This document shows, in pieces, positions 1-64,000 of a stretch of DNA of 64,000 nt. The stretch comes from Nitrospirales bacterium (GTDB taxonomy: Bacteria; Nitrospirota; Nitrospiria; Nitrospirales; UBA8639). Position 1 is the stretch's first letter; every line of letters begins with the position of its first letter. Below the pieces are notes generated by a model. It made no database searches. It worked only from the letters and a program-made list of their open reading frames with translations, and was not told the origin of the DNA. The DNA lies in the NCBI GenBank assembly GCA_965223295.1, contig CBDCWC010000002.1:576001-640000 (forward strand), given 5' to 3'. Position numbers and translations under genes: made by a program.

Positions 1-73
1 TTTTGGTCTTCTGTCCAGGGTTGCTTAAGCTGACTCAAGTCGAACATTCGATCGACTGAAAACCAGTCTGCGT

Positions 74-751
74 TTAAGAAAGCATAGCGTGGTTTTCAAA
101 GGTTAAGGTTCGCGCCGTGACTTCTCCATCTTCATACGAAAGAATACGCCGCGTTGCTGGAAGGTCAGACTTTCCTATTCGAACATGCGTATCCGAGAAG
201 CTGTCAACGTTTTTCAGTGAGCGATCTTTTGGGGAGAAATAGTAAACCGTATATCGCGTCGTCAGATGCTGGTTATCCTGAGTCATTGCGCTATCTTCTA
301 CGTTGATAGTAAATGCGGCTTGAGGCATGTTTCGATTGATTTGAGTAATGCGGTTGTCTTTGATTCTATACCAAGAACCCATCCCGTCTCCATGAATGTT
401 AATCCGCTGTCCAAGTGGATGTGTTTCTTCCCCGCCTAACGTCAAGGTGTATTTCCCATCAGACTCTTGAAAGTTTCTGGGACCGCGATGGACGGCGATC
501 ATCCCAATTTGGTTTTGGGCCCAGGCTTGGAGATCGGCGTCATCAATTGCCACGACGACATCTCGCGGCCCTTTCACCGTAACCGTGCCCTTGGTTTCTT
601 TTCCGTTCACATTGACTCGTAAATCAGCTTGAAACCCTTTGAAGTCCTGTTGCCAACGAGACGTCTTGGCAAAGGCCGTTTGAAGGAGGTCTCGAGCTTT
701 TGGGTCGTCTTGAATGTCCGTATGTTGTTCTTCCTGGATGTCTGTTTTCAT
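74..751 (-). CDS. DUF3386-like hypothetical protein
   Basis: 225-aa ORF with RBS-like AGGA upstream; motifs (W..DF.GF.ADL, HR..R.F, YRIKDNRITQINR) recalled as DUF3386; not searched. Confidence 0.7.
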   Translation of the reverse strand: MKTDIQEEQHTDIQDDPKARDLLQTAFAKTSRWQQDFKGFQADLRVNVNGKETKGTVTVKGPRDVVVAIDDADLQAWAQNQIGMIAVHRGPRNFQESDGKYTLTLGGEETHPLGQRINIHGDGMGSWYRIKDNRITQINRNMPQAAFTINVEDSAMTQDNQHLTTRYTVYYFSPKDRSLKNVDSFSDTHVRIGKSDLPATRRILSYEDGEVTARTLTFENHAMLS

Positions 752-873
752 GATTCCTGCTCCTTAACTGCAAAAATGTGGAAGAGAGAATGAAACGTTA
801 GCACGTTAAAAATTTGTGAATGCATTATAGGGAAGTTCTTTGGGATGAACAACAAGCTCGGGGCACAAGATGA

Positions 874-889
874 TGGCATTAACTTTGCT
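874..889 (+). promoter_or_regulatory. sigma-54 (-24/-12) promoter
   Basis: TGGCATTAACTTTGCT: GG-N10-GC with TGGCA/TTGCT consensus, about 60 bp upstream of the ATG at 949. Confidence 0.65.
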
Positions 890-948
890 CGGTTTGCTGA
901 CAGGGTTATCTCTTTGACATCGGGTTGAATTTGAAAGAGGGGAACACT

Positions 949-1869
949 ATGCGTGTTTTGGTCACGGGTGGCGCTGGTTTTATCGGGTCACATTCGGTCG
1001 AACAACTCCTTGCTGCAAATATTCCTGTCAGAGTGTTGGATAATTTTTCTGCCGGATCTCGGCAGAATTTGCCGACTCATTCTCTTTTAGAAATTCAAGA
1101 GGGTGATATCCGTGATGACCAAGCGGTGCAGAGAGCCATGGAGGATATTTCGCATGTCCTGCATTTGGCGGCTCAGGTATCTGTTCAGGCCTCTGTCGAA
1201 AGCCCTACTCTGTCTTGTTCCATAAACATTGGAGGTTTTGTGAATGTGCTTCAAGCCGCACGTACCTTTCGCGTACAACGAATGGTGTATGCCTCTAGTG
1301 CTGCGGTCTACGGCCAGCCCCAACGGTTACCACTCTCCGAAGACGATAATGCCTTACCTTGTTCCCCCTATGGTTTAGAAAAACTTATCAATGATCAATA
1401 TGCCGCATTATTCGCACAAGAGTTTGGATTATCATTGTTAGGGTTACGGTATTTTAATGTGTTCGGCCCACGGCAAGATCCTCGATCCCATTATGCCGGG
1501 GTCATCAGTAAATTTATTTCCATGATTGAGCAGCATCAACCCCTTGCAGTTTTTGGAGATGGTGAGCAAACACGGGACTTCATTTTTGTCAAAGATATTG
1601 CGAATGCCAACGTTCAGGCTCTTCAACACGAGATGACGGGCGTGTGTAATGTCGCAACGGGGAAAAGTCTCAGTTTGTTAAATCTCATTGAGGTACTGGC
1701 TCATTGTGTCGGACGTCCTTTAGAAATTGTGCAACGACCGGCCCGCTTGGGTGATATTCCTTTTTCAGAAGCTCATGTTGCCCGGCTAGACTCATTAATT
1801 GATATGAAGAAAATGACTGACCTTAAAGATGGTTTGCAAGCTTTACTTCAAGAAGCCATGAGCCTTTAG
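949..1869 (+). CDS. NAD-dependent epimerase/dehydratase (extended SDR, UDP-sugar 4-epimerase-like)
   Basis: TGGAGFIGS Rossmann motif, SSAAVYG, YGLEK (YxxxK), RYFNVFGPRQ; ATG at 949 preceded by GAGGGG. Confidence 0.9.
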   Translation: MRVLVTGGAGFIGSHSVEQLLAANIPVRVLDNFSAGSRQNLPTHSLLEIQEGDIRDDQAVQRAMEDISHVLHLAAQVSVQASVESPTLSCSINIGGFVNVLQAARTFRVQRMVYASSAAVYGQPQRLPLSEDDNALPCSPYGLEKLINDQYAALFAQEFGLSLLGLRYFNVFGPRQDPRSHYAGVISKFISMIEQHQPLAVFGDGEQTRDFIFVKDIANANVQALQHEMTGVCNVATGKSLSLLNLIEVLAHCVGRPLEIVQRPARLGDIPFSEAHVARLDSLIDMKKMTDLKDGLQALLQEAMSL

Positions 1870-2147
1870 ACCTTTGAAAACTCCTCATTGGCACACATCT
1901 GCATGTCCTTAGATATTCTGAATTCTAATAGTCTCTCTCAATCTACCAGTCTTTCAAATTGATTTGAACCTTTAAAATTAGCGTACTGCGATGTATTTTC
2001 TATCTATCGAAGCTAGTGCTGAGGATCGCGGCGTAGGTCCGTGGGTATCTACTTCGAAAGATTTTCGTAGAGACAAAAACCTCGGAGATCAAGAACGTTT
2101 TGCTAGGAACGGGCTCGTAGAGGAAACAAAAAAAAGGAAAATTTATG

Positions 2148-2348
2148 CTACGTTTCGAGATAGAGGCGAAGGGTATTTTCTTGGCCTAAGGTGACATGTC
2201 CGGTTTTACATTCTCCGCTAAGAGAGCAGGTTCGTTTAATAGCCAAGACGACGGCAGGGCTTTCATCGGATCGATAAATCACATCTTCTATGCGAATTTC
2301 TACCGCTTTTTCTTCGTCTTCTGGATCTAGGTAATCGGCATCATTCAT
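2148..2348 (-). CDS. small acidic hypothetical protein (66 aa, MNDADYLDPEDEEK...)
   Basis: internal ATG of the 2148..2501 ORF with GAGAGG RBS and a sigma-54-like promoter about 50 bp upstream. Confidence 0.45.
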   Translation of the reverse strand: MNDADYLDPEDEEKAVEIRIEDVIYRSDESPAVVLAIKRTCSLSGECKTGHVTLGQENTLRLYLET

Positions 2349-2399
2349 GGAAAACCTCTCCGTATTTGAAGCGAGTGTCTCTGTTAGGCCTAAGAATAA

Positions 2400-2414
2400 C
2401 CAAGAATTGTGCCA
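2400..2414 (-). promoter_or_regulatory. sigma-54-like promoter (imperfect -12)
   Basis: minus strand TGGCACAATTCTTGG: perfect -24 TGGCAC, correct spacing, but TTGG instead of TTGC. Confidence 0.4.
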
Positions 2415-3123
2415 TTTGAAGACTAAAAGATTTTTGAGAAAACACTCAAAAAATCGAGCTTTTTTGAGTGAAAATTTTAGAGTATGTCGAGTACTCGGCA
2501 AGGTCTACCGAGTTGCGGAAAAAATTGAATGCAGACGGAATAGTTCGAAAAACTCCTCTAGGGGGTTTCTGATAATAATGATAAGCGAATGAGAGGTCTG
2601 TATTGAGTCAAGCGCAATCATTGGATGAAAAGCTGAGAGAAACTCTTGCGTCCTGAAGTTAGGTAAGCTCTTGTAGCGGATTTTCCTATGTAGGTTTATC
2701 TGGAAACCTGATCATTTTTTCAAGAAAAAACCGAAGATTCTTGTTTAATCCTCCATGCATTCGTTTGCAGTGCAGAAATATTCTTTTGCATAAAAAGTCT
2801 AGGCAGGAATAGGGCTTGGCAATATCCTCGTAGTATCCACCGTACCAATTTGTAATCGTTTTTTTACAGTTTCTGCCCTTTATATCTCTTCTCATACTTT
2901 TTATCTTTTCATCAAGTTTTAGCTGGTTCTGTAACAAAAATTTAATTTGCATCAAGTTGTGCTTTGTTACTGATAGGGCATAAGCGTAATCATCCGTTTG
3001 GTTCTTAGTGTTTTAGAAAAATTAGGGGGTAAAGCCAGTAAACAAGTCGATATATTTTACATTTGTAGTGCCATTAAGCCGAGAAATTTGTAAATTCCTG
3101 CTTAAATCAAAAGAAAAAGCGGT

Positions 3124-3139
3124 GGGTATAAGTTATGCA
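3124..3139 (+). promoter_or_regulatory. possible sigma-54 promoter of PEP-CTERM gene
   Basis: GGGTATAAGTTATGCA has GG-N10-GC spacing about 70 bp upstream of the ATG; TTTACA motifs upstream (2863-2868, 3056-3061). Confidence 0.45.
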
Positions 3140-3207
3140 TTTTCTTTAGTGATGCTTTAATTTTTGCCATTAATAATATTGTTTATTCTAGAAAGGAGAG
3201 AATAAGC

Positions 3208-3819
3208 ATGAAACTGTCGCACTCCAAAATTTATCTCAGTGGTCTCTTTGTCTTATTACTGGCTCTGACTCCAGTTTATGCACTCGCAGACTTTATTGGG
3301 CCCTATGACGTCAGTAACTGGACGGCGTCCACCGAATTTGACGGCATCATTGATACGAGCGGTGCACCAAATTCTATTACAATAATCAGTACAGACGATG
3401 ATCCGGCTGATGGGGAGGGTTCTAGTAATCAGGATTTCACGATTATGGCTGTAGCCAATGGTCAAGTGCGGTTCACATGGGAGTCCATAACAGATGATGA
3501 CGATTTTAGTTTTGATCCTTTTGGGTATCTGTTGAATGGAAATTTCACAGAACTCACCGATTCATTTGCATTTGAGGACAGTGGAACAGCTTCATTTAAT
3601 GTGTTGACGGGAGATATCTTCGGTTTTCGTGCGCACTCCACTGATTCATGCTGTGGTGCCGCAACGACTATTATTTCCGGTTTTTCAGGCCCAATTGGAG
3701 ATACTGATCCAGGGCCTGGCCCCGGCCCGGCGATTCCTGAGCCATCGACCATTCTGCTATTGGGTTCGGGTTTGATTGGACTTGGTGCCTGGCGCATGAA
3801 GAATAGCTCTTCAGTCTAG
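3208..3819 (+). CDS. PEP-CTERM sorting domain protein
   Basis: signal peptide, acidic body, PGPGPGP linker, C-terminal IPEPSTILLLGSGLIGLGAWRMK; AAGGAG RBS. Confidence 0.9.
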   Translation: MKLSHSKIYLSGLFVLLLALTPVYALADFIGPYDVSNWTASTEFDGIIDTSGAPNSITIISTDDDPADGEGSSNQDFTIMAVANGQVRFTWESITDDDDFSFDPFGYLLNGNFTELTDSFAFEDSGTASFNVLTGDIFGFRAHSTDSCCGAATTIISGFSGPIGDTDPGPGPGPAIPEPSTILLLGSGLIGLGAWRMKNSSSV

Positions 3820-3858
3820 TGCTTCGTTAACCCTTTCAATTGTTCTTATAAAGACGAT

Positions 3859-3894
3859 AAAACCCGTTTTCCTAATATTAGGAAAACGGGTTTT
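3859..3894. terminator. bidirectional intrinsic terminator (perfect 36-bp palindrome)
   Basis: AAAACCCGTTTTCCTAAT|ATTAGGAAAACGGGTTTT between convergent PEP-CTERM gene and trpA. Confidence 0.75.
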
Positions 3895-3938
3895 TCATAT
3901 GCGGAGATAGATCTTTTTCGCAACTACCAAATCTACCA

Positions 3939-4748
3939 TCAATTCTTTGAAGAAACCGCTGCTTTGAGGTTCCTGATAAGCCTTTTGATATTGAGGAGAA
4001 AATTATTATCTTGATGCTGTTCAGCAATGGTGCGAACGAGAGCGCTGCCGATGATTACGCCATCGGCAAATTGCGCGACGTTGCGGGCTTGCTCTGGAGT
4101 TGAAATGCCAAAGCCGACAGCGACAGGCTTTTTCGCTATTTTTTGAATAGCGGACACATTCTTTTTGACTTGGTTGAAATTGGTAATTTGCGAGCCGGTA
4201 ATACCAGTCAGGGACACATAATATATAAACCCATGTGTACGTGAGATGACGTCTTTTCGTCGCTGAGGAGTGCTCGTTGGCGCCAAGAGAAAAATGATTG
4301 TGGGACCACCCGTTTCCATTGTTGCCTCATAGAGCGCATCAGATTCCTCCGGCGGAAGATCTGGCACAATCACCCCGTCTACTCCTACCGCAACTGCCTC
4401 ATCGCAGAACTTCTCTAAACCCATATTAAGAATGGTGTTGTAATAGGCCATGAAGATAAGGGGGACTTGGGTCTTGGTTCGCAGCGATCGAACAGTCGAA
4501 AAAATTTTCTTGAGAGTTGTTCCTGCATGAAGCGAACGTTCAGCCGCTTGTTGTATGACCGGACCATCGGCGATAGGATCTGAAAACGGCACGCCCAGTT
4601 CAATGAGATCCGCCCCACCATCGGCCAATGTCAAGACGAGTGATTCCGTCATCTCTAAAGAAGGATCTCCTGCCATGATATACGGGATAAGAGCTTTTTC
4701 TCCTTTAGTTTTTAAAAAGTCAAAGGTATGTTGAATGCAATTAGTCAT
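3939..4748 (-). CDS. trpA: tryptophan synthase alpha chain
   Basis: ELGVPFSDPIADGPVIQ, YYVSLTGITG, VGFGIS motifs; trp cluster. Confidence 0.97.
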   Translation of the reverse strand: MTNCIQHTFDFLKTKGEKALIPYIMAGDPSLEMTESLVLTLADGGADLIELGVPFSDPIADGPVIQQAAERSLHAGTTLKKIFSTVRSLRTKTQVPLIFMAYYNTILNMGLEKFCDEAVAVGVDGVIVPDLPPEESDALYEATMETGGPTIIFLLAPTSTPQRRKDVISRTHGFIYYVSLTGITGSQITNFNQVKKNVSAIQKIAKKPVAVGFGISTPEQARNVAQFADGVIIGSALVRTIAEQHQDNNFLLNIKRLIRNLKAAVSSKN

Positions 4749-4789
4749 GGTAATTGTTTAGTACCTTGAGGCTTCTACCTTGCCTCAAT

Positions 4790-4810
4790 CCTCTCCTTAC
4801 AAAGGAGAGG
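4790..4810. repeat. short REP-like palindrome
   Basis: CCTCTCCTT-ACA-AAGGAGAGG between trpB and trpA; similar degenerate element at 38910-38943. Confidence 0.4.
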
Positions 4811-4815
4811 AAGTC

Positions 4816-6009
4816 CTAGAGAGGGATGCCGCGCATCCTAGCGATTTGCTGCACGTCTTTATCGCCACGGCCAGAAAGATTCACTAAGAGAATCTGATTT
4901 TTCTTCATGGTTGGAGCGAGTTTGATCACTTCTGCTATCGCATGTGAGCTTTCTAACGCAGGAATGATGCCTTCTTCCTGAGACAACAAGTCAAACGCCA
5001 CAAGAGCTTCCTTATCAGTCACCGAGGTATACTGGATGCGTCCGGAGTCATGATAGAAGCTATGCTCTGGTCCTACCGCGGGATAATCCAAGCCTGCCGA
5101 AACAGAATGCGTTAAATTGATTTGGCCATCTTGATCTTGCAGGAGATAGGTCATCGTGCCATGCAACACTCCTGGCCGTCCTCCAGAAAAACGGGCGGCA
5201 TGCTTGCCGCTCTTGATGCCATGTCCGCCAGCTTCCACTCCCACCATTTTTACCGTCGTATCTTTTACGAAAGGATAAAAAAGTCCCATACTATTGCTTC
5301 CTCCGCCCACACAGGCTACCAGACAATGAGGAAGCCGCCCTTCTTGCTTGATAATTTGTTTCCGGGCTTCTCGGCCAATAATCGATTGGAAATCACGAAT
5401 CATCATGGGGTAGGGATGGGCTCCCAGCACAGAACCCAAGAGATAATGCGTCGTCGCAACATTGGTTGTCCAATCCCGCATGGCTTCGCTAATCGCATCT
5501 TTTAATGTTCGGCTGCCAGCATCGACACCTGTTACTTTTGACCCGAGTAATCGCATTCTGAATACATTGAGCGCCTGGCGCTCCATATCTTCCGTCCCCA
5601 TATAAATTTCAGCGTCGAGGCCAAACATCGCGGCAACTGTTGCCACAGCCACGCCATGCTGTCCAGCCCCTGTTTCGGCAATAACCCGTTTCTTTTTCAT
5701 ACGGCGTGTAAGCAGCGCTTGGCCAACCGTATTATTAATTTTGTGTGCTCCCGTATGGCAGAGGTCTTCTCGTTTTAGATAAATTTTAGCGCCACCCAAA
5801 GTTTTTGTGAGACGTTCGGCAAAATAGAGAGGCGTGGGACGGCCCACAAAATTTTTCAGACAGGTCTGAAACTCTTCTTGAAAACGTTTGTCGCGCTTAA
5901 TCTTGTGATACGCCTGATCAAGCTCATGAATAGCAGGCATCAGGGTTTCGGGGACATACATGCCGCCGAATTGCCCAAAACGCCCATATTTATCTGGAGA
6001 GGTTGCCAT
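4816..6009 (-). CDS. trpB: tryptophan synthase beta chain
   Basis: [15 protein letters not shown] (PLP lysine), [23 protein letters not shown]; start moved to ATG 6009 ([12 protein letters not shown]). Confidence 0.97.
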
Positions 6010-6061
6010 GTTGAGGAAAAAATCGAAAATTAGAAAAGAGGAGAGTATAGCGACGCCATGG

Positions 6062-6706
6062 CTAACACTCAAGACGAACTGCTTGAGTGAATGCGCGAAT
6101 TTTGTTGTGATCTTTTTTGCCTGGACGTACTTCCACACCGCTGTTCACGTCCACGCCATACGGCTGCACCTGTTGAATGGCTTCTTGGACATTGTTTGGC
6201 GTGAGACCTCCTGCCAGGAGAATGGGGACGGTTTTCGCGACTTCGCGGGCCAAGGACCAATCCACGGTTTGCCCTGTGCCTCCATAGGCTTCTGATGAAA
6301 AAGCATCGATGACAAATCCTCTGATGCCCATTCGGCCTTTATATTCTGCGAATGCAAGCAAACTTCCATGATCCCGTAAGCGAAGGGCTCGTAACACTGG
6401 TCTTCCGAGTGACTCGCAAAATGCGGGTGCTTCATCGCCATGGAGTTGGGCAAAGGCTAAACCGCATTCATCGACGATTGCTCTGATCGTGTTCGGATCG
6501 TGATTGACAAAAACCCCAATAGCTAAGACAAACGGCGGAAGTTGAGCAATAATTCGCCGAGCGACAGCAGGTTCTATATAACGGGGACTTTTCGCATAAA
6601 ATACAAAGCCCAACGCATCGGCTCCTGCGTCAATGGCCACTGTGGCATCGTCCAGATTGGTAATCCCGCAGATTTTAATTTTCATGGACATGGAGCGATT
6701 ATTCAT
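6062..6706 (-). CDS. trpF: phosphoribosylanthranilate isomerase
   Basis: [26 protein letters not shown]; true start may be 6691 or 6685. Confidence 0.95.
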
Positions 6707-6713
6707 GAAATAG

Positions 6714-6738
6714 GTATTCCCATAAAAATGGGAATCCA
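6714..6738 (+). repeat. degenerate REP-like palindrome (left partner)
   Basis: GTATTCCCATAAAAATGGGAATCCA, resembling the GTCATTCCCGCG..CGGGAATCCA repeat type; inverted partner at 6947-6972. Confidence 0.5.
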
Positions 6739-6751
6739 GGATTATCTTTTT

Positions 6752-6942
6752 GGGGAGTGTTGAATAATGACTATATCAAAAGCCATATTTCGTCAGGAAG
6801 CTCTTGACGATCAACAATGTCGGGGCTGTTCAAAAAGTCCGTTCAGCAAGGCCGCAGCCGTTGTTGCGCGCGGAGCGTACTGCCAGTACGTGAGTACGGA
6901 AAAATGGCGAGAACGCCGCTGATGGCTTTTTTCAACAGACCC
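6752..6942 (-). mobile_element. MITE family A copy 1 (191 bp)
   Basis: ends GGGAGTGTTGAA...TTCAACAGACCC; flanked by TTTTT direct repeat (6747-6751/6943-6947); homologous to four other copies. Confidence 0.85.
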
Positions 6943-6946
6943 TTTT

Positions 6947-6972
6947 TGCATACCCGCCTTCGCGGGTATGAC
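6947..6972 (-). repeat. REP-like palindrome (right partner)
   Basis: minus strand GTCATACCCGCGAAGGCGGGTATGCA hairpin. Confidence 0.6.
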
Positions 6973-7033
6973 GTGAAGATAAAAGTAAATCTTGAACAAT
7001 GGATTTCTTATCGATTGATGCTGAAAGGAACAA

Positions 7034-7879
7034 TCACACCCAACGAGTTTCAGTAGGTTGCTTGTTTGAAGTCGTTGGCATGGGGAGTAACTCCTTGATT
7101 TTTTCTTCAATGGAGTGAGCCCGAAGCAGAGATTCGCCAATGAGCATGGCCTGCGCGCCGGCTTCTGAAATTCTCACGACATCTTCACGTTTATGAATGC
7201 CGCTTTCACTCACGATAAGTTTGTCCGCAGGAATCCTTTTGCCTAATCGTTCTGTCACGCCCAAATCAGTAGAAAATGTTTTAAGGTCACGATTATTGAT
7301 ACCGATTAGCTTAGCTTGAGGAATTCGTTCAAGGACAATGTCTAGCTCTTGTTCATTATGCGTTTCAATGAGAACATCCATGTTGAGCTCTGTCGCCAGA
7401 ACAAAAAAATCTTCAAGCTGAATGCGATCCAACCCTGCCACAATCAATAATACACAATCCGCGCCATAAGCGCGGGCTTCGTAAAATTGGATGTCCCCTA
7501 CCATAAATTCTTTATTAAGGGTGGGAAGATTTACCGAATCTTTGACTGATGTTAGAAATTCCAAGCTGCCTTGAAAGAATTCCTGATCGGTAAGGACAGA
7601 AAGAGCATGAGCCCCAGCGTCACGGTACCTGGTCGCAATAGCGACCGGGTCAAATCGACCCTGAAATTCTTGACGCATGAGACCCTGACTGGGTGAGGCT
7701 CTTTTGACTTCGGCAATTAAGGCTGGGCTTCCTGTTTCACTGTGAGCTTCGAGGGCGTTGATGAATCCTAAGGAAGCCGGTTGATCGGCAATACGAGTTT
7801 TCATACTTGACAGATAGCCACGGCTTTGCTTCCGGCGCAATTCTGCTTTTTTATGTTCTAAAATTCGTGAAAGAATCAT
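7034..7879 (-). CDS. trpC: indole-3-glycerol phosphate synthase
   Basis: IAEVKRASPS, LSVLTD, IGINNRDL, VSESGI. Confidence 0.96.
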   Translation of the reverse strand: MILSRILEHKKAELRRKQSRGYLSSMKTRIADQPASLGFINALEAHSETGSPALIAEVKRASPSQGLMRQEFQGRFDPVAIATRYRDAGAHALSVLTDQEFFQGSLEFLTSVKDSVNLPTLNKEFMVGDIQFYEARAYGADCVLLIVAGLDRIQLEDFFVLATELNMDVLIETHNEQELDIVLERIPQAKLIGINNRDLKTFSTDLGVTERLGKRIPADKLIVSESGIHKREDVVRISEAGAQAMLIGESLLRAHSIEEKIKELLPMPTTSNKQPTETRWV

Positions 7880-8901
7880 GTCGCAAGTTCTTTGGTGTAG
7901 GAAATAAGTTTTTCCAGTTTTTCAAATGGGGCGCCACTATCCAGAATTCGGCTCGCTTCTTCATAGCCAGCTTTCAGTGATGTTGCTTTATTGCAAGCGA
8001 CTAACGCCGGTGCGGCATTCATCAAAACAATATCTCGTTTAGGACTATGGCTTCCTCGTAAAATGTCTTGAATAATTGCCGCGTTGTCTTTTGGTGTTCC
8101 GCCCAAGAGTTCTTGAGGAGCCACTGGTTTCAATCCAAAATCTTCAGGTTTCACGACATAACTCGCGACTCGTCCATTTTTACCTTCAGCAATTGTTGTG
8201 GGGCCAGTGAGTGAAATTTCGTCTAATCCATCCATGCCATGTAAAACAAAACAATGCTGTGTTCCCAAACGCACAAGGACTTGTGCCAGCTTTTCTGTGA
8301 GGGAAGCCTCATAGACGCCTAAGATTTGAATGGTGGCACCCGCTGGATTCGATAAGGGGCCCATGATATTCATTAACGTTCGAATACCCATGTCGGCTCG
8401 GGGTTTTGCGCAATGTTTCATGGCGCCGTGGTAGAGCGGGGCAAATAAAAATCCAATGCCCACTTCATTGATGCAGTCTCCAATTTTTTGGGGAGAGAGA
8501 TCAATATTCACACCGAGGGCCGCCAATACATCGGCGCTCCCTGAACGTGAGGACACCGAGCGATTCCCATGTTTAGCTACTGTAATGCCAGCACCGGCCA
8601 CGATAAATGCCGTGGCGGTGGAAATATTAAAGGTGTGGCTGCCATCACCTCCTGTTCCACAGGTATCGACCACTTGGGGATCAGAAATAGGAACCCGGAT
8701 GGCCAGGCTTCGCATGGCTCGCACGGAACCGCTAATTTCTTCGATGGTCTCCCCCTTCATGCGCAATCCCATTAAATAGGCGGCGATCTGAGCATCAGTG
8801 GCATTCCCCGCCATGATTTCCCGCATGACCTCCTCGGCTTCTATTTCCGTCAAATCTATCCGATCGGGAAGTTTTGAGAGAATGTTTTTGAGAGCACTCA
8901 T
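7876..8901 (-). CDS. trpD: anthranilate phosphoribosyltransferase
   Basis: DTCGTGGDG, NISTA, KHGNRSVSSRSGSAD, GLDEIS. Confidence 0.97.
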   Translation of the reverse strand: MSALKNILSKLPDRIDLTEIEAEEVMREIMAGNATDAQIAAYLMGLRMKGETIEEISGSVRAMRSLAIRVPISDPQVVDTCGTGGDGSHTFNISTATAFIVAGAGITVAKHGNRSVSSRSGSADVLAALGVNIDLSPQKIGDCINEVGIGFLFAPLYHGAMKHCAKPRADMGIRTLMNIMGPLSNPAGATIQILGVYEASLTEKLAQVLVRLGTQHCFVLHGMDGLDEISLTGPTTIAEGKNGRVASYVVKPEDFGLKPVAPQELLGGTPKDNAAIIQDILRGSHSPKRDIVLMNAAPALVACNKATSLKAGYEEASRILDSGAPFEKLEKLISYTKELAT

Positions 8902-8941
8902 AAATTGATATTCCTTTGGCGTACTCGTTGTCGAAATCGAC

Positions 8942-9529
8942 TTATCTGTGGAGAGACGTGGGAGTAGGAAAGGTTAAAAAATTTTTCAGCAGATTCATTC
9001 CGGCTTTCGTCAAAATGGATTCGGGATGGAATTGTACGCCTTCTGCTCCAGTGGGCAAGTGCCGAAGTCCCATGATCTCGCCTTCCACTGTTTCCGCAGA
9101 GACTTCGAAGTCATCTGGCAATGTTTCTGGGTTTACGATGAGTGAATGATAGCGCGTGGCTTCAAACGGATTCGGTAAACCGTGAAAAATTGTCTTGCCG
9201 TCATGATGGACCATGGAGGTTTTGCCATGCATGAGGCGATCAGCCTGCACAATTTGTCCGCCGAACGCATAGGCCAATGACTGATGCCCGAGACACACTC
9301 CAAATAACGGAAGTTTCCCTGCATACTGTTTAATAGCTTCAACCGAGATCCCTGCCTCTCGAGGGGTGCAGGGTCCGGGAGAAATCAAGAGTTGGTCTGG
9401 TGCCAATCGTTCAATATCCTCAGTCGTGAGCTTGTCATTGCGAATGACCTGCACGTCGGCACCCAGTTCCCCCAAATATTGTACGAGGTTATAGGTAAAC
9501 GAATCGTAATTGTCGATGACTAGAATCAT
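8942..9529 (-). CDS. trpG: anthranilate synthase component II (glutamine amidotransferase)
   Basis: [28 protein letters not shown]. Confidence 0.95.
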
Positions 9530-9647
9530 GGTAAAAAGTTAGGTGTGAATAGTAGGGGGAGAGGGGTAGAAAAATCTCAGAGTCTTATGATCGTTCGAAT
9601 CAGAGCTGTTCTTTACCTGACTCCTTACTTTTTACTCCTCACGGATT

Positions 9648-11144
9648 TTATTCTAAGCCGCATACGGCCATTTCTAGAGCTTTCATGACGGCACCGGCTT
9701 TATTGCGGGTCTCCTCGTATTCCCGTGCGGGATCGGAATCTGCCACGATTCCACCGCCTGCCTGGATATACGCCTTCTTGCCATGTATCACAACCGTTCG
9801 AATATTGATGCCCGTATCCATATTGCCTGAAAAGCTAAAGTATCCTACTGCGCCGCCATAGGGACCTCGTTGTGTGGGTTCTAATTCTTCGATAATCTGC
9901 ATAGCCCGAATTTTGGGCGCGCCAGATAAGGTGCCGGCAGGGAAACAAGCCTTTAAGACATCATAGGATGTATATTGGGAATCTAGGATTCCTGTCACTT
10001 GAGAGACAATATGCATGACATGGGAATAACGCTCAATCGTCTGAAATTTTTCGACCTGGACCGTTCCAGTCTGAGCCACGCGGCCAACATCATTGCGTCC
10101 GAGGTCGACCAACATGAGATGTTCAGCCAGTTCTTTTTGATCTGCTAGAAGATCTTGCTCGAGGGTTTGATCTTCTATAGATGTCTTTCCTCGAGGACGT
10201 GTGCCTGCAATGGGACGAACCACAATTTTGCCATTTTCACAGCGTACTAACGTTTCAGGTGAGGCCCCGACAAGTGTGGTGTCGCCAAGCCGGAGATAAT
10301 ACATATACGGCGAAGGATTGATCACCCGCAAAGCTCGATAAATTTGCAGAGGATCGACCCGGAGGCTGGTTTCCCACCGTTGTGACATGACGCCTTGAAT
10401 AATGTCTCCAGCCTGAATATATTCCTTCGTACGTAGCACCATCTTTTCGTAGTCTGTCGGAGTCATATTGGATTGAAATTTCAGAGCTGCTCGCCCCTTT
10501 CGGACAGGTTGCCGAACCTTTGTTCTGTGCAACTTGGCAATAATGGCCTCAATACGATCACGGGCATCACGATATATTTTCCGCAAGTGGGTTTTGTTTT
10601 TCTTAGTCACATGCACATTGGCGACCACTTTGATCGTATGGAGCACATTGTCAAAAATTAATAAAGTGTCCGTGATACAAAATACGAACAAGGGTGTCAT
10701 GGCTTTGGACTTGACATAGGCCGGGATCGGCTCAAAGGATCGCACAATATCATAGCCGATAAATCCTACAGCCCCTCCGGTAAAAGGAGGTAGCCCTTGA
10801 ACTGGCACGGGATGATATGGCGCCATAGCTTCTTGTACATGATCTAAAGGATTCGCTTTTAAGGGAATTCGTGACCGTTTTTGCCCCTGCTGGGTAATGA
10901 CCTGGCCGTTTTCCTCCCATAAGACAACTGATGGTTGGCTGCCCAAAAACGAGTACCGTGCCCAACTTTCTCCACCTTCCACACTCTCGAATAAGAAAGC
11001 ATGTGAACCCGTATTGATCTTTGTAAAAGCTGAGACGGGTGTATCAAAATCTGCCAAGATTTCTCGGTAGATCGGAACCAAATTCCCCCGGGCTGTCAAA
11101 GCGCAGAAATCTTCAAAACCCACTGAATAATAAGCACTTTTCAT
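9648..11144 (-). CDS. trpE: anthranilate synthase component I
   Basis: NPSPYMY, PIAGTRPRG, EHLMLVDLGRND, PAGTLSGAPK; start moved to ATG 11144. Confidence 0.95.
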   Translation of the reverse strand: MKSAYYSVGFEDFCALTARGNLVPIYREILADFDTPVSAFTKINTGSHAFLFESVEGGESWARYSFLGSQPSVVLWEENGQVITQQGQKRSRIPLKANPLDHVQEAMAPYHPVPVQGLPPFTGGAVGFIGYDIVRSFEPIPAYVKSKAMTPLFVFCITDTLLIFDNVLHTIKVVANVHVTKKNKTHLRKIYRDARDRIEAIIAKLHRTKVRQPVRKGRAALKFQSNMTPTDYEKMVLRTKEYIQAGDIIQGVMSQRWETSLRVDPLQIYRALRVINPSPYMYYLRLGDTTLVGASPETLVRCENGKIVVRPIAGTRPRGKTSIEDQTLEQDLLADQKELAEHLMLVDLGRNDVGRVAQTGTVQVEKFQTIERYSHVMHIVSQVTGILDSQYTSYDVLKACFPAGTLSGAPKIRAMQIIEELEPTQRGPYGGAVGYFSFSGNMDTGINIRTVVIHGKKAYIQAGGGIVADSDPAREYEETRNKAGAVMKALEMAVCGLE

Positions 11145-11213
11145 GGATTCGACGGTAGCATACGCCCTATAAGGTGTCAACGAACTGGGGGAATAGAAGA
11201 TATGAGTGGCAAC

Positions 11214-11259
11214 AAAAAAGCGAGAATCCAAAAGGGCTTCCCCTATGGACTCTCGCTTT
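11214..11259 (-). terminator. intrinsic terminator of LysM gene
   Basis: AAAGCGAGAATCCA...TGGACTCTCGCTTT inverted repeat with T-run on the minus strand. Confidence 0.6.
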
Positions 11260-11290
11260 GAGTATGTTCTAGGAGGTGAAGAAGGAGTAA

Positions 11291-11947
11291 CTATTTACTG
11301 ACGGTAATTTCTTGGCCCACGTGAATGGTGTTATCGATCAAATTATTCCAGACTTTGAGATCATCGACCGTCACACCATACTGTTTAGAAAGGCTATACA
11401 GGGTCTCTCCCTTCACCACTGTATGTGTGCCGCCACCCATGGCCATGCTGGACGATTCAGCAACAGAATCTAGTGGAACATCATTGCCGTCTAGGTCCAG
11501 GTCTGATTCAAGCTTTGCCAGATCGGAATCTTTAAAATCGAGGTCTTCAAGTCCAAATTCCGATATAGAAGGTTCGGAAAGTTTCAGATCATCGTTATTA
11601 ACCATGCTGCCATCACGAGCGCTAGACAGTTCGTCATGAGAACGGCTCAATTGATCACGAAGTGCCTCTAACTCGGCGTTGAGATCACGAGTTTGAGACT
11701 CAAGGGAGCCAAGTTGTCGTTGGGTATCTTGATATTTGACGTTCAGTTCGCCCGTTCGTTTTTCTTCCTGAGCAAGGAGTCGTTGAAAGTTTAACGCACG
11801 AGCTTTCTCGGCTTCATATTTTTCTGTGCTTACGCACCCCGACAGTAGCCCGCTACAGACGAAAAGGCCAGCTGCAATTTTTAGATAGGTCATCCCAGTA
11901 GATGAAATGTGAGTGACCTGACCTGCTGTAAACGTTGGTAGCGTCAT
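11291..11947 (-). CDS. coiled-coil lipoprotein with C-terminal LysM domain
   Basis: lipobox LLSGC, heptad-rich segment, acidic linker, HTVVKGETLYSLSKQYGVTVDDLKVWN LysM. Confidence 0.85.
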   Translation of the reverse strand: MTLPTFTAGQVTHISSTGMTYLKIAAGLFVCSGLLSGCVSTEKYEAEKARALNFQRLLAQEEKRTGELNVKYQDTQRQLGSLESQTRDLNAELEALRDQLSRSHDELSSARDGSMVNNDDLKLSEPSISEFGLEDLDFKDSDLAKLESDLDLDGNDVPLDSVAESSSMAMGGGTHTVVKGETLYSLSKQYGVTVDDLKVWNNLIDNTIHVGQEITVSK

Positions 11948-12168
11948 GTTGCGGATTCCTCCTCCATTGAGTGTCGTTTATGTCCCTTTCTCCAATGGTT
12001 ACGTTCGGACTAAAAGGGTAGATGCAGAAAACATCCAGTTATCTTTTCCTACACAATAATTCGGATTCAGGGTAATGTCAAACCAAATAGTCCACCATTT
12101 TTGACAGACGAACCGAACACGTCTCTTCATTGACCCTTGAAAAATTGGTGTGCTAGTTTTTCTGCGCC

Positions 12169-13125
12169 ATGCCGTCAGATTTTTCTCTTCCACAGGAACC
12201 AACAACCTATCAAGTGGACCAAGTCTCTCTTCGTTTAGCTCGTCCTATCATACGGCAACAGCAGTGGATCGGGGGCCATGAAATTTTACAACAACTTCTG
12301 GCCTGTTGGTTGGTCGTTGACCAGAATGACTATCCGCTTTCTCCACGCATTATCGGACAACCCGGCGTTGGAAAAACAACCTTGGCGATGGCAGCCACGC
12401 AGACGAGAAAACAAGACCTGTATATTTATCAATGTACGGCAGATACACGTCCAGAAGACTTGCTCGTTTCTCCTGTCATTACAGAGGGAGGAAGCATTAC
12501 CTATCAAGCCTCGCCATTAGTCACGGCTATGGTGACCGGCAATATTTGCCTACTCGATGAAGGCAATCGAATGAATGAAAAAAGTTGGGCCTCGCTCGCC
12601 TCGCTCTTGGATCATCGCCGATTGGTTGAATCCATTGTAGCCGGAGTCCAAATCGCAGCACATGAAAATTTTCGTTGTTGCGTGACCATGAACGAAGATG
12701 CCTCAACATACGAAGTTCCAGATTATATCTTATCCCGCTTACAACCGACTTTAAAAGTTGACTTTCCATCTAAAGAGCATGAGTTGGCTATTTTGCACTA
12801 TCATTTGCCCTTTGCGTCTGCCGACTTACTAAACCTGACGGTGGACTTTCTCCAAAAAGCCCATCAACTTGATTTGGCGTTTTCGGTGCGAGATGGGATT
12901 CATATGGTGCAATATGCCATGAAACGGATGGCGCAAGATTCCACACATCCGTTAGCCCATGATGAAGCCTGGCGGGAAGCCTTAATTAAGGTGCTGGGTG
13001 ATGAGGCCATGGATTTAGGTGCTCTGGCCAAACGCCGCTCACATGCTCTTGGTAGCCAAGGTCTTCCCAAAGGATTAGGTGATTTCTTTTTTGAAGAAGA
13101 TTCGCCTCTGCATCCTGACCACTAA
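12169..13125 (+). CDS. MoxR-like AAA+ ATPase
   Basis: Walker A GQPGVGKT, Walker [10 protein letters not shown], sensor/Arg-finger TMN...LSRL. Confidence 0.85.
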
Positions 13126-13219
13126 TTGACGAGTAGGTCTTGCAACTAGACAACGTCTCGTGTTTTCTTAGCTAGCTATTGCAGAGAGCTGTTTGAGTAA
13201 CTTCGATGCTCTATACCTC

Positions 13220-13410
13220 GGGACTGTTGGGTAATGATGATAACGTTGGCCATATTTCGTGTCTGAGACGTAATATGTCAAAGACCTCGGGTATGTTCAA
13301 AAAAGTCTGTTCAGCAAGGCCGCAACTCTTTTTGCGCGCGGAGCGTACTGGCACGACGTGAGCATGGGAAAAGAGCAAGAACGCCGCTGACAGCTTTTTT
13401 CAACAAACCC
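13220..13410 (-). mobile_element. MITE family A copy 2 (191 bp, diverged tail)
   Basis: GGGACTGTTGG...TTTTTTCAACAAACCC with the shared core CAGCAAGGCCGC..GGAGCGTAC..GTGAG..AACGCCGCTG; no clear target duplication. Confidence 0.75.
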
Positions 13411-13434
13411 CATATCTTAAGTTTCTTTTTCAAC

Positions 13435-15318
13435 GTGTCTCAATCGCATCATATCTTTTCACTGTCTCCCAACATCACGATTTTGCCCATTGTCCATGGA
13501 AGTGGCGATATGGCACAAACCGTTCGGGATTTTATCATTTCTCATGAAGTGGATTGCGTGGCTGTGCCGCTTCCTCCTTCCGTTGAACCATTTCTGGAAG
13601 AAGGCGTTGCAAGCTTGCCAGTGGTAAGCGTGGTGGTATGCCCGGAACAAAACGACGAAGATGCTCCCTGTTGTTCGTATGTTCCCATTGATCCATGCCA
13701 AGCCGTTATTATGGGCATACGGGTGGCAATGGGAGAGGGCATAACACGAGCCTATATCGATCGTGAGGTCTCAATGTTTCAGGCAACGCCATGGAGCGGC
13801 CCCGATCCCTATGCGCTCAAGATGGCTTCGTTGGAAAGTTTTTCCGCAGCCGCGATTCCATTTTTGCCTTTGCCGGAACTAGACGGACAGCGGCAATCCC
13901 GCATCGCCTGGATGGCCTTTCGTCTGCATGAACTGGAACTTGACTATCAAAAGATTGTATGCCTCTGTCCCCTGATGGATTGGCCGTGGTTACGTCAGGC
14001 TTATCATGATCGTGCACCCTATCGTGGGTCGGAGTCACTCACTGAGCGCCCAGTGTGGTGGAATGTAGAGCCAGCCTCTCTTTATTTTCTTTTGGGTGAG
14101 CTGCCCTATGTGACGCAGCTCTATGAGCAGCGACGCGAGGAAGCTCGATCTGATAAGCATTTGTCGATTGATGGGATCAAAGAATTGGTTTTGGAATCTC
14201 GGTCGCGATGGCTGGCCTCCCGATCTTCGGCTGTTGCACAGGAGTCCAATTGGGTCACGCCTCAGTTACTTCAACGATATTTTCGTTATGTCCGCAATCG
14301 CACATTGCTGGAGCAGCGCCTGACCCCCGATCTCTTTACGCTTGTTCATGCTGCGCAGCAAATGGCCGGAGATGCGTTTGCTCTGACTCTGTTAGAAACG
14401 GCCAAGACCTATAGGTATCAATACGAATCGTCAAGTCTCGGAACAAGACCTACCGTAACCATGGGAATTGGCCAATTACAGGATCCTGGAGGAGAGCTTC
14501 TTCCCGCTGTCAATCGCTTGCAGGGTCATCCACAACAATGGCGCAGTCTCACACTCCGTCCCAAACCGCCAACTCCAAAGAAACAAGCATGGGCCTATCA
14601 ATGGAACCCTTATCGACAATGTTCTTGGCCCCCAGAAGATGAAAGGATTGAATCTTTCGCTGCCCATGTCCGGCAGCAATGTAAGCAGATATTAGGAGCT
14701 GATTTGGCGAAGACCGAAAAATTCAGTACATCATTAGAGGATGGTATTGATCTACGGGAGACGCTACGACATTGGACCAGGCCGTCTCAGCGTTCGGTCT
14801 TTGATTTGCGCGTCAAAGTTATTCCTCCAGCCAGAGGGACCATAGAAGTCCTCGTTTTTCTCTTTGATGTGCCAGCCGATCCGAATGTCTATACCTGGCA
14901 AGCCACTTGGTATGGGGAACACTATGAAGAATCGACCTTAAGCTTTTATGCCACTCCGTTTTCCACACAGATGATTGGGCCTGGAATTGGTCAGGCGAAG
15001 TATGGTGGTGTCATGTTTTTGTATCCCCCACGACCTATTCCTGATATTTGGGAACATCCTTTATTTGGCTTTACGGCCACGTTAGAGGAGCGGTTGTTGG
15101 CAGGAGCCTGTGCCTATTCGCAAGAACCCTACGTAGCTGTGGTCTCCCCCGTTCCCATGAAAAACACCTGGCGACAAGTTGCCCGTCGATTCGGTCGTAA
15201 GTTGGTGCCGTTGCCCTTACATCGGTTTTCAGGGCAAACGGTTGCCCGCTTGCGGCAGTTTCATGTATTAAACGGTCATGAAATCCGTAGTTATGCCTCT
15301 CGGTTTATTCGGGAATAA
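13435..15318 (+). CDS. conserved hypothetical protein, probable MoxR partner
   Basis: 627-aa ORF co-oriented after the MoxR ATPase; contains DGIDLRETLR linker-like motif. Confidence 0.75.
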   Translation: MSQSHHIFSLSPNITILPIVHGSGDMAQTVRDFIISHEVDCVAVPLPPSVEPFLEEGVASLPVVSVVVCPEQNDEDAPCCSYVPIDPCQAVIMGIRVAMGEGITRAYIDREVSMFQATPWSGPDPYALKMASLESFSAAAIPFLPLPELDGQRQSRIAWMAFRLHELELDYQKIVCLCPLMDWPWLRQAYHDRAPYRGSESLTERPVWWNVEPASLYFLLGELPYVTQLYEQRREEARSDKHLSIDGIKELVLESRSRWLASRSSAVAQESNWVTPQLLQRYFRYVRNRTLLEQRLTPDLFTLVHAAQQMAGDAFALTLLETAKTYRYQYESSSLGTRPTVTMGIGQLQDPGGELLPAVNRLQGHPQQWRSLTLRPKPPTPKKQAWAYQWNPYRQCSWPPEDERIESFAAHVRQQCKQILGADLAKTEKFSTSLEDGIDLRETLRHWTRPSQRSVFDLRVKVIPPARGTIEVLVFLFDVPADPNVYTWQATWYGEHYEESTLSFYATPFSTQMIGPGIGQAKYGGVMFLYPPRPIPDIWEHPLFGFTATLEERLLAGACAYSQEPYVAVVSPVPMKNTWRQVARRFGRKLVPLPLHRFSGQTVARLRQFHVLNGHEIRSYASRFIRE

Positions 15319-15336
15319 GCGGATGCCTAGCTCTAG

Positions 15337-17370
<2,034 letters not shown>

Positions 17371-17566
17371 CTCTAGATTCTTTTGTTTTCTTGGCCTAAC
17401 AACAGTCATGTTGATGTGCAGGCCATACTGAGTATGATGTGATCGTGGCGAAATGGAGAGAACACCGATCCCGGTTTTCGTAGTTAATCGAGTGACTCCG
17501 ATGGAATAGACGGGCGTTTTTTCAGTGGTAGAAGTAACTCACTTGGATAGCCGTGAAGGAAAATCT

Positions 17567-18526
17567 ATGAAAATCATATTAATGACAGCCGTGCTCCTCT
17601 TTTCTGTGCTTTCTGCGGTGTATGGAGAGGAGAATTTTGAAAAGTGGGTGAAAGAGTTTAAAGATGAGGCGACAAAAGCGGGAATCTCCTCTTCTCTGTT
17701 GGATAAAGGCTTTAAGGGCGTCGTTCCTATTCCGCGCGTTTTAGAATTGGACCGAAAACAGCCTGAGTCTACTATGACGTTTGCAGAATATCGTAAAAAA
17801 ATTGTCTCTCAACTACGGATTCAGCGTGGACGTCAGATGATGGCCCAACATCGTAATCTATTGAATAAAATTGGCAAGGAGTATGGTGTCCAACCCCGGT
17901 TTATTGTGGCTCTGTGGGGCATTGAAACGTTTTATGGAAAAAATACAGGGGGATATTCCATTGTGGAGGCTCTGGCCACGCTAGCCTTTGATGGGCGGCG
18001 AAGCCAATATTTTCGCACCGAGTTGTTGAATGCCTTCAGGATTTTAGAGGATCAACACATTTCTTTAGAGGCTATGAAAGGATCATGGGCAGGGGCGATG
18101 GGACAATGCCAATTTATGCCTTCTAGCTTTTTACGTTTAGCCGTTGACTATAATGGTGACGGACGTAAAGATATTTGGAATACCCTGGCCGATGTCTTTG
18201 CCTCAGCTGCAAATTATCTAGCTCAATCAGGTTGGCGCGGTAAACAAATTTGGGGACGGCGCGCCAAACTACCCGCCGAATTTAATTTCCAACAAGCAAG
18301 TTTAAAAATTTCTAAGCCCTTACGAGTCTGGCAAAAGATGGGGGTTCGCCGTAGTAATGGGCGAAATCTTCCCGTGGCCTCCATGAATGCCTCCGTGGTC
18401 TTGCCAGATGGAAAGGGCGGCCCAGCCTATCTGGTATATGACAATTATAGAGTAATTATGAAATGGAACCGATCCACCTACTTTGCCACAAGCGTAGGCT
18501 TACTAGCCGATGCGTTGGCGAAGTAG
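17567..18526 (+). CDS. lytic murein transglycosylase (MltB/SLT_2 family)
   Basis: ALWGIETFYG, GSWAGAMGQCQFMPSS, DYNGDGRKDIW, WNRS; signal peptide from ATG 17567. Confidence 0.92.
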   Translation: MKIILMTAVLLFSVLSAVYGEENFEKWVKEFKDEATKAGISSSLLDKGFKGVVPIPRVLELDRKQPESTMTFAEYRKKIVSQLRIQRGRQMMAQHRNLLNKIGKEYGVQPRFIVALWGIETFYGKNTGGYSIVEALATLAFDGRRSQYFRTELLNAFRILEDQHISLEAMKGSWAGAMGQCQFMPSSFLRLAVDYNGDGRKDIWNTLADVFASAANYLAQSGWRGKQIWGRRAKLPAEFNFQQASLKISKPLRVWQKMGVRRSNGRNLPVASMNASVVLPDGKGGPAYLVYDNYRVIMKWNRSTYFATSVGLLADALAK

Positions 18527-18553
18527 GAGAAGGATAGTAGGGCGTCTACTTTT

Positions 18554-19825
18554 CTAAGATTCGGTAGCGACGGGAGAGGGTTCTTCAGTTTCGGTTTCAG
18601 GAATGACTTCTTCTTTGATGATCTGGACGCTTTTAATGGAACGTTCGTCGGCTTCATGAACTATAAGAATACAATTGTCGGTGTTCACTTTTTCCCCAAC
18701 GGCTGGAATGTGTCCCAGCTCTTCAAGAATGAGCCCACTGATGGTATTTTGCTCATCGTCTAATTCAACATTCAAAAATTCATTGATACGGCGCACTTCG
18801 GTCCGGCCATCAACCAGGATTTGATTTTTCCCAGTCCGGCGAATCCATTCTTCATGCAGGTCACCTTCATCTAATATTTCTCCAACCACTTCTTCCAGTA
18901 AGTCTTCGACCGTGACGAGGCCGATGACGCCGCCAAATTCGTTCACGACCAACGCTATATGTCGTTTTTCTTTTTGAAATTGCTTTAAAAGTTCATCGGC
19001 CGGTTTAGTGCCAGGAATGAACAGAGTGGGTTTGGCTAATTCATTCAGCTTTCGTTGGGCGTGGGATTGAGCCAGCTCCATGAGAGCATGACTACGATAA
19101 AGAATGCCCGTAATGTTATCGGGATTTCCGTCGTGAATGGGAATGCGAGAATGTTTGGCTTTATACAAATCTTGCCGTGCCCCTTCTAAGGTCTGTGTCC
19201 CGTCTAGCATGAACATGTAGATGCGCGGGGTCATGACATCTTCGGCGGTCACATCATTGAACTCGAACACATTTTTAATCATTTTGACTTCATCTGTTTC
19301 GAGAACTCCGGCCTTGCCGCCGGCATCTAACATGATTTTGAGTTCCTCTTCGGTGATAAAGGGTACGGTTAATCCGCGCCCGCCAGTGAGTTTCAAGATA
19401 AACGGTTCCAGGAAATAGAGAAATGGGGAAAACGCTTGTTCCAGCCAATAGATGGGATAGGACAGAATTTGGACGGCGGTTTCAGCGTATTTGGCGCACA
19501 GGGTTTTGGGAACAATTTCCCCAAATAATAAAACCATAAAGGTTAAGAGCCCGGTAGCCACGGCCACGGCTTCGGATCCAAATAGGCGAATGGCAATTAA
19601 GGTAGCCATGGAAGCTGCCATGATATTTACCAGATTATTGCCAATCAGAATGGTAGACAGTAGTCGTTGGGGATTAGATCGAAGTTTGAGAGCCATTTTG
19701 GCCCCTTTATGGCCTTCGTCCACTAACGTTTTCAAGCGGGATTCTGTAATGGAGAAGAAGGCGATTTCCGCACCGGAGAAGAATGCCGACAACCCTAGAC
19801 AGATAAAAACAGCAATAAAATCCAT
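18554..19825 (-). CDS. CNNM/DUF21-CBS-CorC domain protein (hemolysin/CorB-like Mg2+/Co2+ transporter)
   Basis: [49 protein letters not shown]. Confidence 0.92.
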
Positions 19826-19832
19826 GGGTGGA

Positions 19833-20003
19833 TTAGCGAGCTCCGGCAGGACGGGTGCAGACGGAAATGGCGCTCAACGTGGAGACTTGAGATGCAGAAC
19901 GGAATATGAGGGAGAAAGGAATCAGAAGAATTAGAGAGGGATTGATAGTTTGGCCAGCAGAGGATCCATCAGAGATGTGATCATGTGACCCATCAGTTTC
20001 CAT
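19833..20003 (-). CDS. putative 56-aa upstream ORF / leader peptide (METDGSHDHIS...TRPAGAR)
   Basis: manually translated ORF below the track cutoff; stop lies 7 nt before the CNNM gene start. Confidence 0.35.
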   Translation of the reverse strand: METDGSHDHISDGSSAGQTINPSLILLIPFSLIFRSASQVSTLSAISVCTRPAGAR

Positions 20004-20082
20004 GTAGAAAATAGGCTACCACAAGGTTGAGGATTGTTGCAATTATTTCAAGGAAATATTCGAAAATTCAAATAAAAATCAA

Positions 20083-20745
20083 CTAGTTAGGAGAAATGAT
20101 CCAGGCATCCAGGTCATAGTCTTTTTTTAACTGTTTGGCGGTGTTCTCGGCTGTAGTTTTGGACTGAAATGATCCGATTTGCACACGGTGCTTTTCTCCT
20201 GAGGCGAGTTTCACCGTGTTGACTCGCACATGAGGATATTGACGCGCCAAACGTTCACGCAGTGACATGGCTTCCCGCAATGTCCTAAAGGCTGCAGCCT
20301 GTACCCAGAACTGTTGAAGAGGTTGTGGAGGGAAAGAGGTAGTTGATGGATGTGTAGGGTTGACGATCGTGACCACTACCTCTGCAGTCCCTTCACCAAT
20401 CATTTCCAACTCACGGGCACCAGCATAGGATAAATCAATAATTCTTCCCTCAATAAATGGCCCCCGATCATTGATTCTCACTGTCACTGTTTTTCCTGTC
20501 TTGACTTTTCTAACTTGGACCCATGTGTTAAACGGCAAGGTCTTATGCGCTGCGGTGAGCGCCCACATATCGTAGGGTTCCCCATTAGCGGTGGGTTTGC
20601 CGTGAAAGCTGGGACCATACCAAGAAGCAATGCCGCGTAAGGTATCCTTTTGATTAAGATGTGGAGATTTTTGGGAGGAGCTGATACAGCCTGCAACGAG
20701 CAAAACTCCAAGAATGAAAAAAATATTCCATGATAGACGAAACAC
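20083..20745 (-). CDS. rlpA: septal ring lytic transglycosylase RlpA-family lipoprotein with SPOR domain
   Basis: lipobox LVAGC, GIASWYG, TAAHKTLPF, VRINDRGPF, RIIDLS; C-terminal SPOR. Confidence 0.92.
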   Translation of the reverse strand: MFRLSWNIFFILGVLLVAGCISSSQKSPHLNQKDTLRGIASWYGPSFHGKPTANGEPYDMWALTAAHKTLPFNTWVQVRKVKTGKTVTVRINDRGPFIEGRIIDLSYAGARELEMIGEGTAEVVVTIVNPTHPSTTSFPPQPLQQFWVQAAAFRTLREAMSLRERLARQYPHVRVNTVKLASGEKHRVQIGSFQSKTTAENTAKQLKKDYDLDAWIISPN

Positions 20746-20802
20746 AAATGGGCTCCTTGCCAGTGGTGTGAATGATTCACATGAGCTCAGACACTAGATT
20801 TA

Positions 20803-20993
20803 AGGTCTGTTGAAAAAAGCTGTCAGCGGCGTTCTCGCCATTTTTCCGTGCTCACGTCGTGCCAGTACGCTCCGCGCGCAGAAATGGCTGCGGCCTTGCT
20901 GAACGGACTTTTTTGAACCGACCTGAGGCTTCCCGTACTCAACGGGTCCCTGGAGAAATGTCCCCCTTGATATCTTCAGTCTTCGAGAACCCT
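20803..20993 (+). mobile_element. MITE family A copy 3 (191 bp)
   Basis: AGGTCTGTTGAAAAAA...TTCGAGAACCCT flanked by ATTTA direct repeat (20798-20802/20994-20998). Confidence 0.85.
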
Positions 20994-21030
20994 ATTTAGG
21001 ATACCACAGAGAAAAGGGTGTGGAGCGAAA

Positions 21031-22266
21031 CTAAGGAGTTTGATCAATCGTATGGCGATCAATGTAACGGTAACATTGTCGATTTAACACGGGAAACACT
21101 GAAAAAATTGGGGTTCCAGTCGGAAGGAGTGCTGTCTCAATGCCCGGATTGAGGGCAAGGTGCAAATTGACAAAATTAAAACTCAGCCCTTCCTGCCAAG
21201 GCTGCGAAAGGTTTTCCACATAGGACTCAACCTTATCCGAAGCATACGAACGGGTCATGAGTCCGGCGCCACCTTGCAGGCCGTACTCGGCCAAGTCAGG
21301 TGCTCCCTGGATAAGGAGTGAGACGATGGCGGCATCAAACCAAATTTTGACATTGCAGCTCACTTGGATAAAGGGGCCCAAACTTCCCGTATGTTCCAGG
21401 ATAGCCATGGGGTAGGCCAACTCTGGTGGAATTGAACCTTCGCTTCCGGAAGGCTGGAGAGGAAATTCTGGATCTTTTACCGCTGAGACTGAAACGAAGA
21501 TAAGATTAGGATCTTGAAGATCCACATCCAAGACTTGTCCATCATGATAGCTGCACAATTTTCCCATTTCATAGCGCAACGGATAGGAGTAGCCCATCTT
21601 TCCGTAAAAAATTCGTATGCCTCCTTCGAGCGGCTCTTCAGGGCTTCGGCTGATTTTCAAATCAAAAGGCAGCAGCAAATGTAATGGGTTTGACCGTGCA
21701 TTCATGAAAGGGGCACAAGCCCCAGGGAATTCTTTGTGAATTGAGGCATTGTCTGGTTCGAATTTTTTCGGGGTGCCGCCAAAATGTTGGGCAGTTTTTG
21801 CCTCCTTGGTCAGTCGATATTTCTCCTGGTAATAAGTGGATGCACGTTTTTGAGCAATTTCTAAAAAGTATTCAGGAAAATCTGTTTCGACAATGAGGTT
21901 TTGACGCTCAAGGCTTTGAGCACGAGACACCTTCATAGCCTCGCTATAGCGCTGTAAGTCGCTTTGAGTTTTCTTGATGAGATGTTCGAGGTCTCGAACC
22001 AGTTCTGGATCGTCGTATCGTGTTTGGGGTAATAACTGGCGAGCTTTTTGCAGCAATTCCAGCTTCATGGTATAGCGTTTGGGCTCAGCCGAAAATACCG
22101 TCGCGGTGGCCATCATTAAGTTAAATTGTTCCTCAGGAAGAAGACCCAACTGCCCAAGATCGTGGTCTTTGACAAAAGCCAACGCCAAGGGGCCAAAGGC
22201 TTCCTCTTGCCGGAGATTTAGCGTGAGAAGGTAGTTGAGATAGGCCCGTGCATCTTCTTGTGTCAT
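21031..22266 (-). CDS. conserved hypothetical protein (helical N-terminus, beta-rich C-terminus)
   Basis: 411-aa ORF; C-terminal CAPF..A....LLLPFDL and GTPIFSVFPV patterns. Confidence 0.75.
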   Translation of the reverse strand: MTQEDARAYLNYLLTLNLRQEEAFGPLALAFVKDHDLGQLGLLPEEQFNLMMATATVFSAEPKRYTMKLELLQKARQLLPQTRYDDPELVRDLEHLIKKTQSDLQRYSEAMKVSRAQSLERQNLIVETDFPEYFLEIAQKRASTYYQEKYRLTKEAKTAQHFGGTPKKFEPDNASIHKEFPGACAPFMNARSNPLHLLLPFDLKISRSPEEPLEGGIRIFYGKMGYSYPLRYEMGKLCSYHDGQVLDVDLQDPNLIFVSVSAVKDPEFPLQPSGSEGSIPPELAYPMAILEHTGSLGPFIQVSCNVKIWFDAAIVSLLIQGAPDLAEYGLQGGAGLMTRSYASDKVESYVENLSQPWQEGLSFNFVNLHLALNPGIETALLPTGTPIFSVFPVLNRQCYRYIDRHTIDQTP

Positions 22267-22449
22267 AAAGAACTTCCTAGTAAAAGGCTGGCATTTTAAG
22301 ACAAGCTTTTCAGTGGAGCAAGTGCTATGGGCGCTTTTCTTGAGCGAGAATAAATTAGATGGACCAATATTCCTTCATTGGTCAACAATGGCTTTCTAGG
22401 CGAGATAGGCAAGAAGATAGACGTGTGATAGGATGAAAATAAGGATGAG

Positions 22450-22866
22450 ATGGTGAACGGGAGGGCTTCTATGCGACATACGCTTCTACAAAAATTGATG
22501 CGCCAATGTGCTATAGGGATAATGGTTGGTTGTCTGTGGTTAAGTTTTGGTACTGCTCCGGCTTTGGCTGAGGGAGGTGATGTGAAGAGTAATTCGGAGC
22601 AGGGAACCGACAATCTGGCAAAACAAATCACTGATTTAGATGGTCAGATTCAGAAACTACGTGAACAAAGCTTGGCTCTACAAGAAAAAACCAAGGCCAA
22701 ACTCCAGCAACAATTAGAGATCTTAAAAAAACAGCGAGATACCTTGGTTCCTCGAATTGAAAAGTTGAGGGACAACAGCGAACTGGCTTGGCAGGATATT
22801 AAGGAGAATATTCAAAGAGCCATTCAAGATCTGAAGACCTCTGTTGAGACGATAGAGAAAAAATAG
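22450..22866 (+). CDS. secreted coiled-coil hypothetical protein
   Basis: signal peptide ending PALA, followed by heptad helices (AWQDIKENIQRAIQDLK); start may be 22471. Confidence 0.7.
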   Translation: MVNGRASMRHTLLQKLMRQCAIGIMVGCLWLSFGTAPALAEGGDVKSNSEQGTDNLAKQITDLDGQIQKLREQSLALQEKTKAKLQQQLEILKKQRDTLVPRIEKLRDNSELAWQDIKENIQRAIQDLKTSVETIEKK

Positions 22867-22956
22867 GGTTCTCGCTCCTTACGCAATTTCCCTTGCCTTT
22901 TGCCTTCTTCCCGTTATGCTTCGTGGCTAACGTGCCACAGACCTAATTTCTCTTTA

Positions 22957-23096
22957 GGGCACCTCTAAAAACCGATGATTTTTTCCGAGGGCAAGGAAGC
23001 GGCGCGCGGAAAACCGCAGTGTATGGGCCAATACATGAGGATTTGAGCACGCGGCTGACGCGGCCCTCGGGAAAGGACAGTTTTTAGAGGTGCCCT
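22957..23096 (+). mobile_element. MITE family B copy 1 (~140 bp)
   Basis: terminal inverted repeats GGGCACCTCTAAAAAC / GTTTTTAGAGGTGCCC, TTA on both flanks; closely similar copy at 31540. Confidence 0.85.
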
Positions 23097-23155
23097 TTAG
23101 TATTCCTCCCTCTCAGGGTTGCGCTCTCTCTTCACTCTTTTTACACTCCGCATCT

Positions 23156-25564
23156 ATGGCCGACCATTCTCTTATTCAACAGACTGAACAAGTCTTGGAA
23201 TGGCAGCAGTTACTTGATGCTGTTGCTAAAGAAGCAACATCAGGCATGGGAGCCGAACTCTGCCGAGGGCTTGTTTGTGTGCGTGACCTTGAATCCGCAC
23301 GGGCACAACAACAAGAAACATTTGAAATGCTTCAGAGCTTTGAACTGACTTCTTCCCTTCCAGCATTGAATTTCCCAGATGTTCGTCCTCTTCTGGCACG
23401 TGTCGCCAAAGGTGGTTTCTTGGAAGGTTTGGATTTGCGAGATATTTCTGTTGTGTCAACTATCAGTCAACATGCGAAGCAATGGTTAGACGGACATCAG
23501 GAAGCGTATCCGACGATGTGGAAACGGTTTGCTCAATTCCAGGATCTGTCCTTCGTGCGCCAAACCATTGATCATTGTATTGATGCTCAAGGACATTTGC
23601 GAGAATCGGCTAGTCCACTACTGAACGAATTAACACAAAAAAGTCAAAATCTTCGTCAGGCTATGCGCCGGCGCTTGGAACAATTGCTGGCTGGCCAACA
23701 ATATGAAGAGCAACTGCAAGGTCAGTATTTTGCTGAACGTGAAAACCGGTATGTCATTCCCGTGAAATCTGAACGGCAGCACGAGGTGGATGGCATTATC
23801 CACGATATTTCTAGTAGTGGCGCGACGGTTTTCATTGAACCACGAAATTTAATCGAATTGAATAATGCCATTAAGTTTGCTGACTTGCAAGTTGCTCAAG
23901 AGACACGTCGTATTCTTCAGGACCTTTCAGATATGGTCTCAGGATCTGTTGCACCTATTCAGGAAAACTTTGAATTACTGGCTGAGTTGGATTGTCTCGT
24001 CGCCAAAGCGCGGCTCAGTCGAAAAATTGAAGGAGTACCCGTTCATCTGAACCAGGAGAATAAGATACACCTGATTCAAGCCAACCATCCGCTCTTGCGG
24101 TTAACGAAAGATGGAGTGGTAGCCAATACCATCCATATCGATGAAAATGTCCATACACTTATCATTTCGGGCCCGAATGCTGGAGGGAAAACGGTTACGC
24201 TGAAAATGGTGGGGGTCGCAGCTTTGATGGTCAAAGTTGGTTTGTTGTTACCCTGCGCACCCCATTCTGATATGGCTTTTTTTGATCGAGTGTTTGCGGA
24301 TATTGGCGACACTCAAGACTTAAGCCGTGACCTCTCTAGTTTTTCAGGCCATATTCTCTCTCTCATTACTCTCTTGGACAATCTGCGATCCTATCATCAT
24401 GATGCGCAGCATTCTTCGTTGGTTCTGTTAGATGAAGTGGGGAGTTCGACGGACCCAATCGAAGGCGCTGCCCTGGCAGAAGCGATCTTACGCCGTTTAA
24501 GTGATCTTGGGTGTATCAGTTTGGTGACGACCCATTATCCCTCTTTAAAAACATTGGCCTATCGGAATTTGCATGTGCGTAATGTTAGTCAGGAATTTGA
24601 TATGGAGCGTCTTTTGCCCACCTATCGATTGATTGATGGGATTCCAGGCGGGTCTTCGGCACTAGATATTGCCGATCGATTGGGATTAGAAGCCGAGATT
24701 CTTCTCCATGCGCGAGGACTAATTGAACGAGATGATCAGGATCTTGACCATATTCTTCAACAACTTCAACATAGTTATGCTCAGTTAGAGGAAGAGCGTT
24801 CTGACGCTCAGGTGCGCCATCAAGAAGCGCAACGGTTGTTTGATGAAGCGCGGAACATTCGGCAGCAATTGGCCATTCAGGAAAAAGAAGACCGGCAACG
24901 TTATCGTAAACAATGGCAGCGCGAATTTGCAAAAGCCCAACGCGAAGTGAATCACATTGTCGCAACACTCAAAAAAGAAAAAAGCGCAACACAAGTACAA
25001 GCCAGACGTCGGTCGTTGACGCATATTGATAACCATATGAAAGGGCAGTTACCTATTGAGGGTTCTTCCTCCTTCATTCCTCCGAAGTCAGGAGATCGAG
25101 TGGAAATTGACGAACTGGGCACCGTGGGTACTTTACAGGAAGATCCAGAGGGGAAGAAACTTGTCTCGATTCGTGTCGGTGCGCAAACCATAAAAATTTC
25201 TCCCTCGGCAGTCCGTGTGATTTCTTCTTCTCACACAACATCCAAGCACCGATCTCAATCTCAACGAAGCTTTCCCTCCCAGTCTCAGAGTTCAACCGCA
25301 TCTTCAGTGGCAACTGGAGTGTATCAACATGAGCATGATCTGCGAGGCATACGACTTGAAGATGCTTTAGAGAAGACACTGGCGGCCTTGGATCAGGCGC
25401 TCATGGCTGAAGCCAAATACGTGAAAATTATCCATGGGCAGGGTTCTGGTGCCTTAAGAACTGGCATTCGAAAGCTCTGCCAAACCTCACCCTATACTGA
25501 AAGTTATCGAGCGGGCGATCCGGCTGAAGGCGGAGATGGCGTGACAATCATCGAGTTGCGGTAG
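23156..25564 (+). CDS. mutS2: endonuclease MutS2
   Basis: SSSGATVFIEP, GPNAGGKT, LLDEVGSSTDP, TTHY, C-terminal Smr (DLRG...IIHGQGSGAL...GGDGVT); start moved to ATG 23156. Confidence 0.95.
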   Translation: MADHSLIQQTEQVLEWQQLLDAVAKEATSGMGAELCRGLVCVRDLESARAQQQETFEMLQSFELTSSLPALNFPDVRPLLARVAKGGFLEGLDLRDISVVSTISQHAKQWLDGHQEAYPTMWKRFAQFQDLSFVRQTIDHCIDAQGHLRESASPLLNELTQKSQNLRQAMRRRLEQLLAGQQYEEQLQGQYFAERENRYVIPVKSERQHEVDGIIHDISSSGATVFIEPRNLIELNNAIKFADLQVAQETRRILQDLSDMVSGSVAPIQENFELLAELDCLVAKARLSRKIEGVPVHLNQENKIHLIQANHPLLRLTKDGVVANTIHIDENVHTLIISGPNAGGKTVTLKMVGVAALMVKVGLLLPCAPHSDMAFFDRVFADIGDTQDLSRDLSSFSGHILSLITLLDNLRSYHHDAQHSSLVLLDEVGSSTDPIEGAALAEAILRRLSDLGCISLVTTHYPSLKTLAYRNLHVRNVSQEFDMERLLPTYRLIDGIPGGSSALDIADRLGLEAEILLHARGLIERDDQDLDHILQQLQHSYAQLEEERSDAQVRHQEAQRLFDEARNIRQQLAIQEKEDRQRYRKQWQREFAKAQREVNHIVATLKKEKSATQVQARRRSLTHIDNHMKGQLPIEGSSSFIPPKSGDRVEIDELGTVGTLQEDPEGKKLVSIRVGAQTIKISPSAVRVISSSHTTSKHRSQSQRSFPSQSQSSTASSVATGVYQHEHDLRGIRLEDALEKTLAALDQALMAEAKYVKIIHGQGSGALRTGIRKLCQTSPYTESYRAGDPAEGGDGVTIIELR

Positions 25565-26579
25565 GTGATGTCGGAGGTGGTTGATTGTTGAGGGCGATTG
25601 CGATGTTCCGTTGAAAGCCCTCATACTTTGGCCGACGGATCGGACTGCCTTTCGTCATGTTACGGAATTCTTCAGGAGTCTGCGTGGTTAACGTCGACAA
25701 TTGAGGATGAAGGGTCCAAGCAGATGGTTGAAAGCTTGGTTCAACAGTTGGTTGTGCATGGACATTAAACGGGCAAATATCCAGACAATCATCACATCCA
25801 AAAATACGATTCCCCATTTTTTGACGGAGTTCGGCTGGAATGTCGTCAAGCGCACCACGATATTCTATCGTCAGATAAGAAATGCATCGCTCGGCATCGA
25901 CTCGATAGGGTTCAACTATGGCTTGGGTTGGACAGGCTTGAATGCACAATGAACATGATCCACAGAGATCGGTCGCAGGTTCGTCAGGTTCAAATTCCTC
26001 TGTCGTCAGGATTTCGCCTAATAGAAGCCAGGATCCAAACGTGGTCGACACTACATTGGTATGTTTCCCAATCCATCCGATTCCAGCTTCTTGTGCCCAG
26101 GCTTTTTCCATAACAGGTCCTGTATCGACATAACTTCGTGTTTGGATGTCAGGGATCTGTTTGTGAAGAAATTTTTCTAATTGATGTAAGCGGGCTTTCA
26201 TCACATCATGATAGTCCTGTCCCCAGGCATAGCGTGCGATCCGACCAGTATGCAGAGATTCATCAGGATCATGGCCAGTGTAGTAATTCATGCCCACCAT
26301 AATTATGGAACAGCACCCCGGAAGTATTTTAGTTGGATCTGAACGTCGCTGAGGGTCTCGCTCCATCCACGTCATGGTTCCGTGAAAACGTTGTTCCAAC
26401 CAATGTGTTAACCAATTCCAGAGTCTAGAGGGAAGGGGGGCGTCGTCGTGACTAGCCGTAATGGAATCTAATGGCGCAATGGGCTCAAGATTAGGAATAC
26501 GAGCGATGCCGACGGCATCAAAACCTAATTCTCGTGCATGAGCTTTTATTTGGCTGACGAGAGTCGACGTGTAAGCCAT
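25548..26579 (-). CDS. queG: epoxyqueuosine reductase
   Basis: RIARYAWGQDYH, VDTGPVMEK, CGSCSLCIQACPT, RCISYLTIE, FGCDDCLDICP; 17-bp convergent overlap with mutS2. Confidence 0.95.
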   Translation of the reverse strand: MAYTSTLVSQIKAHARELGFDAVGIARIPNLEPIAPLDSITASHDDAPLPSRLWNWLTHWLEQRFHGTMTWMERDPQRRSDPTKILPGCCSIIMVGMNYYTGHDPDESLHTGRIARYAWGQDYHDVMKARLHQLEKFLHKQIPDIQTRSYVDTGPVMEKAWAQEAGIGWIGKHTNVVSTTFGSWLLLGEILTTEEFEPDEPATDLCGSCSLCIQACPTQAIVEPYRVDAERCISYLTIEYRGALDDIPAELRQKMGNRIFGCDDCLDICPFNVHAQPTVEPSFQPSAWTLHPQLSTLTTQTPEEFRNMTKGSPIRRPKYEGFQRNIAIALNNQPPPTSPTATR

Positions 26580-26615
26580 GAGTAAGTCGACTGGCTAGTG
26601 TATGTGGAGGAAATT

Positions 26616-27059
26616 TTAGGGTTGCTGAGGAAAGGCAGGGCTTGCAGATGGCACATTACCCGTGCAATTAAACATGACCGTAAATCTTCCCGTACATTGT
26701 TTGGTTTGACAGGCTTGGCAAGTCCCCACAATAGACGTTTTCCAATCGGTCTTTTGGGTATCAAATTGACACGATGTGGCCCCTCCTTTAGAGGCTTCTG
26801 CCCAGGGTTCGTCATAACCTGGAAATTGGGCCACGGTACATCCATCTAAAATCGGGACTTTACATTCGGCATGTTTATCACCTTTGGCCATTCCAATTGT
26901 GCAATTGGATTCAGTACGTGACTGAGATTCAGCCATACTGATTGGTTGTGTCAGAAACCAAGAGGCACATGTTAATGACAGTCCTAATATGACAGGGTGA
27001 ATAAAGCATGTACGAATGCAATATCTTATAGACTGTATGCAGTGGGATGTTTTAGACAT
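26616..27059 (-). CDS. secreted cysteine-rich hypothetical protein
   Basis: hydrophobic N-terminus followed by a mature region with eight Cys. Confidence 0.6.
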   Translation of the reverse strand: MSKTSHCIQSIRYCIRTCFIHPVILGLSLTCASWFLTQPISMAESQSRTESNCTIGMAKGDKHAECKVPILDGCTVAQFPGYDEPWAEASKGGATSCQFDTQKTDWKTSIVGTCQACQTKQCTGRFTVMFNCTGNVPSASPAFPQQP

Positions 27060-27161
27060 GGTGACCTATTGAAGATAAAAAGAAAAAAATAAAGCCTGTT
27101 AATGATTTGTGAAAAATCGTCTTCACTTATACCATATTATCAAAGCGTGCTGTCAAAAATT

Positions 27162-27740
27162 CTATGACTCTTCATCTTTCATGAAAGGCGCAGGGAGGGC
27201 AGGGGATTTGCTCAGGTCTTGAAACTGACTCATAACCTCTCTTTCCCAAGATTCTTGCGCATCAAAGTCTAACCCATGCTTGGTGTCGGTATCATATTGA
27301 AGATTCAATCTTTGCGCGACCAATTTCGTCAATCGTAACATTTCCCACAAATCATCTTCCTTGCTCATGGAAAGATTGGCTTGACGAACAACCAAGCAAC
27401 TAATGAAATAATGGAGCTGTTCGTGAGCTAAGAGATGTTCTGACATACGCCAAATGCTGCGATTTTTAGGATCAACTAGATCTGGCTTAACCCAGGAATG
27501 GTCGGGATCAAAGGCTATCGACAATCGATGCTCTGCAGGATGTTGATGAAAGCGAATGGCTGTTTCGGCGCCTCGCTGGTCCGTTGGGACTCTTGGGGTA
27601 AAATCGCTCCATTGCAACAATCGATCTGGCTGGCAGGAGGGTATAGGCGACGGGTCAGACACCCAAGTAAGAGTGGGTGTGCAACTTATCGAAATGAGGC
27701 ATAAGGCTAGAGGAGCTATGTGAAGAAATTTTCTAAACAC
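27162..27740 (-). CDS. lipoprotein with HExxH motif (DUF922-like putative zinc peptidase)
   Basis: lipobox-like ISISC, LQWSDF, LLAHEQLHY, YDTDTKHG...Q..W. Confidence 0.7.
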   Translation of the reverse strand: MFRKFLHIAPLALCLISISCTPTLTWVSDPSPIPSCQPDRLLQWSDFTPRVPTDQRGAETAIRFHQHPAEHRLSIAFDPDHSWVKPDLVDPKNRSIWRMSEHLLAHEQLHYFISCLVVRQANLSMSKEDDLWEMLRLTKLVAQRLNLQYDTDTKHGLDFDAQESWEREVMSQFQDLSKSPALPAPFMKDEES

Positions 27741-27779
27741 TATCGAATCTATTGTTTTGCGATTGCCTGTTTAAAATTC

Positions 27780-27968
27780 GGGGCTGTTGAAAAAAGCTGC
27801 CAGCAGCGTTCTCGCCCTTTTCCCGTGCTCACGTCATGCCAGGACGCTCCGCGCGTAAAAATGGCTGCGGCCTTGCTGGACAGCTTTTTTAACCGCCCCG
27901 AACCTGTTGATCGCCCTCGGCTTCTTGGCGAAATATGACTTTCGATATCGTCATGATTCAACACTCCC
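27780..27968 (+). mobile_element. MITE family A copy 4 (189 bp)
   Basis: GGGGCTGTTGAAAAAA...TTCAACACTCCC flanked by AATTC direct repeat (27775-27779/27969-27973). Confidence 0.88.
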
Positions 27969-28010
27969 AATTCAGAAAAATCTGTCGATGAGCTTGTCGA
28001 ACAGATGAAC

Positions 28011-28046
28011 AAAAAAACCCTGGAGAGCAAGCCCTCCAGGGTTTTT
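28011..28046 (-). terminator. intrinsic terminator of groEL
   Basis: AAAAACCCTGGAG-N8-CTCCAGGGTTTTT hairpin with T7 run on the minus strand. Confidence 0.8.
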
Positions 28047-28073
28047 GGTTTCTCAAGATTTGAAATCTGAGAA

Positions 28074-29741
<1,668 letters not shown>

Positions 29742-29794
29742 TCATCTGTAAATGGATATCAATCTTCAATTGGTTATTGAGAATATCAGCACAC

Positions 29795-30106
29795 TTAGTT
29801 TTCAAAGACACCCAAGATATCTTCTTCTTTCAAGATCAAGCAGTCATCGTTTTCAATCTTGATTTTGGTTCCAGAATATTTGTCAAACAGAACTTGATCT
29901 CCGATTTTGACATTTTCCACATCGGCACCAGCGGCTTCAATGGTTCCCCGTTGAGGCTTTTCGCGAGCTGAGTCTGGCACGTAAATGCCACCTGCCGTCC
30001 GCTCTAATTCTTCTGTATACGTCACAAAGACTCGATCTCCAAGGGGACGGAATCCTTTGGCGCTGCTTCCGGCTTTCGTGTCCTTTTTTTCCTTCGTGGC
30101 TGCCAT
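29795..30106 (-). CDS. groS: co-chaperonin GroES
   Basis: PLGDRV, TAGGIYVPDSAREKPQRG, KEEDILG; ATG 30106 with GGAGG RBS. Confidence 0.96.
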   Translation of the reverse strand: MAATKEKKDTKAGSSAKGFRPLGDRVFVTYTEELERTAGGIYVPDSAREKPQRGTIEAAGADVENVKIGDQVLFDKYSGTKIKIENDDCLILKEEDILGVFEN

Positions 30107-30240
30107 GCTTACCTCCTTCAATGGTTTGTGAGCAAATAAATAGAAAAGTGTAGTGAAATGTGAATTGGCATTTTGTTATCGACAAGAACGATCTAACCTG
30201 CGAAATGACTGAAGAGTCTGCTTTCTCGTTCGACGGAGGA

Positions 30241-30269
30241 AAGATAAGTCGAGATGAAATGAAGTCAAG
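30241..30269 (-). promoter_or_regulatory. candidate groESL promoter (sigma-70/RpoH-like)
   Basis: minus strand CTTGACT-N16-TATCTT. Confidence 0.35.
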
Positions 30270-30390
30270 AGGGCGCAGAGAGTTTTTTACCTGGAACCCG
30301 GAAAAAATTGAAATTCTGGGGTTTCTGAGAGAGAAGTCTGCTATAAGAAAAATCGTCCATAATTGAAAATTACGTACTAATAGCTAGGAC

Positions 30391-31449
30391 TTACTTCCTG
30401 AGGTTTTCAAAATCATGAATATCGTTTTTCATAAACTCACGTAATTTCTTAATAATTTTCGTCTCAATCTGACGGCTTCGCTCTTTGGTAATTGAATATT
30501 TTTTGCCTAAGTCTTCTAAGGTGACAGGGGTTTCTGACAACATGCGGTTTCGCAAAATATCTTCTTCCCGCTCTGTGAGACTGCGAGCAAACTCGGCAAG
30601 TTTCTGTCGAAAGAGCACTCTGAGCTGGGTATTTGCCAATTGATCATCCACAGGAGTCTGAACGGCCGGTAGCAAATCATGAAACGTCCCTTCCCCTTCT
30701 TCCGTCATAGGCTGATCTAAAGAAAGTTCCCAACTGCCCAAACGTTGATCCATTTCCACGACATCCCGTTCACGGACATTAAGGCGATCGGCCAAGAGTT
30801 TTGGGTCAGGGATATACCCTTCACGTTCAAGTTTGGCTTTTTCCTTGCGCAAATTATAGAACAGTTTGCGTTGCTCTTGAGTGGTGCCGATTTTGACCAA
30901 TCTAAAGTTATTGAGAAGATAGCGGAGAACAAATGCCCGAACCCACCAGGCGGCGTAGGCGTAAAATCGAACATTTTTTGTGGGGTCAAATTTTTTCATG
31001 GCTTGGAGCAAGCCCACGTTGCCTTCTTGAATCAGGTCCATTTGATCCAGCCCTGCGAGTCCATATTCAGACGCGATTTTTACGCTCACACGTAAATTGG
31101 CTAAAATGAGTTTCACGGCAGCTTCGCGGGTCCCAAGGTATTGATATTCATAAAACAGTTGTAGCTCCTCTTCCTTTGTGAGAAAGGGGTAGCGTCTGAC
31201 TTCTGCTAAGTAACGGCTTAATGTGGTTGTCGGGGTGAGAGCTGTGGACAAGCTGGCCCATGTTGAGGCATCCTTGGGTTCCTGCTTGTCCTCACTTTCC
31301 GAATCTTCCCCGTCGGGGGAAATGTTAACAGGCAAGAGTTCTTCTGTTTGAAAATCTAATTCTTCTAGAGAATCTGAAGATTCATTGCCATTGACCGGAA
31401 CATCAATAACTTTAGGCGAGTCTTTTTTTGAATGTTTTTTTATCTGCAT
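30391..31449 (-). CDS. RNA polymerase sigma factor, RpoH/sigma-32 type
   Basis: region 2 DLIQEGNVGL..YAAWW, RpoH-box-like KIGTTQEQRKLFYNLR, region 4 TLEDLG...ERSRQIE. Confidence 0.88.
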   Translation of the reverse strand: MQIKKHSKKDSPKVIDVPVNGNESSDSLEELDFQTEELLPVNISPDGEDSESEDKQEPKDASTWASLSTALTPTTTLSRYLAEVRRYPFLTKEEELQLFYEYQYLGTREAAVKLILANLRVSVKIASEYGLAGLDQMDLIQEGNVGLLQAMKKFDPTKNVRFYAYAAWWVRAFVLRYLLNNFRLVKIGTTQEQRKLFYNLRKEKAKLEREGYIPDPKLLADRLNVRERDVVEMDQRLGSWELSLDQPMTEEGEGTFHDLLPAVQTPVDDQLANTQLRVLFRQKLAEFARSLTEREEDILRNRMLSETPVTLEDLGKKYSITKERSRQIETKIIKKLREFMKNDIHDFENLRK

Positions 31450-31539
31450 CGGTTGAGATTACTTTTTGTTCAAAAGGTTCTTAAGATATTGTAATGAATT
31501 TTTTGTCCATGACCAAATGTCTCCTGTGAAGACGATTAA

Positions 31540-31681
31540 AGGGCACCTCTAAAAACTGAAGATTTTTTCTGAGGGCAAGAAAGCAGCGCGCGGAAAACCG
31601 CAGTGTATGGGCCAATACATGAGGATGTGAGCACGCTGCCTACGTCGCCATCGGGAAAAAGAACAGTTTTTAGAGGTGCCC
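31540..31681 (+). mobile_element. MITE family B copy 2 (~142 bp)
   Basis: same GGGCACCTCTAAAAAC terminal inverted repeats; TAA on both flanks. Confidence 0.85.
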
Positions 31682-31851
31682 TAAAGACAGAATATGGGAA
31701 CCGCAAAGTGTATGGGAACTCCCCCTATTCCCTATATTTATGGAAAAATTTTAAAAAAATAGCTGATTTTTGCTACTGACTAAATGCTATAGCGATTGGT
31801 TAGTCAATCATGCCTTATTATTTCATCACATACTTTAAGTTCTGATCGAAT

Positions 31852-33081
31852 ATGTTGAAAGAGGGATTACATGCCTTACGAGCAGGTCATTGGCCTAGTC
31901 TACTTGGTGCATGGCTGCATTTTGAAGTAAGTTTTATGGTTTGGCTCCTGATTGGAGCATTGAGCATTCCCATCTCAGAAGATTTTGGGCTTTCTGCTTT
32001 TCAAAAAGGCCTTTTAGTTGGCATTCCTTTGTTGGGAGGTTCGTTACTCAGGATTGTAGTTGGGCCTTTAGGCGATTGGGCTGGAGCAAAAACAGCAGGG
32101 TTGGCCATTTTGGGACTTGAAGCGGCAGCACTACTTTTGGGCTGGCAATGGGCAACCAGCTTCGAGAGCATTATCATGGTTGGGCTCCTCTTGGGAATTG
32201 CCGGAGCAAGTTTTGCTATTGCCCTCCCACTCGCGAGCCAAGCCTATCCCCCTGCTCATCAGGGTCTGGCCATGGGTGTTGCGGCCGTCGGTAACAGCGG
32301 GGTGTTGCTGGCCTCGCTTTTGGCACCCCGTTTAGCTGCCTTATTTGGGTGGCAGCACGTATTCGGATTGATGCTGGTACCTGTTCTCGGGACGGGTGTT
32401 GTGTTTTTTCTGTTAGTGAAGTCTTCGTTATCGCCATGTGAGAGTCAAATAAATAGGGGAATATTTACATTTTCCACATTTCTCTCCGAAGGACTACGGC
32501 ATAAATCAATGTACTGGTTATGTGGGTTGTATGCTGTCACGTTTGGAGGATTTGTGGGCCTTTCGAGTTATCTTCCTATTTTCTTTCATGATCAGTTTCA
32601 GTTGGATATGGTCAGAGCAGGAACCCTGACAGCTCTCATTGCCCTAGCAGGTAGTGTGGCACGGCCAATTGGAGGTTATCTGGCTGATCGCCTAAGTGGG
32701 ATCACACTTCTTCCAAGCCTTTTTGTAATCATTGTGATTTTATGTTGGATCTCAGGGCAAGTTTCGACCATTGGCGGAACGCTCCTCCTTATTTTTGGAA
32801 TCATGCTCTGCTTGGGATTTGGGAATGGAGTGGTATTTCAAGTGGTCTCGTCTCGATTTCAGGGTATGATGGGTACGGCTTCTGGTTTCATTGGAGCTGC
32901 TGGGGGCTTAGGCGGATTTTTGCTGTCTACGTGTTTTGGGTGGTTGAAAGATCTGAATGGCACATTTTCGGCAGGATTTTATGCCTTGGGTTTCGTTTCG
33001 GGAATTGCAGCAATTAGTGTTATGATAGTCCAGCGTTCAACTCGTTTCAGACAATCAAAGTCGATTTCTTCGGAGGCTTAA
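31852..33081 (+). CDS. NarK/NasA-family nitrate/nitrite MFS transporter
   Basis: about 12 hydrophobic segments, [49 protein letters not shown]. Confidence 0.88.
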
Positions 33082-33136
33082 GGACAGTAGTGCAAAGGTC
33101 GCCGTATTTCACATCAAACTGAGCGGCACAGCAGAG

Positions 33137-34366
33137 ATGCCTATGAAAAAACCATCAATACCCGATACCCAATTCCATAGTATTGGGGAAGCCCTTAATG
33201 ACATTCAAGCCGGCAAGTGCGTGGTCTTAGTTGATGATGAAGATCGCGAAAATGAAGGGGACTTAGTATTAGCCGCCGAATTAGTGACTCCGGATGCGGT
33301 AAACTTTATGGCAAAACATGGCCGTGGCTTGATTTGCCTAGCCTTAACACCTGAACGCGTAGAGGCCCTCAAGCTTCCTCCTCAATCCCAAGAAAATACC
33401 GCAACGTTTGGAACGGCCTTTACGGTGTCTATCGATGCCGCCAAAAATATTACCACTGGCATTTCCGCTGCTGATCGATCAACAACGATTAAATTGGCCG
33501 TCTCTCCTGAAGCCAAGCCCAGTGATTTTGCAAGACCAGGCCATGTCTTTCCCCTCAAGGCGCATAAGGGTGGAGTGCTCCGCCGTGCTGGACAAACGGA
33601 AGGGTCTGTGGATCTGGCTCGATTGGCTGGACTCTCCCCAGCTGCCGTTATTTGTGAAATTATGAATGATGATGGCACGATGGCTCGCGTCCCTGAACTG
33701 ATGAAGTTTGCGGCGCAGCATCAATTAAAGATCATTACCATCAAAGATCTGATTCAATACCGCTTGCATCGTGAGACCTTTGTCAAGGAAGTGGTTCGAG
33801 CCAATCTTCCAACAACCTTTGGGCAGTTTAACGCTGCGGTTTTTGAGAATGAACTGGATGCAGGAACGCATGTCGCCTTGCTCAAAGGGGAAATTGATGG
33901 GAGCCCCACAATGGTTCGCGTTCATTCCGGATGTCTGACGGCTGATGTATTTGGATCATTACGGTGTGATTGTCGAGAGCAGTTGCATCAAGCCATGGAA
34001 CTTATTGAGAAAGAAGGCAAAGGTGTGTTGCTCTATTTGAATCAGGAAGGCCGTGGCATTGGTTTGACCAATAAAATTAGAGCCTACGATCTTCAAGACC
34101 AAGGCAGCGACACAGTAGAAGCCAATCTGCAATTGGGGTTTAAGCCCGATTTACGGGATTATGGAATTGGTGCACAAATCTTGGTAAATTTGGGCCTTAA
34201 AAAAATCCGTCTCATCACGAACAATCCTCGAAAGATTGTGGGAATTGAGGGATATGGGCTGGAAGTTGTCGAACGAGTGCCTATTGAAATTACGCCTCAA
34301 GAATCCAATGTGCATTATTTGCGGACCAAAAAAGCCAAATTAGGCCATCTCCTGAATAATGTCTAA
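33137..34366 (+). CDS. ribBA: bifunctional DHBP synthase / GTP cyclohydrolase II
   Basis: [48 protein letters not shown]. Confidence 0.97.
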
Positions 34367-34456
34367 AAGGGGGCTTGCAGTTCCCTTATGTAAGTGGTAC
34401 ACAATCCTATCTCTGTTTTCTAAGAGAACACAGTCGCGAAGGACACACCTAACAGA

Positions 34457-34954
34457 GTGAAGACTTTTGAAGGAAAGCTGGATAGCACAGCTTATTCCGT
34501 CGGTGTTGTTGTCAGTAAGTTTAACGAATCTGTCACCAGTCGTTTATTGGCCGGAGCCACTGAGACTTTACGGCAACTAGGCGTGGATGATGAGCAGATG
34601 ACGCTTGTTTATGTGCCGGGAGCCTTTGAATTACCCCTGGCGGCCAAAGTCTTGGCGCAATCTCAGCAAGTTGATGCAGTCATCTGTTTGGGCGCAGTGA
34701 TTCAGGGTGAGACAGCCCATTTTGAGTACATTAGCCAAGAAATGAGTCGTGGCCTCGGGTCTGTGGCTTTGGAAACAGGGATTCCAGTTATTTTTGGTGT
34801 CCTCACAACGAATAATGTTGAACAAGCCATGGAACGTTCTAGTTCTTCTGAGCGGAATAAAGGCGCTGATGCAGCGCGGACCGCTATTGAAATGATTTCT
34901 CTTCTTAAGGAATTACGCAATGCTAATACTCGCCAGTCTGGATTTTTACGATAA
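34457..34954 (+). CDS. ribH: 6,7-dimethyl-8-ribityllumazine synthase
   Basis: VPGAFELP, ICLGAVIQGET.HF, PVIFGVLT, NKG. Confidence 0.96.
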   Translation: MKTFEGKLDSTAYSVGVVVSKFNESVTSRLLAGATETLRQLGVDDEQMTLVYVPGAFELPLAAKVLAQSQQVDAVICLGAVIQGETAHFEYISQEMSRGLGSVALETGIPVIFGVLTTNNVEQAMERSSSSERNKGADAARTAIEMISLLKELRNANTRQSGFLR

Positions 34955-34963
34955 CTTCCACTC

Positions 34964-35488
34964 ATGACGATGACCATTCCCTCAGATATTTCTCAGGCAC
35001 CTTCTGCCAAGGGAGGCTCTTCTCGCCGAGTCGCCAGGCAATTAGCGTTACAACTTCTCTTTCAGCAAGAATTTCAAGTAAAAAATGAAAGTTTGGAAGC
35101 AAAGTTTTGGGAAAACCAGTCCGTCTCTGACTCGGTGCGGGCTTTTGCTTCGAGCTTGTTTGATGGAGTCAAGAATCATCAAGCGGATATTGATCATATT
35201 ATTCAAGCCTATGCTATCGATTGGTCCATTGCGCGCATGCCTGTCGTTGATCGTAATATTCTTCGGTGTGCCATCTACGAACTGGTATGGGAGCCTGCCA
35301 TACCTGCTGCCGTAACGATTAATGAGGCGGTTGAACTCTCCAAGCGATTTGCGGATGAAGAAGCTCAAAAATTTATCAATGGCATGTTAGATCATATTCT
35401 TCGACGAGAAGAACGTTTGAGCAAAAAACGTCAGCCAACGATGCCAACGGTTTCTGAAGAAATCCCACCACCAAAACCTGCGTCTTGA
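34964..35488 (+). CDS. nusB: transcription antitermination factor NusB
   Basis: RRVARQLALQLLF, DRNILR, INEAVELSK, FINGMLD; follows ribH. Confidence 0.95.
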   Translation: MTMTIPSDISQAPSAKGGSSRRVARQLALQLLFQQEFQVKNESLEAKFWENQSVSDSVRAFASSLFDGVKNHQADIDHIIQAYAIDWSIARMPVVDRNILRCAIYELVWEPAIPAAVTINEAVELSKRFADEEAQKFINGMLDHILRREERLSKKRQPTMPTVSEEIPPPKPAS

Positions 35489-35503
35489 TGCCTTCTCAAC
35501 CCT

Positions 35504-36823
35504 ATGATTGATCGGTATACGCGGCCACAGATGGGGGCCATTTGGACCCAGCAACGAAAATATGAATATTGGCTGTATATAGAGTTAGCCGTCTGCCAGG
35601 CTATGGAGGAGATCGGGCAGGTTCCTCAGGGGGTAGCCAAACGGATACGGAAAAAAGTCTCCATTAATCCTTCCCGTATTGCTGCCATCGAACGTGTGAC
35701 GAAGCATGACGTCATTGCCTTTTTAGAGGCTATCGCAGAGCAAGCTGGAAAAGACGCCCGGTTTCTCCATGCAGGTCTCACCTCGTCTGATATTTTGGAT
35801 ACCGCCTTGGCCTTACAAATGGTGGAGGCCTCCAGTCTACTCATGGACGATCTTGATGTCTTGCTTGCTTCATTAAAAGATTTGGCCTTTGCCCATCAAG
35901 ACACGTTCATGGTTGGACGTTCGCATGGCATTCATGGAGAGCCGATCACCTTTGGTTGGAAAGTTGCCATTTGGTATGAAGAATTTACACGTCAACACCA
36001 GCGTCTGAATGCTGCGGTTACAGATATTGCTGTGGGAAAACTTTCTGGCGCGATGGGAACGTTTGCCCATTTGCCTCCCAAGATAGAAAAAACTGTCTGC
36101 CGTCAATTGGGATTAACACCGGCACCTATTTCGAATCAAGTGATTCAACGGGACCGCCATGCCGCATTTCTGTCGGCCCTGGCACTTGTTGCAGCCAGTA
36201 TTGAAAAGGTAGCTACGGAAATTCGACATTTACAGCGTACAGAAGTGTTGGAAGCTGAGGAATATTTTGAGCCCGGGCAAAAGGGGTCCTCCGCCATGCC
36301 ACATAAGCGAAACCCAATTGCGTCAGAGAACTTGTGTGGATTAGCTCGAGTCGTTCGAAGTAATAGTCTTGCCGCCATGGAAAATGTGGCACTCTGGCAT
36401 GAACGGGATATCAGCCACTCATCTGTTGAACGAATTATCATTCCGGATAGCACCATTTTGCTGGATTATATGTTGGCTCGAATAACAAGGGTCTTGTCTA
36501 AGTTGGTTGTCTATCCAACTAATATGATGAAGACTCTCAAGCAAACAGGTGGGTTGATATTTTCGCAGCGTTTGTTACTTGCCCTCATTGACAAAGGGGC
36601 TATTCGAAAAGATGCTTACGAGCATGTTCAACGTCAGGCGATGGCTGCATGGAAAGGGCAGGGAAAATTTCAAGAATTGGTAGAACGTGATTCATTTATT
36701 GCCAAGCATTTGTCACACAAAGATATTGCCGCCTGTTTTAATCCCAGAGCCTATGTCCGTCACCAACAGCAGGTTTTTAGACGAGTCTTTGGATCAAAAA
36801 AACCCTCTATCGCTGACAAGTGA
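35504..36823 (+). CDS. purB: adenylosuccinate lyase
   Basis: MIDRY, GRSHGIHGEP, GSSAMPHKRNP, HERDISHSS. Confidence 0.97.
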   Translation: MIDRYTRPQMGAIWTQQRKYEYWLYIELAVCQAMEEIGQVPQGVAKRIRKKVSINPSRIAAIERVTKHDVIAFLEAIAEQAGKDARFLHAGLTSSDILDTALALQMVEASSLLMDDLDVLLASLKDLAFAHQDTFMVGRSHGIHGEPITFGWKVAIWYEEFTRQHQRLNAAVTDIAVGKLSGAMGTFAHLPPKIEKTVCRQLGLTPAPISNQVIQRDRHAAFLSALALVAASIEKVATEIRHLQRTEVLEAEEYFEPGQKGSSAMPHKRNPIASENLCGLARVVRSNSLAAMENVALWHERDISHSSVERIIIPDSTILLDYMLARITRVLSKLVVYPTNMMKTLKQTGGLIFSQRLLLALIDKGAIRKDAYEHVQRQAMAAWKGQGKFQELVERDSFIAKHLSHKDIAACFNPRAYVRHQQQVFRRVFGSKKPSIADK

Positions 36824-36870
36824 CGCAAGACTAAATATTCAAGTAAACCTTTAAGGTAAAGGATCAAAAA

Positions 36871-37575
36871 ATGGAAAAAGGTGAGATGTTGTACGAAGGT
36901 AAGGCCAAAAAAATTTTTCTCACTGAGAAGGAAGATGAAGTCATCCAATACTTTAAGGATGATGCTACCGCGTACAATGCGGAAAAGAAAGGAACTATTC
37001 TAGAGAAAGGGATTGTGAATAACAAAATATCAACCAGACTGTTTCAGGTCCTAGCAGATGCGGGAATTCCCAGTCACTTTATTCAACAACTTAACGACCG
37101 GGAAATGTTAGCGCGGCGGGTCGACATTATTTTGATCGAAGTGGTGGTTCGAAATCGAGCGACTGGAAGCATTATCAAGCGGCTAGGTTTAGAAGAAGGG
37201 ATGTTTATCAATCCTCCTTTAGTCGAATTTTTTTATAAAGATGATTCATTGGGAGATCCGCTTATTACGGATGACCATATTCGGCTGCTCAAATTGGCCA
37301 CGCCCGCTCAGGTCGCAGAATTGCGGGATCAGGCCATCAAGATTAACGAAGTGCTTTTGCCATTTTTTCAAAAGCGCGGGATGATGCTGGTGGATTTTAA
37401 GTTAGAGTTTGGTCTGTGGAACGGGCAAATCATTTTAGCCGATGAAATCTCACCAGATACCTGCCGTTTTTGGGATATCCAAACTGGAGAACGTATGGAT
37501 AAAGATCGCTTTCGAAAAGATTTAGGCCGCATTGAAGAAACCTATCAAGAAGTACTCAAGCGGGTCTGTAACTAG
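36871..37575 (+). CDS. purC: SAICAR synthase
   Basis: YEGKAK, FKDDATA, LVDFKLEFG, ADEISPDTCRFWD, DKDRFR. Confidence 0.97.
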   Translation: MEKGEMLYEGKAKKIFLTEKEDEVIQYFKDDATAYNAEKKGTILEKGIVNNKISTRLFQVLADAGIPSHFIQQLNDREMLARRVDIILIEVVVRNRATGSIIKRLGLEEGMFINPPLVEFFYKDDSLGDPLITDDHIRLLKLATPAQVAELRDQAIKINEVLLPFFQKRGMMLVDFKLEFGLWNGQIILADEISPDTCRFWDIQTGERMDKDRFRKDLGRIEETYQEVLKRVCN

Positions 37576-37587
37576 GGCAGGGCTCTT

Positions 37588-37833
37588 ATGAAGGCGAAAA
37601 TCTACATTACCCTAAAAAATGGTATTCACGATCCTCAAGGTCTAGCCATCCAACAGTCACTCAAAACCCTTGGGTTTGATGATGTCAATAACGTGCGAAT
37701 GGGAAAATTCTTAGAAGTTGATATTAAAGCGGCAAAGAAGGAAACGGCTGAATCCCACATTACCAAGATGTGCCAACAGGTACTTGCCAATACTGTCATT
37801 GAAGATTTTCGATACGAAATTAGTGATTCGTAG
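37588..37833 (+). CDS. purS: FGAM synthase subunit PurS
   Basis: DPQG, VRMGK, LAN.VIE. Confidence 0.95.
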   Translation: MKAKIYITLKNGIHDPQGLAIQQSLKTLGFDDVNNVRMGKFLEVDIKAAKKETAESHITKMCQQVLANTVIEDFRYEISDS

Positions 37834-37864
37834 CCTAGATTAGACGAAAGCAACGACACTCCAC

Positions 37865-38575
37865 GTGAACATCGGCATTATTGTTTTTCCCGGTTCCAAT
37901 TGCGATCGTGACTGCGCCCATGTGGTGTCCCATGTGATGGGGCAAACAGCGCAGCTCATTTGGCATCAGGACACCTCTCTCAAGGGCATGGATGCCATCA
38001 TTCTGCCTGGTGGATTTTCCTACGGGGATTATTTGCGCACCGGATCGATTGCCCGCTTCTCGCCAATTATGGAAGCCGTGATCGCCTTTGCCAATCAGGG
38101 AAGATTGGTTTTAGGTATTTGCAATGGCTTTCAAATTCTCTTAGAAGCCGGATTGTTGCCCGGAGCCATGTTGCGTAATACGGGTTTATCGTTTATTTGC
38201 GAAGATGCGTATGTGCGTGTCGACAATGCCGATACACCGTTTACCAATCAATGCCGGGCTGGCCAAATTCTGACGCTTCCTATCGCACATGCCGAAGGAA
38301 ATTACTATACCGACCCGGTGACGTTATCAGCTCTTCAAGCCAACGCCCAAATCGTTTTTCGTTATTGTGACAAGAATGGTAAAGCTACGACGGCTGCTAA
38401 CCCGAATGGATCCGTCGATAATATTGCCGGCATCCGGAATGCCGCAGGCAATGTGTTAGGCCTGATGCCCCATCCCGAACGTTGTGCCGAAATGATCTTC
38501 AATAATCAGGACGGCCGCCTTATTTTTGAATCGATGATGGCCGCGTTCTTGAAGGAAACGCCATGGTCGGTTTGA
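37865..38575 (+). CDS. purQ: FGAM synthase subunit PurQ
   Basis: [32 protein letters not shown]. Confidence 0.97.
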
Positions 38576-38610
38576 AGAGACAGTGATCATCTGAAACGCG
38601 TAATCCATAT

Positions 38611-38838
38611 ATGGAAGTCTTTCCTGGCATAACGATGAGTCCTGAAATTTGTGACGGAAAGCCATGTGTTGTTGGCTCTTCTTTCGATGTGGCGACCATC
38701 GTGGGGACCCTAGGGGCCGGGAAGTCATATGAGGATGTTGAAGAAATTTTTCAGATCAGTCGAGAGCAGATTTATTCAGCGCTGCGTTATGCCTCTTATG
38801 TGACAGACCATTTGCCATTGAAGATGCCCTCATCTTAG
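38611..38838 (+). CDS. DUF433 domain protein
   Basis: I..SPEICDGKPCV.G....V..I...L..G.S..........S.EQI..ALRYA pattern. Confidence 0.8.
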   Translation: MEVFPGITMSPEICDGKPCVVGSSFDVATIVGTLGAGKSYEDVEEIFQISREQIYSALRYASYVTDHLPLKMPSS

Positions 38839-38909
38839 ATAGGGCAGAGGACAGAGTGGACGCGTCTGTGGTACATTCTTCCCTCTATGTGTGAGTGGAG
38901 TGTTTCAAT

Positions 38910-38943
38910 CTTCACCCTTCCCTTTTCCTGCCTGGGAGAGGGG
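38910..38943 (+). repeat. degenerate REP-like element
   Basis: CTTCACCCTTCCCTTTTCCTGCCTGGGAGAGGGG, related to the palindrome at 4790-4810. Confidence 0.35.
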
Positions 38944-39086
38944 TAGAAAACCAAATTTCTGGCAATCTCAAATTTTGTGACTAGAGCTTTGCTTTCTTCC
39001 GACTTTTCACGTTTTCCACTCGGCCAAATCTGCTTCATGTTTGTTGTTCGTCTAGCCAAAACTCAGTGTATAAGGCTTTGCCTCCT

Positions 39087-41339
39087 ATGACGATTGCCAA
39101 AGAACTTGTGACACAACATGGGTTGTCTGAGGACGAATATCAGAAAATTTTAACCCACTTAGGTCGTGAACCAAACATGACTGAGTTGGGTATATTTTCC
39201 GTGATGTGGAGTGAACATTGTAGTTATAAAAGCTCACGAGTACATCTCAAGCGGCTTCCCACCGAAGGTCCGCATGTGGTCCAGGGACCAGGTGAAAATG
39301 CCGGCGCGGTGGATATAGGCGACGGATTGGCTGCGGTCTTTAAGATGGAATCGCATAACCATCCGTCTTTTATCGAACCTTTTCAAGGAGCCGCTACCGG
39401 AGTCGGTGGAATCCTCCGTGATATTTTTACGATGGGTGCGCGACCGATAGCACTTTTAGACTCGCTGAGGTTCGGTGAGCTCGATACCGCACATAATCGG
39501 CATCTTTTAAGAGGCGTCGTCTCCGGTATTTCCTGGTATGGCAATTGTATGGGGGTACCCACCGTCGGCGGGGAAATTACCTTTAACAATATTTACTCTA
39601 AGAATCCTTTAGTCAACGTATTTTGTTTAGGTATTGTCAAAAAAGATCGCCTGTTGCGTGGGCTGGCTAAAGGCGCAGGCAATCAGGTTCTCTATATTGG
39701 TGCGAAAACAGGACGAGATGGCATTCATGGAGCCACCATGGCTTCTGATAGTTTTGATGATGCCTCTGAAGCCAAGCGCCCCAACGTCCAAGTTGGTGAT
39801 CCATTTTTAGAAAAGCTCTTACTTGAAGCATGCCTCGAGTTTTTAGAACAAGACCTTTTGGTCGGCATTCAGGATATGGGAGCGGCGGGTTTAACCAGTT
39901 CGTCTTGTGAGATGGCCTCACGTTCGGGAACGGGTATCGAACTGGATGTGGCCAAGGTTCCCCGGCGAGAACCTAATATGACGCCTTATGAAATTCTTCT
40001 TTCTGAATCGCAGGAACGGATGCTGTTAGTCGCACAACCAGGCAAGGAAGCTGCTGTTCTAGCCGTATGCCAAAAATGGGGAATTGATGCGGCCGTTGTT
40101 GGACGTGTGACGGATGATGGCTTTCTTCGTGTACGAGAAGGGGAAGCCATTGTTGCCGAAATTCCGGCCAAGGCTATTGCCGATGAGGCTCCGCGCTATG
40201 AACGTCCTTCAGCACCGCCTCAATATCAAGACCCGTTGCAAGCCTTAAATTTGGATGCCCTACCGGATGTCAAAGATCCGGCTGACGCGTTGCTTCAGCT
40301 GTTAGGTTCTCCAACAATTGCGAGTAAACGTTGGGTGTTTCGGCAGTATGACTATATGGTGGGGACCAATACGGTTGTGTGTCCAGGATCAGATGCCGCC
40401 GTGATTCGGCTGAAAGGGACCGACAAAGCGCTTGCTCTGGCCACCGATGGGAATAGCCGGTACTGTCTTCTTCATCCCTACATGGGAGGAGGGTTAGCCG
40501 TAGCGGAGACTGCTAGAAATCTCGTCTGTTCGGGTGCTCAACCTTTAGGAGCCACAGATTGTTTGAACTTTGGAAATCCTGAACGGCCTGACATTATGTG
40601 GCAGTTTATTATGGCGGTGGAGGGCCTGGCCGATGCCTGCCGGGCTCTGGAAATTCCTGTGGTGAGCGGTAACGTGAGTTTGTATAATGAAACGAACAGT
40701 CTCTCTATCTACCCAACGCCCATTATTGGAATGGTGGGTCTCATTGAACGGCAAGAGGATATTACGACACAATGGTTTAAACAGCCTGGTGATGCCATTC
40801 TTCTATTGGGAGAAACAAGAGAAGATATTGGTGGGACAGAATATCTTAAAGTCATACATTCGAGAGAGCAGGGGATGCCTCCCTGGTTAGATCTTGAGCG
40901 TGAACAGGCTATGCAGAAATGCCTTTTGTCTTTGATTCAACAAGGATGGATTCAATCAGCCCATGATTGTTCAGAGGGAGGGCTCCTCGTAACGCTTGCT
41001 GAAAGTTGTCTCACGCACCCCACGTCAAAGGTAGGAGCTAATATCTCTCTCAACCAGGAACGCTTACGCCTTGATGCCCTGTTATTTGGTGAAAGTCCGT
41101 CACGAGTCGTGATCTCGGTTAAACCGGAAAACCTTGAGTCAGTGCAATCCTCGATTCAAGATCTGAATGGAAATGTGCTGATGAGCATATTAGGCCATGT
41201 CACTGAGGAGCAACAGCTGGCTGTGAAGGTCATGGGCTCCAACCTGGAACCAATAAGTCAGTTCTCTTTGCCTATCGCTGATCTGGCTGATCGTTGGCAT
41301 AACAGTTTCGCCCAGCATCTTGCAGGTAAACAGGTGTAA
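39087..41339 (+). CDS. purL: FGAM synthase subunit PurL
   Basis: [49 protein letters not shown]. Confidence 0.97.
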
Positions 41340-41387
41340 TGGCTTTTTCATTGGTCAGTCTTTCAATTTCCTTTCCTTTTTGAATCT

Positions 41388-42839
41388 ATGAAATCTCTTC
41401 CGATGATTCATCGTTCATCTTCCCCTGATGGTTTTCAGGAAGAATGTGCGGTATTCGGTATTTCCGGTCACAAAGAAGCGGCAAATTTAGCCTACTTAGG
41501 CCTCTATGCGTTACAGCATCGTGGACAGGAAGGGTCAGGAATTGTGTCGTCTGATGGGGAACGGTTTTATCAGCAAAAAGGGTTGGGGCTGGTTGCTGAT
41601 ATTTATTCAAAAGGAAAGTTGAAACAATTGCCGGGAGCCAAAGCGATTGGCCATAACCGTTATTCCACCGCAGGGAGTGGCGATCTACATAATGTTCAAC
41701 CATTGTCCGTCAATTTTGCGTTTGGCAATTTGGCTCTAGCACATAATGGTAATCTCATTAATGCAGGTGTGTTACGGGGCGAGTTAGAGGCCTACGGCGC
41801 AATCTTTCAATCCGATTCCGATAGCGAGGTGATTATTCATTTAATCGCTCATTCCAAAGGTGAGACAGTCGTTAATCGAGTGATTGATGCCTTGAGCCTG
41901 GTGAGAGGAGCCTTTTCGCTGGTTTTGCTCACTGACGATCATCTCATCGCTGCTCGTGATCCGTTTGGCTTCCGTCCCTTGTGTTTGGGACGGTACAAAG
42001 ACAGTTGGGTGGTTGCGTCTGAAACCTGTGCCTTTGATTTGATTGATGCCAAATTCGAACGGGAAATTGAGCCTGGAGAAATTGTGGTGATTCAAGGGAC
42101 TGAATTAACTTCGTATCATCCCTTTCTTGATCGGGGCCGGGCACAATGTATTTTTGAATATGTCTATTTTGCCAGACCAGATTCTAAAATTTTTGGCTCG
42201 CATGCGGTGTATCCCATACGCAAAGCCTTTGGCCGACAACTCGCCAAGGAATGCCCGGCTGAAGCCGATTTGGTTATCCCGGTTCCTGACTCAGGGGTTC
42301 CAGCAGCACTTGGATATGCTGAGGGCAGGGGCTTGCCTTTTGAAATTGGATTAACCCGAAATCATTATATTGGCCGGACCTTTATTGAGCCGCAACAAGC
42401 CATACGTCATTTTGGAGTTAAACTGAAGCTGAATCCTGTTCCCGATGTGTTAGAAGGGAAACGTATTGTGGTCGTTGATGATTCAATTGTGCGCGGAACC
42501 ACGAGTCGAAAAATTGTGAAAATGCTTCGGCAAGCTGGAGCTCGGGAAATTCATATGCGAGTGAGTTCCCCGCCAGTGCTTGCCCCCTGTTTTTATGGAA
42601 TTGATACACCAAATCAAAAGGAGCTTATTGCAGCGAAATGCTCTCTTGAAGAAATTCGACGCTATATCACGGCTGACAGTTTAGGTTATTTAAGTCTTGA
42701 AGGTATGCTAGCGACCGCTCCTGATGCTTCTCATCATTACTGCAATGCCTGTTTCACAGAAAACTATCCCATTAGTTTAACGAAAGCGGAACAAATGCAG
42801 CTTGGGCTTTTTGAGCCCGACCAGATCCCTTCATCGTAA
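41388..42839 (+). CDS. purF: amidophosphoribosyltransferase
   Basis: EECAVFG (Ntn Cys after propeptide), LQHRGQE, CIFEYVYFARPDS, VVDDSIVRGTT. Confidence 0.97.
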   Translation: MKSLPMIHRSSSPDGFQEECAVFGISGHKEAANLAYLGLYALQHRGQEGSGIVSSDGERFYQQKGLGLVADIYSKGKLKQLPGAKAIGHNRYSTAGSGDLHNVQPLSVNFAFGNLALAHNGNLINAGVLRGELEAYGAIFQSDSDSEVIIHLIAHSKGETVVNRVIDALSLVRGAFSLVLLTDDHLIAARDPFGFRPLCLGRYKDSWVVASETCAFDLIDAKFEREIEPGEIVVIQGTELTSYHPFLDRGRAQCIFEYVYFARPDSKIFGSHAVYPIRKAFGRQLAKECPAEADLVIPVPDSGVPAALGYAEGRGLPFEIGLTRNHYIGRTFIEPQQAIRHFGVKLKLNPVPDVLEGKRIVVVDDSIVRGTTSRKIVKMLRQAGAREIHMRVSSPPVLAPCFYGIDTPNQKELIAAKCSLEEIRRYITADSLGYLSLEGMLATAPDASHHYCNACFTENYPISLTKAEQMQLGLFEPDQIPSS

Positions 42840-42967
42840 CACCACCGCTGTTTTCTTGCTGCCCTCAAAAATCCTGTGATAACATCTATCAGCCAACATT
42901 GACTTGGTAGAGTAGTCTAGCAAGCGGAAAGATTTTTCCAGATGCTGACATAATCACAGGAGGATTC

Positions 42968-43522
42968 ATGATGACACGACAACTCAGAAGAAGCCTCATA
43001 TTTGCAGCCATGGTCCTTGGGTTCATTGCCATTGCACAGGCAGGAAGTTTTTTTAAAGTAGGTGAGCCCGCACCAAGTTTTACGTTAACTTCGTTAGATG
43101 GCCAGAAGGTCTCTCTGGATCAATTTAAAGGAAAGGTCATTGTGCTAGGCCTCTTTCACATTTGTCAGCCGTGTTTGGAACAAGGCACAAATTTGCAGAA
43201 AGTTTATGAAGCCACTCAGGGCAAGCCTGTCGCAGTTGTGGGAGTCAATTCTTCAGGTGATTCTCAAGGGGACGTCGGTGAATTTCTCCAAACATTTCCA
43301 GTCAAAGTGACATACCCCTATTTATTAGACCCTGAGCAAACCACCGATAAACTCTATGGCGGCGGAAAATTTATTCCGAATGTGTATGTGATTGATCAAC
43401 AAGGCTTGATCCGTTGGCAACGGGTGGGGAATTTTTTCACCGACGGAACTTTGGCAGGCCATGAAATGATTTTAGCAGAAGTCGAGAAGCTCTTAGGCTC
43501 GTCGATGCCTTCTGCCATGTAA
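42968..43522 (+). CDS. exported TlpA/AhpC-TSA-family thiol-disulfide oxidoreductase
   Basis: signal peptide, APSFTL..LDG..VSL..FKGK, CQPC (CxxC), IP..YVID..G. Confidence 0.85.
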   Translation: MMTRQLRRSLIFAAMVLGFIAIAQAGSFFKVGEPAPSFTLTSLDGQKVSLDQFKGKVIVLGLFHICQPCLEQGTNLQKVYEATQGKPVAVVGVNSSGDSQGDVGEFLQTFPVKVTYPYLLDPEQTTDKLYGGGKFIPNVYVIDQQGLIRWQRVGNFFTDGTLAGHEMILAEVEKLLGSSMPSAM

Positions 43523-43557
43523 CGCAAAAGAATCGTCGGTAGAAGGATAGGAATGGC

Positions 43558-43797
43558 ATGGATGAATTTGAAGAAGGAAAACAAAAATTTCTTGAACTGG
43601 TTGCCAATCTCGATGAGACGGTTGAAGTCGTGATTCCAACGACGCCTTCACAAAGTCTCTTTAAGATTTCCCTCTCAAAAGGAGGTAATCGAACCTTTCT
43701 GACGGTTCATGAAGACGATATTTTAGACCTTCCTGAAGAATCCTCTGCTCAAGAAAAAACACGGTCCATGTTGCAGGAAACCATAGGCGCCTTATGA
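43558..43797 (+). CDS. small acidic hypothetical protein
   Basis: 79-aa ORF; stop overlaps the next start (ATGA). Confidence 0.7.
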   Translation: MDEFEEGKQKFLELVANLDETVEVVIPTTPSQSLFKISLSKGGNRTFLTVHEDDILDLPEESSAQEKTRSMLQETIGAL

Positions 43798-44393
43798 AGG
43801 CTCTGCTTCCAAACATCTGGGAGTGGTCGTGGTTCTCTGAAGACAAGCAACTCAATTTTAATGGCCACTTTTTGACTGTTGGCGAACACCGGATTCTTGT
43901 CGATCCTCCTCCAATGGAGGCGAAGGATATGGCATTTGCCCAGCAAGGCGGTCCAGTTGATTATATTATTATCACGAATCGGGACCACGAACGAGAGGCC
44001 GGTCGATTACGCAGCGAGTTTCAATGTACCGTCATGGTGCCGGAATGTGATGCTCCAGAAATGTCGCTCAGTTCTGTTAAAACCTATAAGGATGGAGAGT
44101 TGCTGCCCGGCGGTATTTGGGTCATGCAACTAGCTTATCAAAAGTCACCCGGGGAAAGTGCCTTATTTTTAGAAACAGGAAAAGGTATTCTTATTGTTGG
44201 TGATGCCATCATAGGGAATCCAGAAGGGGTGTTGCGCCTTCTTCCTCCTGAAAAATATACTGATATCATGCGAGCGCGTGAAGGTTTACGTCGATTATGT
44301 AAGTATAATTTTGATAGTCTCCTTGTGGGTGATGGAACATCTCTTCTGACTGGAGCCAAAACTCTGGTAGAGCAGATGCTTGTTGAGGCGTAA
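43794..44393 (+). CDS. MBL-fold protein (degenerate metal motif)
   Basis: ILVDPP, ITNRDH in place of HxHxDH, KSPGE, GDA, LLVGDG. Confidence 0.75.
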   Translation: MKALLPNIWEWSWFSEDKQLNFNGHFLTVGEHRILVDPPPMEAKDMAFAQQGGPVDYIIITNRDHEREAGRLRSEFQCTVMVPECDAPEMSLSSVKTYKDGELLPGGIWVMQLAYQKSPGESALFLETGKGILIVGDAIIGNPEGVLRLLPPEKYTDIMRAREGLRRLCKYNFDSLLVGDGTSLLTGAKTLVEQMLVEA

Positions 44394-44467
44394 CGAGATT
44401 CACGATGCCGTCCCCTCCTTTCCTTCTGTCTTTTGTCATGCTTGGTCAGGGTTGTGAGTGACTTACA

Positions 44468-45271
44468 ATGGCCTGGTCTCAATCTGCTGATCTCAATTCC
44501 TTAGGCAACCAATATTTTTCCAAAGGATTTTATACTGAAGCCTTTCAATGCTATGCCCAAGCATTGGAAGTCGATCGAAAAAATGGGGATCAACGAGCCT
44601 TGGCCACGACCTTAGGAAATCTTGGAAATATTTGTGCTGTGAGTGGGCGTCGTGAACAAGCCCGTACATATTACGCTGAAGTGCTGGAACTGCAGAAAAT
44701 TCTTGGTGAGGATCGTGGTATCAGTATCACATTAGCCAATCTAGGCAATGTATCCGCTGATGCCGGAGAGTGGGAACGCGCCCGCGCGTATTATTTAGAA
44801 GCCTTGGATATGATGAATCTGTTGTCGAACTATGCAGGCAAAGCCGTGTTACTTTCGGATTTAGGCTTGGTTGCCCGCGAAACTGGGCAAGAGGCAGAGG
44901 CTTTTTCCTATTATCAAGAATCCCTCGTCTTGATGCGTCGGGCTGGAAATGACGAAGGCCAGGCCGATGTCTTTCGAATGATGGCACGACTGTATTTGAA
45001 ACAAGGGCGAGTAGACGAAGCTCAGTCTTGTACGCTCACGAGCTTGGATGTCGCTCGACGACTGAAAGACGAATTACGCATGGGTGGAGCCTGGTATGTT
45101 TTGGCCAGTTGTTATGAGGCAAGAGGGGATTGGAAACAGGCTGTCCAGTATCTACAAAAGGTCGTACGTATTGATGAAAAATATCAACTTCCCAAACTCA
45201 ATGAAAATACGCAACGTCTTCAAGCTTTATCGATACGGCTGAGGAAATCAGCGGAATCTTCTCATGCGTGA
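44468..45271 (+). CDS. tetratricopeptide repeat protein
   Basis: repeated ~40-aa units LGNLG....G....A..YY..AL. Confidence 0.88.
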   Translation: MAWSQSADLNSLGNQYFSKGFYTEAFQCYAQALEVDRKNGDQRALATTLGNLGNICAVSGRREQARTYYAEVLELQKILGEDRGISITLANLGNVSADAGEWERARAYYLEALDMMNLLSNYAGKAVLLSDLGLVARETGQEAEAFSYYQESLVLMRRAGNDEGQADVFRMMARLYLKQGRVDEAQSCTLTSLDVARRLKDELRMGGAWYVLASCYEARGDWKQAVQYLQKVVRIDEKYQLPKLNENTQRLQALSIRLRKSAESSHA

Positions 45272-45701
45272 CATCCTTTCCATTTCTCCTCATTGGGCCA
45301 CCGCGCGCACTTCTCTGCTCACAACAATTGCAGGGTGGTTTGATTCTCTCGACCACGAGCCGCTGACCTTATCTTTGCCTGATGAAGAGTGGTTATTGGA
45401 AGTGACGCCTGATGGTCGTCTGGTCTGTATGGCGGGGTATGATTTAGATGATATGAAAAGCATGCTTTCCGATGGAACCGCGGAAGATTTAGGGAGTGAT
45501 GAGTTAGCCAAACAGGTCAAGTTTTTTCTTCAACAAACCACGTCAAAGTACCGCCGAAAATTGATGGCCGAAGGATTTACGGAACGAATAGAAATGAATG
45601 ACGACTTTGTGGCCGCGAACTTTGAACAAGAGGTTGATTTGGAATCAGTTGCCGAAGTCTGTGCGAAGATTCAATCCTGCCAAACCTGGTTTCGTCCATA
45701 A
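45264..45701 (+). CDS. hypothetical protein
   Basis: 145-aa ORF overlapping the TPR gene stop. Confidence 0.7.
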   Translation: MRDILSISPHWATARTSLLTTIAGWFDSLDHEPLTLSLPDEEWLLEVTPDGRLVCMAGYDLDDMKSMLSDGTAEDLGSDELAKQVKFFLQQTTSKYRRKLMAEGFTERIEMNDDFVAANFEQEVDLESVAEVCAKIQSCQTWFRP

Positions 45702-45749
45702 CACGAGTATGCAACAGCCTGCACACTGCACATCTGGTCATTATTTTTA

Positions 45750-46772
45750 ATGCCACGCAAGCCGACTCTCTCATCATTTTCTGAGTTTCGCGAAATGGCG
45801 TATGGCTTTCGGTTATCTCGGGTTATTTTTTCTGCTTTAGATCTGGACCTCTTTAATGTGATGGGACATCGTACCTGGTCGATTCCTACCTTAGCCAAAC
45901 AGTTGAAAGTGAGCACGCGTGGGCTCCATATTCTTTGCCGGAATTTAGCCAGTGCAGGCTTGTTGGTTCCCGCATTAGGACGATATCGAACCAGTAACAT
46001 GGTCAAGCAATACCTGCAAAAAGAAAGTCCCGACTATCGCGGAGATTACCTTGCCTTGATACAGCGGCAATGGACGGAGTGGTCTCGTCTTACCGAAGTG
46101 GTGACCACAGGTGTTCCCTTTGACCATGATGAACCAGAAACGGCTGCATATCGGAAGTCTTTTTCTTGGGCCATGCATCATCGGTCTCAAGAACCAGCGC
46201 AGGAGGTGGCCAGCCAAGTCTCTTTGAAGTCAGCACGTTCCATTCTCGATCTTGGTGGCGGACCTGGGACCTATGCGTTGGCGTTTCTTCAGGAGAATCC
46301 TCAGTTACAGGCAACAGTGATGGATCGGCCAGCTGCGCTGCAAGTCGCAAAAATTTTAGCGAAAGAACAATCGCTCACGTCTCGTCTTTCCCTACAACCT
46401 GGGAATTTCCTGGATGAGGAAATTTCTGGAAAATACGATGTTGTGTGGTACTCCAATGTGCTCCATATTTATTCTGCGTCTCAGAATCTCAAGATTTTTA
46501 GGAAAATCAAACGAGTGCTCAACCCTGGCGGACGACTCCTCATTCAAGATACCTTCTTGGAAGATCCGAGAGGGCTTCGGCCCTTAGAGGCTAATTTGTT
46601 TGCGGTGACGATGTTGCTCTATACAGAGAGCGGCAATACCTACCCCATACAAGATGTGCGCGCATGGCTTCACAAAGCTGGGTTGAATTGTACTCGTGTT
46701 CTTCGCCTGAGGCCAGGAACCGGAGATTGGGAAGGTCAAATACTTGAAGCGCGTAGGTCTCTATCTACTTAA
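45750..46772 (+). CDS. O-methyltransferase (dimerisation domain + class I SAM domain)
   Basis: N-terminal ALDLDLF winged helix, LDLGGGPG, GNF, SNVLH, LNPGGRLLI. Confidence 0.88.
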   Translation: MPRKPTLSSFSEFREMAYGFRLSRVIFSALDLDLFNVMGHRTWSIPTLAKQLKVSTRGLHILCRNLASAGLLVPALGRYRTSNMVKQYLQKESPDYRGDYLALIQRQWTEWSRLTEVVTTGVPFDHDEPETAAYRKSFSWAMHHRSQEPAQEVASQVSLKSARSILDLGGGPGTYALAFLQENPQLQATVMDRPAALQVAKILAKEQSLTSRLSLQPGNFLDEEISGKYDVVWYSNVLHIYSASQNLKIFRKIKRVLNPGGRLLIQDTFLEDPRGLRPLEANLFAVTMLLYTESGNTYPIQDVRAWLHKAGLNCTRVLRLRPGTGDWEGQILEARRSLST

Positions 46773-47120
46773 ACTCTTCATTATTTATAACTCAACAGGA
46801 AAAGAGTCGGGTTCTTTGGTCGACGTATTTGTTCTTGACTCAATTGGCAGGGTTGAGAATATTGTCAGTTTTCTCAAAAGGCTTGTAAGGCCTGCTCTTT
46901 TGAGTCCGTCTCCGAGGCAGGGGAAAGTTCCTACAACCCAACAACACTCTCGTAAAATTCATAGTTAGACATCCAGTGGATTTGTGAAAGCTCCTCCCTA
47001 TTCAGGGAACCAAGTATATCCATCGAATCTTCCCGACGTTTCTCTGAAGAGACTCTCAATACCGAAAGCCGAAAGAGACGTGTCATTTCGAACTTAAGGC
47101 CTGATGGTTATGCGGCCATA

Positions 47121-49304
47121 CTAGGATGTCTGCGGGGTTTGTGCCGTCCCTTCAGATGGTTTAATTGATGTAGGATCCTGAGAATACAGACTGGGCAAGT
47201 TGATAAAAAAGGTCGTACCCCGTCCCTGCAAACTTTGTACTTCAATCTTTCCCCCATGCTCTTGGATAATTTGGTGGGCAATGGCTAATCCTAGTCCAGT
47301 TCCTTCATGTTCTTCACTGAGATGTTTGGTCGTGAAAAATGGGTCAAAGATATGTTCAATATCTTCAGGAGCAATCCCTGAACCTGCGTCTTGAATTTCT
47401 ATTTGAACCCATTCTGGTTTTCCAGGGGAGGTGAGATGTCTAGTGCGGACGGTTAACACACCGCCAGCCGGCATCATGGCTTCCACGGCATTAAACAGAA
47501 AATTAAGAATGACTTGTTTCAGTTTTTGACGGTCAGCATAGACCTTCGGTAAACCTCGAATGAGATCGGTTTCAATCACAATGAGTTCATGGGAAGGGCG
47601 GACGCGTAGCGTATACAAGCACGATTCCAAAATCTCATTCAGATCTTCTTCTCGCAAGAACGGTTCAATTGGTTTGGCATAATCCAATATTTCTCGAGTT
47701 AGTCGTTCAATACGAAACACATCTTCCTTGACCACTTTGCTGAATCTAGCCAAAAACTGTTCATCGTCTTTTCGTTCCGGTGCCAAATCCACAAAGGCTT
47801 TAATTGAGGTTAAAGGATTGCGAATTTCATGGGCCAAGCCTCCTGCCATGGTCTCTAGTGAGCGCAATCGGTCAGTTCGGCGTACTAATGATTGAGATTG
47901 TTTGAGCTCTTCATACAAGAGAGCATTATCCAAGGCCACTGAAGCTTCTTGGGACAAGGTGGCTAGTAATTCTAAATCTTGGACTGAATAGCTCCCGTCG
48001 TCTGTTATTCGTGGGCCAAACACACAAAAGCCTAACAGGCGATTTTTGTTGACCAGAGGTAGACAGACCTCTGCTCCGATTTGCCCAAGTTTGGTCAGTA
48101 CCACTTGCGATTCTTCATCTGTGGCGAAGTCTTTCAAATCATTGACCAAAAAACTTGTTGTCCCTTGTTGCCAGGAGTCTTCCAATAATGAGCGGGATGC
48201 AAGGTGTACGTCAGAAAACTCGGTTAATAATTTTCCAAAACTTGATACGGGATGATAGTCCTGGCCGCTTTTCTTTCGTAAATATAAGGTACCCCATTGG
48301 AGTCCTAACGTTGGGCAGATCGATTGAACAATTGTGGCCGTCAAATCTTGAAGTTCTAAAATAGAGACCAGGGATTTCGAAAAATTCAACACGGTCTTAT
48401 ATTGATCATACCGCTCCTTAAATAGCGCTTTCGTAATGAGATTTTTTGCCTGCGTTTTCAATGAAGAGGCTCCAAACACCAGAAGCAACAACACGAAAAG
48501 TTCAAGTAAGGAATACCCAATATTGATGGATCCTAAATACCAATGTTGGCCGAGTAGTAAGACGGGATAGGCGGGAAATGCAATCAATACGACAAGTAGG
48601 CTGCCGGTGACACCGCGTTCCAATGCCGTACCAAGGTCAAGAAGGCGATAGCGGAGAAGGGTGAACGCAACCACAGAGATGTACACGGTTGCCAAAATTG
48701 CCCCGACAGGTTGTATGTTGATGCCATACCACAAGGGGAAGGTGGTGAGGCCACCACCGTACGCCACAATAGAACCACCAACTAAAAGATAATACCGTGA
48801 TCGTTCGGCGCCATGTTTTCTCTGAGCGGCTTGGAACAATAACCATGTCCCATAGAGAGAACAGAGCCCAAACCAGAGGAGATAGAAATGAAAGACAGGT
48901 CCGGGTTGTGGCCAGAACGAAAAACCTCCGGCAGGCTGAACGTTAACCACAAAATAGGGTGTTCCATTGGCAACCCATAAGAAGGTGGTGACGCCAGCGA
49001 TGACCCACAAAAATCGACGCTTATGGTGGATGTGTTCAAATTCCAGTAATGTGAAGACGTGCCAGACAAAAGTCCCGGGGAGGGCAATTGCCCCAATCAT
49101 GAGGAGGCGTACACATAATAACGCCGCATCATGGGATGAGGAAATTTGCCATGCTCCATAGCCAAACCCCCAGATTGCAGCTGCGAGCACATAGAAGGCA
49201 TAGGCTTGATGCTTAGGATGAGAAGGATTTTTGGCAAAAACGAGTAGGCCGGAAATGGTGGCGACTAGACCGGTCAGAAATCCACTTAAGGCATGCAGGG
49301 TCAC
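47121..49304 (-). CDS. membrane sensor histidine kinase (HisKA_7TM-like TM region, GAF, HisKA, HATPase)
   Basis: many hydrophobic helices in the first ~285 aa, GAF (CLPL....LLGF..FG....YS..D.ELL..L), H-box AHEIRNPLTSI, NAVEA, DAGSGI, FDPFFTTK, GTGLGL. Confidence 0.93.
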   Translation of the reverse strand: MTLHALSGFLTGLVATISGLLVFAKNPSHPKHQAYAFYVLAAAIWGFGYGAWQISSSHDAALLCVRLLMIGAIALPGTFVWHVFTLLEFEHIHHKRRFLWVIAGVTTFLWVANGTPYFVVNVQPAGGFSFWPQPGPVFHFYLLWFGLCSLYGTWLLFQAAQRKHGAERSRYYLLVGGSIVAYGGGLTTFPLWYGINIQPVGAILATVYISVVAFTLLRYRLLDLGTALERGVTGSLLVVLIAFPAYPVLLLGQHWYLGSINIGYSLLELFVLLLLVFGASSLKTQAKNLITKALFKERYDQYKTVLNFSKSLVSILELQDLTATIVQSICPTLGLQWGTLYLRKKSGQDYHPVSSFGKLLTEFSDVHLASRSLLEDSWQQGTTSFLVNDLKDFATDEESQVVLTKLGQIGAEVCLPLVNKNRLLGFCVFGPRITDDGSYSVQDLELLATLSQEASVALDNALLYEELKQSQSLVRRTDRLRSLETMAGGLAHEIRNPLTSIKAFVDLAPERKDDEQFLARFSKVVKEDVFRIERLTREILDYAKPIEPFLREEDLNEILESCLYTLRVRPSHELIVIETDLIRGLPKVYADRQKLKQVILNFLFNAVEAMMPAGGVLTVRTRHLTSPGKPEWVQIEIQDAGSGIAPEDIEHIFDPFFTTKHLSEEHEGTGLGLAIAHQIIQEHGGKIEVQSLQGRGTTFFINLPSLYSQDPTSIKPSEGTAQTPQTS

Positions 49305-49342
49305 GTAGAAGAAAATTCCCCGGGTGAGAAAAAGGCATCCCT

Positions 49343-49358
49343 AGCAACGGTTTTGCCA
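49343..49358 (-). promoter_or_regulatory. sigma-54 promoter of sensor kinase
   Basis: minus strand TGGCAAAACCGTTGCT (GG-N10-GC), 38 bp upstream of the GTG start. Confidence 0.7.
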
Positions 49359-49533
49359 CATGAAGGCTTATTGGACAATAAATATGCCTAGAAGTCAAAG
49401 CTTTGGGGTTCTTCCTCCCTTTCCCACATGGTCTCATTGAAGGCTCACGACAGCTGTTGCTGAACGAGTCTGTGGTTCATGGCTATTCTGAGAATCGTGT
49501 TCTTTCTGAGCTCATTGAGCGATTTCAACTCGT

Positions 49534-49771
49534 GGGTCTGCTGAAAAAACCCGCCAGCGGCGTTCCCTGACTTCGCCGGAGCGGCTTCGCGCAGGCAGGT
49601 CGCCATTTTTCCGTGCTCACATACTGCCAGTATGCTCCGCGCGCAAGAATGGCTGTGGCCTTTCCTTCGACAAGCTCAGGGCAGGACTGGACGGGCCGAC
49701 CCGACGTTCTTGATCGCCAAGAGCTTCCTGGCGAAACATGGCCTTTGCTATCTTCGTTATTCAACACTCCA
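49534..49771 (+). mobile_element. MITE family A copy 5 with two nested REP-like insertions
   Basis: GGGTCTGCTGAAAAAA...TTCAACACTCC; CTCGT direct repeat (49529-49533/49772-49776); inserts at 49566-49599 and about 49663-49686. Confidence 0.85.
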
Positions 49772-49782
49772 CTCGTGCAAAG

Positions 49783-52128
49783 TCATGCCGCGCCTTTGAA
49801 ATCATTGGATGTGTTGCTGATTGGAGTTTTCGGTCCAGTAGTCTTTTGCAATGGACGCAATGAAAAATTTCCAGCAGCGATGGGCTTTTCTAAGATAATC
49901 ACATACGCTTGGTTGGCAAATGCAGGATACACCCCTGCATGCACGCATCCCAGCGAATCTAAAGCTTTTTCCCATTCTGTTTGATCGAAAAAACGAAATT
50001 GCCCTTCTTTTTCGGCTTGTCGAATTTTCCCGTAATTATTCAGGAGTTCCCGGGCTTCCGCTTTCTGAGCATGTTCCTTCGCCTGGTTGATTAGATTTTG
50101 GTAGATGCCGGAAAAGTCTCCATTGGGTTTCAGATTGGAAAGTACCATTCGGCCGCCGGGAGCAAGAACTCGATACAATTCTTGTAAAGATGAGTGAGGA
50201 TCAGCCACATACCCAAGAACCAAGTTTGAAACGATCCGATCAAATTGGTGATTATGAAATGGCAACGGCTGCTGCAAGTCTACCTGTGCCCATGCCATTT
50301 GAAAGGAGGGAAACTCCGGCGAACGTGTATTTTGCAGCCCGTGGTACGTGTGAGTCATGTGTGCTTGAGCTCGTCCAAGTGCTTCAGAGCTCGCATCGAT
50401 ACCAACATAGCGAATCGAATGCTCTGAAGTTAGAGAAGGAAAAGTGTGTTGATGTTTCAGAGATTCCAATAAAAACAGCCCCGCATTCCCATTGCCACAT
50501 CCGACATCTAACACATATTGCCCTGCAGTAATGGGCCCCAACGCCCGAAACACATGATCTAACAGTTGAACATAATCCTGACATTTTCCCACGGATTGAA
50601 AATGTCCAAGATAATCATCCCAAAAACCTTGGCCAACATCGGTGTGAGAATGTGCCTGTAATGCCATTTTTTCATGGCGATTTTGCCGACCAAGGGTTAG
50701 ACGATTAGGTTCATGAATCTCAGTTTGAGATGCGGCACATGCGACATGGTTTCGGCAATGATCAATAATGTGTCGATAGGTTCTGCGTGCCACTTTTGGA
50801 TTTTCTTGAATTCGATGTAACGCTTCAGGTATATCCAGCCATTCTGATACACGTGTGCCTGCGGCCTGCTTCACCATTTCAGCATCCTGGCGGTCAATCC
50901 AACAATCTTTCCCTGCTGAGATATAGAAGATTGGAGTCTGCAAGGCCCGCACATTGTCAATCGTGTGATTGAGTTTGGAGAAATTATTGGTTGCGGCATC
51001 GGTTAAAAAGTGTCCATTCACATTAAATCCCAAAATATTTGTGGAATAAGGAATGTGTCCCTGCCGATAGTTGGCAAAGAGGTCTTCTTGATGAACCGTG
51101 GCCACGGTTCGTTCAACATCGACGACTCCAACCAGCAGAACTAACAGTGCCAGTGAAGGTTCCTCTACTTCAGCTTTGATGGTGACCGGCCCAGCTAAAC
51201 TCGACGCCACTCCGATAACCTGGCTCTGAGGCCATTGCTGACGAACAAACCGTATTACCGACTGGAAATCCTGTTTCATTGAAGAAAGGGTAAAACCAAA
51301 GTGCTGCCCATCACTCTCTCCCACATGATTGGTGTGGTCATAACGCACAACATGAAACCCATTGCTGGCAAAATAATAGGCTAACGTAAGATAGTCACGC
51401 TTCGTTTCCCCATAGCCGGGAGCCATGACCACAACCGGCAATCTGGAAAGATCAGTTTCAATTGGATAATCATGATAGGCGATAATAGTGTGGCCTTTGG
51501 AATTTTCCAGCGCCACTCTGTTGCTCTTAATAGGTTGATTAGCTGGAGAAGCCTGATTGTTTGGATTGCAGAATGTCTGTGTTTTAGAAACTTGAAGAGG
51601 GTGGGATTCATGATTCTGGAGTTCGTTGTCACATGAAGGACCCGACTTAGGTTTCGTGACTTGGCTCATGACAAAACTGCCAGGCTCCAATGCGAACGAA
51701 TCAATTGGAGAATTATCCAATGTTCTGGGAGGTTTTTGTGAATGATGAAGCATCACACGAAGAAGGGTGCTCCCTTCCCATACCGTCGGCCCTCGATTGA
51801 TTGTGACGTGTTGAATCGTTCCCTGCTGCATTGAGGTCAATAGTGTGGACCTTGTTCCAAAACACTGAAAGGTCATTTCCTGCCCGACGTGTACGGGAGG
51901 CATTCCTTGTAGGTTCAATTCTAAAGCTCCTGTTGCCCCTAGTTGTATCTGACCTTCCCAATTTCCGCCGAGACAATGAAAAAATACTGGAACGGGAGCA
52001 CATCCGTTTAGTGCTGGTTGTCTCTTTTCTCTGAATAGTTCAGATCGTTCGGGAGCGAATTCTTGATTTCTTTTCGAGACGGATGTTGACGTGTCCAATA
52101 AAATTTCATTCATCATTCTTTCCCCCAT
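49783..52128 (-). CDS. LuxD-like acyl-ACP thioesterase / class I SAM methyltransferase fusion protein
   Basis: aa ~200-490 match LuxD motifs from memory (LAYYFASNGFHVVRYDHTNHVGESDG, VASSLAG, VGVVD, AGKDCW, LHRIQEN); aa ~500-750 methyltransferase (LDVGCGNG, GIDAS, LPF...FD, RVLAPGG); start may be 52116/52113. Confidence 0.85.
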   Translation of the reverse strand: MGERMMNEILLDTSTSVSKRNQEFAPERSELFREKRQPALNGCAPVPVFFHCLGGNWEGQIQLGATGALELNLQGMPPVHVGQEMTFQCFGTRSTLLTSMQQGTIQHVTINRGPTVWEGSTLLRVMLHHSQKPPRTLDNSPIDSFALEPGSFVMSQVTKPKSGPSCDNELQNHESHPLQVSKTQTFCNPNNQASPANQPIKSNRVALENSKGHTIIAYHDYPIETDLSRLPVVVMAPGYGETKRDYLTLAYYFASNGFHVVRYDHTNHVGESDGQHFGFTLSSMKQDFQSVIRFVRQQWPQSQVIGVASSLAGPVTIKAEVEEPSLALLVLLVGVVDVERTVATVHQEDLFANYRQGHIPYSTNILGFNVNGHFLTDAATNNFSKLNHTIDNVRALQTPIFYISAGKDCWIDRQDAEMVKQAAGTRVSEWLDIPEALHRIQENPKVARRTYRHIIDHCRNHVACAASQTEIHEPNRLTLGRQNRHEKMALQAHSHTDVGQGFWDDYLGHFQSVGKCQDYVQLLDHVFRALGPITAGQYVLDVGCGNGNAGLFLLESLKHQHTFPSLTSEHSIRYVGIDASSEALGRAQAHMTHTYHGLQNTRSPEFPSFQMAWAQVDLQQPLPFHNHQFDRIVSNLVLGYVADPHSSLQELYRVLAPGGRMVLSNLKPNGDFSGIYQNLINQAKEHAQKAEARELLNNYGKIRQAEKEGQFRFFDQTEWEKALDSLGCVHAGVYPAFANQAYVIILEKPIAAGNFSLRPLQKTTGPKTPISNTSNDFKGAA

Positions 52129-52323
52129 TTAATTAAGTGTTTTTACTTACTTTTTTGGTCAAAGAATTCCCCGGGTTCACAAGAACCCCCACGAAGTTCA
52201 ACCGAATTTAGTGAACTGTTTTAAGAGCAAATCGGAGAAGGCTGGTCGGCAGGGAGAGGGTTGCTGAATCGCCTGAATGATTCAGGGCGCCTTCGGATTT
52301 TTTCTCTTATGACTTAGTACTAG

Positions 52324-52340
52324 AGCAACCTAAATGCCAA
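52324..52340 (-). promoter_or_regulatory. sigma-54 promoter of thioesterase-methyltransferase gene
   Basis: minus strand TTGGCATTTAGGTTGCT, near-perfect -24/-12 consensus about 195 bp upstream of the start. Confidence 0.75.
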
Positions 52341-52567
52341 AGTTTTGGCAAAAAGAAATTCCTTGGAAATACTGGGAAATTTTTGCCGAAGAAAGCAGAA
52401 ACACGGCATTGAAACGTGAAAAGTTCATTATGAGCTGTCGAGCAACTGACAGGGCCAGAGCAATTGCGTAGAGATCCCTGACATGCAGGAATGACTTTTT
52501 TCATTGACTCCGCCCTATGGTCTACCTAGAATTCATTCACGATTGCCAACATCACGAGGAGGTTCGT

Positions 52568-54655
52568 ATGAAACACGGCACCATCCACAATGTTGTCCTG
52601 GCTTCCTATCCTGGAGCCGGAAAAACCAGCCTCACTGAAGCTCTCGCCTTTTCGGCCGGACTCATTCCCAGTATGGGCCATGTCTTACAGGGCACTACTC
52701 TTGCCGACTTTGAACCGGAAGAAGTACATCGTCATCATTCCTTGAGTTCTGCGCTGATTCAATTTGAATGGCAGGGGACAAGAATGAACGTCCTGGATAC
52801 TCCGGGTATGTCGGATTATGGAGTGGAGGTCCAGTCGTCGCTGAGGGCTGCGGATGGCGTGATTTTAGTGATCGGGGCTGGAACGGGGCTTCGTTCAGAA
52901 ATTGAACGGGTGTGGGACTTGATTCAAGAGCAGGAACTGCCTTGTTTGATTTTTATCAATGAATTAGATAAGGACGGGACCGATTTTACGGCGATCTTGG
53001 AGGAGTGCCAAAAAAGCTTAGAGCTGAAGGGGGTACCGCTGACGATTCCAGGAATGCAAGATGGACAACTGTCGGGAGTCATTGATCTCCTATCTCGCCA
53101 GTTCGTAACCTCTCATATACAGGGACCAAAATTTCAACGAAAGGATCTTTTGGCAGAACATGAAACGTTGACAACTGAGCATCGACGTCGGCTTACCGAA
53201 CTAGTGGCCGAGACGAATGATCAACTGGTGGAAAAGTACCTCACGGATGGAGAGCTGTCGGATGAAGATCTGATTGATGGCTTGACGTTGGGTACTCTGG
53301 AGCGAAAAATTGTTCCCGTTCTTTGTGGATCAGCAACCAGCAACGTGGGAATAGCGAGTCTTTTGGATGCCGTCATCCGTTTTCTGCCCTCGCCTGAAGA
53401 TCGCGCCAAGTTACATCCCTTGGCTGGTATTCAGCCACAAACTCAGGAAGCCTGTCAGCGACATCCCAACCCTCAAGAACCATTTTCGGGCCTCGCATTT
53501 AAAACTACGATTGATCCATTCATGGGTCGTCTCACCTATGTTCGAGTCTTGTCGGGAACACTCCAAGCCGATTCAGCTTTTTTCAATGCTTCACGGCAAG
53601 TCAAAGAAAAAGGTGGGCACCTCTTCTTTTCTATCGGGAAAAAACATCAACAAACCGATCACGCGGACGCGGGCGATATTGTGGCAATCGCTAAGCTTAA
53701 AGACACACAAACTGGCGATACGATTTGTGAAGAGAAACATCCCATTGCCTACCCCGGTCTTACGATTTTAAAACCTGTCATGTCTTATGCGTTAGAGGTT
53801 AAAAGTAACAAAGAAATCGACAAGGTGAGTTTAGGCTTACATAAGTTGGTGGAGGAAGATCCCTCTCTGGAATTTTTGAGAAATGATGAAACCAAGGAAA
53901 TGCTTCTGAGCGGGGTAGGGCAAGTCCATATCGATGCGACCTTAGAAAAGTTACGGCGGAAATATGGGGTAGACGTAAATTTACATATGCCAAAGGTGCC
54001 CTACAAAGAAACGATTCACCGTATGGCTCAAGCCCAAGGCAAGTACAAAAAACAAACAGGAGGACATGGGCAATTTGGCGATTGTTGGTTGCAGATTGAA
54101 CCGCTGTCCCGGGGAAAAGGCTTCGAATTTCACAACAAGATTGTGGGCGGCGCGATTCCGAGGAATTTTATCCCCGCCGTTGAAAAAGGCGTACAAGAAG
54201 CCATGCAACATGGCATTATTGCCGGCTTTCCGGTGATCGACGTGCAAGTCACTGTCTATGATGGCTCACATCATCCGGTTGACTCCTCAGAAATGGCCTT
54301 TAAAGTCGCTGCATCAATGGGCTTCAAGAAAGCTATGGAGTCAGCCCAAGCAGGCTTGCTTGAACCAATCATGGCTGTGGAAGTGACTGTTCCTGATGAT
54401 CTGGTAGGAACCGTCATTGGTGATCTCAACTCGCGTCGTGGGCGTATTCAGGGGATGGATGCCAAAGGCCATCATGAAATCGTCAAAGCTCATGTGCCCT
54501 TAGCGGAAATGCTCACCTATGCACCAACGCTCACATCACTGACTGGAGGAAAAGGCAGTTATCGAATGGAATTTTTTGGCTACGAAGACGTTCCCAAAGA
54601 ATTGGTCAATCGAGTCGTAGAAGAACAACAGAAGGAAGCGGTCGCGTCGACTTAG
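52568..54655 (+). CDS. elongation factor G paralog (EF-G2-like, degenerate GTPase motifs)
   Basis: GAGKT, DTPG, KQTGGHGQFG, DSSEMAF, LLEPIM, GDLNSRRG; divergent switch I and G4; GGAGG RBS before ATG 52568. Confidence 0.9.
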   Translation: MKHGTIHNVVLASYPGAGKTSLTEALAFSAGLIPSMGHVLQGTTLADFEPEEVHRHHSLSSALIQFEWQGTRMNVLDTPGMSDYGVEVQSSLRAADGVILVIGAGTGLRSEIERVWDLIQEQELPCLIFINELDKDGTDFTAILEECQKSLELKGVPLTIPGMQDGQLSGVIDLLSRQFVTSHIQGPKFQRKDLLAEHETLTTEHRRRLTELVAETNDQLVEKYLTDGELSDEDLIDGLTLGTLERKIVPVLCGSATSNVGIASLLDAVIRFLPSPEDRAKLHPLAGIQPQTQEACQRHPNPQEPFSGLAFKTTIDPFMGRLTYVRVLSGTLQADSAFFNASRQVKEKGGHLFFSIGKKHQQTDHADAGDIVAIAKLKDTQTGDTICEEKHPIAYPGLTILKPVMSYALEVKSNKEIDKVSLGLHKLVEEDPSLEFLRNDETKEMLLSGVGQVHIDATLEKLRRKYGVDVNLHMPKVPYKETIHRMAQAQGKYKKQTGGHGQFGDCWLQIEPLSRGKGFEFHNKIVGGAIPRNFIPAVEKGVQEAMQHGIIAGFPVIDVQVTVYDGSHHPVDSSEMAFKVAASMGFKKAMESAQAGLLEPIMAVEVTVPDDLVGTVIGDLNSRRGRIQGMDAKGHHEIVKAHVPLAEMLTYAPTLTSLTGGKGSYRMEFFGYEDVPKELVNRVVEEQQKEAVAST

Positions 54656-54823
54656 TGAGGGTGCGTGTATTTCGGAAAGAATAACCGTTCAGGTTATAAG
54701 AGCAGGCAACCGCCTTCATGTACCAAGGTCTTCGCACGGTACTATGAACTGCATCTTCTGAGGAAGATCGTACTTGAGCACTAGCACTCCACGTTGTTCT
54801 TATAAGCGCTAAAGGCTATATTT

Positions 54824-55543
54824 TTATAACTTCTTTCTACGACGAAAGAGTTCCAGACATACTAAGCCAGATATGAAAAGGCCTAACGTACTTGGCTCAG
54901 GAACGGGAGTCGAGGACTCTTTGGTTAATCGCACATTGTCGAGAATCAAGCCAATGTTGTCTCCACCATTGTCTCCACCTGAGGCATGAGCAAAGAACAA
55001 TGTTCCTGTGGTTGAGGCATCGGAAGAAACCATGCGTGTGACTGTCTGAAAAGGATCGTCAAAATCCCGCACGAACGTTTCTTGGTAAAGAGAACCAAGC
55101 ACCACGGTAACAGCGTTGTCACCCTCGTTTTGATTCGGGAACTCACTGCATATAGGAGAAGTGGTGGCGCAGGGGCCTGCCAAATCAAAGGTGAGAATGA
55201 TTTGGTCATTCGGATTAAATGAAAAGGTGTTCTTCGATTCAAGCCTTCCCGCATGGCTTGTCGACCCATCTAGGTCGAGATAGAGGCCGTTGCCTGGGTA
55301 AAAATCCACGAATCCATTACCTAAGAGATCGACACTGCCATTTGTTACGTTCCAGTTGGTGAAAGTAGAGAAGTTCGTTTGTCCCATACCGCCGTTCTCA
55401 TTATCAAAATTATCCTCTAGAAGAGTCATGGTAGCTGCGAATGCCACCTGAGAAATGCAAAGGAGAAAACCGGCAATACAGACCATGAGACCAATTAAAG
55501 TCTTGCGTTTGCTTCTTAATGCCGTAGGATGAATCATAAACAT
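54824..55543 (-). CDS. PEP-CTERM sorting domain protein
   Basis: signal peptide (AFA), beta-rich body (W.V..GSVD, LDLDG, GLILDNV), C-terminal VPEPSTLGLFISGLVCLELFRRRKK; AGGAG RBS. Confidence 0.9.
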   Translation of the reverse strand: MFMIHPTALRSKRKTLIGLMVCIAGFLLCISQVAFAATMTLLEDNFDNENGGMGQTNFSTFTNWNVTNGSVDLLGNGFVDFYPGNGLYLDLDGSTSHAGRLESKNTFSFNPNDQIILTFDLAGPCATTSPICSEFPNQNEGDNAVTVVLGSLYQETFVRDFDDPFQTVTRMVSSDASTTGTLFFAHASGGDNGGDNIGLILDNVRLTKESSTPVPEPSTLGLFISGLVCLELFRRRKKL

Positions 55544-55778
55544 TCTCCTTTCTTAAGATTTGTCTTTTCTCCCTTGATAGACTTCTACTTTGCAATAGAA
55601 CCACGTAGAGGGGGAAACTTGCAGGAGGCTCTCAAAGAAACGACCAGACTTTATAAGTCAGGCTAGTCAATAGTTCCATTAATTATGCAAAATTAACCGT
55701 GAAATGACGTAAAGTCAATGCAGGATCTGTCATGTATGAATGACCTCGCCTTGCTTGAAGCACAATAACTAAAGAGCT

Positions 55779-56126
55779 ATGAATAGAATGAAAACAATAG
55801 TAGTGGTAGTTGTCACTGGATTGGGGATGATGACCTTTGGGGGAATAACGTCAGCCAACCTGCTTGAAGTCAAGAAAGCTGTGGAAGGGACTCTTTGTCG
55901 AAAGCTCGCGACAGACTATGCAAAAGATCCTAGCACTTTGACTGTGCAAACCATTGCTCAACTGCAAATCTGTCTGGCGCAAACTCTGCAAGCCGCACCT
56001 TCACGTGCCATACCCAAAAATTTCGATATTCAAGCCCCACCTCCTCCATCATCCAATCGTGTCGACACCATACTTCCAACTCCACCAACCCCGCCTACGC
56101 CTCCCCAATCCATTAGGATTAAGTGA
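55779..56126 (+). CDS. secreted hypothetical protein with Pro-rich tail
   Basis: hydrophobic N-terminus, two Cys, PPPPSS..PTPPTPPTPP tail. Confidence 0.6.
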   Translation: MNRMKTIVVVVVTGLGMMTFGGITSANLLEVKKAVEGTLCRKLATDYAKDPSTLTVQTIAQLQICLAQTLQAAPSRAIPKNFDIQAPPPPSSNRVDTILPTPPTPPTPPQSIRIK

Positions 56127-56325
56127 TTAAAGCATTAGTCCCGGCTGTTTTCGTGAGTCTGCACTCTGACAGCTGCTTTTCCGCCAATTAGGTTTATTGC
56201 AGGAATGGCAGTATGACCGAGAGGAGATAATGGATACCCGATGACATATGTTGAGCATGATGCAGCAGAACTGAATCGCCTATATTTTTAACATGTGGAG
56301 AAAGCCAGAGAAAAGAAAAAATTTT

Positions 56326-57699
56326 TTATTGCTGGGTTTTGAGGACGATGAAGAAGGCGCGGGCTTTGCGGATGATGCGGAGAAGGACGGTTTGCCCGGG
56401 TTTAATTTTTTCTAAGGCTGCAGAGAATTGTGCGACACTTCTGACTCCTTGACGGTTGACTTCAGTAATAAAATCACCTTCTTGAATGCCTTCTGAATGA
56501 GCTAGACCGCCTCGCTCTACTTTTGAAACTAACACTCCAACTGTTTCTTTCAGTTCAAACTCTTCGGCTAGGGCTGCCGTGAGCGCTTGAACATCCAAGC
56601 CTAATTTGATCTCTGATTTTTGTGAGGGGAGTGAGGCGAAGGTTGTTTTTTCCGGCCTTTCGGCCATTGGAACATGATAAATCAACTCTTTACCGTCTCG
56701 CAGCAAGTGAACTTTGGCTTCTTGCCCAGGTCCAACTTGGGCCACCAAGCGGGACAGTTGATTGGGTGAGTCAACAGACTGGTCATCGACCTTCAAAATA
56801 ATATCTCCGGGCTTAATGCCTGCGGCATGAGCCGGGTCATCTTCATAGACTTCATTAATAAGAACGCCTCGTCCTTCCTTAATTCCAAATTGTTTGGACA
56901 GTTCTTTTGTTAACGCCTGAATGCCTACACCCAGCCAGCCCCGCACCACGCGACCTTGTGAGACCAATTGATCAACCACACGAGAGACCATGTTTGCAGG
57001 GATAGAGAACCCTATGCCTTGTGCCATATGGATAATGGCCGTATTAATGCCGATGACTTCACCGCGAAGATTAAATAAAGGACCACCTGAATTTCCTGGA
57101 TTAATTGCTGCATCAGTTTGGATGAAGTTTTCATATTTGGATAAATTTAATCGTTCACGTCCAATTCCACTAATGACGCCTAAAGTCACAGTTCGATCCA
57201 GTCCCATTGGATTGCCAACAGCCAAGACCCATTGGCCTACTTTTAGGTCTCGCGAATTGCCAAATTGTGCCGCAGGTAATTCTCGGTCAGTTTCAATCTT
57301 AATAACGGCAATATCTGTTTCTTTGTCGCGACCAATAATGCGTCCAATTTGGTGTGTTTTGTCAGAGAGACGGACTTCAGCTTCTGTCGTATCTTCACCC
57401 ACAACATGATTATTCGTTACGATAATGCCATCCTCTCGGACAATGACACCGGAACCGCTTCCTTGGGCATAGGAACCCCGTCTCTTAAATCCCTGAGGCG
57501 AGGTGATTTCTCGAATCGGCGTAATGTTAACAACCATAGGCGTGACACGTTCCGCTAGGCTGGTAATTGAAAATTGAATTTCTTCCAAAGCTTGAAGCCC
57601 ACGGAGCTCTTTATCTGTTGGCGCAGTGGCCCAAGCGAAACTTAGTGGCAAAAAGGCATAAACGATTGAATAGATAGCTATTTTTGATAGATTTTTCAT
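56326..57699 (-). CDS. DegP/HtrA (Do-family) serine protease with two PDZ domains
   Basis: GSGVI, TNNHVV, DIAVIK, IQTDAAINPGNSGGPL, two PDZ domains. Confidence 0.95.
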   Translation of the reverse strand: MKNLSKIAIYSIVYAFLPLSFAWATAPTDKELRGLQALEEIQFSITSLAERVTPMVVNITPIREITSPQGFKRRGSYAQGSGSGVIVREDGIIVTNNHVVGEDTTEAEVRLSDKTHQIGRIIGRDKETDIAVIKIETDRELPAAQFGNSRDLKVGQWVLAVGNPMGLDRTVTLGVISGIGRERLNLSKYENFIQTDAAINPGNSGGPLFNLRGEVIGINTAIIHMAQGIGFSIPANMVSRVVDQLVSQGRVVRGWLGVGIQALTKELSKQFGIKEGRGVLINEVYEDDPAHAAGIKPGDIILKVDDQSVDSPNQLSRLVAQVGPGQEAKVHLLRDGKELIYHVPMAERPEKTTFASLPSQKSEIKLGLDVQALTAALAEEFELKETVGVLVSKVERGGLAHSEGIQEGDFITEVNRQGVRSVAQFSAALEKIKPGQTVLLRIIRKARAFFIVLKTQQ

Positions 57700-57741
57700 A
57701 TAATTTCTCGAATATCTAAATGTCGCATAATAAATATTATG

Positions 57742-58338
57742 TCAAATAGACGAGAAGCTTATTTTTGGCTCTGTCCCCTTTAAGAGTCGAACGATATTAT
57801 CTTTGTGACAGTACACAATTAATGCTAACACTGCTAACGCAAAAAGGAAAAGGAAGAAGTTTCTTTCGTAAAACCATGCGAGAAACGGAAATGCCGTAAA
57901 TGCAGCTAGCGCGCCACCTGACGAATATTTGAACAATACGACAGCAGTTAGCCAAACTCCCAGTAAGCATAGACCCAAAAATAAGCTCATGCCACAGACT
58001 GCACCTAAGGCCGTCGCCACGCCCTTGCCACCTTTAAATTTGAGGAATACCGAAAAAATATGTCCAAGAATAACTGCAAGACCTATAAGAAGCACCCAGC
58101 CATGTGGAGTTTCTAGGTATAAAGCCAGACCTGTTGCTAATGCCCCTTTCCCGATATCTCCAAGCAGAGTCAGTATGCCGGCTTTTTTGCCTGAGACTCG
58201 CAAGACATTGGTAAATCCAATATTTTTACTGCCTTGAGTGCGGGGATCCGTCTCTCCTAATGCTTGGCTGACAATCAACCCAAACGGAATTGATCCTAAA
58301 AGATACGCTCCTAGGGCAGCCAGGACATACATAAACAT
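57742..58338 (-). CDS. plsY: glycerol-3-phosphate acyltransferase PlsY
   Basis: YLLGSIPFG, GSKNIGFTNVLR, DIGKG, GH..S.F..FKGGKGVAT, H..NI.RL..GTE. Confidence 0.96.
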   Translation of the reverse strand: MFMYVLAALGAYLLGSIPFGLIVSQALGETDPRTQGSKNIGFTNVLRVSGKKAGILTLLGDIGKGALATGLALYLETPHGWVLLIGLAVILGHIFSVFLKFKGGKGVATALGAVCGMSLFLGLCLLGVWLTAVVLFKYSSGGALAAFTAFPFLAWFYERNFFLFLFALAVLALIVYCHKDNIVRLLKGTEPKISFSSI

Positions 58339-58360
58339 TCATGCTTATCTTTAGAAGGAG

Positions 58361-58978
58361 CTACCAATATTGTGGGCTGAGTTTTTTAAAGATAAGGACG
58401 AGGTAATGCCAGCCTGAAGCTAGTGAGAGGACTAACGCCACATAGAGTAGAACGAGACCTACAGAGGACAACGCACCTTGAAATTCTGGCCAAGCCGTGT
58501 GGAAAATAAGACAAAGAATCCCTCCAATTTGACCAACAACTTTAAATTTCCCCAATGAGTCAGCCGGCACGATAAAGCCTTCTTTTGCTGCCACTGCTCT
58601 CGCTCCGGTGACCACCAACTCTCTGGCAATCATGACGAGCGCAAGCCAGACTGCCACCTGTTGAGATTGCACGAGAAGAATAAGGCCTGAAGCCACCAGG
58701 AGTTTATCGGCTACAGGATCCAACAATTTCCCTAAGTTCGTGATTTGCCCGCTTCGTCGAGCTAGATATCCATCTAGGAAATCCGTGAAAGCCGCAGCAG
58801 AAAAAACCAACCCAGCCCATAAAGCTCTCTCCGGGGTCGGCTCTAAATAGAGCCAAACAAACACAGGAATTAAGAGAATCCTCAGAAGAGTAATGGAGTT
58901 AGGAAGATTCAAACTTGCCTCTCTACTTTCTAGATTGGCATGTGGCGCTTTAGATTTTAGGATATCTGAAGAGTTCAT
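58361..58978 (-). CDS. pgsA: CDP-diacylglycerol--glycerol-3-phosphate 3-phosphatidyltransferase
   Basis: NLPNSITLLR, TDFLDGYLAR...T.LGKLLDPVADK, RELVVTG. Confidence 0.94.
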   Translation of the reverse strand: MNSSDILKSKAPHANLESREASLNLPNSITLLRILLIPVFVWLYLEPTPERALWAGLVFSAAAFTDFLDGYLARRSGQITNLGKLLDPVADKLLVASGLILLVQSQQVAVWLALVMIARELVVTGARAVAAKEGFIVPADSLGKFKVVGQIGGILCLIFHTAWPEFQGALSSVGLVLLYVALVLSLASGWHYLVLIFKKLSPQYW

Positions 58979-59006
58979 TGTTTCTTTTTAAATTTAAAGC
59001 GCGATA

Positions 59007-59858
59007 TCAAGTAAGAGCAGAAAACATTCCTTTTCCTGCAGCTTCCCAAATAGTTTTTAATTGAACAAGTAGCATTTTCAATTCACTTAACCGTACCATA
59101 TTGGGGCCATCGGATAGCGCTTCCTCTGGATGAGGATGGACCTCCATGAAAAAGCCATCGCACCCCACCGCCGCTGCCGCTCGAGCCAAGGGAGCGACAA
59201 ATTCTCGCTGGCCTGAGGAACACGTTCCTCCTCCACCTGGTAGTTGGACACAATGGGTCGCATCAAAAATGATCGGATAGCCCAAATCCCTCATGACCGG
59301 CAAGGAGCGCATATCCACAACTAAATTTTGATATCCAAAACTTGAACCTCGTTCGGTTAAGCAAATGTTCTTCGTGCCAGCTTCTTCCAGTTTTTTCACA
59401 ACATTAGTCATGTCCCATGGAGACAAAAATTGGCCTTTTTTGACATTTACGACTCGGCCAGACTTTGCAGCAGCAGCTAACAAGTCAGTTTGCCGACAAA
59501 GAAACGCGGGAATCTGCAAAATATCCGCCACGTCAGCTACTTGAGATACGTCCTGTACCTGATGAATATCGGTAAGAATGGGGACACCAACGTCATCTTT
59601 GACTTTCTTGAGAATCCGTAATCCTTCATCAAGCCCTAAGCCGCGAAAAGAAGAAATCGATGTTCGATTGGCCTTATCGTACGATGCCTTAAAGATATAC
59701 GGAATTTGTAATTCTTGAGCAATCTTCGAGATTGTCGAGGCAGTATTTAAAGCAATACATTCACTTTCAATGACACAAGGACCAGCAATTAAAATATGCG
59801 GGGCATCTCCACCCACTGCAATGGAGCCAATTTGAACGTGAGAATATGCCATGGGCAA
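59007..59858 (-). CDS. kdsA: KDO 8-phosphate synthase
   Basis: [39 protein letters not shown]. Confidence 0.97.
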
Positions 59859-59866
59859 TCCGGTCG

Positions 59867-61519
<1,653 letters not shown>

Positions 61520-61586
61520 TCACCATATTGTTCCATCTCTTTTCAAGTCTCTCCATATGACAACATTTTCCTTCCATTCAACCCCA

Positions 61587-62318
61587 TTAGTTCGTTACCA
61601 GAAATGATTCTGCAGTGGCAAGATCTTCTGGTGTATCAATACGAAGAGACGCATGAACGGTCTCCCACACCTGTATTGGCAGGCCATGTTCTAAGGCCCG
61701 AAGTTGTTCAAGTTTTTCGGCATCTTCAAGAAGCCCAGTGGGAAGATTTTGAAATTGCTGCAATGCCGTTTTTTGAAAAATATAGATTCCTAAATGCATC
61801 CAGGCTATGTGACCGGTTGCTTCAGGGATTCCATCCCGCCAACAGGGAATGGGGCTGCGTGAGAAATACAAGGCCTGTCCCTGCTTATCGGTGACGACTT
61901 TCACTATGGAAGGATTGGCGTAGTCTTCTTGTTTGACGATTTTTCTCTTCAAGGTGCCAATCTGTGCTTCTGAACGGACAAATGGCAAAATAAGGTCACT
62001 CAGTAAGTCAGCATGAAGCAAAATTTCATCGGCCTGTACATTCACCACCACATCATGCGTCAGTTCGGATGCCACCTTTGCTACGCGGTCAGTCCCGGTT
62101 CGACAAGATTCAGTGACCAGACGGGCGTCTCCACCAAAATCTTGTACCGTTTGTAGGATCGTCTTATCTTCTGTGACCACTAAGATTTGACCTGCTTGTG
62201 GGACACGCTGCACAGCTTCATAGGCATGCTGAATCAGAGGTTTGCCCGCGATTTTTTTGAGGGGCTTGCCAGGAAACCTTGAGGATCCATAGCGAGCCGG
62301 AAGACAAATACTCACCAT
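61587..62318 (-). CDS. kdsB: CMP-KDO synthetase
   Basis: PARYGSSRFPGKPL, TGTDR, ALYFSRSPIP, EKLEQLRALE, IDTPEDL. Confidence 0.96.
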   Translation of the reverse strand: MVSICLPARYGSSRFPGKPLKKIAGKPLIQHAYEAVQRVPQAGQILVVTEDKTILQTVQDFGGDARLVTESCRTGTDRVAKVASELTHDVVVNVQADEILLHADLLSDLILPFVRSEAQIGTLKRKIVKQEDYANPSIVKVVTDKQGQALYFSRSPIPCWRDGIPEATGHIAWMHLGIYIFQKTALQQFQNLPTGLLEDAEKLEQLRALEHGLPIQVWETVHASLRIDTPEDLATAESFLVTN

Positions 62319-62324
62319 AATGGA

Positions 62325-63338
62325 TTAAGGGATATCATGTGTGAAAACATGTCGAAGCTGAGATTGTGTAACGGTGGCTGTCCCCACGATTCCAACAACG
62401 ATGCCTGCAGCCTGATTGGCCAGAACTGCGGCATCCGCAATGGGAGCCTTTGCACTTAACGCCAACGCCAGAGTACTAATGACCGTATCTCCTGCCCCTG
62501 TCACATCATAAACCTGTCGAGCCACCGCCGGAATGGTCCATGTATTTCCATTCTGTTCAAAAATACTCATGCCCTCTTCTCCCCTGGTCACGACCACAGC
62601 CTGACAATGCAACCGCTTTTGGAGAGACGTGCCAATCTGTTCGATCGGAATCTCTTGAGTCGGCAAATATCCTGCTGCTTGTTTAGCTTCAAGATGGTTG
62701 GGAGTGATGACCGTCACCCCCGCATAGTAGGACATATGTTCGACTTTGGGGTCCACAATAATGGGTACCTCATATGGTTTTGCCAGTTCTCGAATGTGTT
62801 GCATCAGTTCTTCTGTAATCAGACCTTTCGCATAATCGGAAATCACAATACAGGAAAGATGAGGCAGCCTCGCAGTCACATGCCGAAGAATTTTTCGTTG
62901 AATTGGCTGAGAGACGGAATCACGATGCTCCACATCAAATCGAACGATTTGTTGGTTATGTGCGATAACTCGGGTTTTTTTAATGGTTGGGCGGCTTTTG
63001 TCGATGAAAATTCCGGGTCCTAGCTTTGATGGGTGATGAATCTCTTGTAAGACCTGTTTGCCGGCTGCATCGGAGCCCAATACGCCACATAGTTCAACTT
63101 GGCCTCCCAGAGAGAGAATATTTTGATAGACGTTTGCCGCTCCCCCCATTCGATAGGACTCGGATTTCACGTGCACAACTGGAACTGGCGCTTCCGGTGA
63201 GACCCGGCTTACCGATCCCCAGATATAATGATCCAGAATTAAATCCCCAAGGACTAAGATATTGGTCTGAGAGAAACGGCGAAGATATTGAGAGAGTTTT
63301 CGTGAGGAAATTGTGGCAACAGAAGAAAAAGTCTTCAT
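62325..63338 (-). CDS. rfaE1: D-glycero-beta-D-manno-heptose-7-phosphate kinase (RfaE domain I)
   Basis: GDLILD.Y, RVSPEAPVPV, GGAANV, SDYAKG, DVTGAGDT. Confidence 0.93.
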   Translation of the reverse strand: MKTFSSVATISSRKLSQYLRRFSQTNILVLGDLILDHYIWGSVSRVSPEAPVPVVHVKSESYRMGGAANVYQNILSLGGQVELCGVLGSDAAGKQVLQEIHHPSKLGPGIFIDKSRPTIKKTRVIAHNQQIVRFDVEHRDSVSQPIQRKILRHVTARLPHLSCIVISDYAKGLITEELMQHIRELAKPYEVPIIVDPKVEHMSYYAGVTVITPNHLEAKQAAGYLPTQEIPIEQIGTSLQKRLHCQAVVVTRGEEGMSIFEQNGNTWTIPAVARQVYDVTGAGDTVISTLALALSAKAPIADAAVLANQAAGIVVGIVGTATVTQSQLRHVFTHDIP

Positions 63339-63390
63339 GCAAGATACGCGAAAGAAAAAAGAACTATCGAACGAGGACTATGGTTATGTG

Positions 63391-64000
63391 TTACTGAATG
63401 CCTTTTCCGATTCTGCCCCAGCGAATCCAATCTTTCCAATCCCCCTGCCCTTTCCACGACCAGTACACAAGGAACGCACGCCCCTTAATTTTATTCATTT
63501 TCACAAACCCCCAAAATCGACTATCCAGACTTTGATCTCGATTGTCGCCCATCACAAAATACGAGTCAGCAGGGACTGTTAGTGGTCCTAGATTGTCGCG
63601 TGGATTAATGCGGCCATCAATCATTCCAGGATCCACCCTTTGCGTGAAGTCCTTATCTTTAAACGGTTCTCCGTTGATTAAAATTTTTTTATTTTGAATT
63701 TCAATCACATCGCCAGGAGTCCCAATCACTCGCTTAATAAAATCTTTGTTCTCATCTTCAGGATAACGAAAGACGATGACATCCCCACGTTTGGGAGGGT
63801 CAAAATTCATGAGGATGGTAGAAGAAAAACAAGTGAGTGGCGGAAATGCCACCTGAAACTCGCAGTCTTGGGGCAATTGGACGCCGTAGGCTAATTTGGA
63901 AACAAGGATGTGATCGCCTATTAATAAAGTGGGAATCATGGATCCTGAAGGAATTTTAAAGGCCTGCACAACAAAGACACGAATGGTCAATGCCAAAATA
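63391..64000 (-). CDS. lepB: signal peptidase I (5'-truncated by window edge)
   Basis: IPSGSM.PTL..GD, DFIKRVIG.PGD, MGDNRD.S.DSR.WG. Confidence 0.95.
   Translation of the reverse strand, partial: ILALTIRVFVVQAFKIPSGSMIPTLLIGDHILVSKLAYGVQLPQDCEFQVAFPPLTCFSSTILMNFDPPKRGDVIVFRYPEDENKDFIKRVIGTPGDVIEIQNKKILINGEPFKDKDFTQRVDPGMIDGRINPRDNLGPLTVPADSYFVMGDNRDQSLDSRFWGFVKMNKIKGRAFLVYWSWKGQGDWKDWIRWGRIGKGIQ

Follow-up and report, generated by a model that had tools for sequence, protein, structure and literature searches.

The question raised by this locus is whether the gene for an unusual fusion enzyme and the adjoining sensor-kinase gene work as one unit, and, if they do, how the enzyme and the kinase act on each other. 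The locus lies in what we call the window, the whole stretch of 64,000 nt analysed, which comes from a nitrite-oxidising member of the Nitrospirales, a marine Nitrospira-like bacterium. An earlier note on this DNA had described two co-oriented genes between housekeeping-type genes, one for a LuxD-like thioesterase fused to a SAM methyltransferase and the other for a multi-TM/GAF/HisKA kinase with a HEIRNPL H-box, and had proposed that a lipid made by the first is sensed by the second. The description was borne out: the ORF check of the window gave both genes on the same strand (Table 1), both domains of the fusion were matched by Pfam, the domains and the H-box of the kinase were both found, and the pair is flanked by purine-biosynthesis genes, an EF-G paralogue and PlsY/PgsA/KdsA/PyrG-type genes. 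The likely start of the fusion gene is Met6 (position 52113), as the database copy has 776 aa and homologues begin at Met6; its product ends in a conserved ...AA. Databases name this protein only generically, for example 'UbiE' or 'methyltransferase domain-containing protein'.

Table 1. Features of the gene pair and its regulatory regions, in positions of the window; domain and site assignments are predictions
Feature	Position	Strand	Remarks
Conserved upstream block GGCAAAAATTTCCCAGTA	52370..52387	-	Alignment of 18 upstream regions
Sigma-54 type -24/-12 promoter TGGCATTTAGGTTGCT of the fusion gene	52324..52339	-	One mismatch to consensus
Long 5' leader	52114..52312	-	~190 nt; hairpin 52173-52188 (GGGTTC-TTGT-GAACCC)
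Fusion gene	49783..52128	-	781 aa from first ATG; degenerate PilZ, LuxD-like thioesterase and SAM methyltransferase
N-terminal beta-barrel, degenerate PilZ	51748..51996	-	Residues 45-127 (N-terminal ~130 aa)
LuxD-like alpha/beta-hydrolase (acyl thioesterase/transferase) domain	50749..51531	-	Residues ~200-460; triad S310, D408, H438
Class I SAM-dependent methyltransferase domain	49879..50631	-	Residues ~500-750; motif I LDVGCGNGN
Dispersed repeat elements in the intergenic spacer	49533..49771	.	blastn against the genome
Conserved block TTTGACTTCT..ATTTATTGTCCAATA upstream of the kinase gene	49369..49398	-	Nearly invariant in an alignment of 6 spacers
Sigma-54-like site TGGCAAAACCGTTGCT	49343..49358	-	39 nt upstream of the kinase GTG; one mismatch to consensus
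Sensor histidine kinase gene	47121..49304	-	727 aa, GTG start

An important line of evidence is the conservation of the gene pair, whose co-occurrence across genomes the earlier note had proposed to look for and which we did find. In 20 of the 21 fusion-bearing genomes of the same genus, which are not independent samples, the next gene downstream of the fusion, in the same orientation, is a kinase orthologue; in the 21st the fusion gene is 500 nt from a contig end. All nine fusion-bearing genomes of two sister families (f2 and f3) have a co-oriented kinase gene after the fusion gene, separated from it by one gene at most, and a further family, f4, has neither gene (0/5 genomes). The linkage was also found in 9/9 assessable loci of six other phyla, including members of Planctomycetia, Elusimicrobia, Omnitrophota, Verrucomicrobiota and Margulisiibacteriota; at the loci of other phyla the 7TM region of the kinase is itself homologous, and the flanking genes differ completely among the loci that share the linkage over the seven phyla. 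We are highly confident, on this basis, that the enzyme and the kinase form one conserved functional unit, and the module is a real, conserved and undescribed pairing of a signalling protein and an enzyme in at least seven bacterial phyla. The enzyme family is large, comprising 462 clusters at 50% identity (E<=1e-30); the analysis covered 79 loci.

The catalytic half of the fusion protein is clear in its fold. Pfam assigned Acyl_transf_2/LuxD to residues 212-455 (E 3e-24; 86.1 bits against a cut-off of 20.3), and the same model was matched in 56/56 sampled long family members. The closest solved structure in a search with the family profile is LuxD, the myristoyl-ACP thioesterase of V. harveyi (PDB 1THT; E 1.2e-36), which is also the top Foldseek match of the hydrolase domain (TM 0.81 on target). 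The class I methyltransferase match covers residues 524-728, with the models Methyltransf_31, Methyltransf_23 and Methyltransf_11 above cut-off, and its Foldseek matches include small-molecule methyltransferases. In 38 homologues neither the triad nor the SAM motif varies, D541 and G543-G547 of motif I (residues 540-548) and D578 being constant, and both are also kept in other phyla. NCBIfam gave sub-threshold matches only for the methyltransferase (the DVU_1556 family, ArsM, UbiE, BioC and Mtf2), for example 23.9 bits against a cut-off of 400 for Mtf2 and 39.4 against 185 for BioC. Carboxyl O-methylation by the fusion is a guess, because the methyltransferase matches no substrate-specific family above cut-off. 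Regarding the substrate, ketoacyl-synthase pairs and genes for a ketoreductase, a PlsC-type acyltransferase, an SRPBCC lipid-binding protein and an FAD oxidase surround the fusion gene in 3/9 outgroup loci, and an SRPBCC domain is fused to the enzyme itself in 11/56 long members; the ketoacyl-synthase, ketoreductase, PlsC and SRPBCC neighbours and the fused SRPBCC domains fit a carrier-bound acyl substrate. We also considered a lux-type fatty-acid reductase and rejected it, because the LuxD equivalog model scored 89.5 bits against a cut-off of 420, the search of the genome for LuxE gave no match, and that for LuxC gave one marginal match of 22 bits in a search that was also positive in 8/14 control genomes.

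The N-terminal domain had no Pfam match in the window's protein, and its assignment required more sensitive comparison. When it was aligned by hhalign with canonical PilZ domains of orthologues, a probability of 88.7% (E 2.6e-6) was obtained; the AF2 model of the isolated domain had a pLDDT of 84, and its best Foldseek matches were the PilZ domains of BcsA, PP4397 and YcgR, with values (TMq 0.52-0.59, E 0.04-0.4) that are not significant alone. The ESM Atlas gave a best score of 0.85, with a PilZ-containing cluster at rank 11 (0.83), which serves as a lead only. Judged from these profile and fold comparisons, the fusion N-terminus is a PilZ homologue. The c-di-GMP motifs RRxxxR and [DN]xSxxG are missing and unconserved in the window's genus; both occur in the orthologues of f2 and f3, and the consensus of the 56 long members has them as well. 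Canonical PilZ forms are seen, for example, in the G026 or N. defluvii-type orthologue. The PilZ domain and the link to c-di-GMP were absent from the earlier note.

The kinase has the Pfam domains HisKA_7TM (residues 10-224; PF16927, 59.9 bits against a cut-off of 28.6), GAF (317-459), HisKA (483-544) and HATPase_c (591-704), the last two also above their cut-offs. Two more hydrophobic segments follow HisKA_7TM and reach residue ~278, and the phospho-acceptor histidine is H492 within the H-box. Orthologues in the genus are 61-83% identical, and the spacer alignment shows that the GTG start and a GGGGAA ribosome-binding region are kept in relatives. The kinase remains below the equivalog cut-offs of AtoS (218 against 646), ZraS (179 against 479), PrsK (153 against 300) and NtrB (97 against 240), and its likeness to these kinases is limited to the catalytic core. 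The partner kinase in f2 is soluble, having 425 aa and no TM segment. A paralogous 7TM kinase in the same genome (C2:906635-908839; 34% identical) was set aside as having no thioesterase-methyltransferase neighbour.

The search for sigma-54 sites, with TGGCAC-N5-TTGCW as consensus, gave four one-mismatch sites in the window, two of which are those of the fusion and the kinase gene; two-mismatch sites are no more frequent than expected by chance (30 against a shuffle mean of 35). The earlier note had placed both genes under sigma-54, each with its own GG-N10-GC promoter. Both sites exist, but this claim holds for the fusion gene and not for the kinase gene. The fusion promoter is present with at most one mismatch in 33/35 Nitrospirales loci, placed between about -177 and -242 relative to the ORF start in 32 of them and at -62 in one, and, within a second set of loci, in 9/9 of those from the window's genus and G026, some loci of the two sets coming from the same genomes. 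The site upstream of the kinase gene was found in 0/34 other loci and, in the second set, in 0/16 other loci; its bases are unconserved in the alignment of homologous spacers, and by this comparison it is peculiar to the window's genome. Further out, sigma-54 sites become rarer, with 6/27 further Nitrospirota loci and 0/9 loci of other phyla. Dependence of the fusion gene on RpoN is predicted from its conserved promoter; the genome has rpoN, with 29 PF00158 matches and ~21 full-length activators.

Upstream of the fusion promoter, the block GGCAAAAATTTCCCAGTA is separated from the -24 element by 31 nt in the window and by ~30 to 100 nt among the loci, and we regard it as a candidate site for an activator (enhancer-binding protein). 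In the genome of 3.78 Mb no second sequence matches it with one mismatch or none, and a regulon is therefore not derivable from it. For the long leader, RNAalifold on 14 sequences gave a single consensus hairpin, in which 3/6 pairs still pair via changes on both sides; a riboswitch claim is not justified, because only this small hairpin is supported. No Rfam family matched at E<=1 in 46700-52700. Scans for sigma-70 promoters and terminators gave counts not above those of shuffles. The spacer between the two genes has 478 bp in the window against ~160-310 bp in relatives; its blastn search against the genome gave 421 matches, and among the 39 non-self matches listed all are at spacer positions 2-252. 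The nearly invariant block TTTGACTTCT..ATTTATTGTCCAATA nearer to the kinase gene may be an internal promoter or an operator.

Information from the sister families is useful for finding the partners of the kinase. In f2 and f3 the operon order is fusion, kinase, a REC-AAA-HTH regulator (Sigma54_activat, E 1e-72) and a REC-HD-GYP protein. A regulator of the NtrC type, as postulated in the earlier note, is encoded right after the kinase in these families, but an orthologue of the operon type was found in none of 25 genomes of the window's genus, the window's own included (E<=1e-125), and in a quick, unfinished tree the clade of the operon regulators has no member from the window's genome. The best BLAST match there, C2:535659-537032 (45%), was rejected as it has its own adjoining NtrY-like kinase and falls outside this clade. 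The REC-HD-GYP gene of the window's genus is outside the operon, ~55 kb away and outside the window (C2:570505-571506 in the window's genome).

We infer the following closed loop, to which we give a probability of about 45%, from substrate and product through export and sensing to the phosphotransfer partners. The main promoter of the pair would be the sigma-54 site that precedes the fusion gene. The enzyme would most likely strip an acyl chain off its carrier (acyl-ACP) and then methylate it, giving a small hydrophobic methylated lipid, for example a fatty acid methyl ester, which may be exported; judging from the domains, we regard acyl release plus methylation as an even bet. The 7TM-GAF kinase would be the signalling partner and would perceive a membrane or lipid cue, for which the enzyme's product is the leading candidate; autoinducer-like sensing of that product is nevertheless doubtful in our estimation. 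Phosphate would then be passed to receivers, which in sister lineages would be the operon-encoded NtrC-type sigma-54 activator and the REC-HD-GYP c-di-GMP phosphodiesterase, and these would feed back on the enzyme by transcription and by c-di-GMP binding to its PilZ domain. In the window's genus this loop appears to be rewired, as the PilZ motifs are lost, the NtrC-type partner was not found and the REC-HD-GYP gene is distant, so that control would rest on the conserved sigma-54 promoter and some other activator. A quorum-sensing reading of the pair is plausible as a hypothesis, and the pair is a good candidate for a lipid-based signalling circuit of an undescribed kind. Against the loop stand the soluble kinase and degenerate triad of f2, the absence of the operon-type NtrC regulator from the genomes searched in the window's genus and the scarcity of sigma-54 sites in the further Nitrospirota and the other phyla.

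The PilZ and REC domains on the enzyme and the REC-HD-GYP protein of the operon, however, suggest with at least equal force that the kinase controls the enzyme. They also fit a scheme in which the kinase acts on the enzyme in one direction only, with no sensing of the product. The kinase would here sense an unrelated membrane or environmental cue, and the enzyme would be a mere output, its product being a lipid with a structural or protective function, or a secondary-metabolite end product, rather than a signal; the enzyme would be switched by phosphorylation in forms with REC, by c-di-GMP in forms with PilZ and by sigma-54 transcription in the window's genus. Among the 56 long members a canonical PilZ domain is present in 39 and REC in nine, PAS fusions being also seen, and such an arrangement accords with the two regulators downstream of the kinase in f2 and f3, with the ketoacyl-synthase, ketoreductase and FAD-oxidase genes adjoining the enzyme gene in 3/9 outgroup loci and with the conserved promoter in Nitrospirales. 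On the other hand, about 28 among the best 150 representatives consist of the bare core and have no regulatory domain, and such enzymes still adjoin the kinase at four loci (L101, L104, L108 and L114), where coupling must run via the product or transcription. Catalytically degenerate forms also keep a kinase, an unexpected trait in an enzyme that is a metabolic output and nothing more, and over seven phyla a single enzyme family goes with a single 7TM kinase family, a tighter association than is usual between a regulator and its target. Taken together, we consider one-way control possible but on the whole unlikely.

The degenerate forms lead to another explanation, in which the hydrolase perceives, and may hydrolyse, an incoming ester or other lipid and informs the kinase directly or by the modified ligand, the methyltransferase resetting or marking the ligand. 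Hydrolase-type receptors such as RsbQ with RsbP and the plant D14/KAI2 are a model for this. The triad is degenerate in 16/56 long members, which are maintained all the same, and in f2 (S to D, D to N, H to S), where the enzyme keeps its kinase, NtrC and HD-GYP partners; thus part of the family cannot be a synthase. Sensor domains (PAS, PilZ, REC) fused to the core would also suit a receptor. However, most of the family, the window's protein included, has an intact triad and SAM site, LuxD as the nearest structure is an acyl-ACP thioesterase that serves biosynthesis, and the ketoacyl synthases alongside suggest synthesis over perception, so that we hold a receptor role to be improbable. That the two genes are chance neighbours, the fusion being a housekeeping enzyme for biotin (BioH/BioC-like) or quinone methylation and the kinase unrelated, agrees with database names such as 'UbiE', with weak BioC and UbiE matches (36-42 bits against cut-offs of 185-216) and with the housekeeping flanks, but is already contradicted by the linkage in the same genus and in other phyla, where flanks are wholly different, as well as by a LuxD-type rather than BioH-type hydrolase, methyltransferase family scores that are all far below cut-off and the fusion to signalling domains, and we rejected the BioH/BioC and UbiE readings as extremely improbable.

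Returning to the closed loop, its widest form would be a lipid-ester system of many phyla, in which a thioesterase-methyltransferase gated by c-di-GMP or phosphorylation makes from acyl-ACP a diffusible methylated fatty-acyl signal for a dedicated 7TM-GAF kinase, with feedback through HD-GYP and sigma-54; we judge this form to be rather unlikely. If true, nitrite oxidisers, Omnitrophota, Planctomycetes and other groups would have cell-to-cell (or membrane-state) signalling that is tied directly to c-di-GMP. It is chiefly Nitrospirales that oxidise nitrite in oceans, soils and wastewater plants; their signalling is little known, and the module would offer a concrete circuit for them, consisting of one enzyme, one kinase and one promoter. 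Lipid-derived signals may be connected in it with c-di-GMP and with transcription by sigma-54, and a PilZ-gated thioesterase-methyltransferase would be a new class of c-di-GMP effector enzyme.

The earlier note knew of no characterised system with such architecture, and our literature search agrees with this, having found no publication on it, passages of a PilZ survey (bioRxiv 10.1101/814665) included; the supplementary tables of that survey might list such fusions. Apart from its LuxD-model score and the lack of LuxE in the genome, the fusion differs from LuxD in its fused methyltransferase and kinase partner. It resembles LuxD in the Ser-Asp-His spacing of 98 and 30 residues, which is that of the LuxD triad, presumably S114-D211-H241 in LuxD numbering; equating S310/D408/H438 with this triad is based on the spacing rather than on a residue-level superposition. 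In the cellulose synthase BcsA, a PilZ domain on the enzyme lets c-di-GMP gate catalysis; our fusion is likewise an enzyme with a PilZ domain, whose best fold matches include that of BcsA, but it is a thioesterase-methyltransferase instead of a glycosyltransferase, and the window's genus has lost the c-di-GMP motifs. The Rpf/DSF system combines a membrane sensor kinase with a REC-HD-GYP regulator degrading c-di-GMP, and a REC-HD-GYP regulator is encoded right after the kinase in relatives of the window's pair; its own kinase, RpfC, is of the hybrid type and has neither HisKA_7TM nor GAF, and we know of no PilZ domain on an Rpf/DSF synthase. RpfF, the signal synthase of this Xanthomonas system, has a crotonase fold and not that of alpha/beta hydrolases, and its product DSF is an unsaturated acid in free, unmethylated form. 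As in the role proposed for our fusion, the signal synthase has acyl-ACP thioesterase activity, according to PMC13660987. In the Phc system of Ralstonia, the SAM methyltransferase PhcB makes the fatty acid methyl ester signal methyl 3-hydroxymyristate, which is sensed by the membrane histidine kinase PhcS, according to PMC8578825 and PMC11960443. The present methyltransferase differs in being fused to a LuxD-like thioesterase and usually also to PilZ, REC or PAS, the kinase is of the HisKA_7TM-GAF type, and the outputs are sigma-54 and c-di-GMP, whereas that of Phc is a LysR regulator. Compared by description and gene order, the two systems are alike in that phcB-phcS-phcR-phcQ, which encode a synthase, a kinase and two response regulators, parallel the fusion, kinase, NtrC-type response regulator and REC-HD-GYP protein of f2 and f3.

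The pairing of the fusion (a PilZ-like domain, a LuxD-like thioesterase and a SAM methyltransferase in one ORF) with the kinase P0001 was demonstrated by its recurrence across genomes, as the earlier note had predicted, and the two constitute a unit. When both proteins were used as queries against 40 relatives, the fusion was present in 21 of the 24 genomes belonging to the window's genus, the three genomes without it being 91, 66 and 59% complete. A kinase orthologue (61–83% identity) lies immediately downstream on the same strand in 20 of these 21, and the contig of the 21st ends 500 nt from the fusion. Among the sister families, all six f2 genomes and three of the five f3 genomes carry the fusion, always with a related kinase downstream and at most one gene between them (9/9 linked); neither gene was found in f4 (0/5 for each). 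When 185,579 species genomes were scanned, 79 loci emerged, Ca. Nitrospira defluvii being represented among them; ten lie outside Nitrospirota, in Planctomycetia, Elusimicrobia, Omnitrophota, Verrucomicrobiota and Margulisiibacteriota. One of the ten ends at the thioesterase-methyltransferase gene and was left out of the linkage count; in the other nine (9/9) that gene is directly followed by a kinase that matches P0001 separately in its 7TM, GAF and catalytic parts. After the kinase, these outgroup loci have single receiver proteins, one locus having a GAF-HD-GYP protein instead, and the flanks beyond the pair are wholly different between phyla.

The window spans positions 576001-640000 of contig C2 in its genome (G000). 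The genome consists of 3 contigs (3.78 Mb), and the source names of close homologues of the window proteins (Nitrospirales bacterium, Candidatus Nitrospira neomarina/allomarina) point to membership in the marine-type Nitrospirales. ORF and Pfam analyses agreed with the earlier description of the two genes in domain content, H-box (HEIRNPL, containing His492) and shared strand (see the table). The fusion likely starts at Met6 (52113), because an identical database protein has 776 aa and homologues begin there. The kinase has additional hydrophobic segments up to residue ~278, and its core is similar to AtoS, ZraS, PrsK and NtrB, every score being far under the equivalog cut-off. The flanks contain purB/C/Q/L/F-type genes and those for a redoxin, an MBL-fold protein, a TPR protein, an O-methyltransferase, an EF-G paralogue, a PEP-CTERM protein, HtrA, PlsY, PgsA, KdsA and PyrG. 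The position of the EF-G paralogue is kept in the 8 same-genus loci mapped, with no linkage in other families; the plant-type O-methyltransferase occupies the same place in 5 of these 8, and in a sixth it is ~5 kb off with genes intervening. The PEP-CTERM system kinase PrsK is among the best full-length NCBIfam resemblances of the kinase, below cut-off.

Features of the fusion-kinase locus and related loci (window positions unless a residue range, contig or locus is named)
Feature	Position	Strand	Remark
O-methyltransferase, plant-type, 340 aa	45750-46772	+	Methyltransf_2 with dimerisation domain; convergent to kinase
Kinase ORF, 727 aa	47121-49304	-	
Kinase domains	HisKA_7TM 10-224, GAF 317-459, HisKA 483-544, HATPase_c 591-704		Pfam
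Sigma-54-like site upstream of kinase	49343-49358		
Conserved block adjoining this site	49369-49398		
Dispersed repeats in spacer	49533-49771		composite
Fusion ORF, 781 aa	49783-52128	-	
Fusion C-terminus	49783-49800		
Acyl_transf_2 (LuxD family) in fusion	residues 212-455		Pfam, E 3e-24
Class I methyltransferase models in fusion	residues 524-728		Pfam
Fusion leader	52114-52312		~190 nt
Leader hairpin	52173-52188		
Sigma-54 site upstream of fusion	52324-52339		
Block GGCAAAAATTTCCCAGTA	52370-52387		31 nt upstream of -24 element in window; ~30-100 nt across aligned loci
EF-G paralogue, 712 aa	52517-54655	+	all five EF-G domains (Pfam); divergent from fusion
Secreted protein	54824-55543	-	PEP-CTERM sorting signal (Pfam E 1.7e-4)
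REC-HD-GYP gene	C2:570505-571506		
REC-HD-GYP and hybrid kinase genes	G000:C2:568073-571506		4.5-8 kb before window
PilZ-TENA/THI-4 inserts	L023 (G032) 9116-10468; L022 (G029) 10801-12150		two f3 genomes

The family profile matched 1THT, the V. harveyi myristoyl-ACP thioesterase LuxD (E 1.2e-36), which is also the top Foldseek match (TM 0.81 on target; full fusion model pLDDT 72.8). S310, D408, H438 and SAM motif I are invariant across 38 homologues and retained in other phyla. LuxD proper was rejected for the fusion (89.5 bits vs 420, no LuxE, a marginal LuxC match), and the methyltransferase domain was under cut-off for every substrate-specific family tried. A full-library profile search gave 462 clusters at E<=1e-30, with lengths from ~550 aa (bare cores, ~28 of the best 150) to ~1490 aa. 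Among 56 long members, PilZ occurs in 39, an SRPBCC lipid-binding domain in 11, PAS in 10 and REC in 9; the triad is retained in 40 and not in 16, and the latter include f2 forms, whose partner is a soluble GAF kinase. Three of the nine outgroup loci have neighbours drawn from ketoacyl-synthase pairs, a ketoreductase, an FAD amine-oxidase-like protein, a nitroreductase, a PlsC-type acyltransferase and an SRPBCC protein, and in a fourth the neighbours include a B12 radical-SAM gene; these biosynthetic neighbours favour a carrier-bound acyl substrate. The fusion closes in a variable tail of ~30 residues with a conserved ...AA-COOH end, A781 being invariant in 38 sequences; N. defluvii-type and other Nitrospirales copies likewise end in AA, and the tail is absent from f2 forms and other phyla. 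It resembles the ssrA degradation tag, hinting by analogy at regulated proteolysis.

Pfam gave no match on the N-terminus of the window's fusion. In the f2/f3 orthologues it identifies PilZ domains that bear RRxxxR and [DN]xSxxG, and profile alignment of the window's N-terminus with these domains gave a probability of 88.7% (hhalign, E 2.6e-6). The domain is predicted as a six-stranded barrel (pLDDT 84), and in the PDB it comes closest, without significance, to PilZ domains (BcsA, PP4397, YcgR). In the homologue alignment, both c-di-GMP motifs are absent in the window's genus, and a new conserved motif, CLGGxWEG...GFPPV, stands in their place.

The earlier note had placed both genes under sigma-54, and only the fusion promoter held up. 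Scored as mismatches to TGGCAC-N5-TTGCW, both GG-N10-GC sites are present with one mismatch each, representing two of the four one-mismatch sites in the window; the whole genome has 82 one-mismatch and 6 perfect sites. The fusion-upstream site is kept in 9/9 loci (the window's genus plus G026, a relative) and in 33 of 35 Nitrospirales loci (32 at 177–242 nt before the ORF start, one at -62), the latter drawn from the 79 public loci where the match reached the N-terminus and upstream sequence was present, and some loci of the two sets share genomes. Of the other loci, 6/27 of Nitrospirota and 0/9 of other phyla have a site no more than 2.6 kb upstream. The block GGCAAAAATTTCCCAGTA is a candidate activator site because it is conserved in the upstream alignment and occurs once in the genome. 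The kinase-upstream site, on the other hand, was found in 0/34 and 0/16 other loci; its bases vary in the spacer alignment, where the adjoining block and the GTG start are conserved. The spacer is enlarged in the window by dispersed repeats with 421 genome-wide blastn hits; this composite contains a short GC hairpin with a T-run behind it (CGCCGCTGGCGGGTTTTTT), and it may act as a transcription terminator or insulator peculiar to this genome. The fusion leader, conserved in length and without an Rfam family, contains a small hairpin with compensatory changes, followed by conserved CGGGGAAT, and a sub-clade-specific hairpin in its 5' end region (CTGAATCA...TGATTCAG).

The genome carries rpoN and 29 Sigma54_activat matches, ~21 of them full-length. 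An NtrC-type regulator, which the earlier note had expected outside the window, does exist in f2/f3, where the kinase gene is followed in the operon by genes for a sigma-54 activator of REC-AAA-HTH type (Sigma54_activat E 1e-72) and then for a REC-HD-GYP protein, but its orthologue was not found in the window's genus (none in 25 genomes at E<=1e-125). These activators form a tight clade (68–74% identity), and a quick, unfinished tree placed no protein of the window's genome inside it. The REC-HD-GYP orthologue of this genome (51% identity vs 28% for the next match) lies 5.5 kb before the window, followed by a gene for a PAS-GAF-PAS-HisKA-HATPase-REC hybrid kinase, the two overlapping by a few bases; the REC-HD-GYP orthologue reads HHEKFDGSGFP at the motif where GYP is expected from the name. 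Of the 24 same-genus genomes, 21 have this orthologue, 137–785 kb from the pair when on one contig. A second kinase also follows the HD-GYP gene in G032, an f3 genome. Two f3 genomes encode, between fusion and kinase, another c-di-GMP-linked enzyme of the operon, a PilZ-TENA/THI-4 (haem-oxygenase-like) protein of ~450 aa. Upstream of the fusion on the same strand, the f2 loci (L024-L029) encode an RNase_H_2-like protein, a PP2C phosphatase, a SnoaL-like protein and one protein without a Pfam family.

We infer the chemistry of the enzyme and the direction of information flow as follows. The fusion enzyme would release an acyl chain and methylate it, the 7TM-GAF kinase would be its signalling partner, and the receiver outputs (the sigma-54 activator and HD-GYP) would feed back on the enzyme by transcription and through c-di-GMP/PilZ. 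Bare cores adjoining kinases argue for coupling through the product, and REC or PilZ domains on the enzyme argue for its control by the kinase; both can be true together. In the window's genus, c-di-GMP gating seems to have been lost and sigma-54 control retained. The fusion and kinase are a real, conserved and uncharacterised signalling-enzyme module, and the quorum-sensing reading of the earlier note is a plausible minority hypothesis.

The literature searched, together with passages of the PilZ survey (bioRxiv 10.1101/814665), yielded no description of this module. Ralstonia Phc and Xanthomonas Rpf/DSF come nearest to it, the latter including a kinase and an HD-GYP regulator. In the former, as the Phc papers describe, the kinase senses a fatty acid methyl ester made by a methyltransferase (PMC8578825, PMC11960443), and the Rpf/DSF synthase is described as having acyl-ACP thioesterase activity (PMC13660987). 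The present module joins features of both systems, with different folds and with PilZ or REC gating added.
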